A stretch of 64,000 nt of DNA from Candidatus Thorarchaeota archaeon (GTDB lineage Archaea; Asgardarchaeota; Thorarchaeia; Thorarchaeales; Thorarchaeaceae): NCBI GenBank assembly GCA_963726195.1, contig CAVSBO010000003.1, forward strand, positions 704,001 to 768,000, given 5' to 3'. This document shows, piece after piece, positions 1 to 64,000 of the stretch (its first letter is position 1; every line of letters begins with the position of its first letter). The notes under the pieces were generated by a model, which did not search any database, had not been told where the DNA came from, and was given only the letters and a program-made list of their open reading frames with translations. A program made the position numbers and the translations under genes.

Positions 1-720
1 CCGATTCTGGCAAACACGTAGGTCTGGTTCAACAAAGAGGAGCCCGAGATGACGTTATACATGAAGTTGACAGTTGCAGAATAGATGGCCCGTCGGGGAA
101 CCTCAACTTGCTGACTCAGGTAGATCTTATCGTTCGCGGTCAGAACGTTGGCAGAAGACCATATAGCCTCAAATTCCCAGCCCATGGCACTGGAGTCGCC
201 ATAGCCGGTGCCAGTGCCCCAGTCGTTCATCTCGAATATGCCGTGATGCGGGTGCAGGGCTCTGCCTGAACCAACACCATATTCTGACTTCACAAGAGTC
301 CAGGAATCGGGCTGGATGACTTCCTCACTATCGTAGCTCATCCCGAGCCAGAGTTCGCTATGGTATGCGTCTGAGCTTGCCGTTATTCAGCGCGTCACTC
401 GACCACATAGACATAGAGTTGATATCAGATCGGACATAGGTCCCGGTCCATCCTGAAGGGACAGTCATCTTGGCGTAACCGGTGGTTGCAGAGTCAATCA
501 CCAATGGGCCAGCCGAAGTGTTCGTGACAAGTCCTTTGAGGGTAGCAGTCCTTGCGGCACCTGTGCCAGTATACGCTGGTTGCCCAGCGGCATCGAGAGT
601 CTGGTTCACCAGCTCAGACTCAGATTGAGCATTGAGTGCAACGGGAGTTCCTGCAAAATCCACACCGGTAAAAAGCAACAACACCGTCAAGACTACAATA
701 GAGGTGCTAATTCTCTTCAC
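1..720 (-). CDS. Large secreted/surface protein, 5' part (runs off the window); single-base frameshift near 370
   Basis: Signal peptide MKRISTSIVVLTVLLLFTG. Removing one base near 370 continues the frame (DAYHSELWLGMSYDSEEVIQPDSWTLVK...) without a stop to position 1. Confidence 0.7.
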
Positions 721-1176
721 TAAAGACTGCCTCCAGTATCGTTCCCAACGTCCGATGAATACGTGATAGCTATCAGACGGCCAGACTGGCCTACTCCAGA
801 ATGACCTTAGCTGTTGGGTTTTCTATAATAAGCAATTCGGTACAAAGCCATTCGATTCGTCGCAAGGCCGTTCTTTTTTTCGGCCGTCTGAAGCAATCAG
901 TCAAGATCATCCTCTTGTAGGCCAGTGACCGCAAATCCACCAAGTGACATGCTCCACGGCAATCCGATTCTGATGGCATGCCTCAATGCTTCTCCTGCAG
1001 AATTGTTGACGACGCAACGCATACGGCAGACTACCCGTTCATTTTACACTCTGGCCGACAGGCTCAAAGTGTTGGAAATCGGAGCCCCAGTGCTTCAGTG
1101 CTGCACCCAACTCACTAGCCCAAGTGCCCGCTGAGTAGCAGGCAAGACCTCAACGCAACGGTTTCTACGACAACAA

Positions 1177-1876
1177 TCATGAAAGAGAGTTGAGATAGTC
1201 GAGATATCCAGTAAACCGATAGCCCAGTCGATCCCTCATATCCTCGAGCATCTTGAAGACCTTGTTCGACCTGAGATCTAACGGATGGACACCCAGACTG
1301 TACTGCACCGCCCAGCTCAAGTTCCACTATTGAGTCAACGAACGATGTGCGAGCGGAGCCCTCACTGACAAGATACTGAGCCGTTGTGAAAACCCTTGGT
1401 TCAGCAAATGAGTAGAGCCTGTTGCCGACAACGCAATACCTGAAACCAACAATTCTCGCCGCGTCGACAATCCTCAATGGTGCCTGCCACAGGGGAGGAA
1501 TGAACCCCGTGGGCTTCTGCCCAAGCGTCTTCTCCACATCACTGAAACCAGACCTTAGCCTGGCAACCGCGCGGTCTTGTACCATTCTACTGAACTCGTC
1601 ACCGCCGCCAGATTTCGAGAGATGGGAATACCCGTGCAACGAGATTTCAAGACCAAGGGACTGTAAGTACTTGCAGAATAACTCGCTTTTCTCAAGACTG
1701 TTCGACATCTTCATTCCATAGAAGGGTGTAACAAGCAGAGTAAAGCTCTCAATGCCTATGTCAGTGAACCTATCGACCGTCTTCACAACATCGTCTTCAA
1801 AGGCAGGACTCACATCGTGGAGCGACAACAGGGCAGTCTTGTCGCTCACACTCTCTTCTGTCTTTGACTGCTGCAC
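1177..1876 (-). CDS. Polysaccharide deacetylase-like protein (DUF2334/NodB-like), frameshift near 1285
   Basis: SLHDVSP, LHGYSH and FIPPLW motifs. The shifted frame restores the C-terminal GVHPLD motif and ends at a TGA at 1177-1179. Confidence 0.7.
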
Positions 1877-1953
1877 TGGGCTCTATCTCCTTCTCGAGGG
1901 TCACGGAACCACCTTGGCTATTAGGCATAACGAAGGTGCTAATCTGAGAACAC

Positions 1954-2190
1954 TCACTTCGGCTTTGTCCATTGCTTGTAAGCTAAGTCGATGTCCTTAT
2001 CGGTTATTGTCTTTCGACCTGTGTGCTCTGTCAACTCGAAGGCGCGTCTTGCAAGGAATTCGCCAACTTCCTCCAAGATTGCCGCAAGCCTCTCTGAACC
2101 CTTGTCACTTACTCGTCCAGCGCCTGCCTTTCGTATGAGACGGTCTACTGGTGCAACTGGGATTATCCGGTCCTTTCTGGATCTCGGCAA
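1954..2190 (-). CDS. Archaeal nucleosomal histone (HMf-like)
   Basis: IPVAPVDRLIRKAGAGRVS...HTGRKTITDKDIDLA histone fold. Likely TTG start at 2190, after a GAGGAG RBS. Confidence 0.93.
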   Translation of the reverse strand: MPRSRKDRIIPVAPVDRLIRKAGAGRVSDKGSERLAAILEEVGEFLARRAFELTEHTGRKTITDKDIDLAYKQWTKPK

Positions 2191-2344
2191 AGTGCTCTCG
2201 CTCCTCAGACTGCCCGAAGCAGTCCGCATAAACTCGTATTCCCTCATAGCACTATTAAAGACATTGGTATTCAAGATGAAACGGTCAAGGACTCCGATTC
2301 GGTCTACTATGATAGGAACACACCAATCTCGTGCAAAGAGCTAG

Positions 2345-3532
2345 TCACTCAATCGACCTCAAGATAATGACCTTTGCCTGAGAGACCTCTTGGTTCAGTA
2401 AGCTCAAATCCATGTTGCCTTCCAGCGCATTCACTTGATCGATAACGGCTCTCACTACTGGATACTTGGGTGGAAGAGTACAGCAAGGCAAGTTCTCCTT
2501 CGCGAATTCGTAAGTGCCAATCTGCATTCCAAAGTGCTCGATGTCGACCTTGTCATCGCCGATGCACGGTCTCAGAATCGGAAAGTCACATACCGCGCTG
2601 CTTGTCGCTCTGAGGTTCCTGCTGGTTTGGGATGCCTGTTCGCCGATTATCTCACCCGTGACAATGGCATCTGCGTTCTCTAGAATTGCTATCTCACGCC
2701 CAAGACGAAACATGTTCCTCTTGCAGTACAGACAGGTCATGCGTTGTGGCACATGTTCAACGATATCCGTCAGATCCAGCCCGTGCGGAACAATGTACAT
2801 CTTCACTTCGTAGTCGTAGATGTACTGAGCCAATAGAGTAGCCTGTTTCACTGCAACACTGGCACAGGCCTCATTCGCGTATGGCATGTCATCAAACGTG
2901 ACAAAGACCGGTATGCATCCCCTCTTCATAGCCTTGTACGCCGCAATAGGAGAGTCGAGGCCGCTTGAAATCAAGCAAACAACGGTACCCTGCGAACCGG
3001 AAGGCATTCCTCCGACACCCTTGACAACCTGCGTGAAAAAGTAGGCCTTGTCACTTCGCACTTCGACGTATACATATTGGTCAGGTGAATCGAGATTAAC
3101 GCTCAACTCAAGCTCTGGCAACTCATCCATAATGCGAGCGCCTAGCTGCTCCCTGATTTCCTGACTCGTGTAAGTGTGCGAACCCAGTCTACTGGCTCGA
3201 ACAGCGAAGCTCTTCGCCTTGCCGAAATCTCTGCGGGCCATCGCAAGTCCCGTGTCAAGAATCACGTCTAATGCAGATTCTGTCACAATGACTGGAGACA
3301 CAGACACAATGCCGAAAACGCGCGAAGCAACGCTGGCCGCATTTGCAGCGTCGTGTGTTTCGATGAAAACACGGCCAAACTCAGTTCGTATTCTATCGAA
3401 AGGAACTCCCTTTTCCTTCAGCGCTGTCCCCACGTGCTTGACAAGCAAATCAACCATGCGCTTTCTGGTTTGCCTTGACTTGATGCCAATCTCTCCATAT
3501 CTGAGCAAGACAGCCGAGTACTCTGGTTCCAT
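2345..3532 (-). CDS. thiI: tRNA 4-thiouridine(8) synthase ThiI (THUMP + PP-loop)
   Basis: RYGEIGIKS N-terminus, THUMP region, SSGLDS PP-loop, GEIIGEQASQT, and CxxC plus C-terminal Cys as in archaeal Fe-S type ThiI. Confidence 0.93.
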   Translation of the reverse strand: MEPEYSAVLLRYGEIGIKSRQTRKRMVDLLVKHVGTALKEKGVPFDRIRTEFGRVFIETHDAANAASVASRVFGIVSVSPVIVTESALDVILDTGLAMARRDFGKAKSFAVRASRLGSHTYTSQEIREQLGARIMDELPELELSVNLDSPDQYVYVEVRSDKAYFFTQVVKGVGGMPSGSQGTVVCLISSGLDSPIAAYKAMKRGCIPVFVTFDDMPYANEACASVAVKQATLLAQYIYDYEVKMYIVPHGLDLTDIVEHVPQRMTCLYCKRNMFRLGREIAILENADAIVTGEIIGEQASQTSRNLRATSSAVCDFPILRPCIGDDKVDIEHFGMQIGTYEFAKENLPCCTLPPKYPVVRAVIDQVNALEGNMDLSLLNQEVSQAKVIILRSIE

Positions 3533-3549
3533 TTAGGGCGACTCCGCGG

Positions 3550-5284
3550 TTACTTGTGAGCAAATGCAGCCCTTATTGAGGGACTGACCTCATATATCCG
3601 GGTGAATCCGACACGTTCGAACTGAACGAACGTGCCAGCAGCTACCCCGGCAACCGAGGGTTCTGCAAGACCCGTGGTTTTGCTGCCATCCGTCCATGTC
3701 ATTTCTACACTGATACAGCCTTCCTTTGGTACCCAGTGAATGATAGGAGCATTCACCTCTCTTGCCTTCTCCACCTCACGACTCTGGTAGGTCGCTCCGG
3801 AGGCCGTACCTTTCTTCATCGTGAAATTGGCGAAGTCCTTCATCCGGAAAAGCTGGCCGTCTTCGAGCCGCTGATAGTCAGCCTCATCTATACCAATAGT
3901 AAGCTTGGTACCCTTGCGGCCCAGCGGAATGTGCCTGCTTCCGCGTTCGGGAAAGTCTGGGTGAATAGGTGCATCCGCCTCTCGAATCTCAGCAGGAACA
4001 CGAGTCAGAGCCAACCAGACTGGCTTGTCCACGTAGAATAGCCTGGGGGCATCAGCATCCTTCAGCTTTCTGTTCTCCGAATATACTGCCTTCATTGATA
4101 TTGATATGTCAACCATGCTCAAGCCGAGGTCGAGCATTACTTTTCGAAGAGCCTGCGGTTCGATTCCGCGTTTCGCAAGCGATTGCATACTCCAAGTCCG
4201 AGGATCGTCCCAACCAGTGTAGGCACCCGATTTCACTTCTTTCCTAGACTTGCTCTTGCTCAGCGTCGCATCTTCGAATCTCAGCTTGCCGTAGTAGAGC
4301 AGCTCTGGATGTTTCCATCCATAAATGTTCCAGACGAACTCCTCGATTCGTCCTTCCTTGACGAGATCCTTTCCTCTTATTATGTGAGAGATGCCTAGCT
4401 CGTGATCGTCGATTCCCCACGAGAACTCCAAGAGCGGCCAGACTCTGTATCTAGTGCCGACCCTTGGGTGTGGCGCCTCGGATATCCTGAGAATCACATG
4501 GTCTCTGAGCGCGGGGTCGGGCATGTCCATGCCTGTCTTTAGTCGAACCGCGGCGGCCTTCTCTGTGAAGGAACCATCCAGCATCTTCTCCCATCGGGAG
4601 ATATTCTCCTCCGGGTCAAGGTCGCGACATGGACACGCCTTTCCCTTAACTTTGTTCTGCTTGCGCCAGACATCAGCATCGCAAGTGCAGACATATGCAT
4701 GCGAGTTGTTGATGAGGTCAACTGCGTACCTGTAGAATCAGCTCCAATCTGTCGGACTTGTATATCGTGTCCTGATAGGAGACGTCAAGGTATTCGAGAC
4801 CCTCTCGTATGAGATCATAGGCGTCGGGCTCAAGCACCTTCTCTTCAGATCCGATAGTGTCATCGTAAACGAGAATTAGCTTGCCTTTGTACCGTTGAAC
4901 ATAGTAATCATTTAGGATGACCATTCGCGAATTCCCAATGTGGAGCGGACCCGAGGGAAAAGGGGCCATTCGCATGACCACGTTTGGCCAACTGTCAAGA
5001 TTCCGGAGATCGGGAAGTCCCTTCTGACCTTCCTTGGTTTCCGCTACCTGGCCAACCATCTCGGGAGCGATTTCTGCCAACATGGCTTGCTGTTGTCCAA
5101 GAGAAAGCTGCGCAACCTCGGTTACCGTCCTCTCCACGATGGCCTTCACTTCGGGGGCCCTTGATCGCAAGTCTGCACGAGCACCAAGTAGGGCACTCAT
5201 TACCGACTTCGCATTGGGGGTTCCATTGTACTTGATAGCATTGTCAAGCACAAACTTGCGGATCTCAAGATATAACTCACTCAA
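3550..5284 (-). CDS. gltX: Glutamyl-tRNA synthetase, archaeal type; one frameshift near 4730
   Basis: RMAPFPSGPLHIGN (HIGH), LSKS (KMSKS-like), GWDDPR and QFERVGF. Removing one G near 4730 joins the two ORFs through AYVCTC...CPCR. Confidence 0.95.
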
Positions 5285-5427
5285 CGAATAGTAACCCGGA
5301 CACGAGTCCCCGAGCCAGTCATTTAACTTCCTTGTTCAATTCAAAGGTCGGTTTGAGCTTAGAGATAGCTTTTTTTGTGCGAAGGAAGTATCGTATTGGT
5401 AAACACACTTCTACCGGATGTGGAAAT

Positions 5428-5781
5428 TTGACTCAGGAACTCAAATGCTGCCGGAAATGTGGTGGCTACTACTCCTGCACACACAAGGGCGAGTGCTGTC
5501 CAGAGTGCGAATACCTTGATCCGGACGACGAAATCTGCCTTGCTGTGCAGAAGCCAAGAAAAGCGAAGAAGGAGCGTCCGGCCCAAGAGGAGCCAGATGA
5601 GGAGACCTTTCTCTTCGAGGATGAGGAAGAAGAGGAAGAAGAGGTAGCCAGCCCTGCTGCCAAAGAAGAACCAGAAGAGCCAGAAGAGGAACCCGAAGAA
5701 GAGGAAGAGAAAGAAGAAGACCTGTTTGCAGAAGATGAAGAAGAGGAAGAGCCCGGCGAAGACGACGAAGACTACGCCTAG
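5428..5781 (+). CDS. Small Cys-rich protein with a highly acidic C-terminal tail
   Basis: CCRKC-x4-C-x5-CCPEC-x8-C followed by a Glu/Asp-rich low-complexity tail. Probable TTG start at 5428. Confidence 0.6.
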   Translation: MTQELKCCRKCGGYYSCTHKGECCPECEYLDPDDEICLAVQKPRKAKKERPAQEEPDEETFLFEDEEEEEEEVASPAAKEEPEEPEEEPEEEEEKEEDLFAEDEEEEEPGEDDEDYA

Positions 5782-8142
5782 GATGTGCCTTCTCTTTCCG
5801 AATTCTGTGCTTTTGTCGGGCGCGTTCTGAGGCCCGGGAACCAATATTGAGTACTCTGCGAGTAGCTCTTTTGGACTTTCGCAACTCCGTTGCTGACAAG
5901 TAGTTCGAGAGCGTTTCTCACCCTTTCCTCTGTCCAGCCAAGTCTGACGACGACGTCTTCAGGAGTCAAACGGCCGTCTTTCTCTGCGGCAAGACTGAGA
6001 ATCTTCTGCGGGTCGTCGGTCAGCCCCACAGGAATGAATTTCACAAGCCGCGCACCACCCTCTATTGTAGTCAGTCCCTCAATCAGCCCGTCATGCGATA
6101 AACGTCCTATAATCGAGCTCACTTCATTGATGTCTGTTGTCCAGCCCAGGGCATCCAGTTGGACCAACAGGGCAGACAGCAGCATAATTCCTCCCGACTG
6201 CTTTGATTCTTCTGCAATCTTGAGAATGTTCCTTCTAAGAGCGTCTTCCCGATCGTCTCGCTTCAGGAAATGTTTGACCATTCCTTTCTTCTTCAGTGCT
6301 TCTGAGATCCATAATTCGGGATCATATCCGAGGTCCGCCAGAAGCTCGGCTAGGGAACTACGATAAGCTGGAATGCTCAGGAGCGTTTCGCCCTGTGTCT
6401 CAAATGCGTTCCACAGTCGCGCCCGAATCTGATCGATGCGTTCAGCTCGCTCGATTAGTCGGTCGAGTTCTTTTTCAATCTCCTCTTCGCGCGTCACACG
6501 TGAGAGAATCACCGGAATGGCAGTGTCAGCTCCGGATTGGAGACTGAATTCGATGGACTTGTCTCGGTAGTTTGGAGCTGAAATGCGAGCCCTATGAGAA
6601 CCAGCCCAAAGCCGGACTCTAATGACCCCCTGCCCGCTGCCCTCCACTCTCAGATCATCCATTTCGAAGACTGCATGGCTCACGGGAGCGTCTTGTTCGT
6701 CATGAACTCGAAGGACTATCGTACAATCTGATATCTCACCTGGAATCACTTCAGCGCCGGAAGGAGGAGCCGCGTCCGCAGTGAAAGGCTGTTCTGGCAA
6801 ACCCGACAGGAGTGACTCAATCTGACCAATGGTGGGGGACTTCGTCAGGCCTTCGGCCAGCAACAGCTTTGCTCCGTCCATTATGGAAGTCCTTGTGTTC
6901 TTCAAGACAAGCAGATTGTGTTTCTCTGAGAAGTCGCGGATTGCCTTCTTCAGAGTCACATCCTTGGTAACACGTTCTTGGCACCAGACCGCAAGTTGCG
7001 CCATCTCATCCGACGCAGGAACCAATGAATCCGTGAAATCCTTCCGGCGGCCGAGTTTCTGAACATCCGAAACCAGCACTGAAGGAGGATAGACAATGAT
7101 GTCAAGCCGCCCCTTGGTTGACAGACCGAAGACAACAACAGGAACAAAGAGTCGAACACCATCTTCGGGCAGGTCTGGCGCGATAGACACCTCTATGGCG
7201 TCGATGTTTTTTCTGCAGGCCGATATTAGTTCACGAGCTGCCTCGAGTTCAGACTGGACAGAATTCATCCTTTCACTGAACTCCTTCGTGAGCGTCTCCG
7301 AATCCATGAGCACCTGCTCTCTTCTCTGTAGATCTCTCTCGAGGGCACTTTGGCGAGCTTTGAGCAGTTCTCTCGTTTCAATCTCCTTGGGTCCATGCCT
7401 CTCAGACCGCGGCAACTCCTTAATCTTGGATTCAACTCCCGAGATATCCTGCCGTAGCGCAGATATTCTGAGGTCGAGCCGGCCAAGAGTCTGCGAGTAG
7501 TTGCTTTCTAGAACTCCCAAAATGCTCTGAGTCTTCGTCCTCAGGGCATCAACCAGCCAAGGGAGTTCCTTCTCCGCTCGATGAGTAAGCCCGATCAACT
7601 TCCTCACAGCAGTCTGAGCGGAACTCGAGTCTGACGTGTCAATCGTTGATGGAAATACCATCGAGTAGGCTTCTGCGTGTTCCTTCAGTGGCCATGTGAG
7701 TATGTGTGCCAAGCTTGTTGCTACAGGATTTGATACAACTCCCCTGAGAACGACTTCCTCGGTCCCGGTAATCACGCTTGCGACAGCTCCGACCTCTTCG
7801 ACAGACTGCAAGCAACTGCGAATCTGTTTGGGCACCTTGGATCTTCTCTATTAGTTGGTTCAAGTCAAAGTCCTGCAAAACAGGAGTAGAAACGGAAGTA
7901 AGACCCAACAACTCCATGAAGAAACAGCTGCTGGTGAACCCAGTGGGTATGACGAGGAATTCTAGATACGCCTTCAGGGCAAACTCCAAGTCTCGGCCGC
8001 CTCGGGCCTCAATGGTTCTCAGAATGAGGTCTGCCAGAACGTACTCCTCTGGGACTGGCTTCTGGACAGGAGGGCCACTTACCATCTGAATATTACTCAC
8101 GGCAGTGACCGGGACAATCGTACGTTGATGGTGGTGGTCCAT
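5778..8142 (-). CDS. Multidomain coiled-coil protein with a PEGA/Ig-like domain and a C-terminal EAP30/Vps22-Vps36 (ESCRT-II) winged-helix domain; frameshift near 7800
   Basis: The C-terminus SGGIMLL...LVKFIPVGLTDDPQKILSLAAEKDGRLT...LGWTEERVRNALELLVSNGVA...YWFPGL parallels the SNF8/Vps22 C-terminus. ORFs 7639-8142 and 5778-7835 join with one indel. Confidence 0.8.
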
Positions 8143-8277
8143 TATGGTCCCTTGATTCTAGAATGAGTGGCAATGCTTTTCATTCTTTCTCGATGATGAT
8201 TGGATGGCTAACCACGAACATTCATGAAGCATGTTCTGGGGGCAAGCACGAGCCTAGGCGTGAGGCCATCCGATGAA

Positions 8278-8694
8278 ATGAGAAAGGACAACGAAATCCT
8301 CGACCCGTATTGCAGGTTCTGCGGCAGATACAAGGGAGTCGGCCCCTGCAAGTACCCCGATTGCCCTGGATTCAAAACGTCCAATGAAGAACAGCGTGAA
8401 AGAGTCCCTGTGGAACAAGAGAGGGGTCACGAGGAATCCGCCGGGAAGCCAGAGACATGCTGCATGTGCAACGAACCTAAGTCAGTCCTCTGCAGCGTAT
8501 GCGGTCGTGTCTATTGCAGTCACCATAGTAGTGGACGTTTGGAGGTCACCGTGACTGGTCCTGACCACCACATTGGTACTTGTATCAACTGCGGGCGGCT
8601 CGTGTGTGAACACTGCTGGATTCTCGACAATTTCGGCAGGATTACCTGCATCAAGCATCTGGAAGAACGAAACGTCCACGGTTCGCCTGGCTGA
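8278..8694 (+). CDS. Multi-zinc-finger protein (AN1/B-box-like)
   Basis: CxxC...CxxxxC, CxxC-x7-CxxC-x4-CxxH and CxxC-x4-CxxC-x10-CxxH motifs. Start is uncertain (8224 or 8278). Confidence 0.65.
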   Translation: MRKDNEILDPYCRFCGRYKGVGPCKYPDCPGFKTSNEEQRERVPVEQERGHEESAGKPETCCMCNEPKSVLCSVCGRVYCSHHSSGRLEVTVTGPDHHIGTCINCGRLVCEHCWILDNFGRITCIKHLEERNVHGSPG

Positions 8695-8783
8695 CCTCGT
8701 CAATGCCCTTCGGGCTGGTTGAAGAGAGAACATCGCAGTCAAACATTTATCCTAAAGGTTGCGAGGATATCTCAGTGCAATGC

Positions 8784-9893
8784 ATGCCGCAAGCAGTCTT
8801 TGTTGTCCACCTGGACGACTATTACGGTATTGTCGTCGTCAAGAAGTATCCTCCCTCCTTGTCACTGTACGAAAAGACTCTGAGTTCGATATTCTATGAG
8901 CACGAGAAAGAAGAGAAGGAGAACCTCAGATACAATGAGGTTGACAACCTCCGTGTGATCTCATTCGTTGACAAGTCACATCCCCAGTGGATGGCGTGTT
9001 TCGTTTTGAGCGACGAAGAAAACTTCGAAGGACTAAAGGCCGAGATACCGGGTATGGGACGGCTGATGATCGAGCTCGCCGTTGACAACCCAAAGATCGT
9101 TCGCCTCGAGGAGATACTAAAGAATCATAGCATCTTGGAGGAACCAAACGAGGAGCAGAAATATGCCGAGATGTTCCAAACACCATCATCATCTATGATG
9201 CTCGAGAAGATTGAAAGAGAAGGGGTCGAGAGAGCAGCAAAGCTATCGATCTGGCTCAAGACCCAAGTGCAGAGCGATTCTCTGGACCTGCGTGAATCCA
9301 TCCTGCCCCTTATGGACTCAGGAATCGTGAACGTAGAAGTTGTGGGGAAGGGAATCGAAGTTGTGTTTCTTGTTAAGGACGTGTTTGTGTACAGGGCTCC
9401 GCCCGTCAAAGCCATCATGGCCACGAGGGAATCCATGCCCGAGCTTGCCGCGAAGTATGAAGAACGCGTGGCCAAGTTCTTTGCGCCGCCTGCTCCGAAC
9501 AAAGGCTACAACCCCAGCATACCCAGTGATGACCCCAATTCGCCGCTGGTTGAAGACAGAGAGAAGATTGCCGACATCCTTTCAAAGAAGATAGGGTACA
9601 AGGTCCTGACCGCCCTTCGCGACAAACCCCTTTCAGTCAGACAGATATGTGAGAAGACTCTACTCCAAGAGGAAGTTGTTCAGAACGCATTGTACGGCCT
9701 AGAATCAGATGACGTTGCGACACAAATCGGAGAAGGAATCTGGGCATTGGTGACCAATCCAATCATGGAATCATTTATCCCTGAGTTTGTTCTGCAGCTC
9801 ATAGCAAATAAGCTCTCCAACGATCAGATTAGCCCAGAGATAGCCAGAAGACATCTTGAGATACTTGCCAAGAAGTGGAGTGTCGAGCAATGA
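8784..9893 (+). CDS. Longin/uDENN-like N-terminal domain protein with C-terminal winged-helix domains
   Basis: N-terminal AVFVVHLDDYYGIVVVKKYP resembles the start of uDENN/longin domains. There is an ArsR-like wHTH (VLTALRDKPLSVRQICEKT...VQNALYGLE). The stop overlaps the next ATG (ATGA). Confidence 0.6.
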   Translation: MPQAVFVVHLDDYYGIVVVKKYPPSLSLYEKTLSSIFYEHEKEEKENLRYNEVDNLRVISFVDKSHPQWMACFVLSDEENFEGLKAEIPGMGRLMIELAVDNPKIVRLEEILKNHSILEEPNEEQKYAEMFQTPSSSMMLEKIEREGVERAAKLSIWLKTQVQSDSLDLRESILPLMDSGIVNVEVVGKGIEVVFLVKDVFVYRAPPVKAIMATRESMPELAAKYEERVAKFFAPPAPNKGYNPSIPSDDPNSPLVEDREKIADILSKKIGYKVLTALRDKPLSVRQICEKTLLQEEVVQNALYGLESDDVATQIGEGIWALVTNPIMESFIPEFVLQLIANKLSNDQISPEIARRHLEILAKKWSVEQ

Positions 9894-10747
9894 TTAGAAG
9901 CCTCTACATACTCGGACAACAGAGCAATGTCATATACTCGAAAGAATACGTCAGCAGTGAATCGAGACAGGACATGGTTGAGTTCTTGGTGAATCTGGGT
10001 CATTTTGTCTCAACAGTCAATCTTGAAGGAAAGACAGAGTACATGAGTTTCTCAGCAACAAGGATATTCTACGCTGCTCGGCGCGAGTTCGTATTCATAT
10101 TCGTTGCTGACAAGTCTGATGATTCAACTCAGATAGAGGAGAAGATGAACCAATTAATGGAAACGTTCATGAAGGACTTTCCCGCCATGGCGCAAGCCAG
10201 CCTTCCCCTAGATGGCTTTGACTCGAAGGTCGACGAGATCGCAGTGACAACTGTGAAGGTAGCAATACTCGGATACTCGGGTGTTGGCAAGACCACGGCC
10301 CTGCATTTGCTGAGGGGAGAAACGCTTCCTCTGGTTCACATTCCGACGATGGCTTATGACATAAAGAAGCTTCCAGATGAGGTCCAAAGTGCGAACATAG
10401 TGCTCTGGGACCTCGCCGGTCAGTCTGGGTACGACAAGCTTTGGAGCAAGTATCTCGTGAAAGCCCAGATTGTTATCATCGTAACCGACAGCAGCCTCGA
10501 GAATGTGCTGCGAAGCAAGAAGCTGGTCTCATTAGTCAAACAGGAGGTTCCAGAGGCAAGGGTTATTGGCATTGCGAACAAGCAGGACCTCCCCACAGCT
10601 CTAACACCTGAAAGGGTTAGTCAGATTCTTGGAATTCCTACGTATGAGCTTGTTGCGATAGACATTTCCTACAGAGACCGCTTAATCCAGATTATCCGTA
10701 GGGCCATCCTCGAAGAAAGGGCCGAAGCTAATCCAGCACCCGCGTAG
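9890..10747 (+). CDS. Longin domain fused to an Arf-like small GTPase
   Basis: G1 GYSGVGKT, G2 PT, G3 WDLAGQ and G4 NKQD. The N-terminal ~120 aa (MIRSLYILGQQSNVIYSKEY...FVFIFVADKSD) resembles sigma-adaptin/SRX/sedlin longin domains. Confidence 0.88.
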   Translation: MIRSLYILGQQSNVIYSKEYVSSESRQDMVEFLVNLGHFVSTVNLEGKTEYMSFSATRIFYAARREFVFIFVADKSDDSTQIEEKMNQLMETFMKDFPAMAQASLPLDGFDSKVDEIAVTTVKVAILGYSGVGKTTALHLLRGETLPLVHIPTMAYDIKKLPDEVQSANIVLWDLAGQSGYDKLWSKYLVKAQIVIIVTDSSLENVLRSKKLVSLVKQEVPEARVIGIANKQDLPTALTPERVSQILGIPTYELVAIDISYRDRLIQIIRRAILEERAEANPAPA

Positions 10748-10839
10748 GTTCAAGCACCGACGAAGGTGTTGATGACGACAAAGGTTAAGAACGACGTTCA
10801 TGATTTCCAATAATAGAGGCTGTCCGTAGGTGAGCACAA

Positions 10840-11451
10840 ATGGCCTTTGACTTTAGCGCTATTCAAAAACAAATGGAAGAACTGAACCAGAAGCTTAGGG
10901 CAATTGAAAGTTTTGCCAACAAGGTGGCGGAGACAAAGAGGCTTGCCGACCAACTGGCCGAGAACTTCGCGAAAATGAAGACCGCCATCAATCAGACAAT
11001 CAACGAGAGCTTCAGTCAGATCGCCGACCAAATTGACACTCTGAGACGTAACATGCAGAGCATGGAGACGGTGCAACCCGTCTCTCTCTCCGCAGCAGCT
11101 CCGGCACCTGCACCAAAGGCTGCACCGAAAGCAGCTCCTGCACCAGCCCCCGCACCAACACCTACGCCAAAAGCTGCGCCGGCCCCTGCTGCATCAAAGG
11201 CAGCACCAGCCGCGGCAAAGGCAGCACCAGCCGCACCTAAGTTTTCAGCGACCCCACCCTCTGCTCCTGCGGGTTCAAGCGACCAACTCGACTTCCTCCT
11301 TCAACAGAAGGATCGTCTGAAGGCTTCATTGACTGACCTTCGGTTTGACTATATGAGAGGATACATACCCGAAGAAGACTACAAGGCAAAAGAAACCGAA
11401 CTGGATTCACAGCTTGAAGATCTCGATCGACAAATAGCTGGCATGAAGTAG
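10840..11451 (+). CDS. Coiled-coil protein with an Ala/Pro/Lys linker and a C-terminal SHOCT/CdvA-like helical hairpin
   Basis: N-terminal heptad repeats, an APAPKAAP linker and the LRFDYMRGYIPEEDYKAK motif. GGTGAG RBS upstream. Confidence 0.75.
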   Translation: MAFDFSAIQKQMEELNQKLRAIESFANKVAETKRLADQLAENFAKMKTAINQTINESFSQIADQIDTLRRNMQSMETVQPVSLSAAAPAPAPKAAPKAAPAPAPAPTPTPKAAPAPAASKAAPAAAKAAPAAPKFSATPPSAPAGSSDQLDFLLQQKDRLKASLTDLRFDYMRGYIPEEDYKAKETELDSQLEDLDRQIAGMK

Positions 11452-11606
11452 AACTGTGACAAGGCAAGACGCAATCGGTCTTGCCCCGCAGTATCTTTTT
11501 CTCAGTCAACCAAGTTGAGTTGAAGGTCAAGAATCGCATATTCGCTAAGTCCACGTTGAATTGCCCATTTCGCCAGCAGTATGATCAATTGAGTCTGCAC
11601 GCGACT

Positions 11607-12413
11607 CTACCTTTTCTTGACTGGCTTGCTTGGTTTCTCGGAAGATGCCTTCTTGCGAACTTGAGGCTTCTGCGTGGGCTTGGCTGGTTTCTTGGCGGCG
11701 ACCTCAGGCTTCTTCTTGGGCTTGGCCTTCTCTTTTGGCTTAGCCGCAGGTCGGGCGGCCTTCTCGGGCTTGGGCGGAACCTTCTTGGTCCGAGAGCCCG
11801 TTTCTGCAACTGCCTGCGATACAGCGCTCGGCTTTGGCTGTACTCCCTTGGTCTCCTTCGGAGAGATCGGTCTGGCAAAACCTCGCTCTGGTTCGAGAAC
11901 TCGCTCCGTGCCTTCTTCCCCTTCCAAAGGCTGTACCAGAACCTCTGGTCTCCTGTCTCTCGTTTTCTCTCTCCGTTCTCCGAATTCGCGTCTCTGACGA
12001 GCAATCTTGCCCGGCTTTACTGCCGCCATGCTGGCAGCAGCCGCCAGCGCTGTTTCCATCTCATTCGTCATTAGCGGCTCGTGAGTAACAGAAGAAGCAA
12101 CCTCCTCAAGAGCATCAGCGATTAGAACAGGCCGACCTGTCTGACGCTTCTCGACTTCTGCCGGAGTTGAGTATGCTACGAAACCGCCGTCTCGCACGTA
12201 CGGAACAAGACTGCCCTTCGCCTCTCTTTCTTCCAGTAGGCCCCGAGCAACGCTGAGACGCAGGTTGAACCGATTAGCCACGTCAAAGACCGTTGTCGAT
12301 CTGGCTTTCTTGAGATAGTCATCGACCTCTTGAAGTGTTTCCGGCTTGGGAACTGCTTCGCGAACTAGTCGCTCGGTCTTTGCCGAAGGCTTTCCCCACT
12401 TCTTCTTGCTAAT
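11607..12413 (-). CDS. rps25e: Ribosomal protein eS25 (S25e)-like domain with a long Lys/Pro/Ala-rich C-terminal extension
   Basis: The frame is open upstream of the called GTG: SKKKWGKPSAKTERL...TTVFDVANRFNLRLSVARGLLEEREAKGSLVPYVRDGGFVAYST, which matches the eS25 KKKW motif plus winged helix. Probable ATT start at 12413 or 12419. Confidence 0.75.
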   Translation of the reverse strand: MSKKKWGKPSAKTERLVREAVPKPETLQEVDDYLKKARSTTVFDVANRFNLRLSVARGLLEEREAKGSLVPYVRDGGFVAYSTPAEVEKRQTGRPVLIADALEEVASSVTHEPLMTNEMETALAAAASMAAVKPGKIARQRREFGERREKTRDRRPEVLVQPLEGEEGTERVLEPERGFARPISPKETKGVQPKPSAVSQAVAETGSRTKKVPPKPEKAARPAAKPKEKAKPKKKPEVAAKKPAKPTQKPQVRKKASSEKPSKPVKKR

Positions 12414-12471
12414 GGCAATTACTCTCCTGATTCTTTCGGGACGGTTCCTTCGCGGGAATCTGGAGTTTGGC

Positions 12472-12481
12472 TTTTAAATAT
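12472..12481 (-). promoter_or_regulatory. TATA-box-like element upstream of the eS25-like gene
   Basis: Minus strand reads ATATTTAAAA about 55-60 nt upstream of the inferred start, followed by a GGAGAG RBS. Confidence 0.45.
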
Positions 12482-12604
12482 GCTCATGGGTTGTTGTCTG
12501 AACAACGTGATTCTGTGCTGCACAGGGGAGCAAAAACACAGATTCTGTGATGAGTGTTAGACTCGTACTTAAGTGCCTGCGGCAAGCCTCGCATGTGACG
12601 GTCA

Positions 12605-13267
12605 ATGAAAAGGGAGAGAGACCCCGAGCCTGACCTCGCCTTCCATGTGTCAAACTTGGTGCAATACGCATATCCGGAGCTAATTGGCCGGCATCTGAGA
12701 GCAAGATGGAGCAAACTGCCCTCTTTTGCTGAGATCAGGTGGGGCAAGCCAGGAGAGGAGGTCAGTGTTGTTTGCGACAGAACTGCAAAGCGATGGCACG
12801 AATCCGCACTTGTTGGTTTGCTATCTCATGAACTGAGCCACCCCTGCGTATCGGCCGGGAAACGTGCGGAAGAGAGAACTGATACTGACGCAATTGAAAG
12901 AGGATTAGGTGTATACCTCGCTGCAGAGAGAATCTCCACAGGAAGATATCGTGATCAATTGGTTGGCAGAACCAGAGATAGATACCTCGGCTATCAGACC
13001 ATAAGGCAGCGCCTGACAAGGCATGAGACAACACAACTAGACCGCCTGCTTGACACTCTCAGAATTGTGCCATCGAAATCTGTATTGTCTCCAAGCCAAA
13101 CAATCCACGATACTGCAATCGGCGGCGGTCAAGCACACGTCGGAGGGTATGTGTTTCAAGGCGTCTGCATTCGGCCCGAGTCAAGTGTGAAGCTGCTCGT
13201 CAGAGATGACTCTGTCTTCTTGTATGTGGATGATGAACTAGTCGGAGAGACACGAAACGATTGCTGA
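12605..13267 (+). CDS. Hypothetical protein with an HExxH zinc-metallopeptidase-like motif
   Basis: GLLSHELSHP followed by EERTDTDAIERG, a zincin-like third-ligand helix. Confidence 0.55.
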   Translation: MKRERDPEPDLAFHVSNLVQYAYPELIGRHLRARWSKLPSFAEIRWGKPGEEVSVVCDRTAKRWHESALVGLLSHELSHPCVSAGKRAEERTDTDAIERGLGVYLAAERISTGRYRDQLVGRTRDRYLGYQTIRQRLTRHETTQLDRLLDTLRIVPSKSVLSPSQTIHDTAIGGGQAHVGGYVFQGVCIRPESSVKLLVRDDSVFLYVDDELVGETRNDC

Positions 13268-14580
13268 GGCTGCTCTTCACTGCACCGTTCAGAATCAGAC
13301 CTCTTTGTGATGGAAAGGTTCTGCTGGACTCTGACATCGCTGTCAGGCGGGATGTCTTCGTCTATGATGCATCCAGCTCCTATGACGCTGTTCTCTCCAA
13401 TACGAGTCGCCGGATAGATTGATGAGTTCACCCCGATGATGACGCCATCTCCGATGATGGCCCCAAACTTTTTCATTGGCACGAGCACCTCCTCCTCTGG
13501 TGCACGCAGGTAGAGTGGCTGATTACCGGGCCGCCAGTTCCAAAGCTGCACGCCAGCCTCTATACAAGCATCAGCACCCACTATGGAGTCCGCCAGGTAC
13601 GTCATCCTCCCGATCTTGACTCGTTCGAATATCATGCTGTTTCTGATTTCGACGGCATAGCCCAGGTGCACACCGTCACAGAGACTCGCGTAGTCCCTTA
13701 CAAGTGAGTTGTTTCCAACATACACTCTTTTCCCAAGGTATATCGGACCTCGGAGGGTCGTGCCGGGACGAACTATGCATCCCTCATCAATGAAGATTGG
13801 CCCTTCCAAAACTACGTTCTTGTGAATCTCCGCAGACTCGGCTATGAATGTCCCATGGCCCTTTAGCTTTCTATCCATGACAATCCTGTTTGCCTTAAGG
13901 ATGTCCCAAGGCCAAGTGAACTCAGCCCACTCCTTCTCCCACACCGCAGCACTAACTCTCTTTCCACCATTTATCACGGTCTCGATGGCGCGTTCCATGG
14001 TTCCATGCTTGTTGAGCAATGCGAAAATCTCTCGGTTGAATATGGTCAACCCCGCAACTGCGTAGTTGCTCACATAGCGCTCGGGACCACCCTTTTCCAC
14101 AAGGCGTTCAACCATCCCGTTCCTGCCAATCTTTACAGAACCGAACTGCTCTGGGTTCGAGACGAGTGTAACGAGGTAAGTCATGTAAGCATCCTGTGCT
14201 TCATGATTCTCAAGCGCACGCGAAACCATCTCGGGTTCGACCAGCACATCTCCATGTACAGCGAGGAACTCCTCTTCGTCCGCCAGCTCATCCTTGGCAC
14301 AAAGAATCGCGTGCTCGACGCCCTTCTGTTCAAGCTGGTGGACATACCGGATGCTCATGTCCTGATCACCATTCTGCTGAATGTAGTCCATGAGCTCCTG
14401 TTTGCCGTGCCCGACAACCAAGGTGATGTCCTTTATGCCGTTCTCCTTAAGGCTATCAATAATATACTGAATGACAGGCTTGCCGGCTATCATGAGCATT
14501 GACTTGGACCTGTTGGCAGTAAGCGGCCTAAGCCTGTTACCGACGCCTGCAGTCAGAACCAGCGCTTTCATTTCTTTCAC
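13156..14580 (-). CDS. Sugar-phosphate nucleotidyltransferase/acetyltransferase (archaeal GlmU-like)
   Basis: LTAGVGNRLRPLT nucleotidyltransferase motif and C-terminal hexapeptide (left-handed beta-helix) repeats including KFGAIIGD. Confidence 0.9.
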   Translation of the reverse strand: MKEMKALVLTAGVGNRLRPLTANRSKSMLMIAGKPVIQYIIDSLKENGIKDITLVVGHGKQELMDYIQQNGDQDMSIRYVHQLEQKGVEHAILCAKDELADEEEFLAVHGDVLVEPEMVSRALENHEAQDAYMTYLVTLVSNPEQFGSVKIGRNGMVERLVEKGGPERYVSNYAVAGLTIFNREIFALLNKHGTMERAIETVINGGKRVSAAVWEKEWAEFTWPWDILKANRIVMDRKLKGHGTFIAESAEIHKNVVLEGPIFIDEGCIVRPGTTLRGPIYLGKRVYVGNNSLVRDYASLCDGVHLGYAVEIRNSMIFERVKIGRMTYLADSIVGADACIEAGVQLWNWRPGNQPLYLRAPEEEVLVPMKKFGAIIGDGVIIGVNSSIYPATRIGENSVIGAGCIIDEDIPPDSDVRVQQNLSITKRSDSERCSEEQPQQSFRVSPTSSSSTYKKTESSLTSSFTLDSGRMQTP

Positions 14581-14647
14581 GCTGCCTTCCCAGAGAACTG
14601 GGACTGAATAAAGCCTTTGGCTTGAGATGGTTGTCGCATTACTAGAC

Positions 14648-15377
14648 TTAACGATGGGACAGAGAAAAATACATCCGCTGTTTTCCCGCCCCTACGTTCT
14701 TGCTCTTCCCAATTGAAACTTTCCCAATCTCTCTTGTGTTTGCCACATGTGTGCCTGCACATGAAGCGAAGTCGTAGTCGCCCACGGCAACGACCCGGAA
14801 TTCAGATACTGACTTGGGAACCATCTCCAAGTACCTAACCTGATAGCCTGCCTTTCGCAGAAATGCAATAGCCTCTTCGCGCGGCATGAAACGTATCTTC
14901 ACATCAAGGTTGCGAGCAAGAATCGAATTGACAGCATCCTCAATCTCTTTCTTCATCTGATCCGTGATGTGTTCTATGTGTTGGTAATCAGCTCTGCTTT
15001 CACTTGGCTTCACCATATTGCCGACTGTTTCGAGCCCGTGGTTCAAGAGCAAATAGCGTGAAATGACATGCTGTGCAGTATGAAAGCGCATGCATTCGTA
15101 CCGCCAGTCCCAGTCTGAGAGACCCGTGGACAGCAGGACCAAATCCCTGGGGAATCGCACCAGTGCATATATGCTGTACCTCAGCATCTACCTTCTTGGT
15201 GTCGGCGACTTGGACTGTTACCTTGCCGTCCCTCAGCGTGCCTCTGTCTCCAACCTGTCCGCCCCCTTCCGGGTAGAAGCAGGTCCTATCGAGAACAATG
15301 ACACCCTCACTTCTGCCAGTAATCCGGGCATCAAACTCACGTACATAATTATCACGCATGTGCAGGAGCTCGGTCAT
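14648..15377 (-). CDS. alaX: Alanyl-tRNA editing protein AlaX; frameshift near 15120
   Basis: LDRTCFYPEGGGQVGD, plus the HTAQH and CAGTH Zn ligands, split over two overlapping ORFs. Confidence 0.9.
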
Positions 15378-15388
15378 GAGAGTTCCTT

Positions 15389-15886
15389 CTATGACCGCTT
15401 GTGGCCAGTACGACTCCATTCAAGCACGGCAAGTTCTCCGGCCTTGGCCAAATCTGCTCCGTGCAAGTCGAATTCCTTTGAGTCCGCTGCCGCGTTCATC
15501 ATATTAAGAACCTCTGACTCAGATGTCGCCTCTTTCAGACCTGCGAGCATCGCGCTCACTATTGCTTCCGACACGCCGTGTTCTTGCAGATATGTGGCCA
15601 AGGGCGTGAAGCCCATGGGAACATGACCAGAATCCAGCGACGGCTCCAGACCTATGGTCCTCATCTTGCTCTCGAACAGGTCCGTGACTATGTCGAGGCG
15701 ACTCTTGGTCGGGGGAGCCGTTAGAGCCTTACCCCTGTCTAGCGCTCCGATCATCGAGCTTATCGCTTTGTCGAGGGGAACCTGCGTGGGCTTCTTGAAA
15801 TGCTTCGTAAGTACGAACGTAACACCAAGGAGCAATAGGACTAGGGGGTCTTTCAGAAACATCAGAATACCAGAGCCCTGCACCAA
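15389..15886 (-). CDS. Hypothetical single-pass membrane protein
   Basis: N-terminal hydrophobic helix LVLLLLGVTFVL; 165-aa ORF co-oriented with alaX. Confidence 0.6.
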   Translation of the reverse strand: MVQGSGILMFLKDPLVLLLLGVTFVLTKHFKKPTQVPLDKAISSMIGALDRGKALTAPPTKSRLDIVTDLFESKMRTIGLEPSLDSGHVPMGFTPLATYLQEHGVSEAIVSAMLAGLKEATSESEVLNMMNAAADSKEFDLHGADLAKAGELAVLEWSRTGHKRS

Positions 15887-16017
15887 GTCATACCCCGAGC
15901 CAGCAGGCCCGGTTCACCTTCTGGCAAACATCGATAAGTAGGTTTCTACGATTCAGTCTAATCCCGGCCACCAAATCATGATTCTTGCCCCCTAGTACGA
16001 GCCATGTTCCAGAACAA

Positions 16018-17157
16018 TCAGTCACTGTCTCTTGCGAAATGCCGTGCCACGTGAAGATACACTTCGACGGATGAAATCAATTGCTTTACAGAGATGTATT
16101 CGTTGGGTTGGTGTGCCTGCTCAATAGAACCTGCCCCACAGATCACATTCAGGATGCCTATCTTGGGCTGCAGAACAGAGCAGTCGGTGCCGAAAGTTGC
16201 GGAACGCGGACGTTGTACTTGGCCTGTCACCTTCTCAACGGCATCCACGGTCGTAGACACTATCTCCGCATCGACTGGCGTGATTACTGCCGGGAGCCCG
16301 TGTACATACTCCACCCTGACTCTATCAGAAAGGCCTGCTGCCTCCAACCTCTTTGTCATTTGTTCAAGAGTAGACTGTGTGCCTTGGCCCTTGACAAGCC
16401 TCATGTCAATTAGCGCTTCACACCGATCGGGAACCACATTGATTTTGATTCCCCCGTTTATCATTCCTATGCTCATCGTCGGTTTTCCCATCAACCTGTC
16501 TGGCTCGAATGGATAGCCTCGGTTATTCAATACCTTGAGAGCATCCATGCATAGGTTGATAGCGTTGATGCCTTCATCAGGCCTAGAAGCGTGCGCTGAC
16601 TTTCCTTCTGCGATAACTCGAACCCATAGCATTCCTTTCTCGCCCACGAGAACCTCGAGTGATGTTGGTTCTCCACATATGCCGTAACGAACTCCTGTCA
16701 GTGCTTTGCTTGCCGCTACTTCATCAGCTCCGGAGGAACCACTCTCTTCGTCGGAAGTGGCCAGCATGAGCAGCGGCTTGCTGTGCCCTTCGCCGGCATA
16801 CTCTATTAATGTCTCAGCCATTGCTGCTAGCGGTCCCTTCATGTCACAGGTGCCCCGCCCGTAGAGTCTGTCACCCACATACTCACAATGAAATGGCTCA
16901 TGTGACCATGAGTCCCTCGGACCCGCAGGGACCGTGTCTAGGTGACCGTGGAGCACCAGCTCTGCTCCGTGAAAATCCCCGTTCGAGATGATCAGGTTTG
17001 GTCTCTTCTCCGGGCCGACACTTGTGCAGGAAAGGCCGTGCTGTTCCACGTGTTCACGAAGGACTCTCGCCGCTTGGGCTTCTTGGCCGGGAGGATTTTC
17101 CGAATTCGCGGCTACGAGCTCTTCAACAAGACGAAGGAGTCGTGATGTGTCTACCAA
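16018..17157 (-). CDS. M20 family metallopeptidase (ArgE/DapE-like)
   Basis: HGHLDTVP, GRGTCDMKG, SDEE, GEPT and AHQPNE motifs. Confidence 0.92.
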   Translation of the reverse strand: MVDTSRLLRLVEELVAANSENPPGQEAQAARVLREHVEQHGLSCTSVGPEKRPNLIISNGDFHGAELVLHGHLDTVPAGPRDSWSHEPFHCEYVGDRLYGRGTCDMKGPLAAMAETLIEYAGEGHSKPLLMLATSDEESGSSGADEVAASKALTGVRYGICGEPTSLEVLVGEKGMLWVRVIAEGKSAHASRPDEGINAINLCMDALKVLNNRGYPFEPDRLMGKPTMSIGMINGGIKINVVPDRCEALIDMRLVKGQGTQSTLEQMTKRLEAAGLSDRVRVEYVHGLPAVITPVDAEIVSTTVDAVEKVTGQVQRPRSATFGTDCSVLQPKIGILNVICGAGSIEQAHQPNEYISVKQLISSVEVYLHVARHFARDSD

Positions 17158-17298
17158 AGCTGCATCAATCAGAGTGCTCTGTGGAGTACGCTAAGAAGAT
17201 TCCGACAGCAAAAGGCAGTTTCATAAGGTGAGAACGACACAGATGGAAATTGGCGGTCGATGAGGCAGTTACCCCTAACAGAGCAAAAAGCGATGACG

Positions 17299-17579
17299 AG
17301 CCAAGAGCAGGCTGAGACTTGCCACTAATTCATTTCTCAATACTGAACCTGCAACAGGTTTGGTCGAAAACCCGTTCCATACTAATCTGCCGCTTTCTCA
17401 GGTTGCCACAACTAGGCACCCCGCGATCCCAACAGGTAACGTATTGGTCCCCATTGTGGGCCTAGCCAAGCCTACCATCTCATCCTCTTGATGGCGGCCC
17501 ACTCTTGTGAAACGGGTATCGACCATTTTCTCGAGCTCCAACGGAAACTGGGCTAGCACGCTAACAAACTTGCTTGGCT
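17299..17579 (-). ncRNA. Putative ~280-nt structured non-coding RNA of unknown family
   Basis: Nested stems AGCCAAG/CUUGGCU, GGUCGA-ACCCGUUUCA/UGGAACGGGU-UCGACC, GUGGGCC/GGCCCAC and GCCAUC/GAUGGU. G-U pairs favour the minus strand. TATTTAT lies ~25 nt upstream and a U5 tract downstream. Confidence 0.55.
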
Positions 17580-17711
17580 TGCAGAATACTAGTTCTGTGA
17601 GCATAAATACCCTAAACAGGCGCAGAAACCCAGTTCGTGGCAGAAGTATGCTGTGTGGGGACGTTCCGAACCAGCAGAAACAGTGCGCTTCGAATTATCG
17701 CACTTTTGGTA

Positions 17712-17948
17712 TCAAGCGGACTTAACATTCGGCCAATCAAGGGTTGCGGCCTTTCGAATGATGCTATCAGGCCCGGGCGACGGAAACGACTTGATGAGCA
17801 GAACGCCGTCTTTGCGCGACAGGAATATCCGCTCCGCTTTCGTATCTATCACCATAGTCTCACCTTCCGCAACGAGCTTCTCCGAGTCAGCAAGCCGCAT
17901 ACTCTCAAGAGCTCCTTCAACCACTGACCGTATTGTCCCGACACCCAC
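17712..17948 (-). CDS. Small hypothetical protein
   Basis: 78-aa ORF of protein-like composition filling the gap downstream of the DapA-Fae genes; no motif recognised. Confidence 0.35.
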   Translation of the reverse strand: MGVGTIRSVVEGALESMRLADSEKLVAEGETMVIDTKAERIFLSRKDGVLLIKSFPSPGPDSIIRKAATLDWPNVKSA

Positions 17949-18044
17949 GTCGCCTCCCGCTGCTTGATTAAGGTGGTGACTTCTGGCTGGCTCTTGACTA
18001 CCGGGCGAGCGTATCCCCCTTATATCACCATCTGTGACATGGCC

Positions 18045-19523
18045 TCAGGGATTGTAGGCAAAGGGATGTCGAGCCGAGTCTCTTCGAGCAATGACTTCCT
18101 CAATTGGCTGCCGACCTTCCAATGCGCGCCTTATGGCAAATCGAGTGGCGCGGAAATTGTTCATGTGCACGCGTCTCGGGTTGTTTGCATTCGGGTGGAC
18201 GAACACCTTGACAGCGATTGCTAGGTCAGGCACAAGCTCTTCCGGGAGCATCCTATCGGTGATCGTCCTTGTCACAGCATCAGCGACGGCCTTCTGTGCA
18301 TATTCGAATACAAGCTTGCTATGGTGCTCGTCCGTTATTGTCACAGTGGGTGCAAAGACGGTGGTGGGGCGTATGTCTTTGATGATGCTCGATGAGTGGA
18401 AACCATCGACCTTAGTATCCGCATTGGTCACTGCAGTTTGCATAGGCCCATCCTTGAGTCCCAGCACTAAATCGACGTGAGCAACTTCCAGTCCTTCCCC
18501 GCACAGGGCCTCTCCATGAAGCAACGTCAGATCATCGATGACATCCTTGCTCAGCCCAACGGCCTTGGGATACGAGTCCGCCACAAGCGACCGATTACGC
18601 GCCTTGTAAGTGACCGGGCCTCGAGGGATGACTTGGATGTCCTCCAGCTGCGTTCTCAGTTCGTCAATGTCGTCAAAGCCCAGTATGTCTCCCTCCATTA
18701 GAGGCATTCGGGCCGAGCCAACTGGAACTCCTATCATGTTGAGAGCCGCTTTGACGGCGAGAGGGCCACCCTTGTTCACCACAATCCGGGCGGTTCGTTG
18801 GAGGCTCCGTTGAATCAGCCGAGCTTCTTTCAAATCTCCTTGGGCCAGAGCAGTCATGATTCTCATGTACCTGTCGGGAAAAATGTTTGCAGTTCCCAAG
18901 ATAACGCCGTCACAACCTGCAGCAATGCTGGACAGCACAACTTCATCATGTCCATTCACGACTTGGAAGTCCTCGGGCCTGCGAGCAAGTATCTGTGACA
19001 GGTTGACTAGATTCCCGCTGGCATCGCTAAGTCCAACCACGCCTTTGACTTCGCGAAGACCCTCTACGAGGAACCAATCAATGTTCACGCCAGTTAGCTG
19101 CGGGCAATTATACAGGAATATCGGGAGACTACCAGCGCTTGCGACCTTCTCATAGTGCTCATAGATTTCCTTCGTGGACGGTTTCATGAAATATGGAGAG
19201 ACGACTAACGCCGCTGAAGCTCCGAACTCCGCGGCCTTAAGATAAAGCTTCACCACATCAGCAGTGTATGCTGCACAAGCGCCAGCAAGTACGGGCACCC
19301 GTCCCTTGGCAGCGTCACACGCAATTCGAATCGCTTCTACTTTCTCTTCGAATGTCATGCTAGTGAATTCGCCAAGTGACGCACATGGGACTATCCCGCT
19401 GGCTCCTGCCTTGATGACATAGTCAATGAGATTGCGATATTGGGCTTCATTCACGCCTTCTTCATCGAACGGCGTCACTAATCCCGCGTACACGCCCTTG
19501 AATCGCCAAGAACCATCTGTCAT
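18045..19523 (-). CDS. DapA-family domain (Schiff-base Lys replaced by Ser) fused to a formaldehyde-activating enzyme (Fae) domain that retains its catalytic His
   Basis: N-terminal GLVTPF, CASLGEF and VVGLSDASG. C-terminal GEALCGEGLEVAHVDLVLGLKDGP...VFVHP...NNFRATRFAIRRAL...HPF is typical of Fae. Confidence 0.88.
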   Translation of the reverse strand: MTDGSWRFKGVYAGLVTPFDEEGVNEAQYRNLIDYVIKAGASGIVPCASLGEFTSMTFEEKVEAIRIACDAAKGRVPVLAGACAAYTADVVKLYLKAAEFGASAALVVSPYFMKPSTKEIYEHYEKVASAGSLPIFLYNCPQLTGVNIDWFLVEGLREVKGVVGLSDASGNLVNLSQILARRPEDFQVVNGHDEVVLSSIAAGCDGVILGTANIFPDRYMRIMTALAQGDLKEARLIQRSLQRTARIVVNKGGPLAVKAALNMIGVPVGSARMPLMEGDILGFDDIDELRTQLEDIQVIPRGPVTYKARNRSLVADSYPKAVGLSKDVIDDLTLLHGEALCGEGLEVAHVDLVLGLKDGPMQTAVTNADTKVDGFHSSSIIKDIRPTTVFAPTVTITDEHHSKLVFEYAQKAVADAVTRTITDRMLPEELVPDLAIAVKVFVHPNANNPRRVHMNNFRATRFAIRRALEGRQPIEEVIARRDSARHPFAYNP

Positions 19524-19529
19524 CTTCTT

Positions 19530-20933
19530 TCACCTCCATATCTGACCGAGCGCTGCAGAGACAGCTCCCTCGGTGGCGGCAGTGATTGCCCTTCGTTCGA
19601 GACTGTCCAAGTCCACATCAATGACCATCACCATGACGTGGCTTTGGAGCACATCAGAAGGTATCTTTCCGGCAGCCAAGTGACCAGCTACGGCCTTGGC
19701 AGCACCAGATTGGACCGGACCATAGAAAACAGACGCCTGACGCATTGATCCGATTTTCCGTCCCGGCAGCATTAAACTGGACGGCTTGACAGCTAGGTTG
19801 GGCTCAAGAATCACTGACAAAGCCTCCCTGCCGATTCTTGGGCTAGTCAACAAGCGGACAAATGCAGATCCCAATGGTCCGGCTTTGGGTCCGCACACGA
19901 TGCTAACAGTGCAAGCTTGGTTTGACCCATGTCCAAGCTTCAGACCTCGTTGCTGCTCGGAGCTCATACCAGCGTCCGACAGAACACTATTGATATCGAC
20001 CTCCTTTGCGGGGGAGACATGCTTTGAGCTCTCGATCAGACCGAGCTTCTCCAGCTCGACTCTGATCTCCTCCTTGAGTTCCGGAGTCAGCGTTCCACCC
20101 GTGTTAAGTGGCATCCGAGTTTTCCCCGCGTCAATCCCCATCATCTTGAGTGCGGCTTTCACCGGAGGAGCTCCCCCGTATCTCGTGACTATGCGGGTAA
20201 GAGTCTGTACTGAGAGCTGAATCTTGAGGGCCCCATCCAAGTCACCTTTTCGGACTTTCTTCATTAGGTCCATCCAGAGATGGGGAATAATGTTCGCCGA
20301 CGCCATGATGGCTGCATTTACGCCTGCTGTCACGGCAGAGAAGAACACCTCATCGTTGCCATCTATCACAGCAATTCGGCCCTTGAGCTTCTGCAGTAGT
20401 TCCAGCATGTAGGTCATGTTACCGCTGCTGTCCTTGATACCGACGACGTTGTCAATGTCTGCTAGATCCTCTACCACGTTCGGAGGTACAACGCCTATGC
20501 CACCCATCTGTGGAATGTTGTAGAGTATTATTGGCAAGTCGCTCTTTCTTGCTACAGTGGCGTAATGCTCGTATAGGCCCTTGTCATTCGGTTTGAGATA
20601 GAACGGAGAGACAACCAAGGCAGCATCACAGCCGATATCGGCGGCGTATTTCGATAGTTCAGTCGCCGCCTTGGTGCTAGTCTGACCCGTGCCTGCGATT
20701 ATTGGAACACGGCCGTTGACGAACTTCATCGTGATATCCAGCAGCTTCTTTCGTTCGTCCATGTTCATGTAGACAAATTCACCAGTCGTTCCGGCAGGCA
20801 CAACTCCGGTGGCGCCCTTGCTTATCGTGTAATCGATGATTTCACGATAGCTTTGTTGGATAAGGTCGCCGTCCTTATTGAACGGTGTAACGAGCGCGGG
20901 GAACACACCTTTAGGCACGAACTTCTTGGGCAT
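19530..20933 (-). CDS. DapA-family aldolase (catalytic motifs intact) fused to a degenerate Fae-like domain
   Basis: ALVTPF, AGTTGEF, LYNIP and GIKDSSG. C-terminal GPKAGPLGSAF...VILEPNLAVKPSSL...FYGPVQSGAAKAV is Fae-like but lacks the AHxD motif. Confidence 0.88.
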   Translation of the reverse strand: MPKKFVPKGVFPALVTPFNKDGDLIQQSYREIIDYTISKGATGVVPAGTTGEFVYMNMDERKKLLDITMKFVNGRVPIIAGTGQTSTKAATELSKYAADIGCDAALVVSPFYLKPNDKGLYEHYATVARKSDLPIILYNIPQMGGIGVVPPNVVEDLADIDNVVGIKDSSGNMTYMLELLQKLKGRIAVIDGNDEVFFSAVTAGVNAAIMASANIIPHLWMDLMKKVRKGDLDGALKIQLSVQTLTRIVTRYGGAPPVKAALKMMGIDAGKTRMPLNTGGTLTPELKEEIRVELEKLGLIESSKHVSPAKEVDINSVLSDAGMSSEQQRGLKLGHGSNQACTVSIVCGPKAGPLGSAFVRLLTSPRIGREALSVILEPNLAVKPSSLMLPGRKIGSMRQASVFYGPVQSGAAKAVAGHLAAGKIPSDVLQSHVMVMVIDVDLDSLERRAITAATEGAVSAALGQIWR

Positions 20934-20968
20934 CGGATTCACTGGGCAGCAAGCCGGTCCGCAGGTGC

Positions 20969-20982
20969 TATATAAGTTTCTA
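20969..20982 (-). promoter_or_regulatory. BRE/TATA promoter of the DapA-Fae pair
   Basis: Minus strand reads GAAAC-TTATATAG about 35-45 nt upstream of the ATG at 20933. Confidence 0.55.
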
Positions 20983-21065
20983 AAGAGCATGTCCCGGCAT
21001 ATGGAGAAGAAAGAGGTAATTTCTGACCTCACAAACGAATCGGCATGAGACTTGAAATGCAAGAT

Positions 21066-21106
21066 GAGAAAGAGAGGGTGTGCCGATCCCGCTTGGAATC
21101 GGCACC
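21066..21106 (-). terminator. Hairpin followed by a pyrimidine tract (terminator-like)
   Basis: GUGCCGAUUCC-AAGC-GGGAUCGGCAC 11-bp stem followed by ACCCUCUCUUUCUC. Confidence 0.6.
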
Positions 21107-21107
21107 A

Positions 21108-21340
21108 GGGGTCTAGGTTAGTTTCTGTTACTTCAAGGTCACGTTCCAGTGGTGGAGGTTGGTGCCGTTCAGGCCCAAGGTCCGCCTGGAGGAACTATTG
21201 GTAGTCCGCCTGCTTTTGCGTTCATTCGGTTATTCACCGAAAATGCTTTCAGCCACCAACCTCAATCCGGCCGATTGACAGTCTTCTACTGTTTTCGGCT
21301 CCGAGAGAAGCAGAGACTGTCATACGCCACCGGAAAACCC
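21108..21340 (-). ncRNA. Putative structured RNA or leader enclosing an 18-codon ORF
   Basis: Stems GGGUUU/AGACCC, UUCCGGUGG/CCACUGGAA, UGACAGUCU/AGACUGUCA, GAGGUUGGUG/CACCAACCUC and UCGGU/ACCGA. Confidence 0.5.
21169..21225 (-). CDS. Candidate micro-peptide MNAKAGGLPIVPPGGPWA
   Basis: ATG at 21225 preceded by a GGTGA Shine-Dalgarno at normal spacing; ends at TGA. Confidence 0.35.
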   Translation of the reverse strand: MNAKAGGLPIVPPGGPWA

Positions 21341-21427
21341 AACGAGATTATATGACCTCGAGCACACTCATTACCGGAGAGGTGGCCTTACTTTTCTTCG
21401 AAAGAGAACTCAATCTCATGATACTGG

Positions 21428-22387
21428 CTAGGATGTTGTACGCCAGATCCCTTCAGGACTGACCTTGGCAAGGCTAGCCTTCTCCAAGTCGCGGAGTGCA
21501 ACTTCGATTGTCGTAGGAAGAAGAGCACTCAGTCCTTGAGGGACAGGCACAGTCCGGCTTTGCTCCATATCAAACGCGAGCTGTTCAATGTCAGCCTCAC
21601 CCCGAGCCGACAGATCGTCGAGCACGCAGTCGAGAAACTGCACGACGCCCTCTTTGACTTCATCCAGCTGTGGTTTTGCGTCTTCCATGACATGGGGAAC
21701 ATCATGGCTTGGAAGCACGTAATCAATTTCCATGGATGAGAGCCGCTCTATTGAGGAGAGCTTCGTGGTAAGACTACCGCTGAGATCTACATAGAACTTG
21801 CGCGGCTCGTTCGGGAAATTATTCACCTCATCTCCCGAGAATAGCAGCTTTCTCTCAGAATCATAGAAGGCGCAGTGTCCTGCAGAATGACCCCCGGTAT
21901 GAATCACGCTGAGAGTCACCTGACCTACCTTCACTTGGTCACCTTGGCTCAGAACTCTGTCAGGTTTCTGCCCGACGTAGTTGACCTTGAGCGGGCTTTG
22001 GTCAACTTTCATGGCAAGGCGACCCGCAAGATTCAGCCTTAGCCTTTCCCGAACGAACGTGCTTGGCCTTTCAAGGAGGTCCTTGTCTCTGCTGTGAATC
22101 ATCACTGGAGCACCGGTTGCTCTTCTTAGCCGGGATGCACCCCCGATGTGGTCAGGATGACCATGGGTGCATAAGATGCCCACCAAGGATCGCTTCGGTT
22201 TCAGACCTAATGATGCAATCGCCTTGAGAATGTTTTCGCCCGGATCTGCATAGGTTCCCGCATCGATAATGAGGGCCTCTTGGCCATCGACAACCAAGTA
22301 GCTTGATATGAAGCCAAATTGGGAATCAAACCTGCCTCTTATGGAATAGATACCGGGGATTATTTCTGAAAAGAGCATCTCAGCCAA
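21428..22387 (-). CDS. MBL-fold metallo-hydrolase
   Basis: THGHPDHIGG, HTGGHSAGH, LFSGD and PSHD motifs. Confidence 0.9.
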   Translation of the reverse strand: MAEMLFSEIIPGIYSIRGRFDSQFGFISSYLVVDGQEALIIDAGTYADPGENILKAIASLGLKPKRSLVGILCTHGHPDHIGGASRLRRATGAPVMIHSRDKDLLERPSTFVRERLRLNLAGRLAMKVDQSPLKVNYVGQKPDRVLSQGDQVKVGQVTLSVIHTGGHSAGHCAFYDSERKLLFSGDEVNNFPNEPRKFYVDLSGSLTTKLSSIERLSSMEIDYVLPSHDVPHVMEDAKPQLDEVKEGVVQFLDCVLDDLSARGEADIEQLAFDMEQSRTVPVPQGLSALLPTTIEVALRDLEKASLAKVSPEGIWRTTS

Positions 22388-22519
22388 GGACAGGCAACCT
22401 CGGCCTTATGACAATTTCGCGAGATAAAACACAGCCAATCTAGGACGTACAGCCGCTTATCACAGGTAGCAAGCATTAAATGCTCGTGACTTCGCACGTC
22501 TTGCTCAGAGGATTCTGGA

Positions 22520-22741
22520 ATGCCGAACTGGAGGAACATCTTTCAGGAGATGAAGAGTAACGGGCAGGTGTTTACAGTCTACCTGCGTTATATGCAGAAA
22601 GATACACTAGCCAAGATACCGAATGTGCGTGTCAGCGAGGTCTATGATGACCACGTAAAGCTCGAGAACGCTTCCGGATACGGCATTCTCGGGTTCGATG
22701 ACGTACTCTACATCTCTATTGCGCGGCAAAGCGGCACATGA
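22520..22741 (+). CDS. Small beta-rich protein (possibly Sm-like/SH3-like barrel)
   Basis: 73-aa ORF with a GAGGA RBS and an upstream TTAAAT; an N-terminal helix followed by about five predicted strands. Confidence 0.65.
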   Translation: MPNWRNIFQEMKSNGQVFTVYLRYMQKDTLAKIPNVRVSEVYDDHVKLENASGYGILGFDDVLYISIARQSGT

Positions 22742-22845
22742 GCATATACCGCAGTCTTCAGAAGAAGTTCGTCTATCAAATCGCGGCAGACAATGTGAGT
22801 TATGCCGAATTGGGAAATGATGTTAGCTTGCGTGCCAGTCCACTT

Positions 22846-22887
22846 GAAAAGAAAAGGGAGTGGCTAGGAATCACAATCCCTAGCCAC
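22846..22887 (-). terminator. Hairpin plus U-rich tract downstream of the surface-protein gene
   Basis: GUGGCUAGGGAU...AUUCCUAGCCAC stem followed by UCCCUUUUCUUUUC. Confidence 0.65.
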
Positions 22888-22894
22888 AAAGACA

Positions 22895-25111
22895 CTATTT
22901 TCCACCTTTACGCATCAAGCGGATGATGAGCATCAACACAATGCCCGCCACAAACCCGCCGGCCAAAAAGGCCACGTCTGTCATTGTAATCGGCGGCTGC
23001 ACGGTGGTCGTAGTCGTAGTGCTAGCAACAACATCCACTTCTATCCAAAGCATCCCGGTTGTAGTCCCATTGATCATGCCCGTGACTTCGATCACAGCAC
23101 GCATGCCAGTCTTTGCAGACGAAGGCACTACGATCGTGAGGTTCAACAGACGAGACTTGCCCTGTCCCAGATTGAAACCATTAGGTGAAATGCTGGCAGT
23201 CCACCCATCTGGAACACCAGACAAAGACAGACTGAGGTAGCCTGTACTATTGAGATGGTTCGTAGCCCAAACCGGCAAGTAGATTGCTGTGGGAACGCCT
23301 GCGATAACCGTGTATATTTCGAAGTTGCGGTAGGCAACATTGTCGTACAGGTCCACATCGCCCGTGGCGACCGCTTGCACACCGATGCAAAAGTGGTCTG
23401 GTACCGTTGATGTAATCGTCCAGTTGACGTACACATCCGTTGAGAGACTGGGCGCCAATGATGCTATTGTCGTGCTACCTATCGGAATCCAAACTGAAGA
23501 CAGAGGAGTCGATGGTGGCAAGGGGATGAATTGTGCGAACGACACTGACATGTTGTGGTAGTAGAACTTGACCACAACATCAGTAGCCGTGGAGATGCCC
23601 AAGTTCGTCACTCGAGCATAGAGATGGTTCAGAACCCCTCTCTCTGGCACATCATGATGAGCAGAGCTGTAGCCATTGCTTGGTGCGTCGATCCATATCT
23701 CAGCGCCGGGCTCAGCAGTCCAACGGATGGAGCCAGGGACCGGAGGAGGATACTGCGACGCGATAGACGGTGCCACTCGAACATCGACATAGGTGCCGGT
23801 GAATAGCTCACCAACCTTGCCGCCCGTAAACTCTGTGAACCAGACATGAGTAGCCGGAAAAGGAGGCATGGAGGTCCGCGGCACGGTGAGGTAGAGCGGA
23901 TGGGAATTGGTTGTCGGAACCGTGAACTCGAGTGTCTTGTTCGATGGCGGTAGAATCAGCCCGATTTGATTTCCAGTGTACTCGGCATACCATGCACTAT
24001 CGTTGGTATCGATATCAATTCCCCAAGGTCCTGAAGGTGATGAAGGAACATTCCATACGTTCAACGGATCACCTATCACTTGGGGAGGAGTGCTGTATTC
24101 CTTGGGTCTAACAGGGGTCAGCTGAATCTGGATTCCTATCGACTTTGGGTCAACGATATTCTTGTCATCCACCAGTGTTCTTTGGATGGAGGTTATGCTT
24201 CCAGTTTTCTTGTAATTGCTTCCGGCGAGCTGCTCATTCACAAGGTCATTCGTGGGCTGAGTAACCCACACGTCTTGCTTGCTATCTAGAGCAAGTGCCA
24301 AACTGGAGCCACCAGCCACGAGTGGGTAGACAGAAGCACCCGCTCCAGGGTTGTTGAACTGAACCCTGTAGAGATAGTCAAGACGCAAGTCTGTCATGTA
24401 GAAACTCGCCCCGCTTGGCTTCATTTCTGCAAGACCAACGGGTAGGGGCCCGCCAGTGGCGCCCAGCACTACTAAGTTGTAGATGATTAGGAAACCGTTG
24501 AGGGGGTTCATCTCACAGAACTTAGATGAATTGAGCCCAGTGAACCAGATGTGACCGGTTGCCGGATCCATAAGCAAATCCCAAGGGTGAATGTTAAGGT
24601 TCCGCAGGATAGTCCAGTCCGTGAGTAGATTCGTTGTCCAGTTGAGGCGGCTAATCTGCATGCTGACGTAATCGGTGAACCAGACGCAGGTATGAGCATC
24701 ATCAACAATGATGTGGGCCGGACCACGCGTCATGTTCTGAGTGAGAGGCAGTTGCCACTTTAGCGCTACAGTAGACGTTTGGTTGATTGCCGTCGCCGGT
24801 GTCAGACGATAGACCCTGCTATTGAAGATGTCAGTGAACCAAATGAAACCATTGGCATCATAGGTTATGGCCGTCGGGTAGCTCGGACCTGCTGACGGCA
24901 CATAAGTCGTGGCGGGACTACCTACGGGTAGAACGTATTCCCGCATCAATGCACTTGATCCGGACCAGTCCGCAAGTGCGTGATAACCAATTGGCTCAGT
25001 CATTGTTTGTGTGACACTGTTTGATTGCGGGAGCGTCGTCTGTGCGAAGGCTGTGAAAGAAGCAACCAAGAAGACTACAACTAGAGACACTACTATGTTC
25101 TTGTTTGCCAT
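22895..25111 (-). CDS. Cell-surface protein: Vgb-lyase-like beta-propeller, Ig-like/CARDB/NEW3-like domains, Thr linker and C-terminal transmembrane anchor
   Basis: Signal peptide; repeated P-x-x-I-x-x-D...(V/I)WFT(D/E) blades; LSGVPDGWTA; TTTTTT linker; TM helix and basic tail. Confidence 0.8.
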   Translation of the reverse strand: MANKNIVVSLVVVFLVASFTAFAQTTLPQSNSVTQTMTEPIGYHALADWSGSSALMREYVLPVGSPATTYVPSAGPSYPTAITYDANGFIWFTDIFNSRVYRLTPATAINQTSTVALKWQLPLTQNMTRGPAHIIVDDAHTCVWFTDYVSMQISRLNWTTNLLTDWTILRNLNIHPWDLLMDPATGHIWFTGLNSSKFCEMNPLNGFLIIYNLVVLGATGGPLPVGLAEMKPSGASFYMTDLRLDYLYRVQFNNPGAGASVYPLVAGGSSLALALDSKQDVWVTQPTNDLVNEQLAGSNYKKTGSITSIQRTLVDDKNIVDPKSIGIQIQLTPVRPKEYSTPPQVIGDPLNVWNVPSSPSGPWGIDIDTNDSAWYAEYTGNQIGLILPPSNKTLEFTVPTTNSHPLYLTVPRTSMPPFPATHVWFTEFTGGKVGELFTGTYVDVRVAPSIASQYPPPVPGSIRWTAEPGAEIWIDAPSNGYSSAHHDVPERGVLNHLYARVTNLGISTATDVVVKFYYHNMSVSFAQFIPLPPSTPLSSVWIPIGSTTIASLAPSLSTDVYVNWTITSTVPDHFCIGVQAVATGDVDLYDNVAYRNFEIYTVIAGVPTAIYLPVWATNHLNSTGYLSLSLSGVPDGWTASISPNGFNLGQGKSRLLNLTIVVPSSAKTGMRAVIEVTGMINGTTTGMLWIEVDVVASTTTTTTVQPPITMTDVAFLAGGFVAGIVLMLIIRLMRKGGK

Positions 25112-25201
25112 TAATCTAAATCTCTCCCTGATGGCATGCTTAGAATGCCTGTTTTTACATACAGACATCTCTCTATATCCTATTCGGTCGACATTGACAT
25201 G

Positions 25202-27103
25202 CTAGTTGCGTGAAAGACTGGCTCGAGTCCATTCCAAGGACAATCTCCGTAATGTGTCGTCCGTAGGAAGTCCGTTTTCTAGGTTCCATCCGCGCAATCT
25301 ATAGTAGTCGTTCAACATAGGTTCCAAGTTCACGCGCTGCCCCTTTCCCGGACCCTCAGGCATTGCCTCGTCTGTGAATCTACTTGGTAGCCGGTCATCC
25401 TTGCGGCCGATGCCTTCTCGTGCATTGAAGAGACGCTTCAATGTGACCTGACGTTCCGCGATTCTCTGTAGCTCACCCGTCGATCCGAGAGACTCAACAC
25501 CAGTTGCGACCGGTAGGACTTGTGCAAAGTCCTCGAGCCAGAATATCGGAGGCCATGATACACTGTACCAGCAGACTATCATTGAATCTCGTATGCAATA
25601 CACATTCTCGGTCTCTACGACGGCTGCAGCTTTATACTTCTCTGTGTAGGGGTCGACTATCTCAGGAAGCTTGTCACGACCCCATCTCTTGGCGGCCACT
25701 TCTTGGTAACCCAACTGGTCGACGGTCACAAGGCTCCGGAGGTGATCAGCCCCGCGTGCCCCAGTGGCATGAGAGAGACCAATACTTCTGTGAGTACGCC
25801 CATCTTGGCCCGAAACCTCCAATCCCTTCACCTGAATGGCATACCTTTCGCTCCCTCTGCCAATTCTACGGGCAGCCGCTCTGCTTCCTCCTGCCAAAAG
25901 CTCACCGAAGCCCTCCTTGTTGGCAATCATCTCTAGCAGACGCAGAGCCTGTTCACTGTTGCCCCATTCCAGCTTCATCCCATCTGTTATGCTCTCATCG
26001 ATAGCACCATTCTCGAAGGCTTCGATTGCAAACGCAATTGTCGCTCCCGTCGATATCATGTCGAGCCCTAGCTGATTGCAGAGCAGGTTGGCCTTCAAAG
26101 CGGTTGGAAAATCTGCGATGCCTAACAGACTGCCGAACGACATGAGGCCCTCATATTCGGGTCCTTCTCCGTATGTCCCTGCGTAGGGGCCATCACGAAC
26201 GTAGTTCACCTTCTTACAGCCCAGGCTGCATCCGAAACAAGCTCTGTCCGAGACTGTATACCTTGGTCGTATGTACTCGCCGCTCAGCTTCTCCCAGCCC
26301 TGGAACACGCCAGTACGATGGTTGTACGAGGGCAACTCCCCGATGGTCTGCTTTACTGAAGTCAGAATCCACGTTCCCCACTTGTGCATCTCCTGAGCCT
26401 GAGGATTCTGCCGAACTCGACGGTGGGCATCTTGTGCTAGCTTGACAAATGCATCATGATTGCTGACCTCGACTGACTGATGACCCCTAACAGCAATGGC
26501 TTTCACATTCTTTGAGCCTAGGACCGCGCCCATACCAGTCCTTCCTGCCGCCCGCGCGTTGTTGACAATGACCGATGCAAACCGCACAAGGCGTTCGCCC
26601 GCAGGCCCAATGGCCGCGACTTGGATGTCCGGATCCGCATGCTTCCTTCTGATTGCCGCCGTAACTTCGTTCGTTCTCAAGCCCCAGAACTCGGTGGCTC
26701 CCACCAACTGCAAATCCGAATCCTCAACGAGTATGTAAACTGGTTCCTCCGACTTTCCTTCAACAACGAGAACATCGTAACCAGCATACTTGAGTTCAGG
26801 TCCCAAGAACCCGCCGACGTGGCTCTCACCCCAGATTCCAGTAAGTGGTGACTTTGACACGAACACTGTCCGACCGCTCATTGGCCATAATGTGCCAGTC
26901 ACCGGGCCCGTGGCAATTATGAGCTTATTCGCCTCGCCAAGAGGATTTGTTCGCGGACCCACCTCCTCGAAGAGTATTCTTGCAGCGAAACCGTCGCCGC
27001 CTATGTAGTCACGGACCCAATCTGTTGATAGGGGTTCCGCACGAAAACTGCCCTTGGTCAGGTTCACTCTCAGGGTCTTCCCAGCATAGCCTCCGAGGCG
27101 CAA
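25202..27103 (-). CDS. aor: Tungsten-dependent aldehyde:ferredoxin oxidoreductase family protein
   Basis: GYAGKTLRVNL, KSPLTG, IGPAGE, RAAGRTGMGAVLGSKNVKAI, CFGCSLGC, GPEYE, GLDMIS and YYRLRGW motifs. Probable TTG start at 27103. Confidence 0.93.
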   Translation of the reverse strand: MRLGGYAGKTLRVNLTKGSFRAEPLSTDWVRDYIGGDGFAARILFEEVGPRTNPLGEANKLIIATGPVTGTLWPMSGRTVFVSKSPLTGIWGESHVGGFLGPELKYAGYDVLVVEGKSEEPVYILVEDSDLQLVGATEFWGLRTNEVTAAIRRKHADPDIQVAAIGPAGERLVRFASVIVNNARAAGRTGMGAVLGSKNVKAIAVRGHQSVEVSNHDAFVKLAQDAHRRVRQNPQAQEMHKWGTWILTSVKQTIGELPSYNHRTGVFQGWEKLSGEYIRPRYTVSDRACFGCSLGCKKVNYVRDGPYAGTYGEGPEYEGLMSFGSLLGIADFPTALKANLLCNQLGLDMISTGATIAFAIEAFENGAIDESITDGMKLEWGNSEQALRLLEMIANKEGFGELLAGGSRAAARRIGRGSERYAIQVKGLEVSGQDGRTHRSIGLSHATGARGADHLRSLVTVDQLGYQEVAAKRWGRDKLPEIVDPYTEKYKAAAVVETENVYCIRDSMIVCWYSVSWPPIFWLEDFAQVLPVATGVESLGSTGELQRIAERQVTLKRLFNAREGIGRKDDRLPSRFTDEAMPEGPGKGQRVNLEPMLNDYYRLRGWNLENGLPTDDTLRRLSLEWTRASLSRN

Positions 27104-27104
27104 C

Positions 27105-27617
27105 CTACTCCTCTCCACCCGATTGTTTCGCTATGGCGGTTCTCTCTATTTCCTTGAGATAGTTCGCTATCTTACCATGCCGGCTTCGTACGGCCGATTG
27201 CGCAATCGAGCCATACTGTATGGCTCCAGTCGGACAAGCCTTGGCGCACTCAGGATCGCCGCCGCAATGGTCGCACTTTATTACTCGCATCCTTGAGATG
27301 TCGAGTTTAATCACGCCATTGACACAGACCCCGGCACACGACTTACATAGAATGCATTTGTCCTCGTCTAGATAGGTCATCTTCGATATGGGGTCACGGC
27401 GCATTGCATAGACTGGACAGACATCAACGCAAGGGGCCTCCTCACATGGACCACACACGTTGGGAATGTCCATTCCAAGGTCATCGTAACGGACTATCTT
27501 CAGGCGTGCGAGAGCCGGGTTGAACAGACCTTCCTTTTTCGAGCTACAAGCTCACTCGCAGATTCTACAGCCCGTGCACTTTGTGTAGTCGACGGTCAGT
27601 TGCGCAGGCAGATTCAA
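27105..27617 (-). CDS. 4Fe-4S multicluster ferredoxin-like subunit of AOR, with an in-frame TGA at 27552-27554
   Basis: The upstream in-frame extension reads DYTKCTGCRICE*ACSSKKEGLFNPALARLKI, followed by CGPCEEAPCVDVCP, CILCKSCAGVC and KCDHCGGDPECAKACP. Confidence 0.85.
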
Positions 27618-27681
27618 CACCTCTTCACCATCCGACGCTCGTGCTTAGAAGCATCTCGGCAAGCGTGTCTTGGGTAGTGAA

Positions 27682-28746
27682 TCACAGACTGACGACCCAA
27701 CCATATTTGTCCTTTCCCTCGCCACATTGAAGGGCAGTGAGTTCGTCATACAGCTTCCGGGTCAACTCACCGGTCTTGCCACCAGATACAACATACGACT
27801 TGCCCTGATACACAAGCTCCCCAATAGGAGCAATAATCGCCGCAGTGCCAGCGCCGAACACCTCTTTGACTTTGCCTGACTTGGTTCCTTCGATAATCTC
27901 ATCAATAGAAATGCGGCGCTCGTTTACAGTGAGTTTCCAGTCCCTCGCTATTCGAACTACTGAATCTCGCGTAATGCCGGGCAGTATTGTGCCGTCAAGA
28001 GGTTGGGTCGCCAGCTCCTTGTCGAACTTGACAAACACGTTCATGGTGCTTGTCTCTTCGATATACTTGCGTTCAATGGCATCGAGCCACAGTACCTGAG
28101 AACAACCGGCATCCGAAGCCTCTTTGCCTCCCAAGAGACTGGCGGCGTAGTTGCCCATCGTTTTTGAGAATCCTACTCCTCCCCGCACAGCCCTCACATA
28201 CGTGTCTGAGACCATGATCTTCAGCGGGTTGAAGCCCTCCGGAAAATACGGTCCAACTGGTCCCACAATTACATAGAACAGATACTCCAGAGCTGCTCTT
28301 ACGCCGAGTTTGGGCTCAACTGCTATCATTGTCGGCCTGATGTATAGCGATGTTCCGGGCAGTTCCGGAATCCAGTCCTTTTCGGTTTTCACTAGCTCTT
28401 TCAAGCACTCGAGCACGAAGTCAACGTCAACTTCGGGCATTACCATTCTCTTGGCCGAAGCGTTCAGGCGCACGATGTTGTCCCGAGGACGAAATAGATA
28501 GACCTTCCCTGCCCTGCGATAAGCCTTGAGACCTTCGAACACGCCCTGCCCATAATGAAGAACCATTGCAGCAGGGTCGAGCGAAAGTGGTTGGTAGGGG
28601 CCAATCTGAGGGTCTGACCATTGCCCGTTTCTATAACGCATTGTGAACATGTGATCTGTGAAGGTTGACCCGAAAGGAAGCTTGAGAGGATCCTTGGGCT
28701 TTGGCTTCCGCCTTGCGGGCGGTACGAGGTCTGTCTTCAGATTCAT
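27682..28746 (-). CDS. ilvE: Branched-chain amino acid aminotransferase
   Basis: FGSTFTDHM, LHYGQGVFEGLKA, LYIRP, KTMGNYA, ILPGITR and GTAAII motifs. Confidence 0.95.
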   Translation of the reverse strand: MNLKTDLVPPARRKPKPKDPLKLPFGSTFTDHMFTMRYRNGQWSDPQIGPYQPLSLDPAAMVLHYGQGVFEGLKAYRRAGKVYLFRPRDNIVRLNASAKRMVMPEVDVDFVLECLKELVKTEKDWIPELPGTSLYIRPTMIAVEPKLGVRAALEYLFYVIVGPVGPYFPEGFNPLKIMVSDTYVRAVRGGVGFSKTMGNYAASLLGGKEASDAGCSQVLWLDAIERKYIEETSTMNVFVKFDKELATQPLDGTILPGITRDSVVRIARDWKLTVNERRISIDEIIEGTKSGKVKEVFGAGTAAIIAPIGELVYQGKSYVVSGGKTGELTRKLYDELTALQCGEGKDKYGWVVSL

Positions 28747-28924
28747 GTCTTCACGACGGCTCAAGTCCTGCTGGCGCCTCACGTTATAGTTTTCGGTGAA
28801 ATGCCATCAAGGTTCCCTCAAGTGGATACCAGTCTGTATTACTTTCCTCGGAAAAAGCTTAAGTCGGTCCAATTGGTGAAAGCTTGATAGGACAATCGTG
28901 TTGATAGACAAGGACGTGTAGCTG

Positions 28925-29536
28925 ATGAGTCATGGTCCAGGACCTCAGGGGGGCAGCGATGACTACCTACAGCTAGACCCGAGAGAGGTCCTAACGCAGT
29001 ACAGTGTTGAGTGGACTGCTCTTCGTGCATCGTACGAAGAAGTCAAGGGGAAGCTCGAGCAAATGCAAACGGCTCTGGCGGAACTGGACCAGAAGCTCGC
29101 GAAGAAGGAGATAACCGAGCAGGAGCACATCCAGCAGTATAAGGAGATGTGGCAGCGTTCGACTCAGATAATCGGAGTCAAGCGAGAACTCGAAGCCAGG
29201 TTATACGAGCTTCAACAAGAGATTAGAGTCGCCAACAAGAAGCTCAAAGAATGGGAAGCCGAGAGAGTAAGACGCCAGCATAGGGAAGAAGAAAGAAGTG
29301 CCGCCATGATTGAGTGGATGTCACTAAAACAGGGCTTCGAACTCGTCGTCAACAGGCGCAACGAGTTAGCTGCTCAGATGGACAAGACTGAAGCTCAGCG
29401 AAGAGCCGGCAAGATATCGGAAGCTAATTACCGATTGGCTCTCATGTCCCAATTCCGGCAACTCGCTGAGTTGAGAACTCTGGAGACCGACGTCGAAACA
29501 CGGCTTGCGGAACTTCTCGAAATCATACGAAGATGA
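28925..29536 (+). CDS. All-helical coiled-coil protein with two CdvA/SHOCT-like repeats
   Basis: Internal duplication: EW..L...+E...KKEITEQEH versus EW..L...FE...AGKISEANY. Confidence 0.7.
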   Translation: MSHGPGPQGGSDDYLQLDPREVLTQYSVEWTALRASYEEVKGKLEQMQTALAELDQKLAKKEITEQEHIQQYKEMWQRSTQIIGVKRELEARLYELQQEIRVANKKLKEWEAERVRRQHREEERSAAMIEWMSLKQGFELVVNRRNELAAQMDKTEAQRRAGKISEANYRLALMSQFRQLAELRTLETDVETRLAELLEIIRR

Positions 29537-29848
29537 CATGGGCGGCTCCCTCTACGCATCATAGTTGACGTTCCGTTGTGGTTTTTTGTCTAGGAAACTG
29601 GATTCGTGTAACGGACAGCCCATCTCATTCTGGGACGCGCGGCAAACGCAATGAGCAGAGACTGCGTTCCGACTATTGCACAATTCGCACTTGCCGCGAT
29701 TTGCGATTATGAGTGCGACTTCAAGAATGCTGAGATTGCCCACCAAGTCCCACGCTCCGGTTCTGACACAAACAGCGAGGAGCACGTAGGAAAGCGTTTA
29801 ATACCAAATCGAATGGATTTCACCACAAAAACCGCAGGACGGGTAACT

Positions 29849-31111
29849 ATGTCAAATCCTGAATCCAATCCTTGGGAGAACGTTCTAACGCAGCTACACC
29901 TTGCAGCTGAAGCGATTAAGCTAGACGAGAATATACTAAAGATTCTCGAGAAGCCGGATAAGATTCTGATAACCTATTTCCCAGTTATCATGGACGACGG
30001 CCATCTTGAAATCTTTGAAGGTTACAGAGTACAGCACTCACATCATCGAGGACCATGCAAAGGCGGAATCCGATACGCGCCTGACCTCAGCCTCGATGAA
30101 GTGAAAGCCCTAGCCGCATTGATGACTTGGAAGACTGCTGTGGTCAACATTCCATTCGGCGGGGCCAAGGGCGGTGTCGTATGCGACCCGTGGAAGCTCA
30201 GTTCCGCTGAGCTGAAGAAAATGACGCGAAGATTCACTTACAGTCTGATTGGCATGATTGGGCCAGAATCAGACATACCTGCTCCCGACGTGAACACGAA
30301 CCCGGAGGTTATGTCGTGGATGCTGGACACATATTCCATGTGGACTGGTCACACCGAGCTCAGCGTTGTCACAGGCAAACCAGTCGAAATCGGTGGCAGC
30401 GTTGGCAGAACCGAAGCTACCGGAAGAGGGCTGTTCTATGTGATGGAGGAAGCCTTGAGACAGAAAGGTCGCAGTACTAGAGGGCTGCAAGTTGCTGTGC
30501 AAGGCTTCGGCAATGTGGGCAGCTACTTCTGTAAATTCGCTCATCAAGGCGGCTTCAAGGTCGTAGCTGTAGCAGATGCCTTCGGCGGCGTCTACGATCA
30601 ACATGGGCTTGATATCCCCAAGCTGATCGACTACGCATCCAAGCAACCGAAGAAGTCGGTGGATGGTTTTCCGGGCGCAGACACCATAACCAACAAAGAC
30701 CTCTTCGAACTGGATGTGCCCATTATCGCGCCATGTGCTATGGGCGATGCGATTACAAAGGACAATGCAGACTCCATTCAGGCTTCCATGATAGTTGAAG
30801 GGGCCAACGGTCCCACTACTCCTGAAGCCGACGCTATTCTGGCAGAAAAAGGAGCGACAGTAGTACCGGACGTACTTGCAAACGCAGGCGGTGTTACTGT
30901 GAGTGACTTCGAATGGGTTCAGGGACTGCAACACTTCTTCTGGAATGAGCAGCAGGTTAGCCAAGCGCTTCGAGACATCCTAGTCAAATCGTTTGACGAG
31001 GTCAACAAGACTGCATCGGAGTACAACATCAGAAGTCTTCGGACTGCAGCGCTCGCATTGGCAGTGAAAAGAGTCGCTAGGGCAATTGAGCTCAGAGGCA
31101 TATTCCCGTAG
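29849..31111 (+). CDS. gdhA: Glutamate dehydrogenase (Glu/Leu/Phe/Val dehydrogenase family)
   Basis: GPCKGGIRY, MTWK, GGAKGG, DIPAPDV, GFGNVG, EGANGP and NAGGVTVS motifs. Confidence 0.93.
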   Translation: MSNPESNPWENVLTQLHLAAEAIKLDENILKILEKPDKILITYFPVIMDDGHLEIFEGYRVQHSHHRGPCKGGIRYAPDLSLDEVKALAALMTWKTAVVNIPFGGAKGGVVCDPWKLSSAELKKMTRRFTYSLIGMIGPESDIPAPDVNTNPEVMSWMLDTYSMWTGHTELSVVTGKPVEIGGSVGRTEATGRGLFYVMEEALRQKGRSTRGLQVAVQGFGNVGSYFCKFAHQGGFKVVAVADAFGGVYDQHGLDIPKLIDYASKQPKKSVDGFPGADTITNKDLFELDVPIIAPCAMGDAITKDNADSIQASMIVEGANGPTTPEADAILAEKGATVVPDVLANAGGVTVSDFEWVQGLQHFFWNEQQVSQALRDILVKSFDEVNKTASEYNIRSLRTAALALAVKRVARAIELRGIFP

Positions 31112-31384
31112 TAGTCTAACGGTTGTTTTTCCGACCGAAGGAGATACCTCATCACGAGGGCTCCTTCGGCCTCAGCCAATGCAATCTGGCCAGTGGCAAA
31201 TGGGAATGCTAGAGCCATCATGCGCAACTCTCTCTCCTCGTTCGAGCCCCGTAGCTTAGCGAGTACATGTGATCATCCTGACTGCACGTATAATCCAGTC
31301 TTACCACCTCATAATCTATGTCGAATGTATAGAAGAAGTGGGGGACCACCCAGATGGATGATCCTCCGAGTACCCTATGGAACT

Positions 31385-32653
31385 CTATGGGAACAGACCA
31401 CGCTGCTCCATCACTGATGCTATTCTGCCTACGGCCAGCATGAATGCTGCCGTTCTCATGTGTACGTTTTCCTTCTTGGCAATGTCATAGACTTCGTGGA
31501 ATGCCTTCACCATGCGTGCCTCAAGTTTGGTATTCACTTCCTGTTCAGTCCAGTATTCGCGTCTCAGGTTCTGAAGCCATTCATAGTAAGAGACTGTCAC
31601 TCCTCCGGCATTGGCCAAGATGTCGGGAACAAGGAAGGTCCCACTCTTGTAGAGGACTTCATCAGCCTCTGGTGTAGTCGGGCCATTTGCACCCTCGATG
31701 ATTATCTTAGCGTTCACTGAGTCTACGTTGCTAGATGTAATCTCGTTCTCCAGAGCACAGGGGAACAGAAAATCGACATCGAGTTCGACCACCTTGTCAA
31801 GCGGTATCTCTTTCGATCCGGGGAAACCCTTTACCGTGCCGGTCCTTGCCTTGAAGTCACCGACTTTGCGAGCATCCAAACCATCAGGATTGTAGATTGC
31901 GCCTTGGGAGTCGCTACATGCAACGACTCTCATGCGGAGATCTTGGGCAAGCCATGCCGAGTTGTACCCAACGTTTCCGTATCCAGTCACTGCTACAGTG
32001 GCGCCCTGCAGCTTTGCTCCGGTCACCTTGGCGGCCTCTCTGGCACATATTACCACACCACGGGAAGTGGCTTCGTTCCGACCGAGGGATCCCCCTAGGA
32101 TGATAGGTTTGCCTGTAACAACTGCAGGCTCGACGATTCCCATAGCAGCGCTATAGGTATCCATGATCCAAGCCATGGTCTGAGGGTTCGTGTTCACGTC
32201 CGGAGCGGGGATATCCCTCAGCGGTCCAATAATGGTACTAATCTCGGAGGTGAATCTGCGGGTGAGCCTCTCAAGTTCGGCGCTGCTCATCTCTTTTGGA
32301 TTGCAGATGATTCCACCTTTTCCTCCGCCGTACGGAATATCCATTACTGCCGTCTTCATTGACATCCAAGTGGCGAGCGCCTTGACCTCATCGACGTTTA
32401 CGTCGGGACCGTATCGGATGCCACCTTTGAAGGGACCGCGCGCATCGTTATGTTGGACTCTGTAACCGCGGAACACCCGCAACTGACCATTGTCCATCCT
32501 TATGGGAACTGCTACTTCTAGGACGCGTTTGGGCTGCTTTATGATTTCAATTATTCCAGGATCGACTTTCAGCCGCTTAGCGACAATATCTATCTGATGC
32601 TGAGCAATCTGAAACGGGTTGTTAGCTGTGATGCCTTGTGTTTCCTCTTCCAA
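31385..32653 (-). CDS. gdhA: Glutamate dehydrogenase, second paralog
   Basis: GPFKGGIRY, GGGKGG, DIPAPDV, GYGNVG, EGANGP and NAGGVTVSYYEW motifs. TTG start after GGAGG. Confidence 0.93.
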   Translation of the reverse strand: MEEETQGITANNPFQIAQHQIDIVAKRLKVDPGIIEIIKQPKRVLEVAVPIRMDNGQLRVFRGYRVQHNDARGPFKGGIRYGPDVNVDEVKALATWMSMKTAVMDIPYGGGKGGIICNPKEMSSAELERLTRRFTSEISTIIGPLRDIPAPDVNTNPQTMAWIMDTYSAAMGIVEPAVVTGKPIILGGSLGRNEATSRGVVICAREAAKVTGAKLQGATVAVTGYGNVGYNSAWLAQDLRMRVVACSDSQGAIYNPDGLDARKVGDFKARTGTVKGFPGSKEIPLDKVVELDVDFLFPCALENEITSSNVDSVNAKIIIEGANGPTTPEADEVLYKSGTFLVPDILANAGGVTVSYYEWLQNLRREYWTEQEVNTKLEARMVKAFHEVYDIAKKENVHMRTAAFMLAVGRIASVMEQRGLFP

Positions 32654-32989
32654 GTTGAGTTCCTCCGTTGAGAAGTGGTAAGGAAGCCATCCGCGGCTTG
32701 AAGCTCCACCTATTAAAGATGCACGGTCAAATAGCAATCGTGGACAATTAGGACCCTGTTTTTATGAACTTCTTGCATCCCGGAGAACGACTGAGTCCCA
32801 ATGCAGCATTCACGGGTTGAATTGGTGTACTGATGTGTCCTTCTGGGAATCTCGCGCAGTCGCGGTCACGTAGAGAGCACACCACCTACGTTGATCCAAG
32901 ACTAGGGAATTCGCTGTGAGCCCATTTCGAGTACGCTCACAATAGAAGACAGCATTGCAGTCTGCACTGGCCATTCGAGTGCTGGAATC

Positions 32990-34072
32990 CTACTGCTTTG
33001 GCTCAAGCAGCTCCCTGAGCTTTCTCCCTTTGTACATCTCCATTCTCTTTCGTATGAGCATTAGTGCAACGATGTTGTAACTAAAGGAAATCGTCATGCG
33101 AGGGGTCAGGTATGTGACGCTTGCACCACCAAATGCGCCAGAAAATCTCTCCCTGTATCCTTCATCCCACTGGAGATAGTCGCCTATGCTTTGATGGTTT
33201 CCGATAATCAAGAGATTGTATCTTCCTTGCACGGTCCTTAGAGCAACGGGAACATGAGGGTCAGCCACAATCTCGCGCACTATCTTCTCCCACTGTTTCT
33301 TCACCTCCACGAGTGACAACGTTAGTATATAGTCAGGAGGGACGAAGTAGTTGGGGAAATTGCATACCGGACGGGAGATGTATCCTTCTTCTATCATCGA
33401 TGCAATGCGTTTCTCGACAGTCTTTCGATGCAGGCCCGTCTTCTGGCACAGGTGCGCCTCATTGATCTTTAGACCTACGCCAGAAGTCAGGCATTTCAGA
33501 ATCTCGAAGTCGAGGTCGGAGAGATCTAGTCCGTTCAAATGCTGGGAATTGTTTTGGTGAGACTCTTGCATCATAAGAGTCAGTCCAGAAGAGGGCTCAT
33601 GCTTGATCGTTAGTTCATTAGAGTGATAGGACGAACTCGAAAGAAAAGACGTCATATCTTCAGGAATGTCATATTCTGTTCTCATAATTGCTGGAAGAGA
33701 CTCCCTCCAGCGAAGATAGCTTGTCAGGTCTTGGTGATAAACGAACAACAGAGTGTTGAAGTCTGATTGCCTAGTCCTGAATGCCGCGAATATGTAGGGG
33801 TCTTCCTTGATCCATCTTTCGAATCGGGCGTCATCCGGAGCTTCAAGATATAGAATCACAAAGAGCGGGTAGACCCTGCCCAGCCCGACAAACGGAACAT
33901 GCGGGACATCTAGAACTCCGTGGTCCATTAGAGCTTGGACCCTGCCTGCTATTGTGTGCCTGTGGTGACCCAGTACGCGAGACAATTCGCTAAGATTGAC
34001 ACTGACAGCCTGTCCCGATACCAACTCCTCAAGAATGGTGAGATTGCTCTTGTCCGATAGAAGATCTGGCAC
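32990..34072 (-). CDS. Tandem-duplicated Lrp/AsnC-type transcriptional regulator
   Basis: Two HTH plus RAM-like repeats (NLSELSRVLGHHRHTI and NEAHLCQKTGLHRKTV). Confidence 0.75.
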   Translation of the reverse strand: MPDLLSDKSNLTILEELVSGQAVSVNLSELSRVLGHHRHTIAGRVQALMDHGVLDVPHVPFVGLGRVYPLFVILYLEAPDDARFERWIKEDPYIFAAFRTRQSDFNTLLFVYHQDLTSYLRWRESLPAIMRTEYDIPEDMTSFLSSSSYHSNELTIKHEPSSGLTLMMQESHQNNSQHLNGLDLSDLDFEILKCLTSGVGLKINEAHLCQKTGLHRKTVEKRIASMIEEGYISRPVCNFPNYFVPPDYILTLSLVEVKKQWEKIVREIVADPHVPVALRTVQGRYNLLIIGNHQSIGDYLQWDEGYRERFSGAFGGASVTYLTPRMTISFSYNIVALMLIRKRMEMYKGRKLRELLEPKQ

Positions 34073-34327
34073 GCAGCTAGGGCCGTTGTGACATAATTAA
34101 TACTTTTGTGTGCATGCAATACCAAAAATGTCAGTAGGAAAGCGGCATGCTGTAAGTGTACTTTCTGCATTCATCACCTAGATGAACGGTACGTAAATGC
34201 ATTCTCTAGGCCACTTTGATGCATTCTTTGGCACAAGTTCCTAGTCGGGGGTCCACGGAGGTTAAGTGTACTCCACTTATCGCGAAAGGCACGAGCTTCA
34301 ACAAAGAAGCCAGAAGAGCGATGAAAA

Positions 34328-35555
34328 ATGGCAACATTGAAGGATGCATCGACAGAAGTTCAATCGCAGCAGATGGCTATGCTCGAGCGAATGCTCGAGG
34401 ATGTTAACGTTGCTGCTTTCAGTGACAAATGGGGCCCTGAGAAGGTCCTTCGTGTCTATGATCCCAGCCTCGGGATGGAAGGGGTGCTCATCATAGACAA
34501 TACTGCACTCGGCCCAGGAAAGGGTGGCTTCAGAATCAGAGCAGGCCTAACGCCGCTTGAAGTCTTCGGACTAGCGAGGACAATGACTTGGAAATGCTCA
34601 CTTGCTGGTCTTCCATTTGGAGGAGCCAAAGGCGGTATTAATGCAGACCCATATTCAATCGACAAGCTGTCCTACGTCAGGTCATTCGCAAGAGCTGTAT
34701 CAGCTCACGTACCAGACGAATGGGTTTCTGCACCTGACATGAACGTGGGTGAAGAAGAGATCGCCGCATTTGTCGAAGTCGTTGGCGATAAGAAGGCCGC
34801 TACAGGAAAACCCGAGAGAATGGGAGGAATTCCTCACGAACTTGGAACGACGGGTTTCGGACTTGGAGTCGGTATAGAGACAACGCTAAGCATACTCTCT
34901 GAGTTTATTCCGGTCCAAAACACGGTCGATGGTCTCACCGTCGCAATCCATGGATTCGGCAATGTGGGATCGGAAGTAGCTGAAGTATCTCGTTCGCAAG
35001 GGTGCGAAAATCGTAGCTATTGGAGACTTCTGGGGAGGAGCTTACAATGCCAAAGGCATTGACATTGACGTAGCAATGAAGCATGCCTACGCAACAGACG
35101 AGGCTCACTCCTGCAAACACTGCAAGGGAGCCAGAGAGATTGGCAGAGACGAAGTTCTCGAAGTGGAATGTGATGTGCTGATTCCGGCTGCAGTTGGGAA
35201 TGTCATCACAGAGCGCAATGCAAGCAAGGTCCGAGCAGGGCTCATAGTCGAAGGTGCAAACAACCCGACGACTCAAGCCGGAGAAGAGATACTCTTCAAG
35301 AAAGGTGTTCTGATTTTGCCCGATATGCTTGCTAACTCTGGAGGCGTGATAGGTTCCTATGCTGAGTATCTTGGGAAGAGCATCGATGAAGCGTTCGCCA
35401 TGATCGATTCGAAGATCAGGGAGAACACGAAGCTGGTGCTGACCAGCTCAATCAGTGGTGACGTCGTGATGCTTCCGAGGGCCGTCGCAATGATGATTGC
35501 AAAGGAAAGGGTCCTGAAAGCAATGGAGCGACGCATGAACAAAGGGAGTCATTGA
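34328..35555 (+). CDS. Third, divergent Glu/Leu/Phe/Val dehydrogenase; frameshift near 34982
   Basis: GPGKGGFR, MTWK, GGAKGG, SAPD and GFGNVG. Deleting one G restores VAKYLVRKGAKIVAIGD and joins the EGANNP/NSGGVIGS half. Confidence 0.88.
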
Positions 35556-35579
35556 TCAAGAACAAAATGAGGTGAAAGA

Positions 35580-35864
35580 ATGGATAAGAAAATGATTGCT
35601 ATACTACAAGCGCTGGATATGGCTAAGGGATCCTGCCCAATAGGCTTCGTGTCACTGCATACGAATATTGCAGAACCGTTGCCGATTCTTGAGTCTCTCG
35701 AGAAGGCAGGGCTTACTCGACGCGTCGAGTCTAGGGAATGGTCACTGACAGGCGGTCCTCGATTCGAGATTACCGAGAAAGCGCGCAAGCAGCTAAAGGA
35801 AATGGAGTCTGCAAGTCCGGAGGTCTCACTCAGCGTTGTTGAAGAGGCCCTGACTCATCACTAG
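35580..35864 (+). CDS. Small winged-helix-like protein
   Basis: LESLEKAGLTRR...FEITEKAR wHTH pattern; GAGGTGA RBS. Confidence 0.6.
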   Translation: MDKKMIAILQALDMAKGSCPIGFVSLHTNIAEPLPILESLEKAGLTRRVESREWSLTGGPRFEITEKARKQLKEMESASPEVSLSVVEEALTHH

Positions 35865-36020
35865 GCAGATAGTGCCTGGCAAAAGCGGACAATTTCTGAT
35901 CTAGATTAACCAAAGACGTGCGGGCCTCCGTGATTACGGTATCGCCGACACGGAGGACACCGACGTCACACTGTTTCTTTTCAAGACGCTAGCAATCCCG
36001 TTAGCGAGGCACCTTGACAA

Positions 36021-36750
36021 CTATCGCCCGAAAGGTCCGTCGTGGTCAGCGCGCCCGTAGGCCCTTCTTTCAGACTCCTCCGAAGTCAAGCGATCCACCT
36101 CTGGGATGACACGAGAACATCTTGACATCGCACTCATCGCAGACCAGTGCGTGTGTCTCTTTGATTCCCACTATTCTTCCACACGAAATGCAAGTCCACA
36201 GGCCTCCTTGGTAGAGCTTGGTCTTTCGAAACACAGACCGGGCCATAGGTGCAAGGGACTCCGGACAGTCTGCAGCAACTCCCTGAATCCCATCATTCGA
36301 CCACTCACAAACGAGGGATACGAGTGTCGTAAGGAGTTCAATGACCTTGGTGGTGTCCTCATCCACTGCAGGGCTCCGTTCACTCGTAATATGTTGAGGG
36401 GTATCGGGAATGGCCGACAGTAGCTCAAGAAAGGCAAAGAAAGCAGGAGGAGGAAGAGCGTCCTTTGCCTCTGACTCTACCATTCGTGCTAAGACTGCAG
36501 ACATCATAAGGGTCTGCGAATAGTCTCGACGAAGTATTCTCAATGCCTCATCCACTATCAAGACGGGGTTCAGACGATACTGCTCAGGATTCAGTCCGAT
36601 CTGTTCGACGATTGTTCCCACTGAATGGAGAAACCCCTTGCCCTTGCTCATATCACGATTGACTCGCTTAGCTACCTCTGGGTAGTCTAGGCCCGAATCT
36701 TGGGCAACCTTTCGTAACAAATCACGGGCTGTCAGAATCACAAAGAGCAC
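36021..36750 (-). CDS. Hypothetical protein with a C-terminal zinc ribbon (probable indel near 36115)
   Basis: WTCISCG...VCDEC motif. An alternative frame gives a plausible tail ending at the TAG at 36021. Confidence 0.6.
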
Positions 36751-36915
36751 GTACCTTTTCTACTAGGGCTCTTTCGTCACACAATTCATTTTAGGTTGTC
36801 GTACGTGTCGTAATGACACCGAAGAACGAGAATCCCCACGGAAGAGTTCCGAACAGTTCTTTACCAGCGGCAGGGGACAACTCTATTAAAGGGCGTATCT
36901 CGCGGCTTGACGACA

Positions 36916-37902
36916 ATGAAGGAATACGATGTAGTTCTTGCCAGTGGTGCTGAACACCTTAGACAGTGTTTTGAGAAGCACGGATACCGTGTCTTCAGCT
37001 GTGCAATGAACTACGATGGCCGTCGTATGTTTCCCAATGCAGATGTATACGCTCGCATTCCAGACGTGGAGAAGCTGTCCGACCGTAGAGTGGTCGTGAT
37101 TCAGAGCTGCACCGGGTCTAGTCCATCCGACAAGGAAGCGTTCACCACGTCGGACCGTGTTGTGGAGCTGCTTCTCATTCTCGATATTCTCGCCCAGCCA
37201 TATAACGTGGAGGAGTTAAGTCACAAGCAGTATCGGTCCAAGCCGATTCTGCCTCCCTCTCATGTTGAAGTGGTTCTCACGTTTCAGCCATTTGGCCTCC
37301 AGGACAAGGCCTTCAAGACAGGCGAGGCGATATCTTGCAAGTGGGCGGCAGAGCAGATAACTCGAGCATGCAACAAGGTTTGGGTCGTGAACCCACATGC
37401 GAAGCCAAACCTTCCATGGGTTAAAGCAATCACTTCAAGGGGAGCCTACCAAGAAATCGACATCATGCCGGATCTGATTGAGTTCGCAGCTGCAAGGTTT
37501 GGGTTTGACAAGTATTCAGTCATTACCCCTGACGAGGGGGGCCAGGAGCGATTTGCTGTCGAAGGCTTTGGAAAGAAGCGCACCAATTCCTATTCGGTGG
37601 AACTTTCAGGAGACGTCAAGGTCAAAGCAAAGAGAGTCATCTTAATAGACGACCTCACAAAGAGCGGGACGACTCTGTTGAAGGCCGCCGAGAGACTTCG
37701 GGCCCAAGGTGCGTCCGATGTGGGACTAGCTGTAGTCCACGTGATGCCACTCGCCGACAAGGGCGAGCAGCTGCTTGAGAACCTAGTTGAAAAAAGCGGC
37801 GGACGTATTGTAACCTCCAACACTATACATACACGGATATTCTGTGAACAAAGACCCGAGAACACCTACAATGTCGTCGATTCGCTTGTGAAAATCATCT
37901 AG
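36916..37902 (+). CDS. Divergent ribose-phosphate pyrophosphokinase / PRTase-fold protein
   Basis: FPNADVYARI, VVVIQS, QDK...GEAIS, PDEGG and the ILIDDLTKSGTTL PRPP-binding loop. Confidence 0.75.
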   Translation: MKEYDVVLASGAEHLRQCFEKHGYRVFSCAMNYDGRRMFPNADVYARIPDVEKLSDRRVVVIQSCTGSSPSDKEAFTTSDRVVELLLILDILAQPYNVEELSHKQYRSKPILPPSHVEVVLTFQPFGLQDKAFKTGEAISCKWAAEQITRACNKVWVVNPHAKPNLPWVKAITSRGAYQEIDIMPDLIEFAAARFGFDKYSVITPDEGGQERFAVEGFGKKRTNSYSVELSGDVKVKAKRVILIDDLTKSGTTLLKAAERLRAQGASDVGLAVVHVMPLADKGEQLLENLVEKSGGRIVTSNTIHTRIFCEQRPENTYNVVDSLVKII

Positions 37903-37980
37903 TGCCAGGGTTTGGTGCCCTTTATCGGCAACACATAATTACTCATGTGTGCACTGAAGTCACTGCGTGAGGTGACCGGT

Positions 37981-39639
37981 GTGGTACATCAGATTCATCT
38001 GAGCTTCGCAAACTCAATGTTAGGTGGTCGACCCAAGAGCGAACCTAACCATATTGCATCGTCGCTTGGTTTCATTCTTGCAGATTCTTATGGCGGCAGT
38101 AAGAGACTAACTGGTCTTGCTCAAGTGTCTATCCCATTCTGGATCGTCCAAGTATCAAGCACTGAGTCTATAATCCTTACTGCGATTAGCGATAAACCCG
38201 CAGCTCTTGAGTCCACTGAGAACACGGCCCTAAGCTCAGTGAAGAAGTCGCTCGGCGAAGTGGCCGAACCACGTGATATTCCTGCGGCTGTAGAGAGGGC
38301 ATTGACGTACCTAGGCAGTGTTGAACGCAAGATGCAGTATGTCAAGCACTTGGATGAACCGGAGTCAATCGTCCGCGTTGCCAACTGGTTTGGGGAAACC
38401 GAACCCACTTCGAAACCCAATAGGCCTGAATTAAGAATCGATTCACAAGGAGCGCTCAGCATCAGCCAGCAGTTTCAACAGCTTCGAGAGTCCGCAGCGA
38501 GAAGAGTCGCCGAGTGTGAAGAACTTGAGAAATTCACGAAGGAGAGAATCGCGTCACGAGTGGATAACCTGACCGAATTGGTAAAGGCTGAAAGAGAACG
38601 GTGGAGGAGGAGGTCGCAGACTCTTGAGGAGATTGTGAACCTTGAATCGGCGGAACTCGCAGAGAAGAAGAGTGATGCGCTATCGGACATTGAGATGAAG
38701 TACAGAATGGGCCTCCGCGCTCTCACGGCAGAGTTCGCCAGAGACAGCACATCGTTGGAGCAATTCTTTGTTGAGCTTCTTGAACAGATAAGAGAAAGCC
38801 GCACATCAATTGGACAAAAGGGCGAGGACATAGACGGAGCAATCGATGAGTTCGATAACCTTGTCAACTTCCTCTCAGAACACGTCAGTCAGTACACCAA
38901 TAGCATCGAGGATATAAAGCTGAAAGCGACGCAAACCCTCGAGAGGGTTTCCACTCTCAGTCGAACAGCGGATGAAGAAAAGGCGAAGACGGCTGAATCG
39001 CTGGACTCGCAGATTAGAGAACATCAGCACCGCATTGTCGAATTTGACATGGAACGAACCAAGAATGAGAACGAGCTTGAGGAGATTTCAGATGCAGCGA
39101 CATCTTCAGCCAGCACATTAGAGAGAGCCATAGGGCAGCGGCTTGACGAGCTGAAGAGCGAACAGCGTAATCTTATGGCGTTCGCGTTTGAAAGTGACAA
39201 AATCAAGGAATTGGCTCCTCTTACGCTCCTCGACATCGATGTGTTTGTTGCCACGTATGAGACCGGAGAAGTCAAGGTCTTCGTACCCTCGGCCTTGCCC
39301 TCAGAACGCTTTTCGATGCCGCTCAGACAGGTTCCTGTTGACCAGAGCCTTGACGAGCACATCCGAACGATGATTTCAGACCTATCTGGAACAAGCTCGG
39401 CATTCAGGAATAGCTTTCAGAAGGTTTGTCTCGAGGGAAATATGCTGCTCGCAGGAGGAGCCCGAAACCAAGTCCAGTCAGGCCTCAATCAGATCCAGGC
39501 AAGGCAATTGCTGAAGGAAGGAGTTGCGGAACGTGTGACCGCGCAATGGGACAAGTATGCAGGTAAGTGTCCCAAATGCGGTAGCGAAATACCGGGTGCT
39601 AGCAAATCCTGTCCGAAATGCGGGACGAAGGTGGCCTAA
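37981..39639 (+). CDS. Long coiled-coil protein with a C-terminal zinc ribbon
   Basis: Globular N-terminus (IPFWIV), ~250 aa coiled coil and CPKCG...CPKCG. GTG start after GAGGTGA. Confidence 0.8.
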   Translation: MVHQIHLSFANSMLGGRPKSEPNHIASSLGFILADSYGGSKRLTGLAQVSIPFWIVQVSSTESIILTAISDKPAALESTENTALSSVKKSLGEVAEPRDIPAAVERALTYLGSVERKMQYVKHLDEPESIVRVANWFGETEPTSKPNRPELRIDSQGALSISQQFQQLRESAARRVAECEELEKFTKERIASRVDNLTELVKAERERWRRRSQTLEEIVNLESAELAEKKSDALSDIEMKYRMGLRALTAEFARDSTSLEQFFVELLEQIRESRTSIGQKGEDIDGAIDEFDNLVNFLSEHVSQYTNSIEDIKLKATQTLERVSTLSRTADEEKAKTAESLDSQIREHQHRIVEFDMERTKNENELEEISDAATSSASTLERAIGQRLDELKSEQRNLMAFAFESDKIKELAPLTLLDIDVFVATYETGEVKVFVPSALPSERFSMPLRQVPVDQSLDEHIRTMISDLSGTSSAFRNSFQKVCLEGNMLLAGGARNQVQSGLNQIQARQLLKEGVAERVTAQWDKYAGKCPKCGSEIPGASKSCPKCGTKVA

Positions 39640-39640
39640 T

Positions 39641-39865
39641 CTACTCTGCTTCTGACTGGCCTTTGGAAGTAGCCACAAAAGTCTTTGATGTGAACCTCTC
39701 AACTAGACCTTTGCTTTCAAGGTTCACAAGGGCTGCAACAACCTGATTCTGGTCGCATGAAAAATGACGGGCAATGAGAGCTTTCGCGATAGCTGAGGGC
39801 CTATGGCTATCCTTTGCCACGTAACTCAAGATTCTTCGTTCAAGCTCTGTAAGATCGCCGCTCAT
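39641..39865 (-). CDS. Small winged-helix protein
   Basis: LTELERRILSYV...ALVNLESKGLVER...TSKG pattern. Confidence 0.7.
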   Translation of the reverse strand: MSGDLTELERRILSYVAKDSHRPSAIAKALIARHFSCDQNQVVAALVNLESKGLVERFTSKTFVATSKGQSEAE

Positions 39866-40016
39866 AGTCATCACTTCTCGGCGCCGCGTGAATGGCACTT
39901 TTAACTATGTCGATGCATTTCCTTGCGGCGCATGCCTTCCCATTGGTAGTATTGCGACCTCTCATAGGAAACGCTTTTTATCAGAGCCGTGCGTCAGCCC
40001 AGTCGTCGGTGATCGG

Positions 40017-40763
40017 GTGACCGCTGAACGTGAGTATCACATAGCAATCTCGCGGGGTGAGATTCCGCCGCTTGTTCTATTACCCGGGGATCCAGATAGA
40101 GCTCGTCTGATCGCAGAGGGTTTCTTCACCGACCCACAGGAAGTTGCTCGACACAGGGAGTACTGGAGCTACAAGGGTAAGTACCAAGGAGTTCCTGTGG
40201 GCGTCTGTTCAACAGGCATCGGGTGCCCGTCAGCTGCAATTGCCCTAGAGGAGCTAATCAGGGTAGGCTGCACGACTTTCATTCGAGTTGGCACGGCAGG
40301 TGCCATGGATCCTTCTCTCAAGGCCGGGGATCTCGTCATATTCACAGGAGCAGTCCGAGACGAAGGAACGTCCAGGCAGTATGCGCCAATCGAGTTTCCT
40401 GCAGTGGCCGATCCCGATGTTGTGAAGGCTCTGAGTGAGTCCGCACGAGAGAGGGGAGTCAGGTATCGTGTGGGGATTGGCCACACGAAAGACGCGTTCT
40501 ACAGTGAGTTTCCAGATCTGGTCTCAGATCCGGAAGGGATGCGTAACCACTGGCAACAGCTTCGGAACGCGAATGTGATTGCCACCGAGATGGAATCTCC
40601 CGCTCTTTTTGTCTTGGGCCAAGTCAGGCAAGTCAAAGTGGGAACCGCCTGCGTAATAGTGGGGGAATCGGTCGACAAGCAGGCGAAAATCGTCGGCAAA
40701 CCTAAGATAGAAGAGCTCACTCTTGTAGCGCTTGGTGCGCTGAAGAGATTGTGGAACCATTAG
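40017..40763 (+). CDS. udp: Uridine/nucleoside phosphorylase (PNP/UDP family 1)
   Basis: LPGDPDRA, STGIGCPS, IRVGTAG, AVRDEGTS and EMES motifs. Confidence 0.9.
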   Translation: MTAEREYHIAISRGEIPPLVLLPGDPDRARLIAEGFFTDPQEVARHREYWSYKGKYQGVPVGVCSTGIGCPSAAIALEELIRVGCTTFIRVGTAGAMDPSLKAGDLVIFTGAVRDEGTSRQYAPIEFPAVADPDVVKALSESARERGVRYRVGIGHTKDAFYSEFPDLVSDPEGMRNHWQQLRNANVIATEMESPALFVLGQVRQVKVGTACVIVGESVDKQAKIVGKPKIEELTLVALGALKRLWNH

Positions 40764-40908
40764 GTTTGCTTACCACATCGCATGGATTCCAATCCTGCCC
40801 ATTGCCGATTGACCCCGGGGCACCGCTCCTTTCATCGGCTATGTATCTTCGCAAATCTGCCCTGTTGGATTATTTGAAGAGTGCCTCGTGACGTGGTATG
40901 TTGGTCTT

Positions 40909-41691
40909 CTATATGCCACCAAACCAGACTCTCTTTTGAGCCGCCAATTGGAGATTCTCGGCGGTCTTCCTGTCCAGTCCTGTCATAGTCGCCAACTGGT
41001 CCGAAGTCGTGGAGACCAAGTCTGTCACTGTGGCAATACCTGCGCCCATGATCGCCTTTGTCATGGAATCGGTGGCTCCAATTTCGCTCAGCAAAGACTT
41101 GAGCTCATTGACGCTTCTCTCATCGGGAACCGGAGGAGCCACACCAGGCATTTCTGTCTCAATTGATTCGTCCTCTGGAGCTGGCTTGGCCTTCGGGGCT
41201 TGCACTTTACGTGACTCAGCGGGAAGGCTGTACCTCTCAATGAATGAAGGGCGCAGGAACAGTGTTCCGAAGAGAATCATCACAACAAACGATGGGACAA
41301 GTATTATTGGACCCACGTCCGCTCCGACAATCGTCCAACCCTCTCCAAAGACGGGGATTGCGCTCTTCGCCCCGGTCAAGAGAATCGCGACCAACGAGCC
41401 ACCCGATAACTCTGTTGCTAATGCGAACCACACGGGAGTGAATAGAGCCAGACCTCCGATCTCATATATCAGGACTTCTCTAAGCATCGCTTTGTTCATG
41501 AAGAAGACCGCGAGCGGTGGCGCGATCAGTATGACTACACATACACCTACCCAGATCAAGAAAATACTCCAAAGTCCGGCCAAAGCAGTCGGGTCGGTGA
41601 CGCCATAACTGACTATCTTGAGAACCGCTAACTCCGAGAATACTATGGCTGGAAGCATGGCGCCGAGGAAGACACCGTAGGCGTATCTCAT
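40909..41691 (-). CDS. Multi-pass membrane protein with a C-terminal helix-hairpin-helix domain
   Basis: About four or five hydrophobic helices, a Pro/acidic linker, then IGATDSMTKAIMGAGIATVTDL...MTGLDRKTAENLQLAA. Confidence 0.7.
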   Translation of the reverse strand: MRYAYGVFLGAMLPAIVFSELAVLKIVSYGVTDPTALAGLWSIFLIWVGVCVVILIAPPLAVFFMNKAMLREVLIYEIGGLALFTPVWFALATELSGGSLVAILLTGAKSAIPVFGEGWTIVGADVGPIILVPSFVVMILFGTLFLRPSFIERYSLPAESRKVQAPKAKPAPEDESIETEMPGVAPPVPDERSVNELKSLLSEIGATDSMTKAIMGAGIATVTDLVSTTSDQLATMTGLDRKTAENLQLAAQKRVWFGGI

Positions 41692-42437
41692 GTGTATACT
41701 CGACCTCTTCGTTTGGACGGTCCCTTTGAGAGGCCTTAAAGATATCTCGCGGAAACCTATCCTTCGAATGAACTGAGGGCTAGCCTGCGAAGAAACACCA
41801 CGGGAAGGGCTTGCAAAGTCACTCGACCAAGAACTGCTTACAGAATCTGTGCGATTGATTGTTCTTCTGGGTGACAACACGTAGGGAAATGGCGGGTAGG
41901 GTTTGCGTCTAGTCAGACTTCGCGAATTCCGAAAGTGCGAGAGTAGCGAGGACGCCAGAGCCATGGACATTTCGCCGCAATCACGAGAGTATTCCGCTCA
42001 GACTCGACCCAAGGACCGTTTGCTTCCAGACTGTCAGCACTGCGGCAGCGAATCAGAACAGAAGCAGGCGTTCATCGCAGACATGGAATCGCCCTTCTCG
42101 CGCCACGGATTCACGAGTGTCCTCGGACTTCGAATCAGCTTGCTTCTGTATCTAGCGAAACTCTTCGCGACTCCAATCAAAACGCCAGTATGGCATCATC
42201 TACCAACGTTACGAGCAACATACGCTTATCTATCATTATACCATATTCATATTCTGTCTGGGACCCAGTTCTCTCCGCTTGAACTCTCTCCTCCTTCACG
42301 AGCAAAGCATGCTCGACTCTCCTCCTTTCTCAAGTCCCAGGCACTTCCTCAAATCAGCGCTAGCTGGGCTTGCTCCAGCAGCCTGTTTTGGCAAAGTTTT
42401 AAAGGCAGACCCGGCGGGCCATCGCGAGGAGCAACAG

Positions 42438-42887
42438 ATGTCAACCGCCAAGAAATCAGCGAATAGCCCCGGAAGGCGCATTGTGGTAGACTTGGCTGAC
42501 GTTTTCACTTCAATAGTGTTGCTTGTCATCATTTCGGTGCCGCTTATCTTTGTGGTACCTATGTGGATTGAGTATGTTCTGCTTCGAATTCCAGCTTCCG
42601 CGCTCAGATTGAACCCGATTGTTCATTTTGGTTACCTCGGAGCGTTCGAAGTCACGCTAGCACTGGCCGCGGCAAGCGTTGTGATCGGCTACCTGTTTCT
42701 TATCAGGACGAAACCGAAGGCCGGAGCTAGGGATGAGAAGAAGGCAAAACGAGCGATTAGGGAAGAGGCAGAAATCGAAGCTGAAACCGCGACTGAAGTG
42801 GAGGCCGCAGAGGACCTCGAAGAAACCGAAGAAGAAGAGACGGAAGCTTCGGAGCCGGATCAAGAGAACGAGGACAGCGAGAGCTGA
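42438..42887 (+). CDS. Two-TM membrane protein with an acidic C-terminal tail
   Basis: Two hydrophobic segments and a Glu-rich tail; GAGGAG RBS and TTTTAAA upstream. Confidence 0.7.
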   Translation: MSTAKKSANSPGRRIVVDLADVFTSIVLLVIISVPLIFVVPMWIEYVLLRIPASALRLNPIVHFGYLGAFEVTLALAAASVVIGYLFLIRTKPKAGARDEKKAKRAIREEAEIEAETATEVEAAEDLEETEEEETEASEPDQENEDSES

Positions 42888-42925
42888 ATCGTCCGCAGAG
42901 CGCTCAGTGCTGATACATTTTTGAT

Positions 42926-43750
42926 TCACGCTATGCGCCGCGTGCCTTGGAACAGGCCGAGTATCTGCTGAGCCAAATCCTTTGTAGATGCAGCAATGAA
43001 GTTCATTCTGACCTCGATGCGCAATGGCAGCCGCATGCGTTCGCCACTTGCGGCGAGAACAAACCCTCCAGCCTCAGAAACCATGTGTGTGCCAGATACG
43101 TGGATGATTGGCAGAATGTCTCTGAGGTCGACCATTGCGTCAAGTGCTCCACAAGCGGTCCAACACAGATCAAGCAAGTTGCTGCCGACCCTACGCATGT
43201 CTTTCACATGCCCTAGCACGCGAAGCGAACCGGTTGCGAAAGGCTCCACCCAAGGAGCTTTGGTGTCGTACGATACAACAGATTCTGAGACATGCTTTGG
43301 ACCGGCCACTCTCACGGTCTTCCCGTTCCGTCTTACTCCTTTGCCGCTTGTCGCGACATAGACTTCCTTTGTGAAATAGGAACTGATTACGCTAATTTCA
43401 GCATTATCCGTGGTCATCTCATCGGAAAAGGGTATGACCGATATGCCCCCGCAACATAACGGGAGCCCTCGTTCAAGATTCGCAGATCCATCAACAGGAT
43501 CCACAACGGCAAGGAACTCGGGTCGGCCCTTTGCCTGAACAAGGCCTCTCTCTTCGGTCAGGATGCTAAAGCTAGATGACGACTCACGTAGCACTCTGAT
43601 GATCTCATCTTCCGCCATCCTGTCGGTCGCCAGCGTCAAATCCCCAAACGGGTTGAGGCTTTCCGTGGACTCAGACGCGCGGTCTAGATTCTCAAGAACG
43701 ACCCTCTTTGCGGATTCCACAGCATCCTTCAGGATACTGAGCAACGTCAT
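42926..43750 (-). CDS. suhB: Inositol monophosphatase / FBPase class IV family protein
   Basis: TEE, VDPVDGSAN and RRVGS...ACGALDAMVD motifs. The usual WD motif reads IH. Confidence 0.8.
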   Translation of the reverse strand: MTLLSILKDAVESAKRVVLENLDRASESTESLNPFGDLTLATDRMAEDEIIRVLRESSSSFSILTEERGLVQAKGRPEFLAVVDPVDGSANLERGLPLCCGGISVIPFSDEMTTDNAEISVISSYFTKEVYVATSGKGVRRNGKTVRVAGPKHVSESVVSYDTKAPWVEPFATGSLRVLGHVKDMRRVGSNLLDLCWTACGALDAMVDLRDILPIIHVSGTHMVSEAGGFVLAASGERMRLPLRIEVRMNFIAASTKDLAQQILGLFQGTRRIA

Positions 43751-43866
43751 GTAGAGACCTCTGTTTCTTGAATCCCGTACAATTCCTCTGACCGGGAGCT
43801 GATGTGCAATCGTTTAAATGTGTCAGCTGAGGACCGCAGCTGGTTACCATAGGGACGGTGCACTCA

Positions 43867-44527
43867 ATGGGCTTTCTGAGCGGCAAGAAGAAGGTGGATA
43901 CCGAACGCGGCATCCTTGAGATCAAGGGGACCATGAACGCATTGACCCTCAGGATTCGCAGGCTTGAAACGCGAATGCAAGAGGAGCGCAAGTCCGCGAA
44001 AGAAGCCATGGCAGATGGTGAGAAGGCGCTTGCTAGGTCGCACCTCTCAATCATGTTGGATTTGGACAACCGCAGGGCAAGATACAGACAACAATTCCTG
44101 ACACTTGAGACTGCACTTCTCAACATCGAGGAAGCAAAGGACCAATCAGAAGTCCTCGGAGCGTTCAAGATAGCAAATGATGCGCTCTCCAAAGCACAAA
44201 CCATGGTTAGCCCGGCAGAGATACAGATGCAGCTGAGATCGGCTTAGTCAATCAATCGAACAGATATCCGAGGCCGGCGACCTGCTATCTGAAGACCTCT
44301 CTACCACCGGAACGACTGCCGAAATGGAAAGAAAGATTGATCAGCAGCTGGACGCAATGGAAGCGGAGATTCTGCTGGACAAGGAGAAAGTATTGCCGCC
44401 ACTTGCAAAGCAGAAGCAGAAGGAACCCGGCCGAAAACCAGCGACGGAAGAAAAAAGGATTGACGACCTTCTAGCCGACCTCGAACGAGAGGCTCAACAA
44501 GAGAAAGAGCGAGAGGCAGAGAAGTAA
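43867..44527 (+). CDS. Snf7-family ESCRT-III protein (Vps20/32/60-like); frameshift near 44236
   Basis: MGFLSGKKK N-terminus, helical hairpin AKEAMADGEKALAR...LETALLNIEEAKDQSEVLGAFKIANDAL, acidic C-terminal half with LPPL and terminal IDDLLADLE. Deleting one A joins the two ORFs. Confidence 0.85.
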
Positions 44528-44567
44528 CAAGGCCGGATCGCTTCACAATGACCTTGCAGGTGCTTCG

Positions 44568-45215
44568 ATGACAATCAGGCTTGTCGTGTTTGACGTAGAC
44601 GGAACATTGACGGTTCACACCAGCATCTGGTGGCGCCTTCACGAAGCGTTTGGCACCCAAGACGAAGGAAGAGTGTTCTTCGACAAATACTTCGCAGGAG
44701 AGATTACCTATCGGCAATGGGCCAACTACGATGCGAGTTTGTGGAAAGGCAAGTCCCTGAACCAAGTTATGGAGATAGTCCGGGCCACCGAGTTGATACT
44801 AGGCGCCAAGGAGGTAATCAAGTCCCTCAAGGACATGGGCGTTTCCGTTGCCATACTGTCAGGTGGTGTCGATCTTCTCGCGGATGATGTTGCGCGTCGC
44901 CTTGGGATAGATTATGTACTGACGAACAAGCTATGTCACACCAACGGCATCCTGACGGGCGATGTCGAAGTGCTAGTGGAATGGGGTCAGAAAGTGAGAA
45001 ATATCACTCAGATAGTAAACCACTTTGGAGTATCTCTCAAGGAGACCGCATTTGTGGGCGATGGTCTCAATGACATTAGCGTGTTTCGACGTGTTGGCCT
45101 ATCTATTGCGTTCAGACCAGAACGGCAAGAGGTCGCAGACGCGGCTCAGGCAGTAGTTCGTGATAAGGATCTCAGAGGCATTCTGAAGTTCATCACACCA
45201 CCTCGCCCCAAATGA
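44568..45215 (+). CDS. HAD-family phosphatase (SerB-like)
   Basis: FDVDGTL, LSGG, K and VGDGLND motifs. Confidence 0.85.
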   Translation: MTIRLVVFDVDGTLTVHTSIWWRLHEAFGTQDEGRVFFDKYFAGEITYRQWANYDASLWKGKSLNQVMEIVRATELILGAKEVIKSLKDMGVSVAILSGGVDLLADDVARRLGIDYVLTNKLCHTNGILTGDVEVLVEWGQKVRNITQIVNHFGVSLKETAFVGDGLNDISVFRRVGLSIAFRPERQEVADAAQAVVRDKDLRGILKFITPPRPK

Positions 45216-46356
45216 GAATGGAGAACACGAATAACTGAAGAATCACTATCATGGCTCCCTCGAAAACGTCCAGCTCGTGATCGTCAGTAATTGCGTTAAG
45301 CAAGAACCACAGACTCCCCGCAATAGCCACTATCTGGAAAAGCACGTACCTATCCAGAGGAATCAAAACGAAGATTCCAACCACGCCCATTATGAGAAGC
45401 ACGATCTGGAGGACTCCTCCCAGAAGGTTTCCCAAGGCAATACTGGTCTTCCCCTTAGATGCAGCTGTCAGGGCAACACCATGCTCTGGGAGCGCGCCTG
45501 CCGCGCCTAGTATGATTGCAGCAATCGTGACGGGGTTACCCAGCATGCTTATGATGGGCTGATAGTCCTCAAGCAACCTTTCCGCGGAGAATGTCAGCAC
45601 CTCGCCAGCAAGAAAGACTCCTATGAAGCCAGCTGCGCAAAGGGCTAGAGCGCCCCGTTTCTGATGATAGGCAACTGCACGCTCGCTCTGATCCACTTGC
45701 GGCTTTCTTCCGAGTGCAAGTGCATACACTACGTAAGAGAAGCACATTAGGAAGGAAGCCTCGCGGGGAAAAGTGTCTCTACCAAACAGAAAGGCGATTT
45801 CGACGACTCCCAGTGCAAACATAATCGCTAAGGCCACGATTGTCCAGCGAGTTAGGACGAGGTCTTTTTTAATCGCTTCTTTGGGCACTTTCACGGAACC
45901 TGTCTTTCGCGACAACACGACGACAGTGAGTCCGAGCAATGACATGTTGAATCCGGCGCTCACTAGGACAGACAGCACGGCTATGTCGAGAAGTTCAGGC
46001 TTGTTGGCAGAGTACCCAATCCATGCTGCAAGACCACTTATGACAGCTTCCGGCATGTTGCTGGCCAAACTTGAGAGGATGCCAGCCATGTAGGTTGTAT
46101 GCCCCATGTGGCCTGATGCACTCTCGATTCCAGCAACGGCCCATTCAGAAGGTCGGAACGCCAACCAAGACCCCATCACCAACCCAAGCACGACAACCAC
46201 TGTGGGTTGCATGTTTGCAAGCCGGAGGTAGAAATACAATGCAATGAGCACAGACGCCAAGGCGAGTTCCTTCTTGCCCGCTCCGATAGACTCCCGAATT
46301 CCATGGTAGCTTTGCTTGGAATCCGTTCCATTGGGTAATCCATCGGTCTCCACCAT
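45193..46356 (-). CDS. Ca2+/cation antiporter (CaCA family)
   Basis: About 11 TM helices with alpha-repeats ASNMPE and AGALPEH...GNLLG. Confidence 0.8.
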   Translation of the reverse strand: MVETDGLPNGTDSKQSYHGIRESIGAGKKELALASVLIALYFYLRLANMQPTVVVVLGLVMGSWLAFRPSEWAVAGIESASGHMGHTTYMAGILSSLASNMPEAVISGLAAWIGYSANKPELLDIAVLSVLVSAGFNMSLLGLTVVVLSRKTGSVKVPKEAIKKDLVLTRWTIVALAIMFALGVVEIAFLFGRDTFPREASFLMCFSYVVYALALGRKPQVDQSERAVAYHQKRGALALCAAGFIGVFLAGEVLTFSAERLLEDYQPIISMLGNPVTIAAIILGAAGALPEHGVALTAASKGKTSIALGNLLGGVLQIVLLIMGVVGIFVLIPLDRYVLFQIVAIAGSLWFLLNAITDDHELDVFEGAMIVILQLFVFSILIWGEVV

Positions 46357-46466
46357 AGCGGCCAGCTCCTTCTCCAGTTAAGTGATAGACTTGCCTTAGC
46401 CTCCCACTAGAATAGATGGCGACTTATCAACGCGATTCTCACTTATCGGCCTTGGTGCTCAATCCC

Positions 46467-47636
46467 TCAGAGCCGGTAGAAGCAGACTGTGTAGTAGCGG
46501 TATCCCGCGCCAGTGTTCAAGACGACTGCGTTATCGTCAGTTTCTATCGTTCCCATCTCAATCAATCTCTTAAGACCTAGGAACGCAACGGCTGTCTCCG
46601 GGCAAACGTTCAAGCCTTCTACCTGTGCGATTGTCACGCGCATAGGGTCAATCGCAGACTCTGGCACGCTCAATGCAGTTCCGCCAGAATCGCGAATCGC
46701 TCTTAGAATAAGTCGCCCTGCAAATGGTTTGGGTACTCTCAGGCCAAGTGCCTTTGTTCTACAATCCTGCCACATTTCGACATCGTCTTGTACCCGCTCG
46801 ATAGCGCGCACAACCGGTGCGCAGCCCTCGGCCTGGATTGCATATAGGCGCGGTCTCTTGCTTCCTACCAAGCCAATTTCTTCAAGTTCGTTAAATGCCT
46901 TCCAAATCCCAATGATGGCTGTGCCGCCGCCCGTCGGACAAACAACAGCATCGGGCACATCCCAACCTAGCTGTTCCGAAATTTCGAAGCCCATGGTCTT
47001 CTTGCCTTCAACCCTGTAAGGTTCTCTGGTTGTGGATAGGTCGACCCAATTATGCGGCGAACTCCTCATACTCGAACCAGAATCTGCAATCGTGCCCGGA
47101 ACGCCCACTGTGTCTGCACCATACATCTGACACTCCCTGAAGAACAGAGAAGGCGTGTCAGTGGGCATGAAGACGTGTGCCTGGACTCCTGCCGCGGCAC
47201 AGTAGGCACTCATGCTTACTGCGGCATTGCCCGCAGAAGGCAGTGCGAAAGACCGGCCACCCAGCTCAATGTGTTTCGAAATGGCAACACAGAGCCCTCG
47301 ATCCTTGAATGAGAAGGTCGGGTTCCGTGACTCATCTTTGATTAGAATTCTCCCCATTCCGAACTGCTTGACGAGTTCACGAGAGTCAAGCATCGGCGTC
47401 CAGCCTTCACCCAAGCTCACCACTGACGACGGCGACCTTACCGGAAGCAACTGGGCGTAACGCCACATCGAGTTGACGGATGAAGGGAAGTTATGGGAAG
47501 AAACATCCTCTCTTAGGGAGTCTGTGTCATACCTTGCCAGCAAAGGAGAACCGCAGGTACAGCAGCCGACGATTCTGTCTGCTGAGAACTCACGATTACA
47601 TTCAGGGCATTGAAGGTTTAGTATCCGAGAGCTCAA
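46467..47636 (-). CDS. thrC: Threonine synthase (PLP fold II)
   Basis: N-terminal Zn ribbon, [28 protein letters not shown] and PTGGG motifs. Confidence 0.88.
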
Positions 47637-47717
47637 CGATCATCATTCGAGGTTACACTGACACTCAGGCTTAAAGGTCACTATCACCAACCTATCGTCG
47701 TTCATATCCAAGTTGGT

Positions 47718-48926
47718 GTGCCCTTGACCGACCTCGAACGGTCCGTGATGCCATTCGCTGCCATAGTTGGACTAGATAGACTCAAGCTAGCCCTTATTCT
47801 CAATGGTGTTAACCCGAGGATTGGCGGCGTCTTGGTGTCGGGGCCCAAAGGAACCGGCAAGACTACGGCGGTCAGGGCGCTTGCGGACCTCCTGCCCGAA
47901 GTGAATGTTGTTGAGGGGTGTGTCTTTGGCTGCAAGCCGGCAAGTGATTTTCTCTGTCCTGAATGCCGAGATCGGCTTGAGAGACGAGAGGAACTCGAAA
48001 CACTGAGGCGAAAGATGCGTGTCGTGAATCTTCCGCTCTCGACCACAGAGGACCGACTCATTGGGTCTCTCGACATAGAGCGCGTTTTGAAGGACGGAGT
48101 TCAGGCACTGAGACCGGGTATACTAGCAGAAGCAAACCAGAACATCCTCTACGTGGACGAAGTGAATCTGCTACCAGACCACTTGGTTGACGACCTGCTC
48201 GACGCGGCAGCAACCAAGGTCAACGTGATCGAGAGAGAAGGCATATCGTTCGTACATCCTTCTGACTTTGTACTGGTCGGAACCATGAACCCGGAGGAGG
48301 GCGAACTGAGACCGCAGCTGCTCGACAGATTTCCACTCCACGTAGCCGTCGGTGGCGGTCTGAGTGTCGAGGACCGAATGGAGCTCGTCAGGCGGAATCT
48401 TGCCTTCGAAAAAGGCCCGAAGCAGTTCAGAGAGGATTGGTCAGAACGTCAATCCAGTCTCATGCAGAAGGTCATTCGCGGAAAGGAGATGCTCGATGAG
48501 GTTGTGCTTGCAGAATCGAGATTGAGGGCAATAGCGATGGCGTGTGACGCGCTCGAAGTGGATGGTGTAAGACCTGACATCATTATCAGCAAGACAGCCA
48601 TAACGAATGCCGCATTCGAAGGTCGAAAGGAAGTCACACTCGATGACATGAAGCTCGCTGCCCAGCTGGCATTGAGTCATAGAACAAGAAGGGGCGGTTT
48701 GCTGGAGCCTCCCTCTGCTGATGAGATAGACCGAGCAATCGCGAAGGCAGATGAGGTTGCACGCAAGCGAGATCATCGAGAGTCACCGGCAGAGGTTCCT
48801 CCCTCACCGGAGAGACAGACGGACCGAGCATCAGGGGGAGTCTTCGGCCGCCAACAGAAAACAGCTCAAGTTGGGGCCTCGGATGTAAAAAAAAGCTACA
48901 TCAGGGATAAGGAGACCGCGCGGTGA
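47718..48926 (+). CDS. ChlI/BchI-like AAA+ ATPase (N-terminal part of a split chlD-like gene)
   Basis: [52 protein letters not shown] and LSHR motifs. Confidence 0.92.
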
Positions 48927-48942
48927 CCCCATAAGAGGAACC

Positions 48943-50388
48943 ATGTGCGCTATCATGATGGTTGTGGCCTTCACCTTCTTGGCTTGGATATTCTTCAGTC
49001 CTATCAACTTCATGTTTGGAATCAGTCCCGCTAGCCCTCCAACTCTATTGGTTTTGGTGTTGGATACTCTTGTTTACATCCCTTGCATGTATTATCTGAT
49101 GCGAGCTTGGCTAGGGCGAATGATGAGGAGAAAGAGTGGTCCGGCTGCTGGCATTGATGTGGTGGAGCCCGAGGGTGCAACGCCAAGCCAAGGCGATGAG
49201 TGGGGAGAAGCAACGCGTCCCTACACGCAGGCATCAACACCCAAGATTACGGGTCCCAAGTCGGACATCCGAAGTAGCCCGGTCGGACTTGATATGGGTT
49301 TCTTCATGAAGCCCCCCGACATCACGAGTGGCGAAAGTCTGTTTGACCCGAATCAGCTCCAGTCGCGAGCCATGATGCGCTCGAGCGTATCATCAGGGAA
49401 CTGGCATCGGAAACGTGTGAGTTCCAGAGCTATGGGCTCGCTCAAGGCTTCTGAAAGCAGGCAGACAGGCAGGTGCCTACGTGCGAGAAAGCCTCATGGT
49501 GAGATCTCGATGCCAAGCCTCAGTTCCACGATAGCCGCTGCTGCATTGAGAACCGGCAGAATCGGAGAAGGGGAGAGACTCAAGATTCGACGTGAGGACT
49601 TGCGCGAGAAGGTTCTTGCTCAGAGAACGCCTCTCACAATCATACTTGTCGTCGACGTCAGTCTGTCAATGAAGGGCAGCATGAACGAAGTCCGCAAGCT
49701 ATTGGAGAAGGTTGAACAAGAAACGAGGGGCTCGAAAGACAGGATAGGAATCGTCGCTTTCAAAGACAGCGGCGCTGTTGAGGTCCAGACACCGACCTCA
49801 AACTGGAATAGGGTATACAGAGCACTCACTCGTTTGAGAATCTCAGGCCTCACACCGTTAGCAGACGCGCTAGCAAGGACTTTGGATACCGTGAGGCGGG
49901 AACGCATGAGAGGTGGAAATACCGAGTCCCTAGTCTTGATAATCTCAGACTTCTCGCCTAACATACCCTTGCTGGGCTCCTTGAGCTCTAACAACGTCAC
50001 CTATTCTCCGTTACAGGACATTGTCAGGACCGCGAGACTGCTGAGAACTCAGAGAGTGCGATTGGCAGCGGTCAACGTTGATCCAGAACAAGCAAAGTGG
50101 TCGAGATTCCTCAAGAGATCATACCACGAAGCGACAGAGGTCGCAGTAATGCTTAGGGCCAAGAAGGACGGCCTTCGGGACCCGATCGAGACTGTTCTCA
50201 GTATTCCCGAGTTTCGAAAGTCATTCGGTGCCTTTCTGGTCGCAAGAGCGGGCGGCGGAAGAGCATTCCTCTCCAGCGAACTTCTGAGAGAGAGGTCAGC
50301 ACTCGCCTCCCTTCTAAGAGGAACAGAACCTCAGAGTAGGCACAGTCTGGAGGATCTGGCTGAACCAGAGACATACGTGCGCAAGTAA
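48943..50388 (+). CDS. ChlD-like C-terminal part: two TM helices, linker and VWA domain
   Basis: TIAAAALR...DLREKV, MIDAS DVSLSM, TPLADAL and ISD. The frame is open back to the A8 run at 48887-48894. Confidence 0.85.
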   Translation: MCAIMMVVAFTFLAWIFFSPINFMFGISPASPPTLLVLVLDTLVYIPCMYYLMRAWLGRMMRRKSGPAAGIDVVEPEGATPSQGDEWGEATRPYTQASTPKITGPKSDIRSSPVGLDMGFFMKPPDITSGESLFDPNQLQSRAMMRSSVSSGNWHRKRVSSRAMGSLKASESRQTGRCLRARKPHGEISMPSLSSTIAAAALRTGRIGEGERLKIRREDLREKVLAQRTPLTIILVVDVSLSMKGSMNEVRKLLEKVEQETRGSKDRIGIVAFKDSGAVEVQTPTSNWNRVYRALTRLRISGLTPLADALARTLDTVRRERMRGGNTESLVLIISDFSPNIPLLGSLSSNNVTYSPLQDIVRTARLLRTQRVRLAAVNVDPEQAKWSRFLKRSYHEATEVAVMLRAKKDGLRDPIETVLSIPEFRKSFGAFLVARAGGGRAFLSSELLRERSALASLLRGTEPQSRHSLEDLAEPETYVRK

Positions 50389-50580
50389 TGCTGGCTTAGA
50401 GAATGGTTGACTCGATTGTTTTTTAACATAAGGCAGATTCACTCAATGGGCGCATCTAGTCAGAGAGCAGCCTGATGTCATAGTGAGTGAGGAGAGCCCC
50501 CAGCGGGTTTTCGATGAATCTACTTTTCATGCATCATGGCACAGGACTGGTGCGCCCCCTACCATGAGGAGCTGCGAATG

Positions 50581-51624
50581 ATGCTTCACGGGAAACTCCC
50601 TCCGGATGTGCTTGAGCGTCTTGTCTTCACACGACTGGGCAGTAAGGACCCAGACTTGATACTTGGTCCCGGCACAGGCCGCGATGCGGCGCTGATCAGA
50701 ATCGGGGATAACATACTTGTGGCATCCACGGACCCAATAACCGGTTCAATCGAAGATGTCGGTTGGCTTTCCGTTCATGTGAATGCAAACGACATAGCAA
50801 CGTTCGGAGTAACTCCGAGATGGTTCTTCGCGTCGTTAATGGTGCCAAGTGGCAGCACAGTTGCAGACGTAGGCCGAATCATGGAACAAATAGACGAGGC
50901 TTCCAAACCTTTGGGCATAGCAGTAGCTGGGGGACACACAGAGTTCACTGGCGGCATTGACAGACCAATCGTCGCGGGGTTCATGTTGGGAATCACCCGC
51001 GAAGGGCAGTACGTCACCTCTGCTGGAGCGCAGCCTAGCGACTCTATTGTCATCACTAAGACCATAGGTCTCGAAGGAACAGCCATCCTTGCGGCTGAAG
51101 GGGCCAAGGTTCTTTCCCGACGTGTCAGTGAAAGGGTTCTTGCTGATGCAAGACGACTTAGGGAACAGATCAGCGTTGTGAAGGAAGGCCTTGCAGCGTT
51201 CGAGACTGGTCATGTAACTGCGATGCATGACCCCACAGAGGGAGGTTTCGCCGGAGGGATACACGAAGTATGTGACGCAAGCGGTGTCGGATTTGAAATG
51301 GACCTCGATGCCATACCCATTCATCCTTCAACGCTATCAATCTGCCCGCGAACTCGACATAGACCCTCTTGAACTCATTAGCAGCGGATGCATGGTCGTG
51401 ACCTGCGATTCCAATCATACTGAAGAAGTCGTGGAGAGAATCAAGGGGCAGGGGTTGAAGCCAAAGTCATTGGCTCAATAGTTCAAAATCGAAACCAGCG
51501 GGATGTCATGTCAGGAGAGAAAAGAAGCCCTCTACCCCGTCCTAGAACAGACGCACTCTGGGGTGCGCTCACAAAGATAGAGACCTTACGAAATCCCTCA
51601 CGGGGTCGAGCTGGGCGTCGGTAA
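50581..51624 (+). CDS. AIR-synthase-like (PurM/HypE/ThiL family) protein; two frameshifts near 51345 and 51455
   Basis: GKLPP, GPGTGRDAA, STDPIT, NANDIA, GGHTE and MHDPTEGG; DPLELISSG lies in the next frame. Confidence 0.85.
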
Positions 51625-52372
51625 CGCCCTCAATGATGATGGGCGAGAGAGAGATATTTCCTCTTGTCAGGACCTCATACACGTCCGTGCCCTTTGGTGG
51701 AACAATCTCAACGCCGCGAACCCAGTAGTAGGGACTGCCGTTCGGGTCAATCCTGCGTTCAATTTCGTCCTTCATGCGAGCTCTCGCGGGTTTTGTTACG
51801 ACTATCTGTGTCTTGTCCGTAATCTGGCGCGGGAAGTTCAGGTTCAACACGCTGGTGTTTCGCGGCATACCTGTTTCCAGAATATGCTTGATTACGCGCG
51901 TTGCCATCTCACATATCGCGTGACAGTCAGTGTCGTCTCCGGACTCTGAGAACCAGTCTTCTGACGAGGCCTCTCTAGATATCGCAACGGCTGGATAACC
52001 CCTGAGAGCAGCTTCGATAGCTGCTCCTGCAGTGCCACTAGTTAGAATGCTTTGATATCCCGCATTTGCACCGGCGTTGATTCCTGATACGAAAAGATCC
52101 AGCTTCTTCGCAAAGTACTGGGCTATGACAACAGAGTCGGCCGGCAGACCATCGTGAGCTATCAGCCTGTAGCCAGCTGACTGAGCATCTTGCGTCACTC
52201 GCAGAGGCCGATTCAATGTCTGTCCTTTTCCAGAGGCACTCCTTTGGCCGTCTGGCACCACAACAATCAGGTCTGCGATATCTTTCAGATGGTCTGCAAG
52301 ACTCAACAACCCGGGACTCACAGGACCATCATCGTTCGTTAGACATATCTTATGCAACACTGCTTCTTCCAA
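51569..52372 (-). CDS. surE: 5'/3'-nucleotidase SurE
   Basis: LTNDDG, SGINAGAN, SGTAGAA, NLNFP and DPNGSPYYW motifs. Confidence 0.93.
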   Translation of the reverse strand: MEEAVLHKICLTNDDGPVSPGLLSLADHLKDIADLIVVVPDGQRSASGKGQTLNRPLRVTQDAQSAGYRLIAHDGLPADSVVIAQYFAKKLDLFVSGINAGANAGYQSILTSGTAGAAIEAALRGYPAVAISREASSEDWFSESGDDTDCHAICEMATRVIKHILETGMPRNTSVLNLNFPRQITDKTQIVVTKPARARMKDEIERRIDPNGSPYYWVRGVEIVPPKGTDVYEVLTRGNISLSPIIIEGVTDAQLDPVRDFVRSLSL

Positions 52373-52485
52373 GCCTTACTGGCTCTAGCTTCGTTGGTAG
52401 GTGCTTCATAAGAGTAGCGGACGAAAAAGTATAGGGGAGGCTCGAAGCAGCGTAAGCTTGCCTCTCCTCCCGACGACCCCGCGGT

Positions 52486-52656
52486 TTACAAATCGTAATC
52501 CTTGAGGGTCTTGCGCTTGTTGCCTTCGGTCCTCTTCGCTGCGTGTTCAAGCACGTCGCGAACTTTCTTGTCGAGGGCCTCATAGAAGTCTGAGCTGACT
52601 TGTAGATCTTTGCTCTTAGCGAATTCCTGTACTTTTGACTTCACTATAAAGCTCAT
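52486..52656 (-). CDS. Short-alpha3 histone-fold protein (56 aa), missed by the ORF track
   Basis: MSFIVKSKVQEFAKSKDLQVSSDFYEALDKKVRDVLEHAAKRTEGNKRKTLKDYDL; GGAGTGA RBS and TTTAAAA promoter upstream. Confidence 0.88.
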   Translation of the reverse strand: MSFIVKSKVQEFAKSKDLQVSSDFYEALDKKVRDVLEHAAKRTEGNKRKTLKDYDL

Positions 52657-52833
52657 TTGCACTTCACTCCACTATTAATGGTAAGGCAGAATGGCCTGTA
52701 GGTGGCTTTTAAACGTTATCTGAGAACGGTGCCGAGAGGCCGTTTTTGGGCCGTCTTTGGCGGTTTTCAGGTAAGGAAACTGGCTCCATATGCCCCCGGG
52801 CAGTCGATTATACTGCAAACACGACACAAAACA

Positions 52834-53916
52834 CTAGAATCTGTCGACCAACACGTCCATGATTCTCTTTGCAGCATCACCTGAGCCGTACGGGCAGGGC
52901 CTGTCTTGATGAAGGTCTGAGGCGACTGCCTCTCTAATCATGCTTGGGAATACAGTCGGGTTCACGCCAACGACTACAGCATGACCAGACTCGACCGATT
53001 CAGGTCTCTCCGTTGTGACCCGCAGTACAAAGACGCTCTTGTTCAGAGACGGGGCCGTGACCTCTTCCTGAATTCCACCTGAATCAGTTATTACGTAGGA
53101 ACACATATCCATGAGCCGAAGGAAATCGAGATACCCAAGTGGTTCGACTATCTGTATGGACCCACTGCTCCGAAGCAAGCTCATCAGGCCGAACTCGTTG
53201 AGGCGGGCGACAGTCCTTGGATGAGCGGGAAACACTATCTTTGTGTCGAGAGAAAGGAGTCCGCCAATGAGACCCTGAAGAGTGGCCTTGTCATCAACAT
53301 TCTCAGCTCTGTGCAGAGTCATGAGAGCAAAGGTCCCTGCCTTTAGACCTGGAACGGCACTCTTTCGCTTCCTTGCTTTTGGCAGAATCGTTTCAAGAGC
53401 ATCTATCACCGTGTTGCCGGTTACAAAGATTTCTCCCAGGACATGCTCTTGCCTGAGCGTATCAGCACAATGCTCAGTGGGTGCAAAAAGATAATCAGAT
53501 GCATGATCTGTCAGACGCCGGTTGTATTCCTCGGGCATCCTTTTGTCAAAGCTTCGGAGCCCAGCCTCGATGTGAGCAAAGGGCACATGCAGTTTGACTG
53601 CGGCCAAGGCCGCTGAAAGAACGGCGTTTGTATCACCTAGGGCAGCCACGAAACTCGGTTTTTCTTTGACCAGTTCATTCTCTATGCCAACAAGTGCTCT
53701 GGCAGTTTGCTCCCCTTGTGTTCCTGAGCCAATGTTCAGGTTCTTGTCAGGATTGCGCAGACCCATGTCTACGAAGAATGAATCACTCATATACTCTGTA
53801 TAATGCTGGCCTGTATGCAACAGATAGTACTCGATTCCTCTTCTATCACACTCGTGGATAACGGGCGAGATTTTCACTATCTCAGGCCTTGTCCCCACTA
53901 CGAGAAATGGTTTCAA
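52834..53916 (-). CDS. wecB: UDP-N-acetylglucosamine 2-epimerase (non-hydrolysing)
   Basis: GTRPEIVK, HTGQH, GDTN, HIEAGLRS, TLHRAEN, TDSGGIQEE and TERPE motifs. Confidence 0.95.
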   Translation of the reverse strand: MKPFLVVGTRPEIVKISPVIHECDRRGIEYYLLHTGQHYTEYMSDSFFVDMGLRNPDKNLNIGSGTQGEQTARALVGIENELVKEKPSFVAALGDTNAVLSAALAAVKLHVPFAHIEAGLRSFDKRMPEEYNRRLTDHASDYLFAPTEHCADTLRQEHVLGEIFVTGNTVIDALETILPKARKRKSAVPGLKAGTFALMTLHRAENVDDKATLQGLIGGLLSLDTKIVFPAHPRTVARLNEFGLMSLLRSSGSIQIVEPLGYLDFLRLMDMCSYVITDSGGIQEEVTAPSLNKSVFVLRVTTERPESVESGHAVVVGVNPTVFPSMIREAVASDLHQDRPCPYGSGDAAKRIMDVLVDRF

Positions 53917-54025
53917 TCAGTTCGACCGAAAGCAATTGGCTTGAACTGCTTCATAAGGATGGCGTCACTCCACACTATGAACAGAGATTAAGAACGGTCG
54001 AATCAAACGAGTCCGCATGCCATTC

Positions 54026-54775
54026 TTAATGACCTGAGGGCAGCCCGGCAGCACCCCGTGGTTTCCCTTTCGTGCGAGCATCAACAGACGGAATCATTTC
54101 GTTTAGAGAACCCGTAACAAGCTCGGCACCGAAAGACAGCAGAGTTTCTCTACTTGTCTCTCCGGTTGTTACACCCCAGAAGGTTATTCCGGCTCTCATG
54201 GCTGCAACTGCATCAATTGAAGCATCGCCGACATATACTGCCTCGGCCAATTTCACGCCCAGTTTGCTGACTACCGCCATCAGTCCATCTGGGAAGGGCT
54301 TCGGCGTTGGAGACTCGTTTCGGGTTTGGATTACATCAAACAGAGACGCCATCGGGATAATCTCAAGGACAATGTCCACAGCTTGACGACCATTATTGGT
54401 AAGTATAGCCGTCTTGAGACCCTTTGACTTCAGCACGTGCACAGCATCAAGTGCTCCATCAATGGGTCTGACATTTCGAGCTGCGCCGGCCTCATACTCG
54501 CTCAGCATCGACTCTATGTATTCCTCAATCTGTTGCCACTGTGCAAGAACCACGCCATGAGACAAGAAGTACGACTTTGCTTTGAATATCGAGTCTGAAA
54601 TGCCATCAGACGGATCGAGCATCTCTTTTGGTAAACCGTTGTCGTAGAGGTACTGCTTGGTTTCTCTACGCATTGCATCGAGAGGGACGGTCAGCATAGT
54701 CAAGGTGCCGTCCAAGTCAAATATGACAGCCTTGAGCTTCGGCCGTTCCTGTCGATTGTCACGGTCATGATGCAC
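54026..54775 (-). CDS. HAD-family hydrolase (phosphoglycolate phosphatase-like)
   Basis: FDLDGTL, LTNN, KPFP and YVGDASID motifs. Confidence 0.85.
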   Translation of the reverse strand: MHHDRDNRQERPKLKAVIFDLDGTLTMLTVPLDAMRRETKQYLYDNGLPKEMLDPSDGISDSIFKAKSYFLSHGVVLAQWQQIEEYIESMLSEYEAGAARNVRPIDGALDAVHVLKSKGLKTAILTNNGRQAVDIVLEIIPMASLFDVIQTRNESPTPKPFPDGLMAVVSKLGVKLAEAVYVGDASIDAVAAMRAGITFWGVTTGETSRETLLSFGAELVTGSLNEMIPSVDARTKGKPRGAAGLPSGH

Positions 54776-54874
54776 CCGAGTCTAACCTCCTACTTCCCAA
54801 TGAACGAGCCTATCACTCAGACGACAGAGTTGAGCACACCTCGGGTAAAGCGGACCATATTTGTCAGGAGGTTT

Positions 54875-55375
54875 TCATTTGCTAGGCTGAGTGATGAGAG
54901 CCTTCACGCACGTTGCATCTTCGGTGGCGGCTCTTACAACCTCCATCTTCACGACCGGCGCGACGCCCTCTGCCAATGCCTTCATGTAAGGCAGGCATAC
55001 TACATCGCAATACACCTTTCCGTGGGCAACAAACGACTCATGCTGGGGGCAGTATGGATGGTGAGCTTCAACGCGATTCTTTGATACCCAATGAGGCTCC
55101 ATTTTTGCGCCCATAATGGGACCTATGATTTTCCAGGCATTTAGGGAGTCCTTCAGTGTATTCTTGAGACCGAGGCGAGCTTTCATGGTTTCAGCGTCCT
55201 GTTGACCAAGCCTTCGAAACACTTCGGAGACAGCCTCAAGACCTTCTTGGCCGAGCTTCTCTTCAAGAACGATTGGCATCTCAGTCATCAGCCGAACTAT
55301 GTTGCCCCTCAGCTCAGTGACCTTACTGCCGGCAGGTACCCAACCCCTGACCGCAGCCGCTTTTTGTATACCCAT
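54875..55375 (-). CDS. V4R/ATC-hydrolase-like small ligand-binding protein
   Basis: YCP...YCDVVC...C pattern typical of V4R-like folds. Confidence 0.55.
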   Translation of the reverse strand: MGIQKAAAVRGWVPAGSKVTELRGNIVRLMTEMPIVLEEKLGQEGLEAVSEVFRRLGQQDAETMKARLGLKNTLKDSLNAWKIIGPIMGAKMEPHWVSKNRVEAHHPYCPQHESFVAHGKVYCDVVCLPYMKALAEGVAPVVKMEVVRAATEDATCVKALITQPSK

Positions 55376-55644
55376 TTGTGAGCCTCCGATGCCTTACGAA
55401 AGAAGCAATCGGTTGAACAATGCCGGATGACAGGCATCTATTAGTCTTGTCATAGGTGTGCTGCCGAGAGAATAGGGCATCGCGAATGCCAGTATGGCCT
55501 CTGTTCTGATTCAGCCACTAGTAGCATCATTGAAGCTCTGAACTACACGTACGAATCATCCACGAAAGAGCGACGGAGAGCTTGTTGAATTGGTTCAGCA
55601 ATCTTCTTTAGGCTAGGCCAAACGCCTATGAACCGGGCTGTTCC

Positions 55645-56667
55645 ATGAAGGGAATAGAGGGAATAGACCTCGGCAGCATGAGAAGCATGGTAGCCGCATT
55701 TCCTCAGCTTTTGTCAGCTGGCAAGCTGGAAGAATCGCTAGAGGAAAAGGCATCAGAAGCTTTCCAGCATGGGATTAAGGGACTCTGTCTGTGCGGCATC
55801 GGCGGAAGTGCAATCGCAGGCGAAATCTCACGCAGTCTTGTGATTGATGAATCGCCAGTGCCCATCCTAATGGCGAGAGACTATTCAATTCCAAAAGCTG
55901 TTGGCAGGGACTGGGCAGTCATTGTCACTAGCTATTCAGGTGACACGGAAGAAACTCTGTCTTCGTTTGACGAAGCCATGGCGAGGAAAGCTACTGTCTT
56001 TAGTATCACTACAGGCGGCGAACTTGGGCGAAGGGCAAAGGCAGGAACTATCCATCTGATAGCAGAAGGACTCCAGCCACGTGCCGCACTTCCTTTGGTG
56101 TTCCGCGGGCTTCACACGCTGGTCGAGACTGCCTTGGGTCTCACCGAGACTGACTTTGACACGATCTCGAGAAGGCTATCAAGATTCGCGAAATCATGGG
56201 GAAAGACAGTAGAATCTCCTGACAAACTCGCGCGGATGCTCGGGAACTCAATACCTCTCTTTGCAGGATGGAAGCACCTAGGAGCGGTCGCCTACAGAGC
56301 TAAGTTTCAGATATGTGAGAATGCAAAGGGCGTTGCCATGTGGTGCGAAATGCCCGAGGCCAGCCACAACGAAATCGAAGCGTCGGCCTCCTATCTCGAC
56401 CACTCTGTAGTTCCCGTTTTCCTGCGCAGCAAGTATGAAGAGAAGCGAACAGCGAGAAGATTCGACCTTGTATCAGATGTATACTCGGACGCCGGCTGCA
56501 AGCCTCTGCACATCATGGTTGAGAGCGACTCCAGAGTGGAGGAGGCATTAAGTATGGCACACTACCTTGACACCGTATCGGTCGAACTTGCTGACTTCAG
56601 AGGCGTCGATTCCCTTCATGTGAACAAGATTGCAGAGCTTAAGGCTAGGCTGTCACGTCCATACTAG
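55645..56667 (+). CDS. Bifunctional phosphoglucose/phosphomannose isomerase (SIS domains)
   Basis: GIGGSA, SYSGDTEET, TTGG, QPR, ENAK and PEASHNEIE motifs. Confidence 0.9.
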   Translation: MKGIEGIDLGSMRSMVAAFPQLLSAGKLEESLEEKASEAFQHGIKGLCLCGIGGSAIAGEISRSLVIDESPVPILMARDYSIPKAVGRDWAVIVTSYSGDTEETLSSFDEAMARKATVFSITTGGELGRRAKAGTIHLIAEGLQPRAALPLVFRGLHTLVETALGLTETDFDTISRRLSRFAKSWGKTVESPDKLARMLGNSIPLFAGWKHLGAVAYRAKFQICENAKGVAMWCEMPEASHNEIEASASYLDHSVVPVFLRSKYEEKRTARRFDLVSDVYSDAGCKPLHIMVESDSRVEEALSMAHYLDTVSVELADFRGVDSLHVNKIAELKARLSRPY

Positions 56668-56675
56668 GTGTCTTC

Positions 56676-57218
56676 TCAAATCGGAGTGTAGCCATCGTAG
56701 ACGAAAAGCAGCACTCGCCAAGACGGAAACTGACTCTGAAAGAAATAGTAGCTCAGAGTGAGCGTCACGGCGAATGTCCAGTTCCCACTTAGCGAAGCGT
56801 TGTACAGAATCTGCTTGTCAAGTAGCTCAGAAATCGTGCTGCCAACTGTGAAGTTCTTATCGTACCCTGCCGTAATACTCCTTTCAGAAGCAAGAATCAC
56901 ATCTTTTTGGAACGTCGTATACGCGATAAACTCCCCATCCAGGTACACAGATGCTGACAGGTGGGTGAGAGTCATTTGTCCATTCGTGAAGTAAGGGGCC
57001 TTCAGATTGAAGACCATGACAAGGGTTGGGTTAACAGATTCGTTTGACGGATTGAGGTCTGCAATCCTGACATCCTCAAGGGTCACCGCCAAGTACCTGG
57101 CAATGGTGTAGGTGCCAGTATAGTAGGAAGTATTCGAAATCAAAGATGTGCCACTCACGAGACCTGTAAGTATAATAAGAATGACAATTGCGTTCTGAGA
57201 TTTCGTGCTTGCTATCAT
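56676..57218 (-). CDS. Membrane-anchored exported beta-rich protein
   Basis: N-terminal TM helix, Ig/LEA-like beta pattern and several NxS/T sequons. Confidence 0.6.
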   Translation of the reverse strand: MIASTKSQNAIVILIILTGLVSGTSLISNTSYYTGTYTIARYLAVTLEDVRIADLNPSNESVNPTLVMVFNLKAPYFTNGQMTLTHLSASVYLDGEFIAYTTFQKDVILASERSITAGYDKNFTVGSTISELLDKQILYNASLSGNWTFAVTLTLSYYFFQSQFPSWRVLLFVYDGYTPI

Positions 57219-57293
57219 TGGATGTCAGGTTGTGACAGATTCACACGAGATATTTCCTTTCCGTTCAGCGCACAAGGTGCTTTGTAGACCGGG

Positions 57294-58155
57294 CTACAAT
57301 GCAAGAACACTCATGTGCACAAGCCATGGAAAGAGCGCAATCAGCGCCGGTAGGGGTATTGCCGGTAGAATGACTCCTTCTCGCACGAGTACGGTCACAT
57401 TGATTAATATCCCAAAAACCAGAAGGATGGCAGTCATTGCCCAAACATGAAATGGAAAGAAGACCACCGAATGCGCGGCTATCAAAGAGAATGTTATGTA
57501 GTCTCCTGCTCCAACTGCCCGCTCTGCTGGATTTGATTCGTGCGTAATCAAAGGGATCTGAACCAGCTGGTTCACTCATCTGTTCAGGACTTGCAGCTGA
57601 CGAATACCTCGTAAGAAGATAGTCTTCCACGGCTATCGATATTACAATCACGACAATGCTTGTGGTCACCATTGTGATTCCAAGGAAAGTACCAAACACA
57701 CTGCCGTAGAATCCCGCAAACGCACTGCGGACTGTGGGGGGAACTACGTCAATTACTATCAGCACTATCGAAAGCATTGAGATAGCCAGTGATAAAAGAA
57801 GAACCAAAGCCATCAGTATGTTCGTTGAACCTTTGAACATCACCAAGAGTAGTGATTCTCCAGAGAATAGCGAAATGAATCCAAGTATGGGTGACACGAC
57901 AAGTGCTACAACTAGTTTCCGTCCCCTCCGACCTCCCCTCTCCGTAATCCAAAAGAGAGCCAGCACCACTGCCATTCCAAGAAGAGTAGAGACGACAGCT
58001 TGCACAGCTATCTCTGCCACAGAGAAAGCGCGACTCCGTGCGATCAACTGGCCGATGAGCGAGGAACCTAGGACTGACACAGCGATTGCTGAGCCCAGAA
58101 TCAGCGGCAGCAGAGAAAGAACAAGAAGCGTACGGCGGTCCTTGTCAAGCCTCAT
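57294..58155 (-). CDS. Presenilin/signal-peptide-peptidase-like GxGD intramembrane aspartyl protease; frameshift near 57520
   Basis: About nine TM helices; AVEDY (YD equivalent), VGAGDY (GxGD) and LPAIP (PAL-like), split across two frames. Confidence 0.8.
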
Positions 58156-58279
58156 TTTCAGGTTCCAACCGAAGACTTCGTACCGCCCGTTATATGGGAA
58201 TCCGTCAGAGCAATTTCTGACGAGAAGAAGACTTACCTCAGGCGAACTTAGAGACCACTTTGATTATGGAAAGGGCACG

Positions 58280-58311
58280 AAAAAAAGGAGGGGAGGGGAC
58301 TACTGTCCCCT
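58280..58311 (-). terminator. Hairpin plus U7 terminator after the ABC substrate-binding protein gene
   Basis: AGGGGAC-AGUA-GUCCCCU stem followed by CCCUCCUUUUUUU. Confidence 0.7.
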
Positions 58312-58322
58312 GCTGAATCAGA

Positions 58323-60158
58323 CTATCCTACTTCTGTTCTCATTAGGACATATCCGCCAACGAGGATGACCACTGCGGCTCCGACAGCACCTGCGACAAT
58401 CGCCAATGTGATGTTCGGTCCGGCCTCAGGCGTTGTGGTAGTAGTCACAGTGTGTGGAACACCGTAGAAGTAATTCTTGTTGTAGGTTTGCTCAGTGAAC
58501 TCCCCTGCAACGAAGTTGGTCACATTGAAGGGCCCCGACGTTACCATCAAGTCAGTTGGTGGCTTGGGGTTCCAAGTGTTCCAGTTGGTGGTGAGTATCC
58601 CATTGCTGACGAAGTAGTGCTTCGGGATTATCGTTTGGTACCCACACGCATGCAAGTGCCAGTACGAGACTGTGGAGAACTCTACTACACACTGGTAGGT
58701 GGTCTTTGCATATGCTGCCGTCATGTCCTTGAGGACCGGTCCAAATGGATTGCCTGGTGCGTCTCGGTAGAAGTTGAGACTGAAGGCTACATCTTCTGCC
58801 GTTAGCGGCTGGCCATCAGACCATGTTGCGTTCTGAATCATGTTGAAGGTGATCCTCGTATGACCTGATGGCACAGAGGAATCGTCAGCATGTGTAGCAA
58901 CGGTCCATGTAGAGGCGAGCCATGGCAAATCAATGCCTTGGGAGTCTGTGGCAATCAACGAGTCATACATCTGGGCCAGAATGTTCCATGCGTAGGCTGA
59001 TGTGGTTGCCATTAGGTTGAAGGAGTCAATGTCCTGTGGAAGGCTCCAGATGAATGAACCACCAAAGGGTCCGCCTTGGGCAGCCTGCAAATGTACCTTG
59101 TAGTTTGTCCAGAAGCCGGGCACTCCGTGCATTGCATCGTTGACATATCCTTCGAACTTGTCAGTCCTGTAGGCTGACAACAGAGTGTTCTCGTAGAGGA
59201 TGATCTCAGGGCAGTTGTAAATGAAGATCTTCTGCATCTCTTGCGCCGCTTGGTACACTAGTGTGTAGTTCGTTGAGTGCAAGAGCTGCTCTCTCCACGA
59301 ATCGTAGGTCGAGTTGGCCCAGCATGGTTCGTTCTGGAACGGCTCGTTAACGTAGCCAGACCAGAAGTTGTAACCGAGCCAATCCACATCATAAGTGTAG
59401 AAGGATAGACCATGGAACAAGATGTCGTAGTCTTGGTGGTGTTCAGCTGCAATGTAGAACGTGTTGAAGTCGGCTGAGTTGAGAACTGCGTTTATGCACA
59501 GGGCCTTGAGGGTGTTGACAACTACTGTAGCAGTCGCAACGGCTATCGCGCTGGACCCAGAACACACCACAACGGGCTTAAACAAGGCGCCGTTGGGAGC
59601 CTCTCTCCATCCGTCAGCGTTAATATCATAGAAACCGGACTGGTTCAGAAGCTGATTGGCCAGTAGCATGTTCGACTCGTAGTAGGTGTAAGGCATTGAA
59701 CCCTCGACTGAGTATGGGTTGACTGCTGGCACACATGAGTCGAGTGGCTGTGACAGACCTGCCCACACCGTATCCGAGATCTCATTCTTGTCCACTGCGA
59801 AGGCGATCGCCCGTCTGAGGCCAGTGATGGTGAACGGGTACTTGTCACACTTCATGGTGATGAAACCGTAGCCATTTCTCGGCACGTTAACGACGTGGAT
59901 GTTGTCTGCCGCCTGTAAAGACGCCAGGAATTGCGGATCGACCATCTCACCGATTAGGTCGATCCCACTGTTTAACAGCGAGAGGACTTCTTGGTCACCG
60001 CCGACAATCACCTTGAAGACGATTTTGTCAACATACGGGCCGGTCTTTGCACCGCCGGGCACCGTTGCTGCCGATCCCATTATGGGAGATATCGCCATCA
60101 AGACGAAAGACAGGGCAAGGGTGATACCAAGTACCCTCTTCGCGCGACTAGTGAGCAT
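58323..60158 (-). CDS. oppA: Oligopeptide ABC transporter substrate-binding protein (family 5) with a C-terminal TM anchor
   Basis: GPYVDKIVF, LRRAIAFAVD, WSDGQPLTAEDVAFS and SGPF motifs; Thr linker plus TM helix; the usual lobe order appears permuted. Confidence 0.88.
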   Translation of the reverse strand: MLTSRAKRVLGITLALSFVLMAISPIMGSAATVPGGAKTGPYVDKIVFKVIVGGDQEVLSLLNSGIDLIGEMVDPQFLASLQAADNIHVVNVPRNGYGFITMKCDKYPFTITGLRRAIAFAVDKNEISDTVWAGLSQPLDSCVPAVNPYSVEGSMPYTYYESNMLLANQLLNQSGFYDINADGWREAPNGALFKPVVVCSGSSAIAVATATVVVNTLKALCINAVLNSADFNTFYIAAEHHQDYDILFHGLSFYTYDVDWLGYNFWSGYVNEPFQNEPCWANSTYDSWREQLLHSTNYTLVYQAAQEMQKIFIYNCPEIILYENTLLSAYRTDKFEGYVNDAMHGVPGFWTNYKVHLQAAQGGPFGGSFIWSLPQDIDSFNLMATTSAYAWNILAQMYDSLIATDSQGIDLPWLASTWTVATHADDSSVPSGHTRITFNMIQNATWSDGQPLTAEDVAFSLNFYRDAPGNPFGPVLKDMTAAYAKTTYQCVVEFSTVSYWHLHACGYQTIIPKHYFVSNGILTTNWNTWNPKPPTDLMVTSGPFNVTNFVAGEFTEQTYNKNYFYGVPHTVTTTTTPEAGPNITLAIVAGAVGAAVVILVGGYVLMRTEVG

Positions 60159-60332
60159 TGATCTCTCTATCTCCTCCGAGTCTAAAGCGGTTAGGCTTCC
60201 TGTCCGGACAGCCGACATAAAAGCGTTATGTTGAACGCCGAACACATCTGGTATTAGTATCTCATCAGATGGTCCCGGCCTAAGAAATGAAGTCTCAGGT
60301 TTTCACGGTCTCCAAGCGGCGCTTATCCCATG

Positions 60333-61898
60333 TTACCTTACCCTGAGCCGCGGGTTCAAAACCTCGTCCAACGTGTGACCAACAAAAGTGAAAGACAGCG
60401 AAAGCAACGTTATCATGAGACCTGGGAAAATCACCACCCACCAAGCTCCGTTAGAGAATCCTCCTGAGTTCTGAGCATCGGCAAGCATTCTTCCCCAGCT
60501 AGGCACGTTGGGATCGGTGAGACCCAGAAATGATAGACCCGACTCAGAGAGAATTGCGCCCACAACCCCCAACGTGATATCCGCGAAGAGGAGAGGAGTT
60601 ACATTCGGGAGTATGTGCCTCCACATTATGTAAGTGTCGGATGCGCCAATAGCCCTCGCGGACTCGACGTAGGCCTTGTGCTTCTCGGCCATGACCTGGG
60701 ACCGTATCAACCGAGACGTCCCAGTCCAACCCAGTATGGAAATCACTATGATAATATTCCACTGACTCCTGCCAAGAAACGCTGCCAACACCATCATCAG
60801 CGGAAGGCCGGGAATTACCAAGAGGAAATCGACACATCTCATCAAGATCTCGTCGACTTTGCCGCCGAAATAGCCAGCAGACAGTCCAACTGCTACCCCC
60901 ATAATGGAAGATAATGCGGTGGCTGTCACGCCAATCGTAAGAGAGACCCTAGACCCAAAGACAAGCTGGCTCCAGGCGTCAGCGCCCTTGTCCGTCGTTC
61001 CCAGTAGACCGAAATACTGCCCGTAAGTAATCATGCTGAGCCTCCGGACGCTGAGGCTCACTGAGCCGTTTGTACCTTGATTCAGCTGCATGAAATTGGT
61101 GGGAGCAAGTCCAACTGCGATTGTTAGCCTATCCGAAGGGTCCTCATGGTTGATTATTCCCTGCCAACCGTCTAGTATTGCAAAGTAGTTGAGGTATGTT
61201 CTCCGCTGCTGATACACTGTGGAGTACGGAGGATAGGACTGGTACACTTCTCTCCAATTACCAGACGAATCAATGAGCCAGACGTAGACTTTGAACAGGG
61301 GGCCGCCGTTCTTGGTTGAAGCGAAGCCGCCAGTCATGTTGACCGGGTAATCTATTGTCATATTCACACTTGACGGGAGCCTGCTGTATGTCCACTCGAA
61401 GGTATAGCCAAAGTACACGAAGTCTAGGGAGTCGGGGAGATTGCCTGTTAGATCAAGAGGTGTACGGAAATGCAGAGTCTGGTTGGCGAGATGGGTCCAT
61501 TTCAAATCAATGTTGTTGAAGTCAGATCCGTCTTGCGATAAGTGTTGATTGTAAGAAAACTGAGCAGGTGATGTCCCATTCACAATGAAACTCGGCGGTA
61601 GCCCCAATTCCGGGTCTTGAACTACGTCATGTGTCACAACTCCTCCGGGGTCGAAGACCTGCATCCAACCGGGGGCAAGGAAGTTTCCGCCAACCCTGTC
61701 GTTTGGGGAAGGACTGTATTGGACAAAATAGGGGGCTCCGATTGCCATACCGATGAAAAAGGCTAACCCAAGAATGCCGAGCAGCCCTATATTATGATGG
61801 GAGCATTCCTTTAGAAAACTTGAGACGCTGATGTACCAACCAGTGTCGCGCCAGCCTTTCTTTGCTCTCTTTCTGTCTGCTAAGTAAGACACCTGCAA
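60333..61898 (-). CDS. oppC: Oligopeptide ABC permease OppC/DppC with a large extracellular insert
   Basis: LLGTTDKGAD...GSRVSL, YVESARAIGAS, HILPN and LNPRLR; ~220-aa insert after TM1. Confidence 0.9.
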   Translation of the reverse strand: MQVSYLADRKRAKKGWRDTGWYISVSSFLKECSHHNIGLLGILGLAFFIGMAIGAPYFVQYSPSPNDRVGGNFLAPGWMQVFDPGGVVTHDVVQDPELGLPPSFIVNGTSPAQFSYNQHLSQDGSDFNNIDLKWTHLANQTLHFRTPLDLTGNLPDSLDFVYFGYTFEWTYSRLPSSVNMTIDYPVNMTGGFASTKNGGPLFKVYVWLIDSSGNWREVYQSYPPYSTVYQQRRTYLNYFAILDGWQGIINHEDPSDRLTIAVGLAPTNFMQLNQGTNGSVSLSVRRLSMITYGQYFGLLGTTDKGADAWSQLVFGSRVSLTIGVTATALSSIMGVAVGLSAGYFGGKVDEILMRCVDFLLVIPGLPLMMVLAAFLGRSQWNIIIVISILGWTGTSRLIRSQVMAEKHKAYVESARAIGASDTYIMWRHILPNVTPLLFADITLGVVGAILSESGLSFLGLTDPNVPSWGRMLADAQNSGGFSNGAWWVVIFPGLMITLLSLSFTFVGHTLDEVLNPRLRVR

Positions 61899-62207
61899 CT
61901 AGTAAGGACATGAGGCAAGCATGAGTTAACTCACATATCCGATGTTCGTGTTTGACTGGACATACGGCACTGTGCTTCGGTTCGCGCAGTCGTGGCGCTT
62001 AATAACATTGCGAACAAAGTAACCTCTACCGCGCGTCAAGATGATGAAAGGATGCCCATACAAATCCTAGACGCAAACAACAAACCCCGAGTCTCTTCTT
62101 GGCAGAGTCTGATCACCTGAAGAGAAGCGTCACATAGGCTTGTGCATCTCACTGTCCCCAGCGACACTGCAATGCGGGAGCTTCAACCCCGCATTAGGCA
62201 TCGTGTT

Positions 62208-63269
62208 CTATCCGTACTTGATACGGGGATCGAGGACACCGTACAGCATGTCTGCCACAAAGTTCGCAAGAACGGCTGTTATGGCAATGATCATGAATAT
62301 GGCTTGCGACACTGGGTAGTCCATGGCGATAAGACTGGTGAAGATGTATCTGCCTAGTCCATACCAGTTGAATACTGTCTCTGTCATCGTCGCACCGTTG
62401 ATTAGAAAACCGAAAGTCATTGCGATTACAGTCACCATGGGCAACATGGCATTCTTCAGTCCGTGCTTGTACAGGACCTGGTTCTCATCAAGCCCTTTGG
62501 CGCGGGCAGTAAGAATGTAGTCTTCCGTCATCACATCAATGAGGTTGTTGCGCATGTAAAGGAAGTAACCGCCGTAACCTCCTACACCCAACGCTATCAT
62601 CGGCAAGAACAGATGTTGAAGTATGTTGCCGGCTACCATGAGCGCTCCGAATGGACTCTGTTGGGCGGCCACCCAAAGAGTGTAATCAATCGTGCCTCCG
62701 AGTGGGAAACCTATTGCGACACCGAATACAGCCCGCGTCAGGTTAGGCAACCAGAAGGAGAAAATCATCAACAACATGAGTCCGAACCAGAAGATCGGAA
62801 GAGCATAGAGAGCCAGCGCAACGGTCACTGCACCGACATCCTTCCTCGAGCCCGGATCAACAGCGACTTTCACACCAGTCCAAATGCCGAGGACAATCGC
62901 AACAATCGACGAGGTACCCATTAGGAGGAGCGTGTTTGGCAGACGTGCCATAATCTCGTCGACAACTGGTTGCTGGCTAACAAACGAGTAACCGAAGTTC
63001 CCGGTCAGCATACTGACTAAATATCTCCAGAACATGTAAATCCAGTCAAATATGTCCGGATTAGGAACAAGCCCAAACCTAGCATAAAGCTGCAGAAGCA
63101 ATTGACGCGACATGTTCCTACGCAACTGGTCATTAATCATCAAGTCTACAGGGCTCACGCCTAGCAGGAGTGTTGGAAGCCTGAAGAGGAAGAAGTTGAA
63201 ACAGACTACAGCTATGATAAGCAGGAACATGTAGAGGCTTCTTCTAATCACGTACTCACGAAGTCCCAT
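62208..63269 (-). CDS. oppB: Oligopeptide ABC permease OppB/DppB
   Basis: GNFGYSF, RLPNTLLL, EDYILTARAKGL, ETVFNWYGLG and LDPRI motifs. Confidence 0.93.
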   Translation of the reverse strand: MGLREYVIRRSLYMFLLIIAVVCFNFFLFRLPTLLLGVSPVDLMINDQLRRNMSRQLLLQLYARFGLVPNPDIFDWIYMFWRYLVSMLTGNFGYSFVSQQPVVDEIMARLPNTLLLMGTSSIVAIVLGIWTGVKVAVDPGSRKDVGAVTVALALYALPIFWFGLMLLMIFSFWLPNLTRAVFGVAIGFPLGGTIDYTLWVAAQQSPFGALMVAGNILQHLFLPMIALGVGGYGGYFLYMRNNLIDVMTEDYILTARAKGLDENQVLYKHGLKNAMLPMVTVIAMTFGFLINGATMTETVFNWYGLGRYIFTSLIAMDYPVSQAIFMIIAITAVLANFVADMLYGVLDPRIKYG

Positions 63270-63461
63270 TGTTGATACTCCTGTTGATGATATTGAACCA
63301 GTGCATATCGTTCCTAAGTACTCGGTTCAAGTTTGGAACCCACTCGCTCTCCTAATAAGCCTGATGATTCGAGAAGCCCTCCTCGGCGAGTGATGAGCCT
63401 GTTTGAACGTGAATCCGCGAAGAATCCGATTCAGCCAGACTCATCATCAAGACGATTCGTG

Positions 63462-64000
63462 CTACCTCTCTCTCAGTCGTGGGTTAAGTACTTGGTCAAG
63501 TGTATGCCCTATGAATGTAAATGCTAGTGAGAGCATAGTGATGCACAAACCTGGGAAGAAGACCACCCACCAGGCTCCCACGCTGAAGGCACCATTCGTC
63601 TGGGCATCAGCAAGCATGATCCCCCAAGATGGAATGGTCGGATCTGTGAGGCCCAAGAAAGCTAGCCCGGCTTCAGACAGGATTGCTCCAACGACTCCTA
63701 GTGTGATGGTTGCAAAGAGAATGGGAGTCACATTGGGCAAGACATGCCTGAATATGATGTACGTGTCCGAAGCACCAATTGCTCTTGCAGATTCTACGTA
63801 CGCCTTGTTCTTTTCTGCCATGACCTGTGACCTAATCAGACGTGCCGTGCCCGTCCAGCCCAGTATTGAAAGCACGAGTATTATGTTCAAGGCGGACCGC
63901 CCAAGAAAGGCAGCCAGAACCATCATCAACGGCAAGCCAGGAATCACCAGCAGAAAGTCCACTATTCGCATGAGCAGTTCATCCACCTTGCCGCCTGAAT
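63462..64000 (-). CDS. oppC: Second OppC/DppC permease (3' part; 5' end lies outside the window)
   Basis: YVESARAIGAS, HVLPN and LNPRLR; close paralog of 60333-61898. Confidence 0.9.
   Translation of the reverse strand, partial: SGGKVDELLMRIVDFLLVIPGLPLMMVLAAFLGRSALNIILVLSILGWTGTARLIRSQVMAEKNKAYVESARAIGASDTYIIFRHVLPNVTPILFATITLGVVGAILSEAGLAFLGLTDPTIPSWGIMLADAQTNGAFSVGAWWVVFFPGLCITMLSLAFTFIGHTLDQVLNPRLRER

Follow-up and report, generated by a model that had tools for sequence, protein, structure and literature searches.

A conserved small-GTPase operon with a predicted NPRL2/NPRL3-like partner lies beside a lineage-restricted Vps22 paralog in Thorarchaeota

We analyzed a 64,000-nucleotide stretch of DNA from a Candidatus Thorarchaeota archaeon (GCA_963726195.1 CAVSBO010000003.1:704001-768000), hereafter the window, in which an initial annotation had proposed a five-gene membrane-trafficking locus. 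All five genes are present in the arrangement proposed, with a minus-strand gene encoding a Vps22/36 domain divergent from four plus-strand genes (Table 1), and three corrections were made, to the length of one ORF and to two starts. The spacer between the divergent Vps22-like and Zn-finger genes is 81 nt. When synteny was compared, gene order was found to be kept in every Thorarchaeaceae locus that we read. However, the housekeeping flanks, GluRS and GlmU, are as syntenic within Thorarchaeaceae as the Vps22-like gene, so gene order at the level of this family says little by itself.

Table 1. Genes of the locus, with coordinates counted from the first nucleotide of the window.
Gene or product	Coordinates	Strand	Features
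Vps22-like gene, ~790 aa	5778..8142	-	single ORF in relatives; ESCRT-II Vps22 paralog
Multi-zinc-finger protein	8224..8694	+	15 Cys, three CxxC-type clusters, weak B-box likeness
Longin + two acidic winged helices, 369 aa	8784..9893	+	predicted fold; NPRL2/NPRL3-like architecture
Longin-type domain + Arf-like GTPase, 285 aa	9890..10747	+	Pfam Arf; G1-G5 motifs intact
Coiled-coil protein, 203 aa	10840..11451	+	coiled coil, linker, conserved C-terminal helix

In every relative, the Vps22-like gene is a single ORF that joins the counterparts of 7639-8142(-) and 5778-7835(-) in the window. A length of 685 aa for the product was ruled out, as relatives carry one ORF of 766-851 aa. The encoded protein consists of an N-terminal alpha/beta domain, a ~150-aa coiled-coil hairpin, a globular domain, a transthyretin-like beta-sandwich and, at the C-terminus, a Vps22-like helix and two winged helices. 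We used an AF2 model of an ortholog, P0122 (68% identical; pLDDT 82), which contains the N-terminal helix and two tandem winged helices of the EAP30/Vps22 fold and for which the best Foldseek matches were human and yeast VPS22 (3cuq_A, E 2.7e-8, 226 columns). The C-terminus aligned to Vps22 over 147 residues (VIA; Z 11.3, rmsd 5.9, 26% identity), and the family profile matched human SNF8 and yeast Vps22 (E 2.7e-16 and 7.6e-8, respectively). Pfam EAP30 was matched by 57 of the 58 family members (best E 1.8e-19), and the window copy alone scored 22.7 bits, under the Pfam cut-off of 26.8. The SNF8 profile match and the structural alignment bear out the Vps22-like domain claimed initially, the C-terminus being that of a true Vps22 homolog.

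Like Vps22 (SNF8/EAP30), the protein ends in ~225 residues that form a helix and two winged helices, with 23-26% identity to the yeast and human proteins, but it carries ~550 additional N-terminal residues (the alpha/beta, hairpin, globular and transthyretin-like regions). The same C-terminus matches the stand-alone ~250-aa Vps22-like proteins of Asgard ESCRT-II at E 1e-30 to 1e-43. Unlike the genes for those proteins, the window gene lies outside the ESCRT operon; the canonical EAP30, Vps25 and Snf7 genes are on contig C13. Outside Thor-type lineages, the full-length gene occurs in family f6 only. We conclude that the ~790-aa protein is a genuine, lineage-restricted ESCRT-II Vps22 paralog, apart from the canonical ESCRT cluster.

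The cysteine clusters of the first plus-strand product (Table 1) agree with its annotation as a multi-Zn-finger protein. It carries the ligand pattern CxC-x7-CxxC-x4-C-x-HH and has a weak match to the B-box/ANCHR-like family PF22586 (E 1.7e-4; 22 bits, under the cut-off of 27). The gene is patchy in its distribution, being found at the locus in nine relatives, including taxon L119, and not found at the locus in seven others.

The start of the gene for the longin-winged-helix protein, hereafter the partner, is most likely at 8784, as in most homologs. An alternative upstream ATG at 8703 would give a product of 396 aa. In an AF2 model of the partner (pLDDT 90, pTM 0.87), a longin domain precedes two winged helices, and the order of secondary structure in the former (beta-beta-alpha-beta-beta-beta-alpha(-alpha)) is that of a longin fold. 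This domain was closest to a Loki longin (8yqg_B; VIA; Z 10.3, rmsd 3.1, 116 aligned), which backs the fold, and it scored at Z 9-10 (VIA) against the longins of NPRL2 (8fw5_B, Z 10.1), DENND1A (Z 9.3), Npr-type proteins, sedlin and VAMP7. At full length, Foldseek matches of the predicted structure to GATOR1 NPRL2/3 chains were weak (E 3.5e-3 to 2e-2, TM about 0.2), as was the TM of 0.29 to the Atlas NPRL2 cluster. NPRL2 and NPRL3 are the eukaryotic proteins that the partner most resembles; this modeled resemblance is a likeness of build and not proof of common descent. The partner belongs to a large Asgard-specific family (p369), found in 215 of 301 Asgard genomes.

The initial annotation described the partner as a longin/uDENN-like winged-helix protein. 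The longin and winged-helix assignments stand, and the uDENN/GAP analogy is weakened because neither a GP motif nor a conserved arginine finger is found in the partner. In longins of the GAP type, beta2 is preceded by a GP motif and catalysis relies on an arginine finger (PMC12290439). That the partner longin is as near to NPRL2 as to any solved longin, that the full-length protein weakly matches NPRL2 and NPRL3, and that the beta1-beta2 loop ends in an invariant Gly, G15, where GAP longins have their GP motif (PMC12290439), are all consistent with a catalytic GAP of the GATOR1/FLCN type giving an arginine finger to the GTPase. However, G15 is followed by Phe or Ile where a GP motif would have Pro; the beta3-beta4 and beta4-beta5 loops contain no conserved Arg; and position 21, an Arg in most Thor copies, is Lys in the window and Val in family f12. 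Pfam NPR2 (PF06218) likewise had no match in the partner, its best match in a search of the same genome (E 0.22) lying at another place. We consider a catalytic GAP of this kind highly improbable.

The second winged helix of the partner matches ArsR/SmtB repressors in structure (VIA; Z 8.0-8.7) and weakly in sequence, and JGI and NCBI name homologs as ArsR-type or winged-helix regulators, as might be expected if the partner were a DNA-binding transcription factor whose longin domain senses the state of the GTPase. Against such a role, the pI of the two winged helices is acidic, at 4.7-4.8, Glu is frequent in the putative recognition helix, and a longin followed by tandem winged helices is the build with which NPRL2/3 and ESCRT-II bind proteins. 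We regard DNA binding by the partner as quite unlikely.

The GTPase gene starts at an ATG at 9890 that overlaps the TGA of the partner gene (ATGA), the overlap from which translational coupling had been proposed. The G domain is clearly Arf-like, scoring 73 bits against Pfam Arf (cut-off 22.3) with Arl1/Arf1 as the best PDB sequence matches (E 5e-15), and its motifs GVGKTT, T153, WDLAGQ, NKQD and AID are invariant in 20 orthologs. Matches of the orthologs to Gtr1_RagA were weak (16/20, best E 6.4e-9) and scored under Arf, and only ~30 residues extend beyond the G domain, without a C-terminal roadblock domain. The Arf-type N-terminal amphipathic helix, which is often myristoylated, is also absent, and a ~118-aa globular domain is found in its place. 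Weak profile matches of this domain to Clat_adaptor_s (5/20 orthologs, best E 0.012) and Fuz_longin_1 (2/20 orthologs, E 3.3e-6) agree with the longin type originally assigned to it. [quoted passage not shown] The last gene encodes, as annotated, a coiled coil followed by a Pro/Ala/Lys-rich (PAK) linker, with a conserved C-terminal helix motif, DLRFDYMRGYIPEEDY.

Comparison of GTPase orthologs revealed that both switch regions are remodeled in the subclade that includes the window. At otherwise conserved positions, 14 of the 21 subclade-specific substitutions fall in switch I or II (Fisher p 1.7e-7). As this remodeling is common to the window lineage and a second taxon, L119, the substitutions are fixed and are not decay. 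Together, the unusual switch regions and a 1-base frameshift within 7800-7809, which splits the window Vps22-like gene into the two ORFs given above, might suggest that this organism carries the gene as a pseudogene and that the module is decaying. However, in the syntenic 75 kb compared with G002, two-frame splits are seen in 6 of 50 genes, among them the essential GluRS gene and a Snf7-like gene, and the frameshift is therefore most likely an assembly error. Elsewhere in the genome, a split also affects a p369 paralog of the partner on contig C7, and two 92-aa ORFs stand in for the canonical EAP30 gene. The nearest relative, L119, combines an intact 787-aa Vps22-like gene with the same GTPase switch variant, and neither reading frame of the window gene contains a further stop or sign of decay. 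Real decay of the module is thus very unlikely.

We compared the neighborhood of the GTPase gene across Asgard families. The partner and GTPase genes are adjacent in 18/18 Thorarchaeaceae loci that span the pair and in 6/6 loci with ortholog-level copies in families f7 and f19 (labeled Jordarchaeia/Freyarchaeota) and f12 (a third lineage, in which the order of the two genes is inverted). A coiled-coil gene follows the GTPase gene in all Thor loci and in families f1, f2, f7 and f19; in Jordarchaeia, this slot holds a 110-120-aa coiled-coil gene whose product aligns with the C-terminal motif of the window protein (hhalign; probability 85%, E 6e-6). Five Thor genomes contain a paralogous pair, made up of a partner paralog and a longin-GTPase with a C-terminal extension, encoded on one strand 1.4-2.8 kb apart; the genome of the window has a paralogous pair outside this locus. 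Family f2 has no partner gene beside the GTPase ortholog, and remote partner paralogs in Loki, Odin and other lineages mostly lack an adjacent GTPase gene (2/14 loci have one). The ATGA overlap, the neighboring positions of the two genes in three more Asgard families and the paralogous pair support the proposal that the GTPase and its longin partner are a cognate pair.

Both kinds of protein are already catalogued in Asgard genomes, where longins fused to Rag/Arf-like GTPases are described and most Thor MAGs encode NPRL2-like longin proteins (Liu et al. 2021, 10.1101/2020.10.19.343400; Tran et al. 2024, PMC10933270). According to the same studies, such genes mostly lie outside conserved neighborhoods, and MK-D1 as a rule does not encode its GTPases in operons with longin or roadblock genes (10.1101/2020.10.19.343400; PMC10933270). 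In contrast, the genes described here form a specific coupled pair that is kept with a coiled-coil gene across several classes. An earlier description of the partner-GTPase-coiled-coil operon was not found in the searchable literature.

The initial annotation further proposed that the four plus-strand products and the Vps22-like scaffold are one system, in which the GTPase switch controls an ESCRT-II-like step. We found no support for such control beyond adjacency. The Vps22-like gene is divergent from the Zn-finger gene across a short spacer and adjoins the operon in most Thorarchaeaceae; in sister family f2, the Zn-finger/Vps22-like pair lies across the GTPase and coiled-coil genes, still within 3.5 kb; and in f6 (G029 and a MAG labeled 'Asgardarchaeia'), a full-length Vps22-like gene is ~3 kb from a plain Arf-like GTPase gene, with a Zn-ribbon gene at ~5-5.5 kb. 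ESCRT domains fused to longin domains have also been noted in other Asgard proteins (Makarova et al. 2024, PMC10936438). However, at least 10 of 57 sampled Thor genomes are missing the full-length Vps22-like gene, and all 10 keep a match to the partner family; in all three of these whose locus was read, the trio of partner, GTPase and coiled-coil genes is intact. The operons of f7, f12 and f19 also have no Vps22-like gene beside them, the synteny of this gene is matched by that of GluRS and GlmU, and the canonical ESCRT cluster is on a different contig. With ~20 small-GTPase genes per genome, one would fall within 6 kb by chance in roughly 8% of cases. As the trio can dispense with the Vps22-like gene in some Thor genomes and the housekeeping flanks are equally syntenic, coupling to ESCRT is unproven, and we consider the one-system proposal doubtful.

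The locus as a whole is best explained, with a probability that we place a little above even, as a three-gene small-GTPase module in which the longin domains pair and the partner works without an arginine finger, with a Vps22 paralog beside it. Sequence, synteny and structure models support the module well, and its link to ESCRT is one of adjacency. Longin/roadblock dimers seat small GTPases in GATOR1-Rag, FLCN-FNIP-Rag, Mon1-Ccz1-Rab7, TRAPP-Rab1 and MglB-MglA. By analogy, the longin domains of the partner and the GTPase may pair into a platform of this type, which the partner would complete and on which the tethered G domain would sit. The partner would more likely tune or read the nucleotide state than serve as an arginine-finger GAP, whether as a non-catalytic subunit of the NPRL3/FNIP type, an exchange factor or an effector; the coiled-coil protein may be an effector or localizer. 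The Vps22-like protein may make use of this switch. The more specific proposal that the Arf-like switch, the NPRL-like partner and the coiled-coil protein recruit or gate the Vps22-like scaffold is, in our estimate, unlikely. If true, Thorarchaeia would place an ESCRT-II-like membrane or cargo-sorting step under GTPase control, apart from the canonical ubiquitin-ESCRT operon, and this would be a prokaryotic precedent for control of ESCRT-type machinery by a small GTPase.

Small GTPases and longin/roadblock proteins number in the dozens in Asgard genomes, and according to published work gene order seldom allows them to be matched to one another. This operon is a matched set kept across several Asgard classes, in which a longin-bearing GTPase comes with a partner shaped like NPRL2/3 and with a coiled-coil protein, and assembly into a complex, GAP or GEF activity and binding to membranes are therefore open to direct test. 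Such tests would bear on the workings of longin platforms before eukaryotes arose and on whether a GATOR1-like architecture is older than Rag/TOR signaling, and the neighboring Vps22 paralog offers a specific, currently weak, hypothesis of a path from GTPase to ESCRT.

Among known systems, the module can be likened, by analogy only, to MglA-MglB and Rag-Ragulator, in which a two-fold longin/roadblock dimer seats a GTPase and sets its nucleotide state. It differs from these in that the GTPase carries one half of the presumed dimer as a covalent fusion. In comparison to GATOR1 NPRL2-NPRL3 (yeast Npr2-Npr3) acting on RagA/Gtr1, the window partner is without the Pfam NPR2 match, with the GP motif down to its Gly and no conserved arginine finger; DEPDC5 has no counterpart here, and the GTPase is without the C-terminal roadblock domain of Rag. 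As in GATOR1, however, a longin is followed by winged-helix-type C-terminal domains, the longin subunit is encoded with, and presumably acts on, an Arf/Rag-type GTPase, and two longin domains are at hand to pair.

Both ORF listing and Pfam searches bore out the five-gene run that the initial annotation described in the window, 704001-768000 of contig C3 in this 2.9-Mb, 19-contig Thorarchaeota genome, including the ATGA overlap at 9890-9893, where the stop codon of the longin and two-winged-helix protein (hereafter the partner; family p369) shares bases with the start of the GTPase gene. Since homologs begin MP(E/Q)A, the partner gene likely starts at 8784. A hairpin (GGCAAGAC ... GTCTTGCC) with a T-rich run after it lies directly 3' of the coiled-coil gene stop and possibly marks the end of the transcription unit; a scan for sigma-70 promoters and terminators, which is poorly suited to archaea, found nothing above shuffles.

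Features of the locus and of related loci in the same genome
Feature	Coordinates	Strand	Remarks
GluRS gene	3550-5284	-	two ORFs (188 and 344 aa) that differ in frame and are separated by a 133-nt gap
Cys/acidic protein	5332-5781	+	small; Cys-rich N-terminus (9 Cys), extremely acidic Glu/Asp tail, pI 4.2; convergent with the Vps22-like gene, overlapping its stop; position kept in all Thor loci read that cover it, except G014
Vps22-like gene, window ORFs	5778-7835 and 7639-8142	-	weak EAP30/Vps36 match
Cys-rich (Zn-finger) protein	8224-8694	+	divergent from the Vps22-like gene
Partner	start 8784 (likely)	+	369/396 aa; no Pfam domain found
GTPase	9890-10747	+	285 aa; clear Arf domain C-terminal to a ~118-aa N-terminal domain
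Coiled-coil protein	10840-11451	+	203 aa; Pro/Ala/Lys-rich linker
Hairpin	11463-11500	+	
eS25-like protein	11607-12281	-	directly downstream of the trio; weak eS25-like N-terminal match, long Lys/Pro/Ala-rich basic tail
Snf7-family (ESCRT-III-like) gene	43858-44524	+	~32 kb away from this locus; not part of the C13 ESCRT cluster
Canonical ESCRT cluster (L114)	C13:104690-107976		EAP30/Vps22-like, Vps25, Snf7
Paralogous module	C7:41460-45547 (L112 3455-8115)		split partner gene, opposite-strand GNAT acetyltransferase, longin-Arf-like GTPase

Conservation of gene order in relatives, which the initial annotation had named as a check on its proposal, was found at two levels. Within Thorarchaeaceae, the order GluRS - Cys/acidic protein - Vps22-like - (Zn finger) - partner - GTPase - coiled coil - eS25-like - GlmU is colinear, and because this colinearity includes the housekeeping flanks, synteny at the family level is not specific. 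Beyond Thorarchaeaceae, the adjacency of GTPase and partner persists: the six loci with an ortholog-level partner gene in three other Asgard families all have a full-length GTPase ortholog beside it. These families are f7 and f19, both assigned to Jordarchaeia/Freyarchaeota from the labels of identical proteins, and f12, in which the two genes are in inverted order. In f7 and f19 the GTPase gene is followed by a coiled-coil gene of 110-120 aa, and hhalign aligns its product with the C-terminal motif of the coiled-coil protein in the window (probability 85%, E 6e-6). This wider range comes from the genome search; a peptide-pattern locus search, with patterns that were too specific, recovered Thorarchaeota only. 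In further lineages, Loki-type and Odin-type among them, most remote partner paralogs have no GTPase gene next to them.

Thor genomes also retain a second, paralogous partner gene, with a second longin-GTPase gene 1.4-2.8 kb downstream of it. The copy of this arrangement on contig C7, also kept in G002, G022, G012 and G009, encodes a GTPase with a C-terminal extension of ~190 aa (467 aa in total), which reaches ~270-330 aa in relatives (545-609 aa). Contig C17 carries the gene for a third such GTPase, of 657 aa, near which no partner gene was found.

The partner family is Asgard-wide, being present in 215 of 301 genomes, some of which have six or more copies. In the AF2 model of the partner (pLDDT 90, pTM 0.87), residues 1-117 adopt a longin fold, which is followed by two winged helices (134-205 and 255-331) joined by a linker. 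In a wide VIA search the longin domain matched an Asgard longin (Z 10.3), NPRL2 (Z 10.1) and the DENND1A uDENN domain (Z 9.3), with Npr-type, sedlin, VAMP7 and adaptin longins also among the top matches, and the C-terminal half matched ArsR-type winged helices. The two winged helices have pI values of 4.7-4.8, and this acidity speaks against the database label "ArsR-type DNA binder". The NPRL3/NPRL2 chains of GATOR1 were the best, if weak, whole-length Foldseek matches; Atlas placed unnamed Asgard clusters first (TM 0.58-0.65), with NPRL2 at TM 0.29; and neither Pfam nor a search of the partner's own genome returned an NPR2 match. GAP longins carry a GP motif and an arginine finger (PMC12290439); of this signature the partner keeps the Gly alone, and its loops have no conserved Arg. 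Complex prediction of full-length partner and GTPase from their own alignments, run without controls, scored 0.00, which counts neither for nor against an interaction.

The GTPase has Arf as its best Pfam family and Arl1/Arf1 as its best solved relatives, and its G1-G5 motifs are invariant among 20 orthologs. Its N-terminal domain is likely a longin fold, as judged from weak matches to adaptin-sigma (5 of 20 orthologs) and Fuz_longin_1 (2 of 20, E 3.3e-6) that fit with published Asgard longin-GTPase fusions.

Within Thorarchaeota, the GTPases of this genome and its nearest relative, metagenome contig L119, share 21 substitutions at positions conserved in other Thor orthologs. Switch I and switch II account for 14 of these (Fisher p 1.7e-7, with switch ranges that follow standard motifs yet were fixed after the alignment was seen). 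At residues 151-157 and 180-194 the two proteins read HIPTMAYD and SGYDKLWSKYLVK, whereas all other Thor orthologs read HDPTIGVS and SRFSILWAKMIAN. The substitutions are true multi-nucleotide codon changes rather than frame artefacts, and L119 carries an intact Vps22-like gene (787 aa). On sequence grounds, the remodelled switches look like a fixed retuning of an interaction surface, not decay. In the partner, 5 of 16 subclade-specific substitutions cluster in residues 16-35, which is a lead only, as the nominal p of 0.003 applies to a residue range chosen after seeing the data.

The Vps22-like gene is present as initially annotated; its reported length was not upheld, as the true gene is longer and is broken in the window. 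All relatives have a single ORF of 766-851 aa, equivalent to the first ~110 codons of 7639-8142 (-) joined to 5778-7835 (-), and the two frames cross within GCAGTCTGTC at 7800-7809. Such a break could reflect pseudogenisation. We rejected this explanation in favor of an assembly error, given that 6 of 50 ORFs in this assembly map to two frames when compared, over 75 kb of synteny, with a contig of the same-genus genome G002. The split genes include the window's Snf7-like gene and GluRS, which is one ORF in relatives (597 aa in L119) and is split in this assembly only; because GluRS is essential, its split suggests that the assembly contains indel errors. The partner paralog on contig C7 is likewise split in two frames, and the canonical EAP30 gene on contig C13, which encodes a ~250-aa protein in relatives, reads as two ORFs of 92 aa each, which may be a further frameshift of this kind. 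We conclude that the frameshift at 7800-7809 is most likely an assembly error.

We modeled the intact protein with AF2 on an ortholog 68% identical to the window protein (pLDDT 82). In this model, residues 1-160 form an alpha/beta domain, 169-316 a coiled-coil hairpin, 330-450 a globular domain and 473-547 a transthyretin-like sandwich; a long helix and two winged helices then follow. Human and yeast VPS22 were top-ranked by Foldseek (E 2.7e-8, 24% identity), and VIA matched Vps22 at Z 11.3. Pfam EAP30 was matched by 57 of 58 family members, and the family profile detected human SNF8 (E 2.7e-16). With the whole model as query, matches to the coiled coil, beta-sandwich and winged helices took up the VIA and Foldseek lists, which named no fold for the alpha/beta and 330-450 domains; an Atlas feature search with the N-terminal domains gave only sub-0.9 matches to unnamed clusters. 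An hhalign comparison among Vps22-like residues 1-165 and 320-455, partner residues 1-120 and GTPase residues 1-118 detected no similarity; given how strongly longin domains diverge, this result carries no information. Nearly all Asgard genomes encode stand-alone Vps22-like proteins of ~250 aa, which match profile positions 540-776 (E 1e-30 to 1e-43). Because full-length matches are confined to Thorarchaeaceae (most genomes) and families f2 and f6, and the canonical EAP30, Vps25 and Snf7 genes lie on contig C13, the protein is, by sequence comparison, a Vps22 paralog that has accreted domains and is restricted to certain lineages.

The initial annotation suggested that the GTPase and its longin partner may control an ESCRT-II-bearing scaffold. 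The GTPase module is well supported; the ESCRT link is drawn from adjacency, and we offer it as a hypothesis. In its favor, the Vps22-like gene is still near the GTPase gene after rearrangement in f2, and the f6 homolog lies ~3 kb from an Arf-like GTPase gene and ~5-5.5 kb from a Zn-ribbon gene, a proximity expected by chance alone in roughly one case in ten. Outside Thor-type lineages, no Vps22-like gene lies beside the operon. At least 10 of the 57 Thor genomes sampled also lack the full-length gene; all 10 have a p369-family match, and the trio of partner, GTPase and coiled-coil genes is intact in the three of these whose locus was read (G007, G013 and G014).

The f6 homolog (769-794 aa) belongs to a conserved block, seen in L120 (G029:C7) and L106 (GCA_052584985.1), alongside genes for a GCS2-like protein (1,140 aa), a plain Arf-like GTPase (221 aa), one P-loop and one Zn-ribbon protein, and two unannotated proteins (833-840 and 214-229 aa). 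Its 358-aa neighbour, considered as a partner-family member, proved to be a P-loop protein outside that family.

Previous studies catalogued longin-GTPase fusions and NPRL2-like longins in Thor MAGs and stressed that such genes are seldom in conserved neighbourhoods (Liu et al., 10.1101/2020.10.19.343400; Tran et al., PMC10933270). Varied Asgard ESCRT-domain fusions, some with longin domains, have also been described (Makarova et al. 2024, PMC10936438); the Vps22 fusion of the window was not among the portions of that paper reached by keyword searches, and we found no published description of the trio operon in the searchable literature. The GTPase-partner-coiled-coil module is well supported as a new, testable variant of longin-platform GTPase regulation.

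What the first reader, a model, noticed from the sequence alone, without database searches (positions are those of the whole stretch)
17285..17610. Unannotated ~280-nt structured RNA with its own promoter and terminator
Seen on the minus strand: TATTTAT at 17603-17609, then a 5' end near 17579 that pairs with the 3' end near 17299 (AGCCAAG/CUUGGCU), then a U5 tract at 17285-17289. Inside, an interrupted rod leads to a ~16-bp helix (17524-17508 with 17379-17362) closing a multibranch head with GUGGGCC/GGCCCAC, GCCAUC/GAUGGU, CCAAUA/UGUUGG and UGCC/GGCA stems. Several G-U pairs become A-C mismatches on the plus strand, which fixes the orientation. Size and paired ends recall SRP RNA or RNase P RNA, but I cannot find the SRP helix-8 CAGG/GNRA/AGCA motif or the RNase P GAGGAAAGUCC. 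Inference: a new or highly divergent ncRNA.
Basis: partly seen in the sequence, partly recalled or inferred. Interest (0 to 1): 0.75.

Follow-up and report, generated by a model that had tools for sequence, protein, structure and literature searches.

The report
Self-locking small-gene RNA of Thorarchaeota
The reported RNA is really two neighbouring genes of an Asgard (Thorarchaeota) archaeon: an ordinary rRNA-methylation guide RNA, and an undescribed RNA that in relatives is a small-protein message hiding its own start codon with its far end, and that in this genus has stopped conserving the protein but still conserves the RNA.

Summary
The interval merges two genes. Its 3' 40 nt, including the "paired 3' end" and "U5 terminator", are the antisense of a plus-strand box C/D sRNA (17251-17324) whose guides fit 23S G2446 and C2510 (E. 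coli numbering); this scan found that sRNA before in another genome. The rest is a real minus-strand unit (TATA 17603-17609, RNA about 17580-17345). SRP and RNase P RNAs lie elsewhere; Rfam has no match. The unit is the syntenic ortholog of a single-copy gene confined to this Thorarchaeota family: conserved ~65-nt leader, SD, a 54-74-aa basic protein, and a 3' arm pairing with codons 1-5 about 245 nt away (covarying; 93 Watson-Crick, 10 G-U, 0 A-C). In this genus the protein is no longer conserved (substitutions 9/11/10 by codon position; family 16/8/54), yet promoter, SD hairpin and closing helix persist and the sequence is 85% identical between species, against 51% at silent sites. Best reading: a self-locking, dual-function mRNA whose RNA role outlived its protein. 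No transcript data exist; the RNA's function is inferred.

The parts
17603..17609 (-). TATA box of the unit (family consensus TATATATA, about 26 nt before the leader)
   Evidence: conservation between G000 and G002 begins here
17345..17580 (-). Corrected extent of the structured RNA unit (5' end inferred from TATA spacing; 3' end uncertain, this genus lacks the U-rich tail seen after the 3' arm in the family)
   Evidence: z -2.42; 85% identity to G002 vs 51% at four-fold sites; tails
17527..17580 (-). 5' leader, diverged version of the family leader (family: 5' stem, two GCAUCC motifs, C-rich linker)
   Evidence: family-only model R1 finds 17545-17513 as best hit of the genome, E 0.11 genome-wide, 0.0036 in 91 kb; 5' stem only weakly supported
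17534..17549 (-). Short hairpin that covers the SD-like GGAG (17539-17536, 13 nt before AUG)
   Evidence: 7/7 pairs unchanged in G002; GGAG/GAGG are the top upstream 4-mers of the genome's genes
17509..17525 (-). 5' arm of the closing helix = start codon and codons 1-5 of the ancestral gene
17361..17378 (-). 3' arm of the closing helix
17398..17526 (-). 42-codon remnant ORF; no longer under protein-level selection, not recognised by the family protein profile
   Evidence: pN/pS 0.94 vs G002; flat codon-position spectrum; no profile hit in G000-G003; hhalign probability 0.3% for the G002 ORF
17251..17324 (+). Box C/D guide sRNA: terminal stem, degenerate C box 17260-17266, D' guide to 17278, D' 17279-17282, loop with A5 (17285-17289), C' 17293-17299, D guide 17300-17311, D 17312-17315
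   Evidence: about 22 family genomes match; boxes aligned in 24 copies and 9-bp guide duplexes with own 23S positions 2572-2580 and 2637-2645
17219..17227 (+). TATA-like box of the C/D sRNA
   Evidence: similar boxes at this spacing in relatives
17712..17948 (-). Upstream 78-aa conserved hypothetical gene (synteny marker)
16018..17157 (-). Downstream M20 peptidase gene (synteny marker and neutral-rate control)

Best explanation
The minus-strand unit is this genome's copy of a single-copy Thorarchaeota gene whose transcript is both a message and a structured RNA. SHOWN by comparison: own TATA box; ~65-nt conserved leader; SD and AUG; in most genera a conserved 54-74-aa basic protein; a 3' arm that pairs as RNA with the start codon and codons 1-5, usually 226-253 nt away whatever the ORF length; a pyrimidine/U-rich tail. 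SHOWN for this genus: protein constraint is gone while nucleotide constraint, promoter, SD hairpin and closing helix (with compensatory changes) remain. INFERRED mechanism: the SD is first hidden in a local hairpin; once the 3' arm is transcribed it zips onto the start region, so the finished transcript is a closed, untranslated, stable RNA, and protein can be made only from nascent or 3'-trimmed molecules (a timer that keeps the protein scarce). INFERRED: the locked form has a role of its own as RNA (base-pairing regulator or protein-binding RNA), which is what this genus still selects after losing the protein. The plus-strand C/D sRNA is a separate neighbour that directs 2'-O-methylation of 23S G2446 and C2510.
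For: Synteny (78-aa gene - unit - C/D sRNA - M20 peptidase) in most loci. Closing helix: 90.9% of cells paired, 7 of 12 pairs with double changes, 0/500 shuffles as high; 13 distinct arm pairs give 93 WC, 10 G-U, 0 A-C; energy in the top 0.1% of control genes. Predicted unpaired probability of the first 12 coding nt: median 0.12 full length, 0.36 without the 3' arm; window copy 0.19 vs 0.63. Family ORF codes (pN/pS mostly 0.04-0.2; 16/8/54 by codon position); genus ORF does not (0.94 and 0.66; 9/11/10; lengths 42, 68, 54 codons, ACG instead of AUG in G003). Unit identity 198/232 vs 84/164 four-fold sites (p 2e-13) and 207/239 vs 100/154 (p 7e-7). Two other genera also keep arms and span after losing the start codon (L025) or the protein (L010).
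Against: No transcript, ribosome or structure-probing data. Homology of the window's interior to the family coding region is not detectable; orthology rests on synteny, promoter, SD/start region and both arms. The inner fold is not conserved even within the genus, and the family's GCAUCC motifs are lost here, so no conserved effector surface can be named. SD and AUG persist in three of four genomes of the genus. The comparisons within the genus are two pairs and about 30 substitutions; kin are not independent.
Confidence: 0.55

Rival explanations
1. The unit is still a translated message in this genus, but the act of translation matters rather than the peptide (ribosome passage opens or times the fold, as with leader peptides), possibly affecting the downstream M20 peptidase gene or, by read-through, the antisense C/D sRNA.
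For: SD at -13 kept in 4/4 and AUG in 3/4 genomes of the genus; the U-rich tail after the 3' arm is weak or absent in this genus, so read-through across the C/D gene towards M20 on the same strand is possible.
Against: G003 has ACG; ORF length varies 42-68 codons; most family members have a U-rich tail right behind the arm and several have other genes inserted before M20.
Confidence: 0.18
2. A type I toxin-antitoxin-like module: locked toxin mRNA plus an antisense antitoxin; the window holds a dead copy.
For: Same 5'-3' locking logic as aapA3 mRNA, where only the 3'-truncated form is translated (PMC6733600); small ORF; a convergent small RNA next door whose D-box flank has the same sequence as the 5' arm.
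Against: Protein is soluble-looking and basic (helix plus three strands), not a hydrophobic peptide; single copy at a fixed core locus; the neighbour RNA is an rRNA guide and the two occur apart (unit without adjacent C/D in g4, C/D without unit in g12); no conserved antisense promoter in the alignment; a dead module would not stay 85% identical.
Confidence: 0.08
3. A plain pseudogene: the structure is a leftover of the old mRNA and has no present role.
For: Protein lost in the whole genus; interior length varies (about 165, 180, 249 nt); inner stems not maintained.
Against: Identity far above four-fold sites and above the adjacent spacer (50%) in two independent species pairs; compensatory changes in the closing helix within the genus; intact promoter.
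Confidence: 0.08
4. One reading: one 280-295-nt ncRNA with paired 5'/3' ends ending at the U5 tract, akin to SRP or RNase P RNA.
For: Motifs are present; in this genome the U5 at 17289-17285 is the first U5 downstream of the 3' arm, so read-through to it cannot be excluded.
Against: SRP RNA (C16) and RNase P RNA (C11) exist elsewhere; end pairing and U5 are not conserved and are explained by the C/D sRNA; z only -1.44.
Confidence: 0.04
5. The inverted repeat is a DNA-level feature (MITE ends, recombination sites) or a stem for excision/circularisation by the splicing endonuclease.
For: 10-17-bp inverted repeat at near-constant distance flanking a small ORF.
Against: One copy per genome at a fixed locus; mismatches are G-U on one strand only; no bulge-helix-bulge seen in the predicted duplexes (inspected by eye).
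Confidence: 0.07

Closest known systems
Type I toxin mRNAs with a 5'-3' long-distance interaction (Helicobacter aapA3/IsoA3, PMC6733600; hok/Sok)
   Same: Own promoter, small ORF, local SD-hiding hairpin, 3' end folding back on the translation start, transcript of 225-330 nt
   Different: Archaeal, single-copy and syntenic; protein not hydrophobic; the lock covers AUG and codons 1-5 rather than mainly the SD; no antisense antitoxin found; RNA conserved after protein loss
Dual-function RNAs (SgrS/SgrT, SR1/SR1P; archaeal sRNA154 of Methanosarcina mazei; review PMC12612679)
   Same: One transcript with a small ORF and an RNA-level constraint; like SgrS, some homologues lack the ORF
   Different: No target or base-pairing region identified; defining feature here is the long-range lock on the start codon; no sequence relationship shown
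Archaeal box C/D sRNAs (Dennis et al. 2015, PMC4644070); yeast snR38 guiding Gm2815 (PMC5027498)
   Same: Applies to the plus-strand part only: C, D', C', D boxes, two guides, N+5 targets at the peptidyl-transferase centre; yeast G2815 corresponds to E. coli G2446 (own knowledge)
   Different: Degenerate C box (AUGAGGC) and D' box (CAGA); not matched by any Rfam model above noise (sR7 E 8.2)
Archaeal SRP RNA (RF01857) and RNase P RNA (RF00373)
   Same: Size class and stand-alone promoter only
   Different: No model match here; both genes are found on other contigs of this genome

Membership tests
Archaeal SRP RNA (RF01857) | Match to the covariance model / helix-8 motif | tested here: not met
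   No hit at this locus; the genome's only hit is C16:201353-201661, E 1e-14
Archaeal RNase P RNA (RF00373) | Match to the model / P4 conserved regions | tested here: not met
   Genome's gene is C11:57831-58171, E 7e-46; none here
Box C/D sRNA (plus-strand part) | C, D', C', D boxes in order in 50-70 nt | tested here: met
   24 copies parsed; C and D' degenerate in the window copy
Box C/D sRNA (plus-strand part) | Guides complementary to rRNA across the N+5 position | tested here: met
   Both best 23S matches are 9-bp duplexes at the PTC; targets G2574 and C2638 of own 23S = E. coli G2446 and C2510 (K-12 numbering offset from own knowledge)
Box C/D sRNA (plus-strand part) | Fibrillarin and Nop5 in the genome | tested here: met
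   (Nop5 match in two pieces)
Box C/D sRNA (plus-strand part) | Methylation at the predicted sites | not testable with these tools
   needs RiboMeth-seq
Type I toxin-antitoxin locus | 5'-3' long-distance interaction hiding the translation start | tested here: met
   (computational)
Type I toxin-antitoxin locus | Short hydrophobic (or otherwise known) toxin ORF | tested here: not met
   Family protein is charged, alpha/beta, no Pfam above cut-off; window ORF not conserved
Type I toxin-antitoxin locus | Antisense antitoxin RNA over the leader or start | tested here: inconclusive
   No conserved antisense promoter in the alignment; the convergent RNA is an rRNA guide; no RNA data
Type I toxin-antitoxin locus | Toxicity of the product | not testable with these tools
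   needs expression test
Dual-function RNA | Small ORF under protein-level selection | tested here: met
   in the family; not in the window's genus
Dual-function RNA | RNA-level constraint independent of the ORF | tested here: met
Dual-function RNA | Demonstrated trans action on a target | not testable with these tools
   no target identified
MITE / mobile cassette | Multiple copies at variable sites | tested here: not met
   one copy per genome, fixed neighbours

The most novel reading that the evidence does not exclude
An Asgard-specific RNA class in which a small-protein mRNA closes itself into a fixed-size, untranslated regulatory RNA, caught in three lineages in the act of becoming purely non-coding: a documented birth of an ncRNA from an mRNA, and the first archaeal case I could find of 3'-end locking of a start codon.
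Probability: 0.3. Interest if true: 0.75.

Novelty: new variant of a known kind. Interest (0 to 1): 0.55.

Why it matters
Non-coding and regulatory RNAs of Asgard archaea are almost undescribed (searches found no paper on them beyond rRNA). This gives a family-wide, covariation-supported RNA architecture absent from Rfam 15, a translational lock so far known mainly from bacterial toxin messages, and a natural series (intact gene, start codon lost, protein lost) that bears on the open question of which function of a dual-function RNA comes first and whether one can be lost (PMC12612679). It can be tested in vitro without a culture. The C/D sRNA part is ordinary.

Tried and rejected
Rfam scans of the window region and of six canonical family loci: only noise-level hits. 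Sigma-70/rho-independent scan: nothing, and not suited to archaea. Sequencing runs: no RNA holder listed; DNA contigs only confirmed the sequence. Protein identity: Pfam Paratox hit in 1 of 29 members below cut-off; Atlas DUF7092 under 0.9; PDB sequence hits E>0.4; Foldseek, VIA (best Z 2.7) and Atlas fold searches gave no clear match; an Sm/Lsm resemblance was not supported against the genome's own Lsm; paralogy with the upstream 78-aa gene not supported by hhalign; no relatives outside Thorarchaeota-type proteins in 1.84 billion representatives, weaker hits are repeats in long proteins. Profile A1 contained the window's ORFs, so its G000/G002 hits were circular and were discarded. RNAalifold on the family found only the closing helix and no leader pairs; the leader 5' stem is only weakly supported. 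Leader model found no convincing second copy or copy outside the family among 150 genomes, so no riboswitch-like spread. Extended pairing of GCAUCCG with the 16S 3' region rejected on geometry. An alternative pairing AGCCAAGC/GCUUGGCU (17579-17572 with 17471-17464) is kept in G002 but not in G001/G003. A paper search for archaeal mRNAs with a sequestered start codon returned nothing (wording-dependent). Searches were input errors.

Full report
Setting. The window is G000:C3:704001-768000; homologous proteins are named Candidatus Thorarchaeota. The interval lies between a 78-aa hypothetical gene (17948-17712, minus) and an M20 peptidase (17157-16018, minus). Rfam gives only noise, and the genome's SRP RNA and RNase P RNA lie on other contigs.

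First element: a plus-strand box C/D sRNA. Read on the plus strand it is a C/D guide RNA with terminal stem, C box, D' guide, D' box, short loop, C' box, D guide and D box, parsed in 24 copies, with a TATA-like box at 17219-17227. The best 23S matches of both guides are 9-bp duplexes at the peptidyl-transferase centre; by the N+5 rule (PMC4644070) the targets are G2574 and C2638 of the genome's 23S, i.e. E. coli G2446 and C2510 (the 4-nt offset to K-12 numbering is from my own knowledge). Yeast snR38 guides Gm2815 (PMC5027498), which I take from own knowledge to be the G2446 equivalent. Fibrillarin and Nop5 are present. This scan described the same sRNA in another genome (e1-5456093); I had identified it before that look-up.

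Second element: the minus-strand unit. In most family genomes the same position holds a small gene convergent with the C/D sRNA: TATATATA box, a leader of about 65 nt with two GCAUCC motifs and GGAG at -13, and an ORF of 54-74 aa beginning MAET. It is single-copy, found in 30 of 43 family genomes and in no other family of the phylum beyond E 1e-3; the leader model behaves alike. The start codon and codons 1-5 pair with an arm behind the ORF. The arm-to-arm span is 226-253 nt in 33 of 41 loci, 198-199 in four, although the stop lies anywhere from 40 nt after to 66 nt before the arm. The helix covaries (7 of 12 pairs with double changes, 0/500 shuffles; slid controls 21-55% paired against 91%), and its non-Watson-Crick pairs are G-U on the coding strand (93 WC, 10 G-U, 0 A-C, 1 other), so the selection is on RNA. 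Such a duplex is rare among the genome's genes (2 of 2355 at -21 kcal/mol or better; window copy -21.5). Removing the arm in silico raises the accessibility of the first 12 coding bases from a median 0.12 to 0.36. A pyrimidine/U-rich tail follows the arm in the family. The protein codes by every test and folds as one helix plus three strands (pLDDT 81.5), without a recognisable family or fold.

The window's copy. Models built without this genus pick 17545-17508 as their best hit in the genome (nhmmer E 0.41; R1 E 0.11 genome-wide, 0.0036 in 91 kb, and E 0.0013 for G002). All four genomes of the genus have the unit. None is hit by the protein profile. Their ORFs differ in length (42, 68, 54 codons; ACG for AUG in G003), pN/pS is 0.94 and 0.66 against 0.21 for the M20 gene, and substitutions fall 9/11/10 on codon positions against 16/8/54 in the family. 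Yet the unit is 85% identical between G000 and G002 where four-fold sites are 51% and the upstream spacer 50%, and 87% against 65% for G001/G003. The closing helix has changed on both arms together (GGUCGA/UCGACC here, GGUUGA/UCAACC in G002) and is 14 bp or longer in all four. The window copy has lost about 86 nt relative to G002; contigs from other samples confirm the window's sequence without indels. Two further genera show the same trend: L025 lost the start codon and L010 the protein, both keeping arms and span. Unit and C/D sRNA are independent: g4 has the unit without an adjacent C/D gene and g12 the reverse.

How it most likely works. Shown: promoter, SD hairpin, long-range lock, family-level coding, genus-level loss of coding with retained nucleotide constraint. 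Inferred: the transcript can be translated only while nascent or after 3' trimming, as shown for aapA3 (PMC6733600); the finished, locked RNA is stable and has a role of its own, which is what this genus still selects (0.55). I cannot name the RNA's partner: the family's leader motifs are themselves diverged here. One point is unexplained: the family's 5' arm (GGCUGAGAC) has the same sequence as the D-box flank of the neighbouring C/D sRNA, so the 3' arm may have arisen by local duplication of the sRNA's end, or the ancestral message may have locked on the sRNA's antisense.

Comparison and verdict. It works like a type I toxin mRNA lock but fails membership (no hydrophobic toxin, no antitoxin found, single core copy). 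It meets the comparative criteria of a dual-function RNA, and like SgrS it has homologues without the ORF (PMC12612679), but no target is shown. Rfam has no model for canonical members either, and I found no paper on it. An earlier first-stage note saw the 55-aa ORF in a relative (e1-3064321) but not the lock. Novelty: new variant of a known kind; interest 0.55. The C/D part is an ordinary new member of a known kind. There are no expression data.

Noticed in passing
G000:C18 about 88255-88300 (16S rRNA 3' end): A hairpin insert of about 30 nt (GAUGGAAG...CUUCCAUC) sits between helix 45 and the anti-SD AUCACCUCCU; unusual place for an expansion or intron.
   Followed up: no
window 17309-17318 (+) and 17525-17514 (-): The family's start-codon arm GGCUGAGAC is identical to the D-box flank of the adjacent C/D sRNA; in L015 the best partner of the 5' arm is the sRNA's antisense. 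Unexplained.
   Followed up: partly
L008:1381-1577, L020:1501-1692, also L056: Tandem duplicates of the C/D sRNA, the second with a changed D guide (CGGUGAGCAG); L023 and L029 carry only the changed guide. Target of the new guide not sought.
   Followed up: partly
G000:C18:22194-22869: The Nop5 (PF01798) match falls in two pieces in different open frames: possible frameshift or assembly error.
   Followed up: no
window 17712-17948 (-): Conserved 78-aa hypothetical gene; a contig of run X2 has single-base insertions behind 17749 and 17909, so the ORF ends in the window may be affected by indels. Superficial likeness to the 55-aa family not supported.
   Followed up: partly
L011 (G025) upstream of 2964: The leader's first motif (AGUCUAGCAUCCCAUU) is duplicated with an intervening stretch in this genome.
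   Followed up: no
window 18045-21062 (-): Tandem DHDPS-Fae fusion genes, already described by this scan in other genomes.
   Followed up: no
G000:C13:134005-134095: tRNA-Sec predicted; the TGA in the ancestral frame of the unit is followed by a TAG, so no selenoprotein reading.
   Followed up: partly

Follow-up and report, generated by a model that had tools for sequence, protein, structure and literature searches.

The window, the whole 64,000-nucleotide stretch of a Candidatus Thorarchaeota genome analysed here, carries two co-oriented genes on its minus strand, each joining a DapA (DHDPS) family barrel to a Fae domain. The upstream gene, B (19530-20933), encodes a 467-aa class I aldolase of the DHDPS family with an intact catalytic set and a degenerate Fae-like domain, as judged from Pfam, NCBIfam, motifs and orthologs. 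The downstream gene, A (18045-19523), encodes a 492-aa protein whose DHDPS-family barrel has an active site inactivated in its own clade and whose Fae domain carries the catalytic His motif (Pfam, NCBIfam, motifs). This layout had been proposed in a preliminary description of the stretch, and both the Pfam matches and the open reading frames found in the window (18045-19523 and 19530-21062) agree with it; starting B at the ATG at 20933 gives the 467-aa product, which is the length of its orthologs.

The genes are 6 nt apart (TGA AAGAAG ATG). At this junction (19524-19537), the B stop codon TGA (19530-19532) adjoins the spacer AAGAAG (19524-19529), and a GGAGG sequence (19533-19537) lies 10-14 nt upstream of the A ATG. 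The two reading frames overlap or are separated by less than 10 nt in most Thorarchaeota loci, and translation of A is likely coupled to that of B. The proposed TATA box is read as TTATATA, a candidate archaeal element at 20969-20975 on the same strand, about 39 nt upstream of the B ATG. No riboswitch or known RNA was matched in Rfam at E <= 1 between 16900 and 22600. An ArgE/DapE-family M20 deacylase gene is located downstream of the pair (16018-17157). The neighbours of the pair in Thorarchaeota, namely an MBL hydrolase, two large uncharacterised-family proteins, CutA, the M20 deacylase, an AlaX-like and a GlmU-like protein, look like within-phylum synteny only.

DHDPS has a Schiff-base lysine (Lys161), a Thr44/Tyr133/Tyr107 triad and Arg138, the binding residue for the aspartate semialdehyde carboxylate, and the catalytic histidine of Fae is His22 of the M. 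extorquens enzyme, within an AHxD motif. The barrel of B (residues 8-278; 20100-20912; Pfam DHDPS E 5e-79) scored 265 bits against PF00701 and 230 bits against TIGR00674, whose dapA cut-off is 206. It has GTTGE, LYNIP and GIKDSSG with Lys167 (codon 20433-20435), and the Tyr107 equivalent is present. Alignment to M. jannaschii DHDPS (2yxg) places Met at the position of the DHDPS Arg after YNxPS, and the pocket loop QMGGI replaces the S-R-T of DHDPS. The Fae-like domain of B, located by Pfam and alignment (residues 337-462; 19548-19925; E 3e-24), is partial, covering profile positions 9-134 of 159, and scored 86.2 bits in Pfam (cut-off 27) and 77.6 bits against TIGR03126, below the cut-off of 118.05. 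QACTVS is found where AHxD is expected, so that both His and Asp are gone; a 7-residue deletion precedes this position and about 25 C-terminal residues are missing. We found 120 orthologs of B at 60-89% identity.

The barrel of A (residues 8-277; 18693-19502; E 8e-69), with 232 bits against PF00701 and 222 bits against TIGR00674, is a pseudo-aldolase by motif comparison. It has ASLGE for GTTGE, LYNCP for YNIP, GLSDASG with DASG for DSSG, Ser166 (codon 19026-19028) for the lysine, Phe at the Tyr107-equivalent position and Leu at that of Arg138. Its Fae domain, delimited by TIGR03126 and by alignment to 1y5y (residues 337-488; 18060-18515; Pfam E 6e-34), scored 117.8 bits in Pfam and 129.9 bits against TIGR03126 (cut-off 118.05), and A residues 336-491 align to residues 8-168 of M. 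extorquens Fae 1y5y with an E of 1e-23. This domain retains GEAL..EVAHVD, with His349 (codon 18477-18479), and the C-terminal RHPF. Its PNL loop is deleted and FEYAQ occupies the place of the canonical FGPAQ; the PNL, GP.Q and AAKAV motifs, lost from A, are retained in the Fae domain of B. Homologs of A gave 120 matches, mostly at 60-98% identity. The motifs and codon positions given in the preliminary description were thus exact, and the DHDPS Arg is, as it had claimed, absent from both genes.

The substitutions in A and B are not sequencing errors, since they recur in four other independent sequences (P0003-P0006) and in the MAG OWC5; those in A are common to all of these with one exception, a Phe for Leu after YNCPQ in P0005 and OWC5. 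The two losses had been read as reciprocal, and for B this stood: the Fae His was found in 0 of 121 Thorarchaeota sequences compared. As a design of the family it did not survive, because the Schiff-base Lys, GTTGE and KDSSG of A are intact in 106 of the 111 gene A sequences compared, and G010 and G012, from the same GTDB genus as the window genome, keep them. The lysine is lost only in a sub-genus clade comprising the window genome, OWC5 and three metagenome proteins, and by this comparison the loss happened recently, within the genus. Nineteen of 20 clade-specific losses of conserved A residues fall in the barrel (Fisher p = 0.005), with 19 of 151 conserved columns changed there versus 1 of 74 in the Fae domain. 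On the same branch, the B loop changed from QC-TL to QMGG[IM], a change specific to the clade with the Lys loss, and five of the seven clade-specific changes in B are in the modelled A:B interface (p = 1.4e-4). The Arg138 position is Val or Cys in nearly all family members compared and Arg in none. A migrated catalytic lysine in A was considered and appears unlikely: the sole new clade-specific barrel lysine, Lys160, is Asp elsewhere, lies six residues ahead of the former catalytic position and is probably outside the pocket.

In about 60 Thorarchaeota loci, B immediately precedes A whenever the contig extends far enough to show it, and A/B pairs occur also in Bathyarchaeia, Baldrarchaeum and Chloroflexota, which answers in the affirmative the question, raised earlier, of whether the pair is kept across Thorarchaeota and present in Bathyarchaeia. 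Single-copy fusions with both Lys and His are carried by Atabeyarchaeia and Bathyarchaeia. The fusion barrels are monophyletic (SH-aLRT 100), the A-type forms a clade (SH-aLRT 98), and the complete aldolase catalytic set is kept in B everywhere, in the same 106 of 111 A sequences and in every single-copy form. We then took the 28 Fae columns that do not vary among single-copy fusions and canonical Asgard Fae: A alone keeps 12, B alone keeps 8, both keep 3 and neither keeps 5 (one-sided Fisher p = 0.03). Across all Thorarchaeota, the aligned A and B sequences keep complementary subsets of canonical Fae residues, with a modest statistic. Pfam Fae scores were 104-123 bits for Thorarchaeota A versus 234-240 for nearly all canonical Asgard Fae. 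With complementary Fae sets in all Thorarchaeota and a selected pseudo-aldolase in one clade, the pair reads as a clear case of oligomeric enzyme subfunctionalisation. Searches of the full-text literature turned up no publication describing a DHDPS-Fae fusion.

In Baldrarchaeum, Atabeyarchaeia, Bathyarchaeia and Chloroflexota, the fusion has a 316-aa neighbour ("cluster 21") with 64-74% identity across these phyla. Searches with Pfam and NCBIfam gave no match; its predicted structure is a TIM barrel (pLDDT 75.6) that resembles U32 proteins and class II aldolases only in a generic way (TM 0.45-0.55). As searches of the window genome and of three further Thorarchaeota genomes, two of which are single-chromosome records, did not find it, it is not part of the system here and was ruled out as a conserved partner of this pair.

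A 1:1 model of A and B gave an ipSAE of 0.72 (runs 0.73, 0.70 and 0.72) versus 0.00 for the best control; the mark used is one that 58 of 80 solved complexes attain, as do 2 of 110 mismatched pairs. The runs agreed in at least 94% of contacts, with a partner pLDDT of at least 89. Because the modelled chains meet through the face used in DHDPS tight dimers, the good score may stem from similarity to DHDPS dimers of solved structure. No Fae-Fae contact between chains was present in the 1:1 model, in which A residues 480-491 make the only Fae-side contact with the B barrel; a shared Fae site would thus need a larger assembly. In a strict A:B tight dimer, the Tyr107 position of the B active site would be filled by a Phe of A, not by a Tyr. 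The hetero-oligomer suggested in the preliminary description is therefore plausible, given the apparent translational coupling, the complementary Fae residues and a dimer model that passes its controls, with the reservation that this model resembles solved DHDPS dimers. No result obtained favours the large cage-like assembly that the preliminary description had derived from the mismatch between a Fae pentamer and a DapA tetramer.

We lean, with moderate confidence, towards A and B being two subunits of one heteromeric enzyme, in which a class I 2-oxo-acid aldolase is coupled to H4MPT-dependent formaldehyde activation. The barrels would pair as a DHDPS-type tight heterodimer, and Lys Schiff-base chemistry would be linked to the activation of formaldehyde on H4MPT, with formaldehyde, the presumed aldehyde partner, passed between the Fae and aldolase sites. 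The structure paper for 1Y5Y/1Y60 reportedly describes H4MPT in Fae as bound between subunits, and on that ground a single working Fae site may be formed by the His face of A and the opposite face of B. The simplest reaction would be methylene-H4MPT + pyruvate <-> H4MPT + 4-hydroxy-2-oxobutanoate (HOB); pyruvate and formaldehyde as substrates are our guess, made solely because Arg138 is absent and a Fae domain is attached. In the sub-genus clade, aldolase catalysis would have been handed wholly to B, the A barrel surviving as a structural partner; the pocket loop of B would have been reshaped along that branch too.

Co-occurrence with H4MPT genes had been proposed as a check. In the genome around the pair (G000, 88.9% complete), Mch was present (361 bits), the Mer-like gene, at 200 bits, is below its cut-off, and a search for Ftr (PF01913) gave no match. 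Of three fusion-bearing Chloroflexota MAGs, one contained Mch. The window genome has no Fae domains other than those of A and B, and the pair provides the sole Fae domains in 22 of 24 sampled relatives of the same family, which have no Fae-Hps; Hps itself was not found in the window genome, where TIGR03128 gave only a 37.6-bit partial match elsewhere. An H4MPT-dependent ketopantoate synthesis, with the pair as a PanB analogue, is not needed, as a normal PanB is present (381 bits).

Several other readings have to be weighed against the heteromeric enzyme. That A is a decaying pseudogene or an assembly artefact might be argued from its loss of six or more aldolase active-site residues. However, nothing interrupts its reading frame, the substitutions are common to five independent sequences except at one position, its Fae domain is practically untouched, and between the window and OWC5 the altered barrel has a dN/dS of 0.039, with synonymous sites near saturation; we consider a pseudogene or artefact extremely improbable. 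Values of about 0.04 were obtained in all A and B domains (0.038 for the B Fae domain), and the "dead" domains of the pair are under strong purifying selection. Most named database entries of the pair read 4-hydroxy-tetrahydrodipicolinate synthase. Both proteins exceed the TIGR00674 cut-off, their nearest solved structures are genuine DHDPS and the downstream deacylase belongs to the ArgE/DapE family, all of which would suit true DapA enzymes for lysine with an extra domain. In that pathway Asd supplies the substrate and DapB and DapF act downstream. The domains PF02774 (Asd C-domain), PF05173 (DapB_C) and PF01678 (DAP epimerase, DapF), each detected in 9-14 of 14 control genomes, were not found in the 88.9% complete window genome, nor was homoserine dehydrogenase (Hom). 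Arg138 is moreover replaced in every family member, the Asd C-domain occurs in only 6 of 26 family genomes, the catalytic Lys is missing from A in this genome, and the third DHDPS homolog of the genome is KdgD-like (GNTGEF, no YNxP). A lysine DapA role, against which the preliminary description had already argued, was rejected as very unlikely; with DapB, DapF, Asd and Hom all missing from the search results, the "DapA" label is, on this evidence, a misannotation. Finally, the pair could be simply the housekeeping Fae of the lineage, loading or detoxifying formaldehyde on H4MPT, with the barrels as an oligomerisation scaffold or unrelated aldolase and no channelling. Its being the sole source of Fae domains, and the retention of the A barrel after the Lys loss, as expected of a scaffold, speak for this. 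The aldolase catalytic set is nevertheless kept nearly throughout the family, no Hps was found to produce formaldehyde, and the fusion has been retained in Asgard, Bathyarchaeia and Chloroflexota; Asgard families other than this one carry it alongside a canonical Fae-Hps, so that it is not merely a replacement Fae. We judge the housekeeping reading improbable.

A further reading refines the heteromeric aldolase: the pair would make HOB from pyruvate and methylene-H4MPT, and transamination would give homoserine to feed threonine synthase, replacing the missing aspartate-semialdehyde route. Threonine synthase is above its curated cut-off in 26 of 26 family genomes (in the window at 46467-47636, 490 bits), while Hom was found in only 2 and the Asd C-domain in 6 of these 26, compared with 14 of 14 control genomes for each; threonine synthase without Hom or Asd favours this route. 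Among 41 relatives, which are kin and not independent, Hom is present in 3 of 28 fusion-bearing genomes versus 8 of 13 without the fusion, or, counted by family, in 1 of 5 versus 5 of 9. On the other side, no homoserine kinase was found: ThrB (TIGR00191) gave only weak GHMP-kinase matches in 26 of 26 genomes, and a TIGR02535-like gene considered for the role is ApgM by score (518 bits to NF003104). ThrC-like paralogs can use other substrates, auxotrophy may suffice for peptide-degrading archaea, and G040 carries both the pair and Hom. So far, descriptions of HOB formation from pyruvate and formaldehyde are limited to promiscuous or engineered activities (PMC8879981). We regard this refinement as possible, though unlikely. 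Its wider form is rather unlikely as a whole: that Thorarchaeota and the other fusion archaea obtain the homoserine/threonine C4 skeleton by H4MPT-dependent pyruvate hydroxymethylation on a split-Fae heteromer, replacing the aspartate-semialdehyde route, with one aldolase site a pseudo-enzyme here.

If the heteromeric aldolase reading is true, the pair would be a natural enzyme forming or cleaving a C-C bond between a 2-oxo acid and an H4MPT-carried one-carbon unit, a reaction that has until now been considered only in the context of engineered formaldehyde-assimilation pathways. In Asgard archaea and Bathyarchaeia it would tie C3/C4 metabolism directly to the C1 branch of the archaeal Wood-Ljungdahl pathway, and could fill a gap in genomes with threonine synthase and neither Asd nor Hom. 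The 4-hydroxy-tetrahydrodipicolinate synthase label would wrongly credit such genomes with a lysine pathway.

Among known systems, the barrels match DHDPS/DapA best (EC 4.3.3.7; 2YXG, E 3e-53; E. coli 1DHP), and B shares with it GTTGE, YNxP, the Schiff-base Lys and the tight-dimer face; the pair differs in the absence of Arg138, the fused Fae domain, the missing Lys of A and a genome in which no DAP pathway or Asd was found. From M. extorquens AM1 Fae (Methylorubrum; 1Y5Y/1Y60), A shares the GxEVAH(I/V)DL motif and the C-terminal HPFA, but its PNL loop is deleted and FGPAQ and VAKAV are changed; the survival of these motifs in B suggests a heteromeric rather than a homopentameric site. Archaeal Fae-Hps (NF009833), to which the A Fae domain matches with an E of 1.9e-30, is alike in that Fae is joined, in an archaeon that uses H4MPT, to an enzyme forming or splitting a C-C bond with formaldehyde. 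In the pair, however, the domain order is reversed, with Fae C-terminal, a class I Lys aldolase of DHDPS type takes the place of an OMP-decarboxylase-fold Hps, and two paralogous chains carry complementary Fae residues in a genome where no Hps was found. E. coli RhmA, one example of the HOB aldolases in the synthetic homoserine cycle, is of the metal-dependent class II type and uses free formaldehyde, whereas the pair would be a natural class I aldolase supplied through H4MPT. The proposed chemistry, pyruvate + formaldehyde -> HOB, is the same as that of such engineered or promiscuous aldolases (PMC8879981), and under the homoserine reading the pair would be the natural counterpart of the engineered homoserine cycle.

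Two minus-strand open reading frames called in the window occupy 18045-21062. Gene B (467 aa) runs from an ATG at 20933, a start picked to match ortholog length, to 19530; gene A (492 aa), 34% identical to it over the full length, runs from 19523 to 18045. The TGA stop of B is followed by a 6-nt spacer and the ATG of A, with GGAGG 10-14 nt 5′ of the latter, and TTATATA can be read about 39 nt 5′ of the B start. Long non-coding stretches border the operon (495 nt before B and 887 nt after A; window 21070-21325 and 17285-17610, minus strand), and Rfam gave no family at E ≤ 1 in the gaps on either side. Most Thorarchaeota loci, the window included (16018-17157, minus strand), have an M20 deacylase gene of the ArgE/DapE family on the downstream side of A; in the Bathyarchaeia loci L072 and L078, a different M20 amidohydrolase, of the TIGR01891 type, is encoded upstream of A and B. 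Two large proteins without a Pfam match (about 870 and 815 aa; reference L019:3090-8137, plus strand) are encoded immediately 5′ of the pair in 43-51 of the fetched loci, nearly all from Thorarchaeota, and are missing from the corresponding position in the window.

The fusion of a DHDPS barrel to a Fae domain, proposed for both genes in the preliminary description, was recovered with Pfam: DHDPS at residues 8-277 (E = 8e-69) and Fae at 337-488 (E = 6e-34) in A, and DHDPS at 8-278 (E = 5e-79) and Fae at 337-462 (E = 3e-24) in B, the last match spanning only positions 9-134 of the 159 in the profile. The residues named there, codon coordinates included, are all in place, namely ASLGE, YNCP, Ser166 and EVAH349VD in A, and GTTGE, YNIP and Lys167 in B, where AHxD is missing. 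The Fae domain of A aligns to residues 8-168 of M. extorquens Fae (1y5y), a match that takes in both the His motif and the HPF at the C-terminus, and the barrel of B aligns best to genuine DHDPS structures. In place of the arginine after YNxPS of genuine DHDPS, B has Met and A has Leu, as its reported loss from both genes implied. Tyr107, the residue that DHDPS gives into the active site of the neighbouring subunit, corresponds to Phe in 109 of 111 Thorarchaeota A-type sequences (orthologs of gene A) and mostly to Tyr in B-type sequences, this genome's B among them.

Despite both proteins scoring above the TIGR00674 cut-off, their identity as DapA is untenable, because no source of aspartate semialdehyde was found and the Arg138 that binds it is missing. 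DapB, DAP epimerase, the Asd C-domain and homoserine dehydrogenase (Hom) were all absent from the window's genome (88.9% complete) in searches that were each positive in 9-14 of 14 control genomes; among 26 genomes of the family, Hom occurs in 2 and the Asd C-domain in 6. A third DHDPS-family gene (G000:C3:325436-326284 in the same genome; L005:1480-2496, minus strand) has GNTGEF, a Lys in AVKYAFG and no YNxP, and by these motifs resembles a KdgD-type dehydratase or aldolase rather than DapA.

The reciprocal catalytic loss proposed earlier held as a family trait for the dead Fae site of B, but the dead aldolase site of A is not general. Homolog searches returned at least 120 matches per gene; those listed were nearly all from Thorarchaeota, mostly at 60-70% identity, and the named entries among them were mostly labelled 4-hydroxy-tetrahydrodipicolinate synthase. 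When 111 A-type sequences were aligned with 121 B-type ones, every B-type sequence kept GTTGE and the Lys, and none (0/121) had the Fae His, which is replaced by Ser, Thr or Ala with a 7-residue deletion directly before the motif. Of the A-type sequences, 110 retain the Fae His, 106 retain the aldolase Lys and about 104 have GTTGE. The five that lack the Lys are the window's own and four sharing 84% identity or more with it. Among the collected genomes, the Lys-less A occurs in MAG OWC5, and two further genomes of the window's GTDB genus, G010 and G012 (OWC3), have a gene A with GSTGE and Lys. Since the Lys is kept so widely, these congeners included, the inactivation of the A aldolase site is, judging by the sequences, a young event below genus level.

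The altered A barrel is, from its substitution pattern, not decaying, since the changes concentrate in the barrel and its dN/dS is low. Of 20 otherwise conserved A residues replaced specifically in this clade, 19 lie in the barrel, and the linker and Fae part has 1 of 74 conserved columns changed (Fisher p = 0.005 versus barrel); for the altered barrel, comparison of this genome with OWC5 gave a dN/dS of 0.039, equal to that of every other A and B domain, with synonymous sites near saturation. On the branch of the Lys loss, seven conserved positions of gene B were altered as well; among these changes, the loop following YNIPQ turned from C-TL into MGG[IM], gaining one residue, and Arg57-Thr58 were substituted. 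What this window adds is a sub-genus clade with the A aldolase site inactivated under selection and the B pocket remodelled.

As a reference set for the Fae domains, we took nine canonical Asgard Fae(-Hps) domains together with three single-copy fusions (lone aldolase-Fae proteins with both Lys and His) from relatives. These twelve sequences share 28 invariant columns, of which 12 are kept only by A (the initial GE, AH of the His motif, GP, Val124, Ala176, Asn186, Ala197 and the C-terminal HP), 8 only by B (Gly87, the PN(L) loop deleted in A, Pro116, GP.Q, Ala144), 3 by both and 5 by neither (one-sided Fisher p = 0.03 for the split). Throughout Thorarchaeota, as read from this comparison, the two chains thus retain halves of the Fae signature that are for the most part opposite. 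In the structure paper for 1Y5Y/1Y60, H4MPT (tetrahydromethanopterin) is reportedly bound by Fae in a cleft between adjacent subunits; together with the opposite halves, this suggests, as the simplest reading, that a single Fae site would be assembled from the His face of A and the opposite face of B.

Full-length A and B were modelled as a 1:1 complex with an 18-row alignment per chain. The ipSAE was 0.72 (runs 0.73, 0.70 and 0.72) versus 0.00 for the best control, passing a mark that 58 of 80 solved complexes attained, as did 2 of 110 mismatched pairs; runs agreed in at least 94% of contacts, and partner pLDDT was at least 89. The modelled interface (residues 49-58, 85-89, 110-126, 143-146, 252-254 and 271-280 of both chains) is the tight-dimer face of DHDPS, so the pass may be due to likeness to solved homodimers: the multimer modelling proposed earlier favoured A:B over controls but did not separate it from A:A or B:B. 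Five of the seven clade-specific changes in B fall in this interface (p = 1.4e-4), whose loops line the aldehyde pocket as well. The 1:1 model contains no Fae-Fae contact.

Among 80 fetched loci, every Thorarchaeota locus with room for both genes has B then A, overlapping or less than 10 nt apart, and pairs are also present in Bathyarchaeia and Baldrarchaeum, in line with the conservation anticipated earlier. Atabeyarchaeia and other Bathyarchaeia have single copies that combine the Lys with the His. In the barrel tree the fusion family is monophyletic relative to ordinary DHDPS (SH-aLRT 100) and A-type sequences form one clade across phyla (SH-aLRT 98), with B-type and single-copy forms unresolved at the base. 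Three Chloroflexota MAGs (L084, L082 and L087; Anaerolineae, Caldilineae) carry A-type and B-type fusions with intervening genes, and Mch, a marker of the H4MPT pathway, is present in one of these genomes as well, suggesting that the module has moved between archaea and bacteria. A xylose-isomerase-like TIM-barrel gene lies between the Chloroflexota fusions. Aldolase-Fae fusions account for only about 15 of the 1.84 billion representatives of clusters at 50% identity.

In nine loci, the aldolase-Fae genes adjoin one for a 316-aa protein that matches nothing in Pfam or NCBIfam (for example L073:7619-8566, plus; L081:7312-8280, minus; L078:3626-4576, plus; L084:5195-6145, plus). Its sequence identity between Asgard, Bathyarchaeia and Chloroflexota is 64-74%; no copy was found in Thorarchaeota, and the predicted structure is a TIM barrel that weakly resembles class II aldolases and U32 proteins.

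Fae matches occur in 23 of the 24 other genomes of the window's family, 22 of which have exactly two, A and B; Fae-Hps is absent from all 24, and other Asgard families have it with or without an aldolase-Fae fusion. The Fae domains of A and B are the sole formaldehyde/H4MPT-handling domains of the cell. Hps was not found in the window's genome, and Mch and a Mer-like gene are present. The barrels carry the full class I pyruvate-aldolase residue set (the inactivated A of this clade excepted), but the DHDPS residue for a large charged aldehyde is replaced. The most economical mechanism, which we consider somewhat probable, is an H4MPT-linked formaldehyde/2-oxo-acid aldolase that would interconvert methylene-H4MPT plus pyruvate and H4MPT plus 4-hydroxy-2-oxobutanoate.

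Homoserine supply, the physiological role put forward in the preliminary description, has real but incomplete support and seems to us unlikely. Threonine synthase scores above its curated cut-off in every one of the 26 family genomes (in the window at 46467-47636, minus strand; NF006050, 490 bits versus 303); Hom and Asd, by contrast, are missing, and Hom occurs in 3 of 28 fusion-bearing versus 8 of 13 other genomes among 41 relatives, which, these being kin, is a trend and not a test. However, no homoserine kinase is recognisable: the ThrB profile gave weak GHMP-kinase matches only, and a TIGR02535-like gene is ApgM. In family genomes, the threonine synthase gene and the aldolase-Fae pair usually share a contig, 20-50 kb apart.

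As for the putative H4MPT-linked aldolase, a full-text literature search found no paper on a DHDPS-Fae fusion, and a paper on Atabeyarchaeia, a group whose genomes carry the single-copy form, names Fae-HPS only. The nearest described system is archaeal Fae-Hps, in which Fae is likewise fused to a formaldehyde C-C enzyme; A/B differ from it in partner fold, domain order and subunit make-up.
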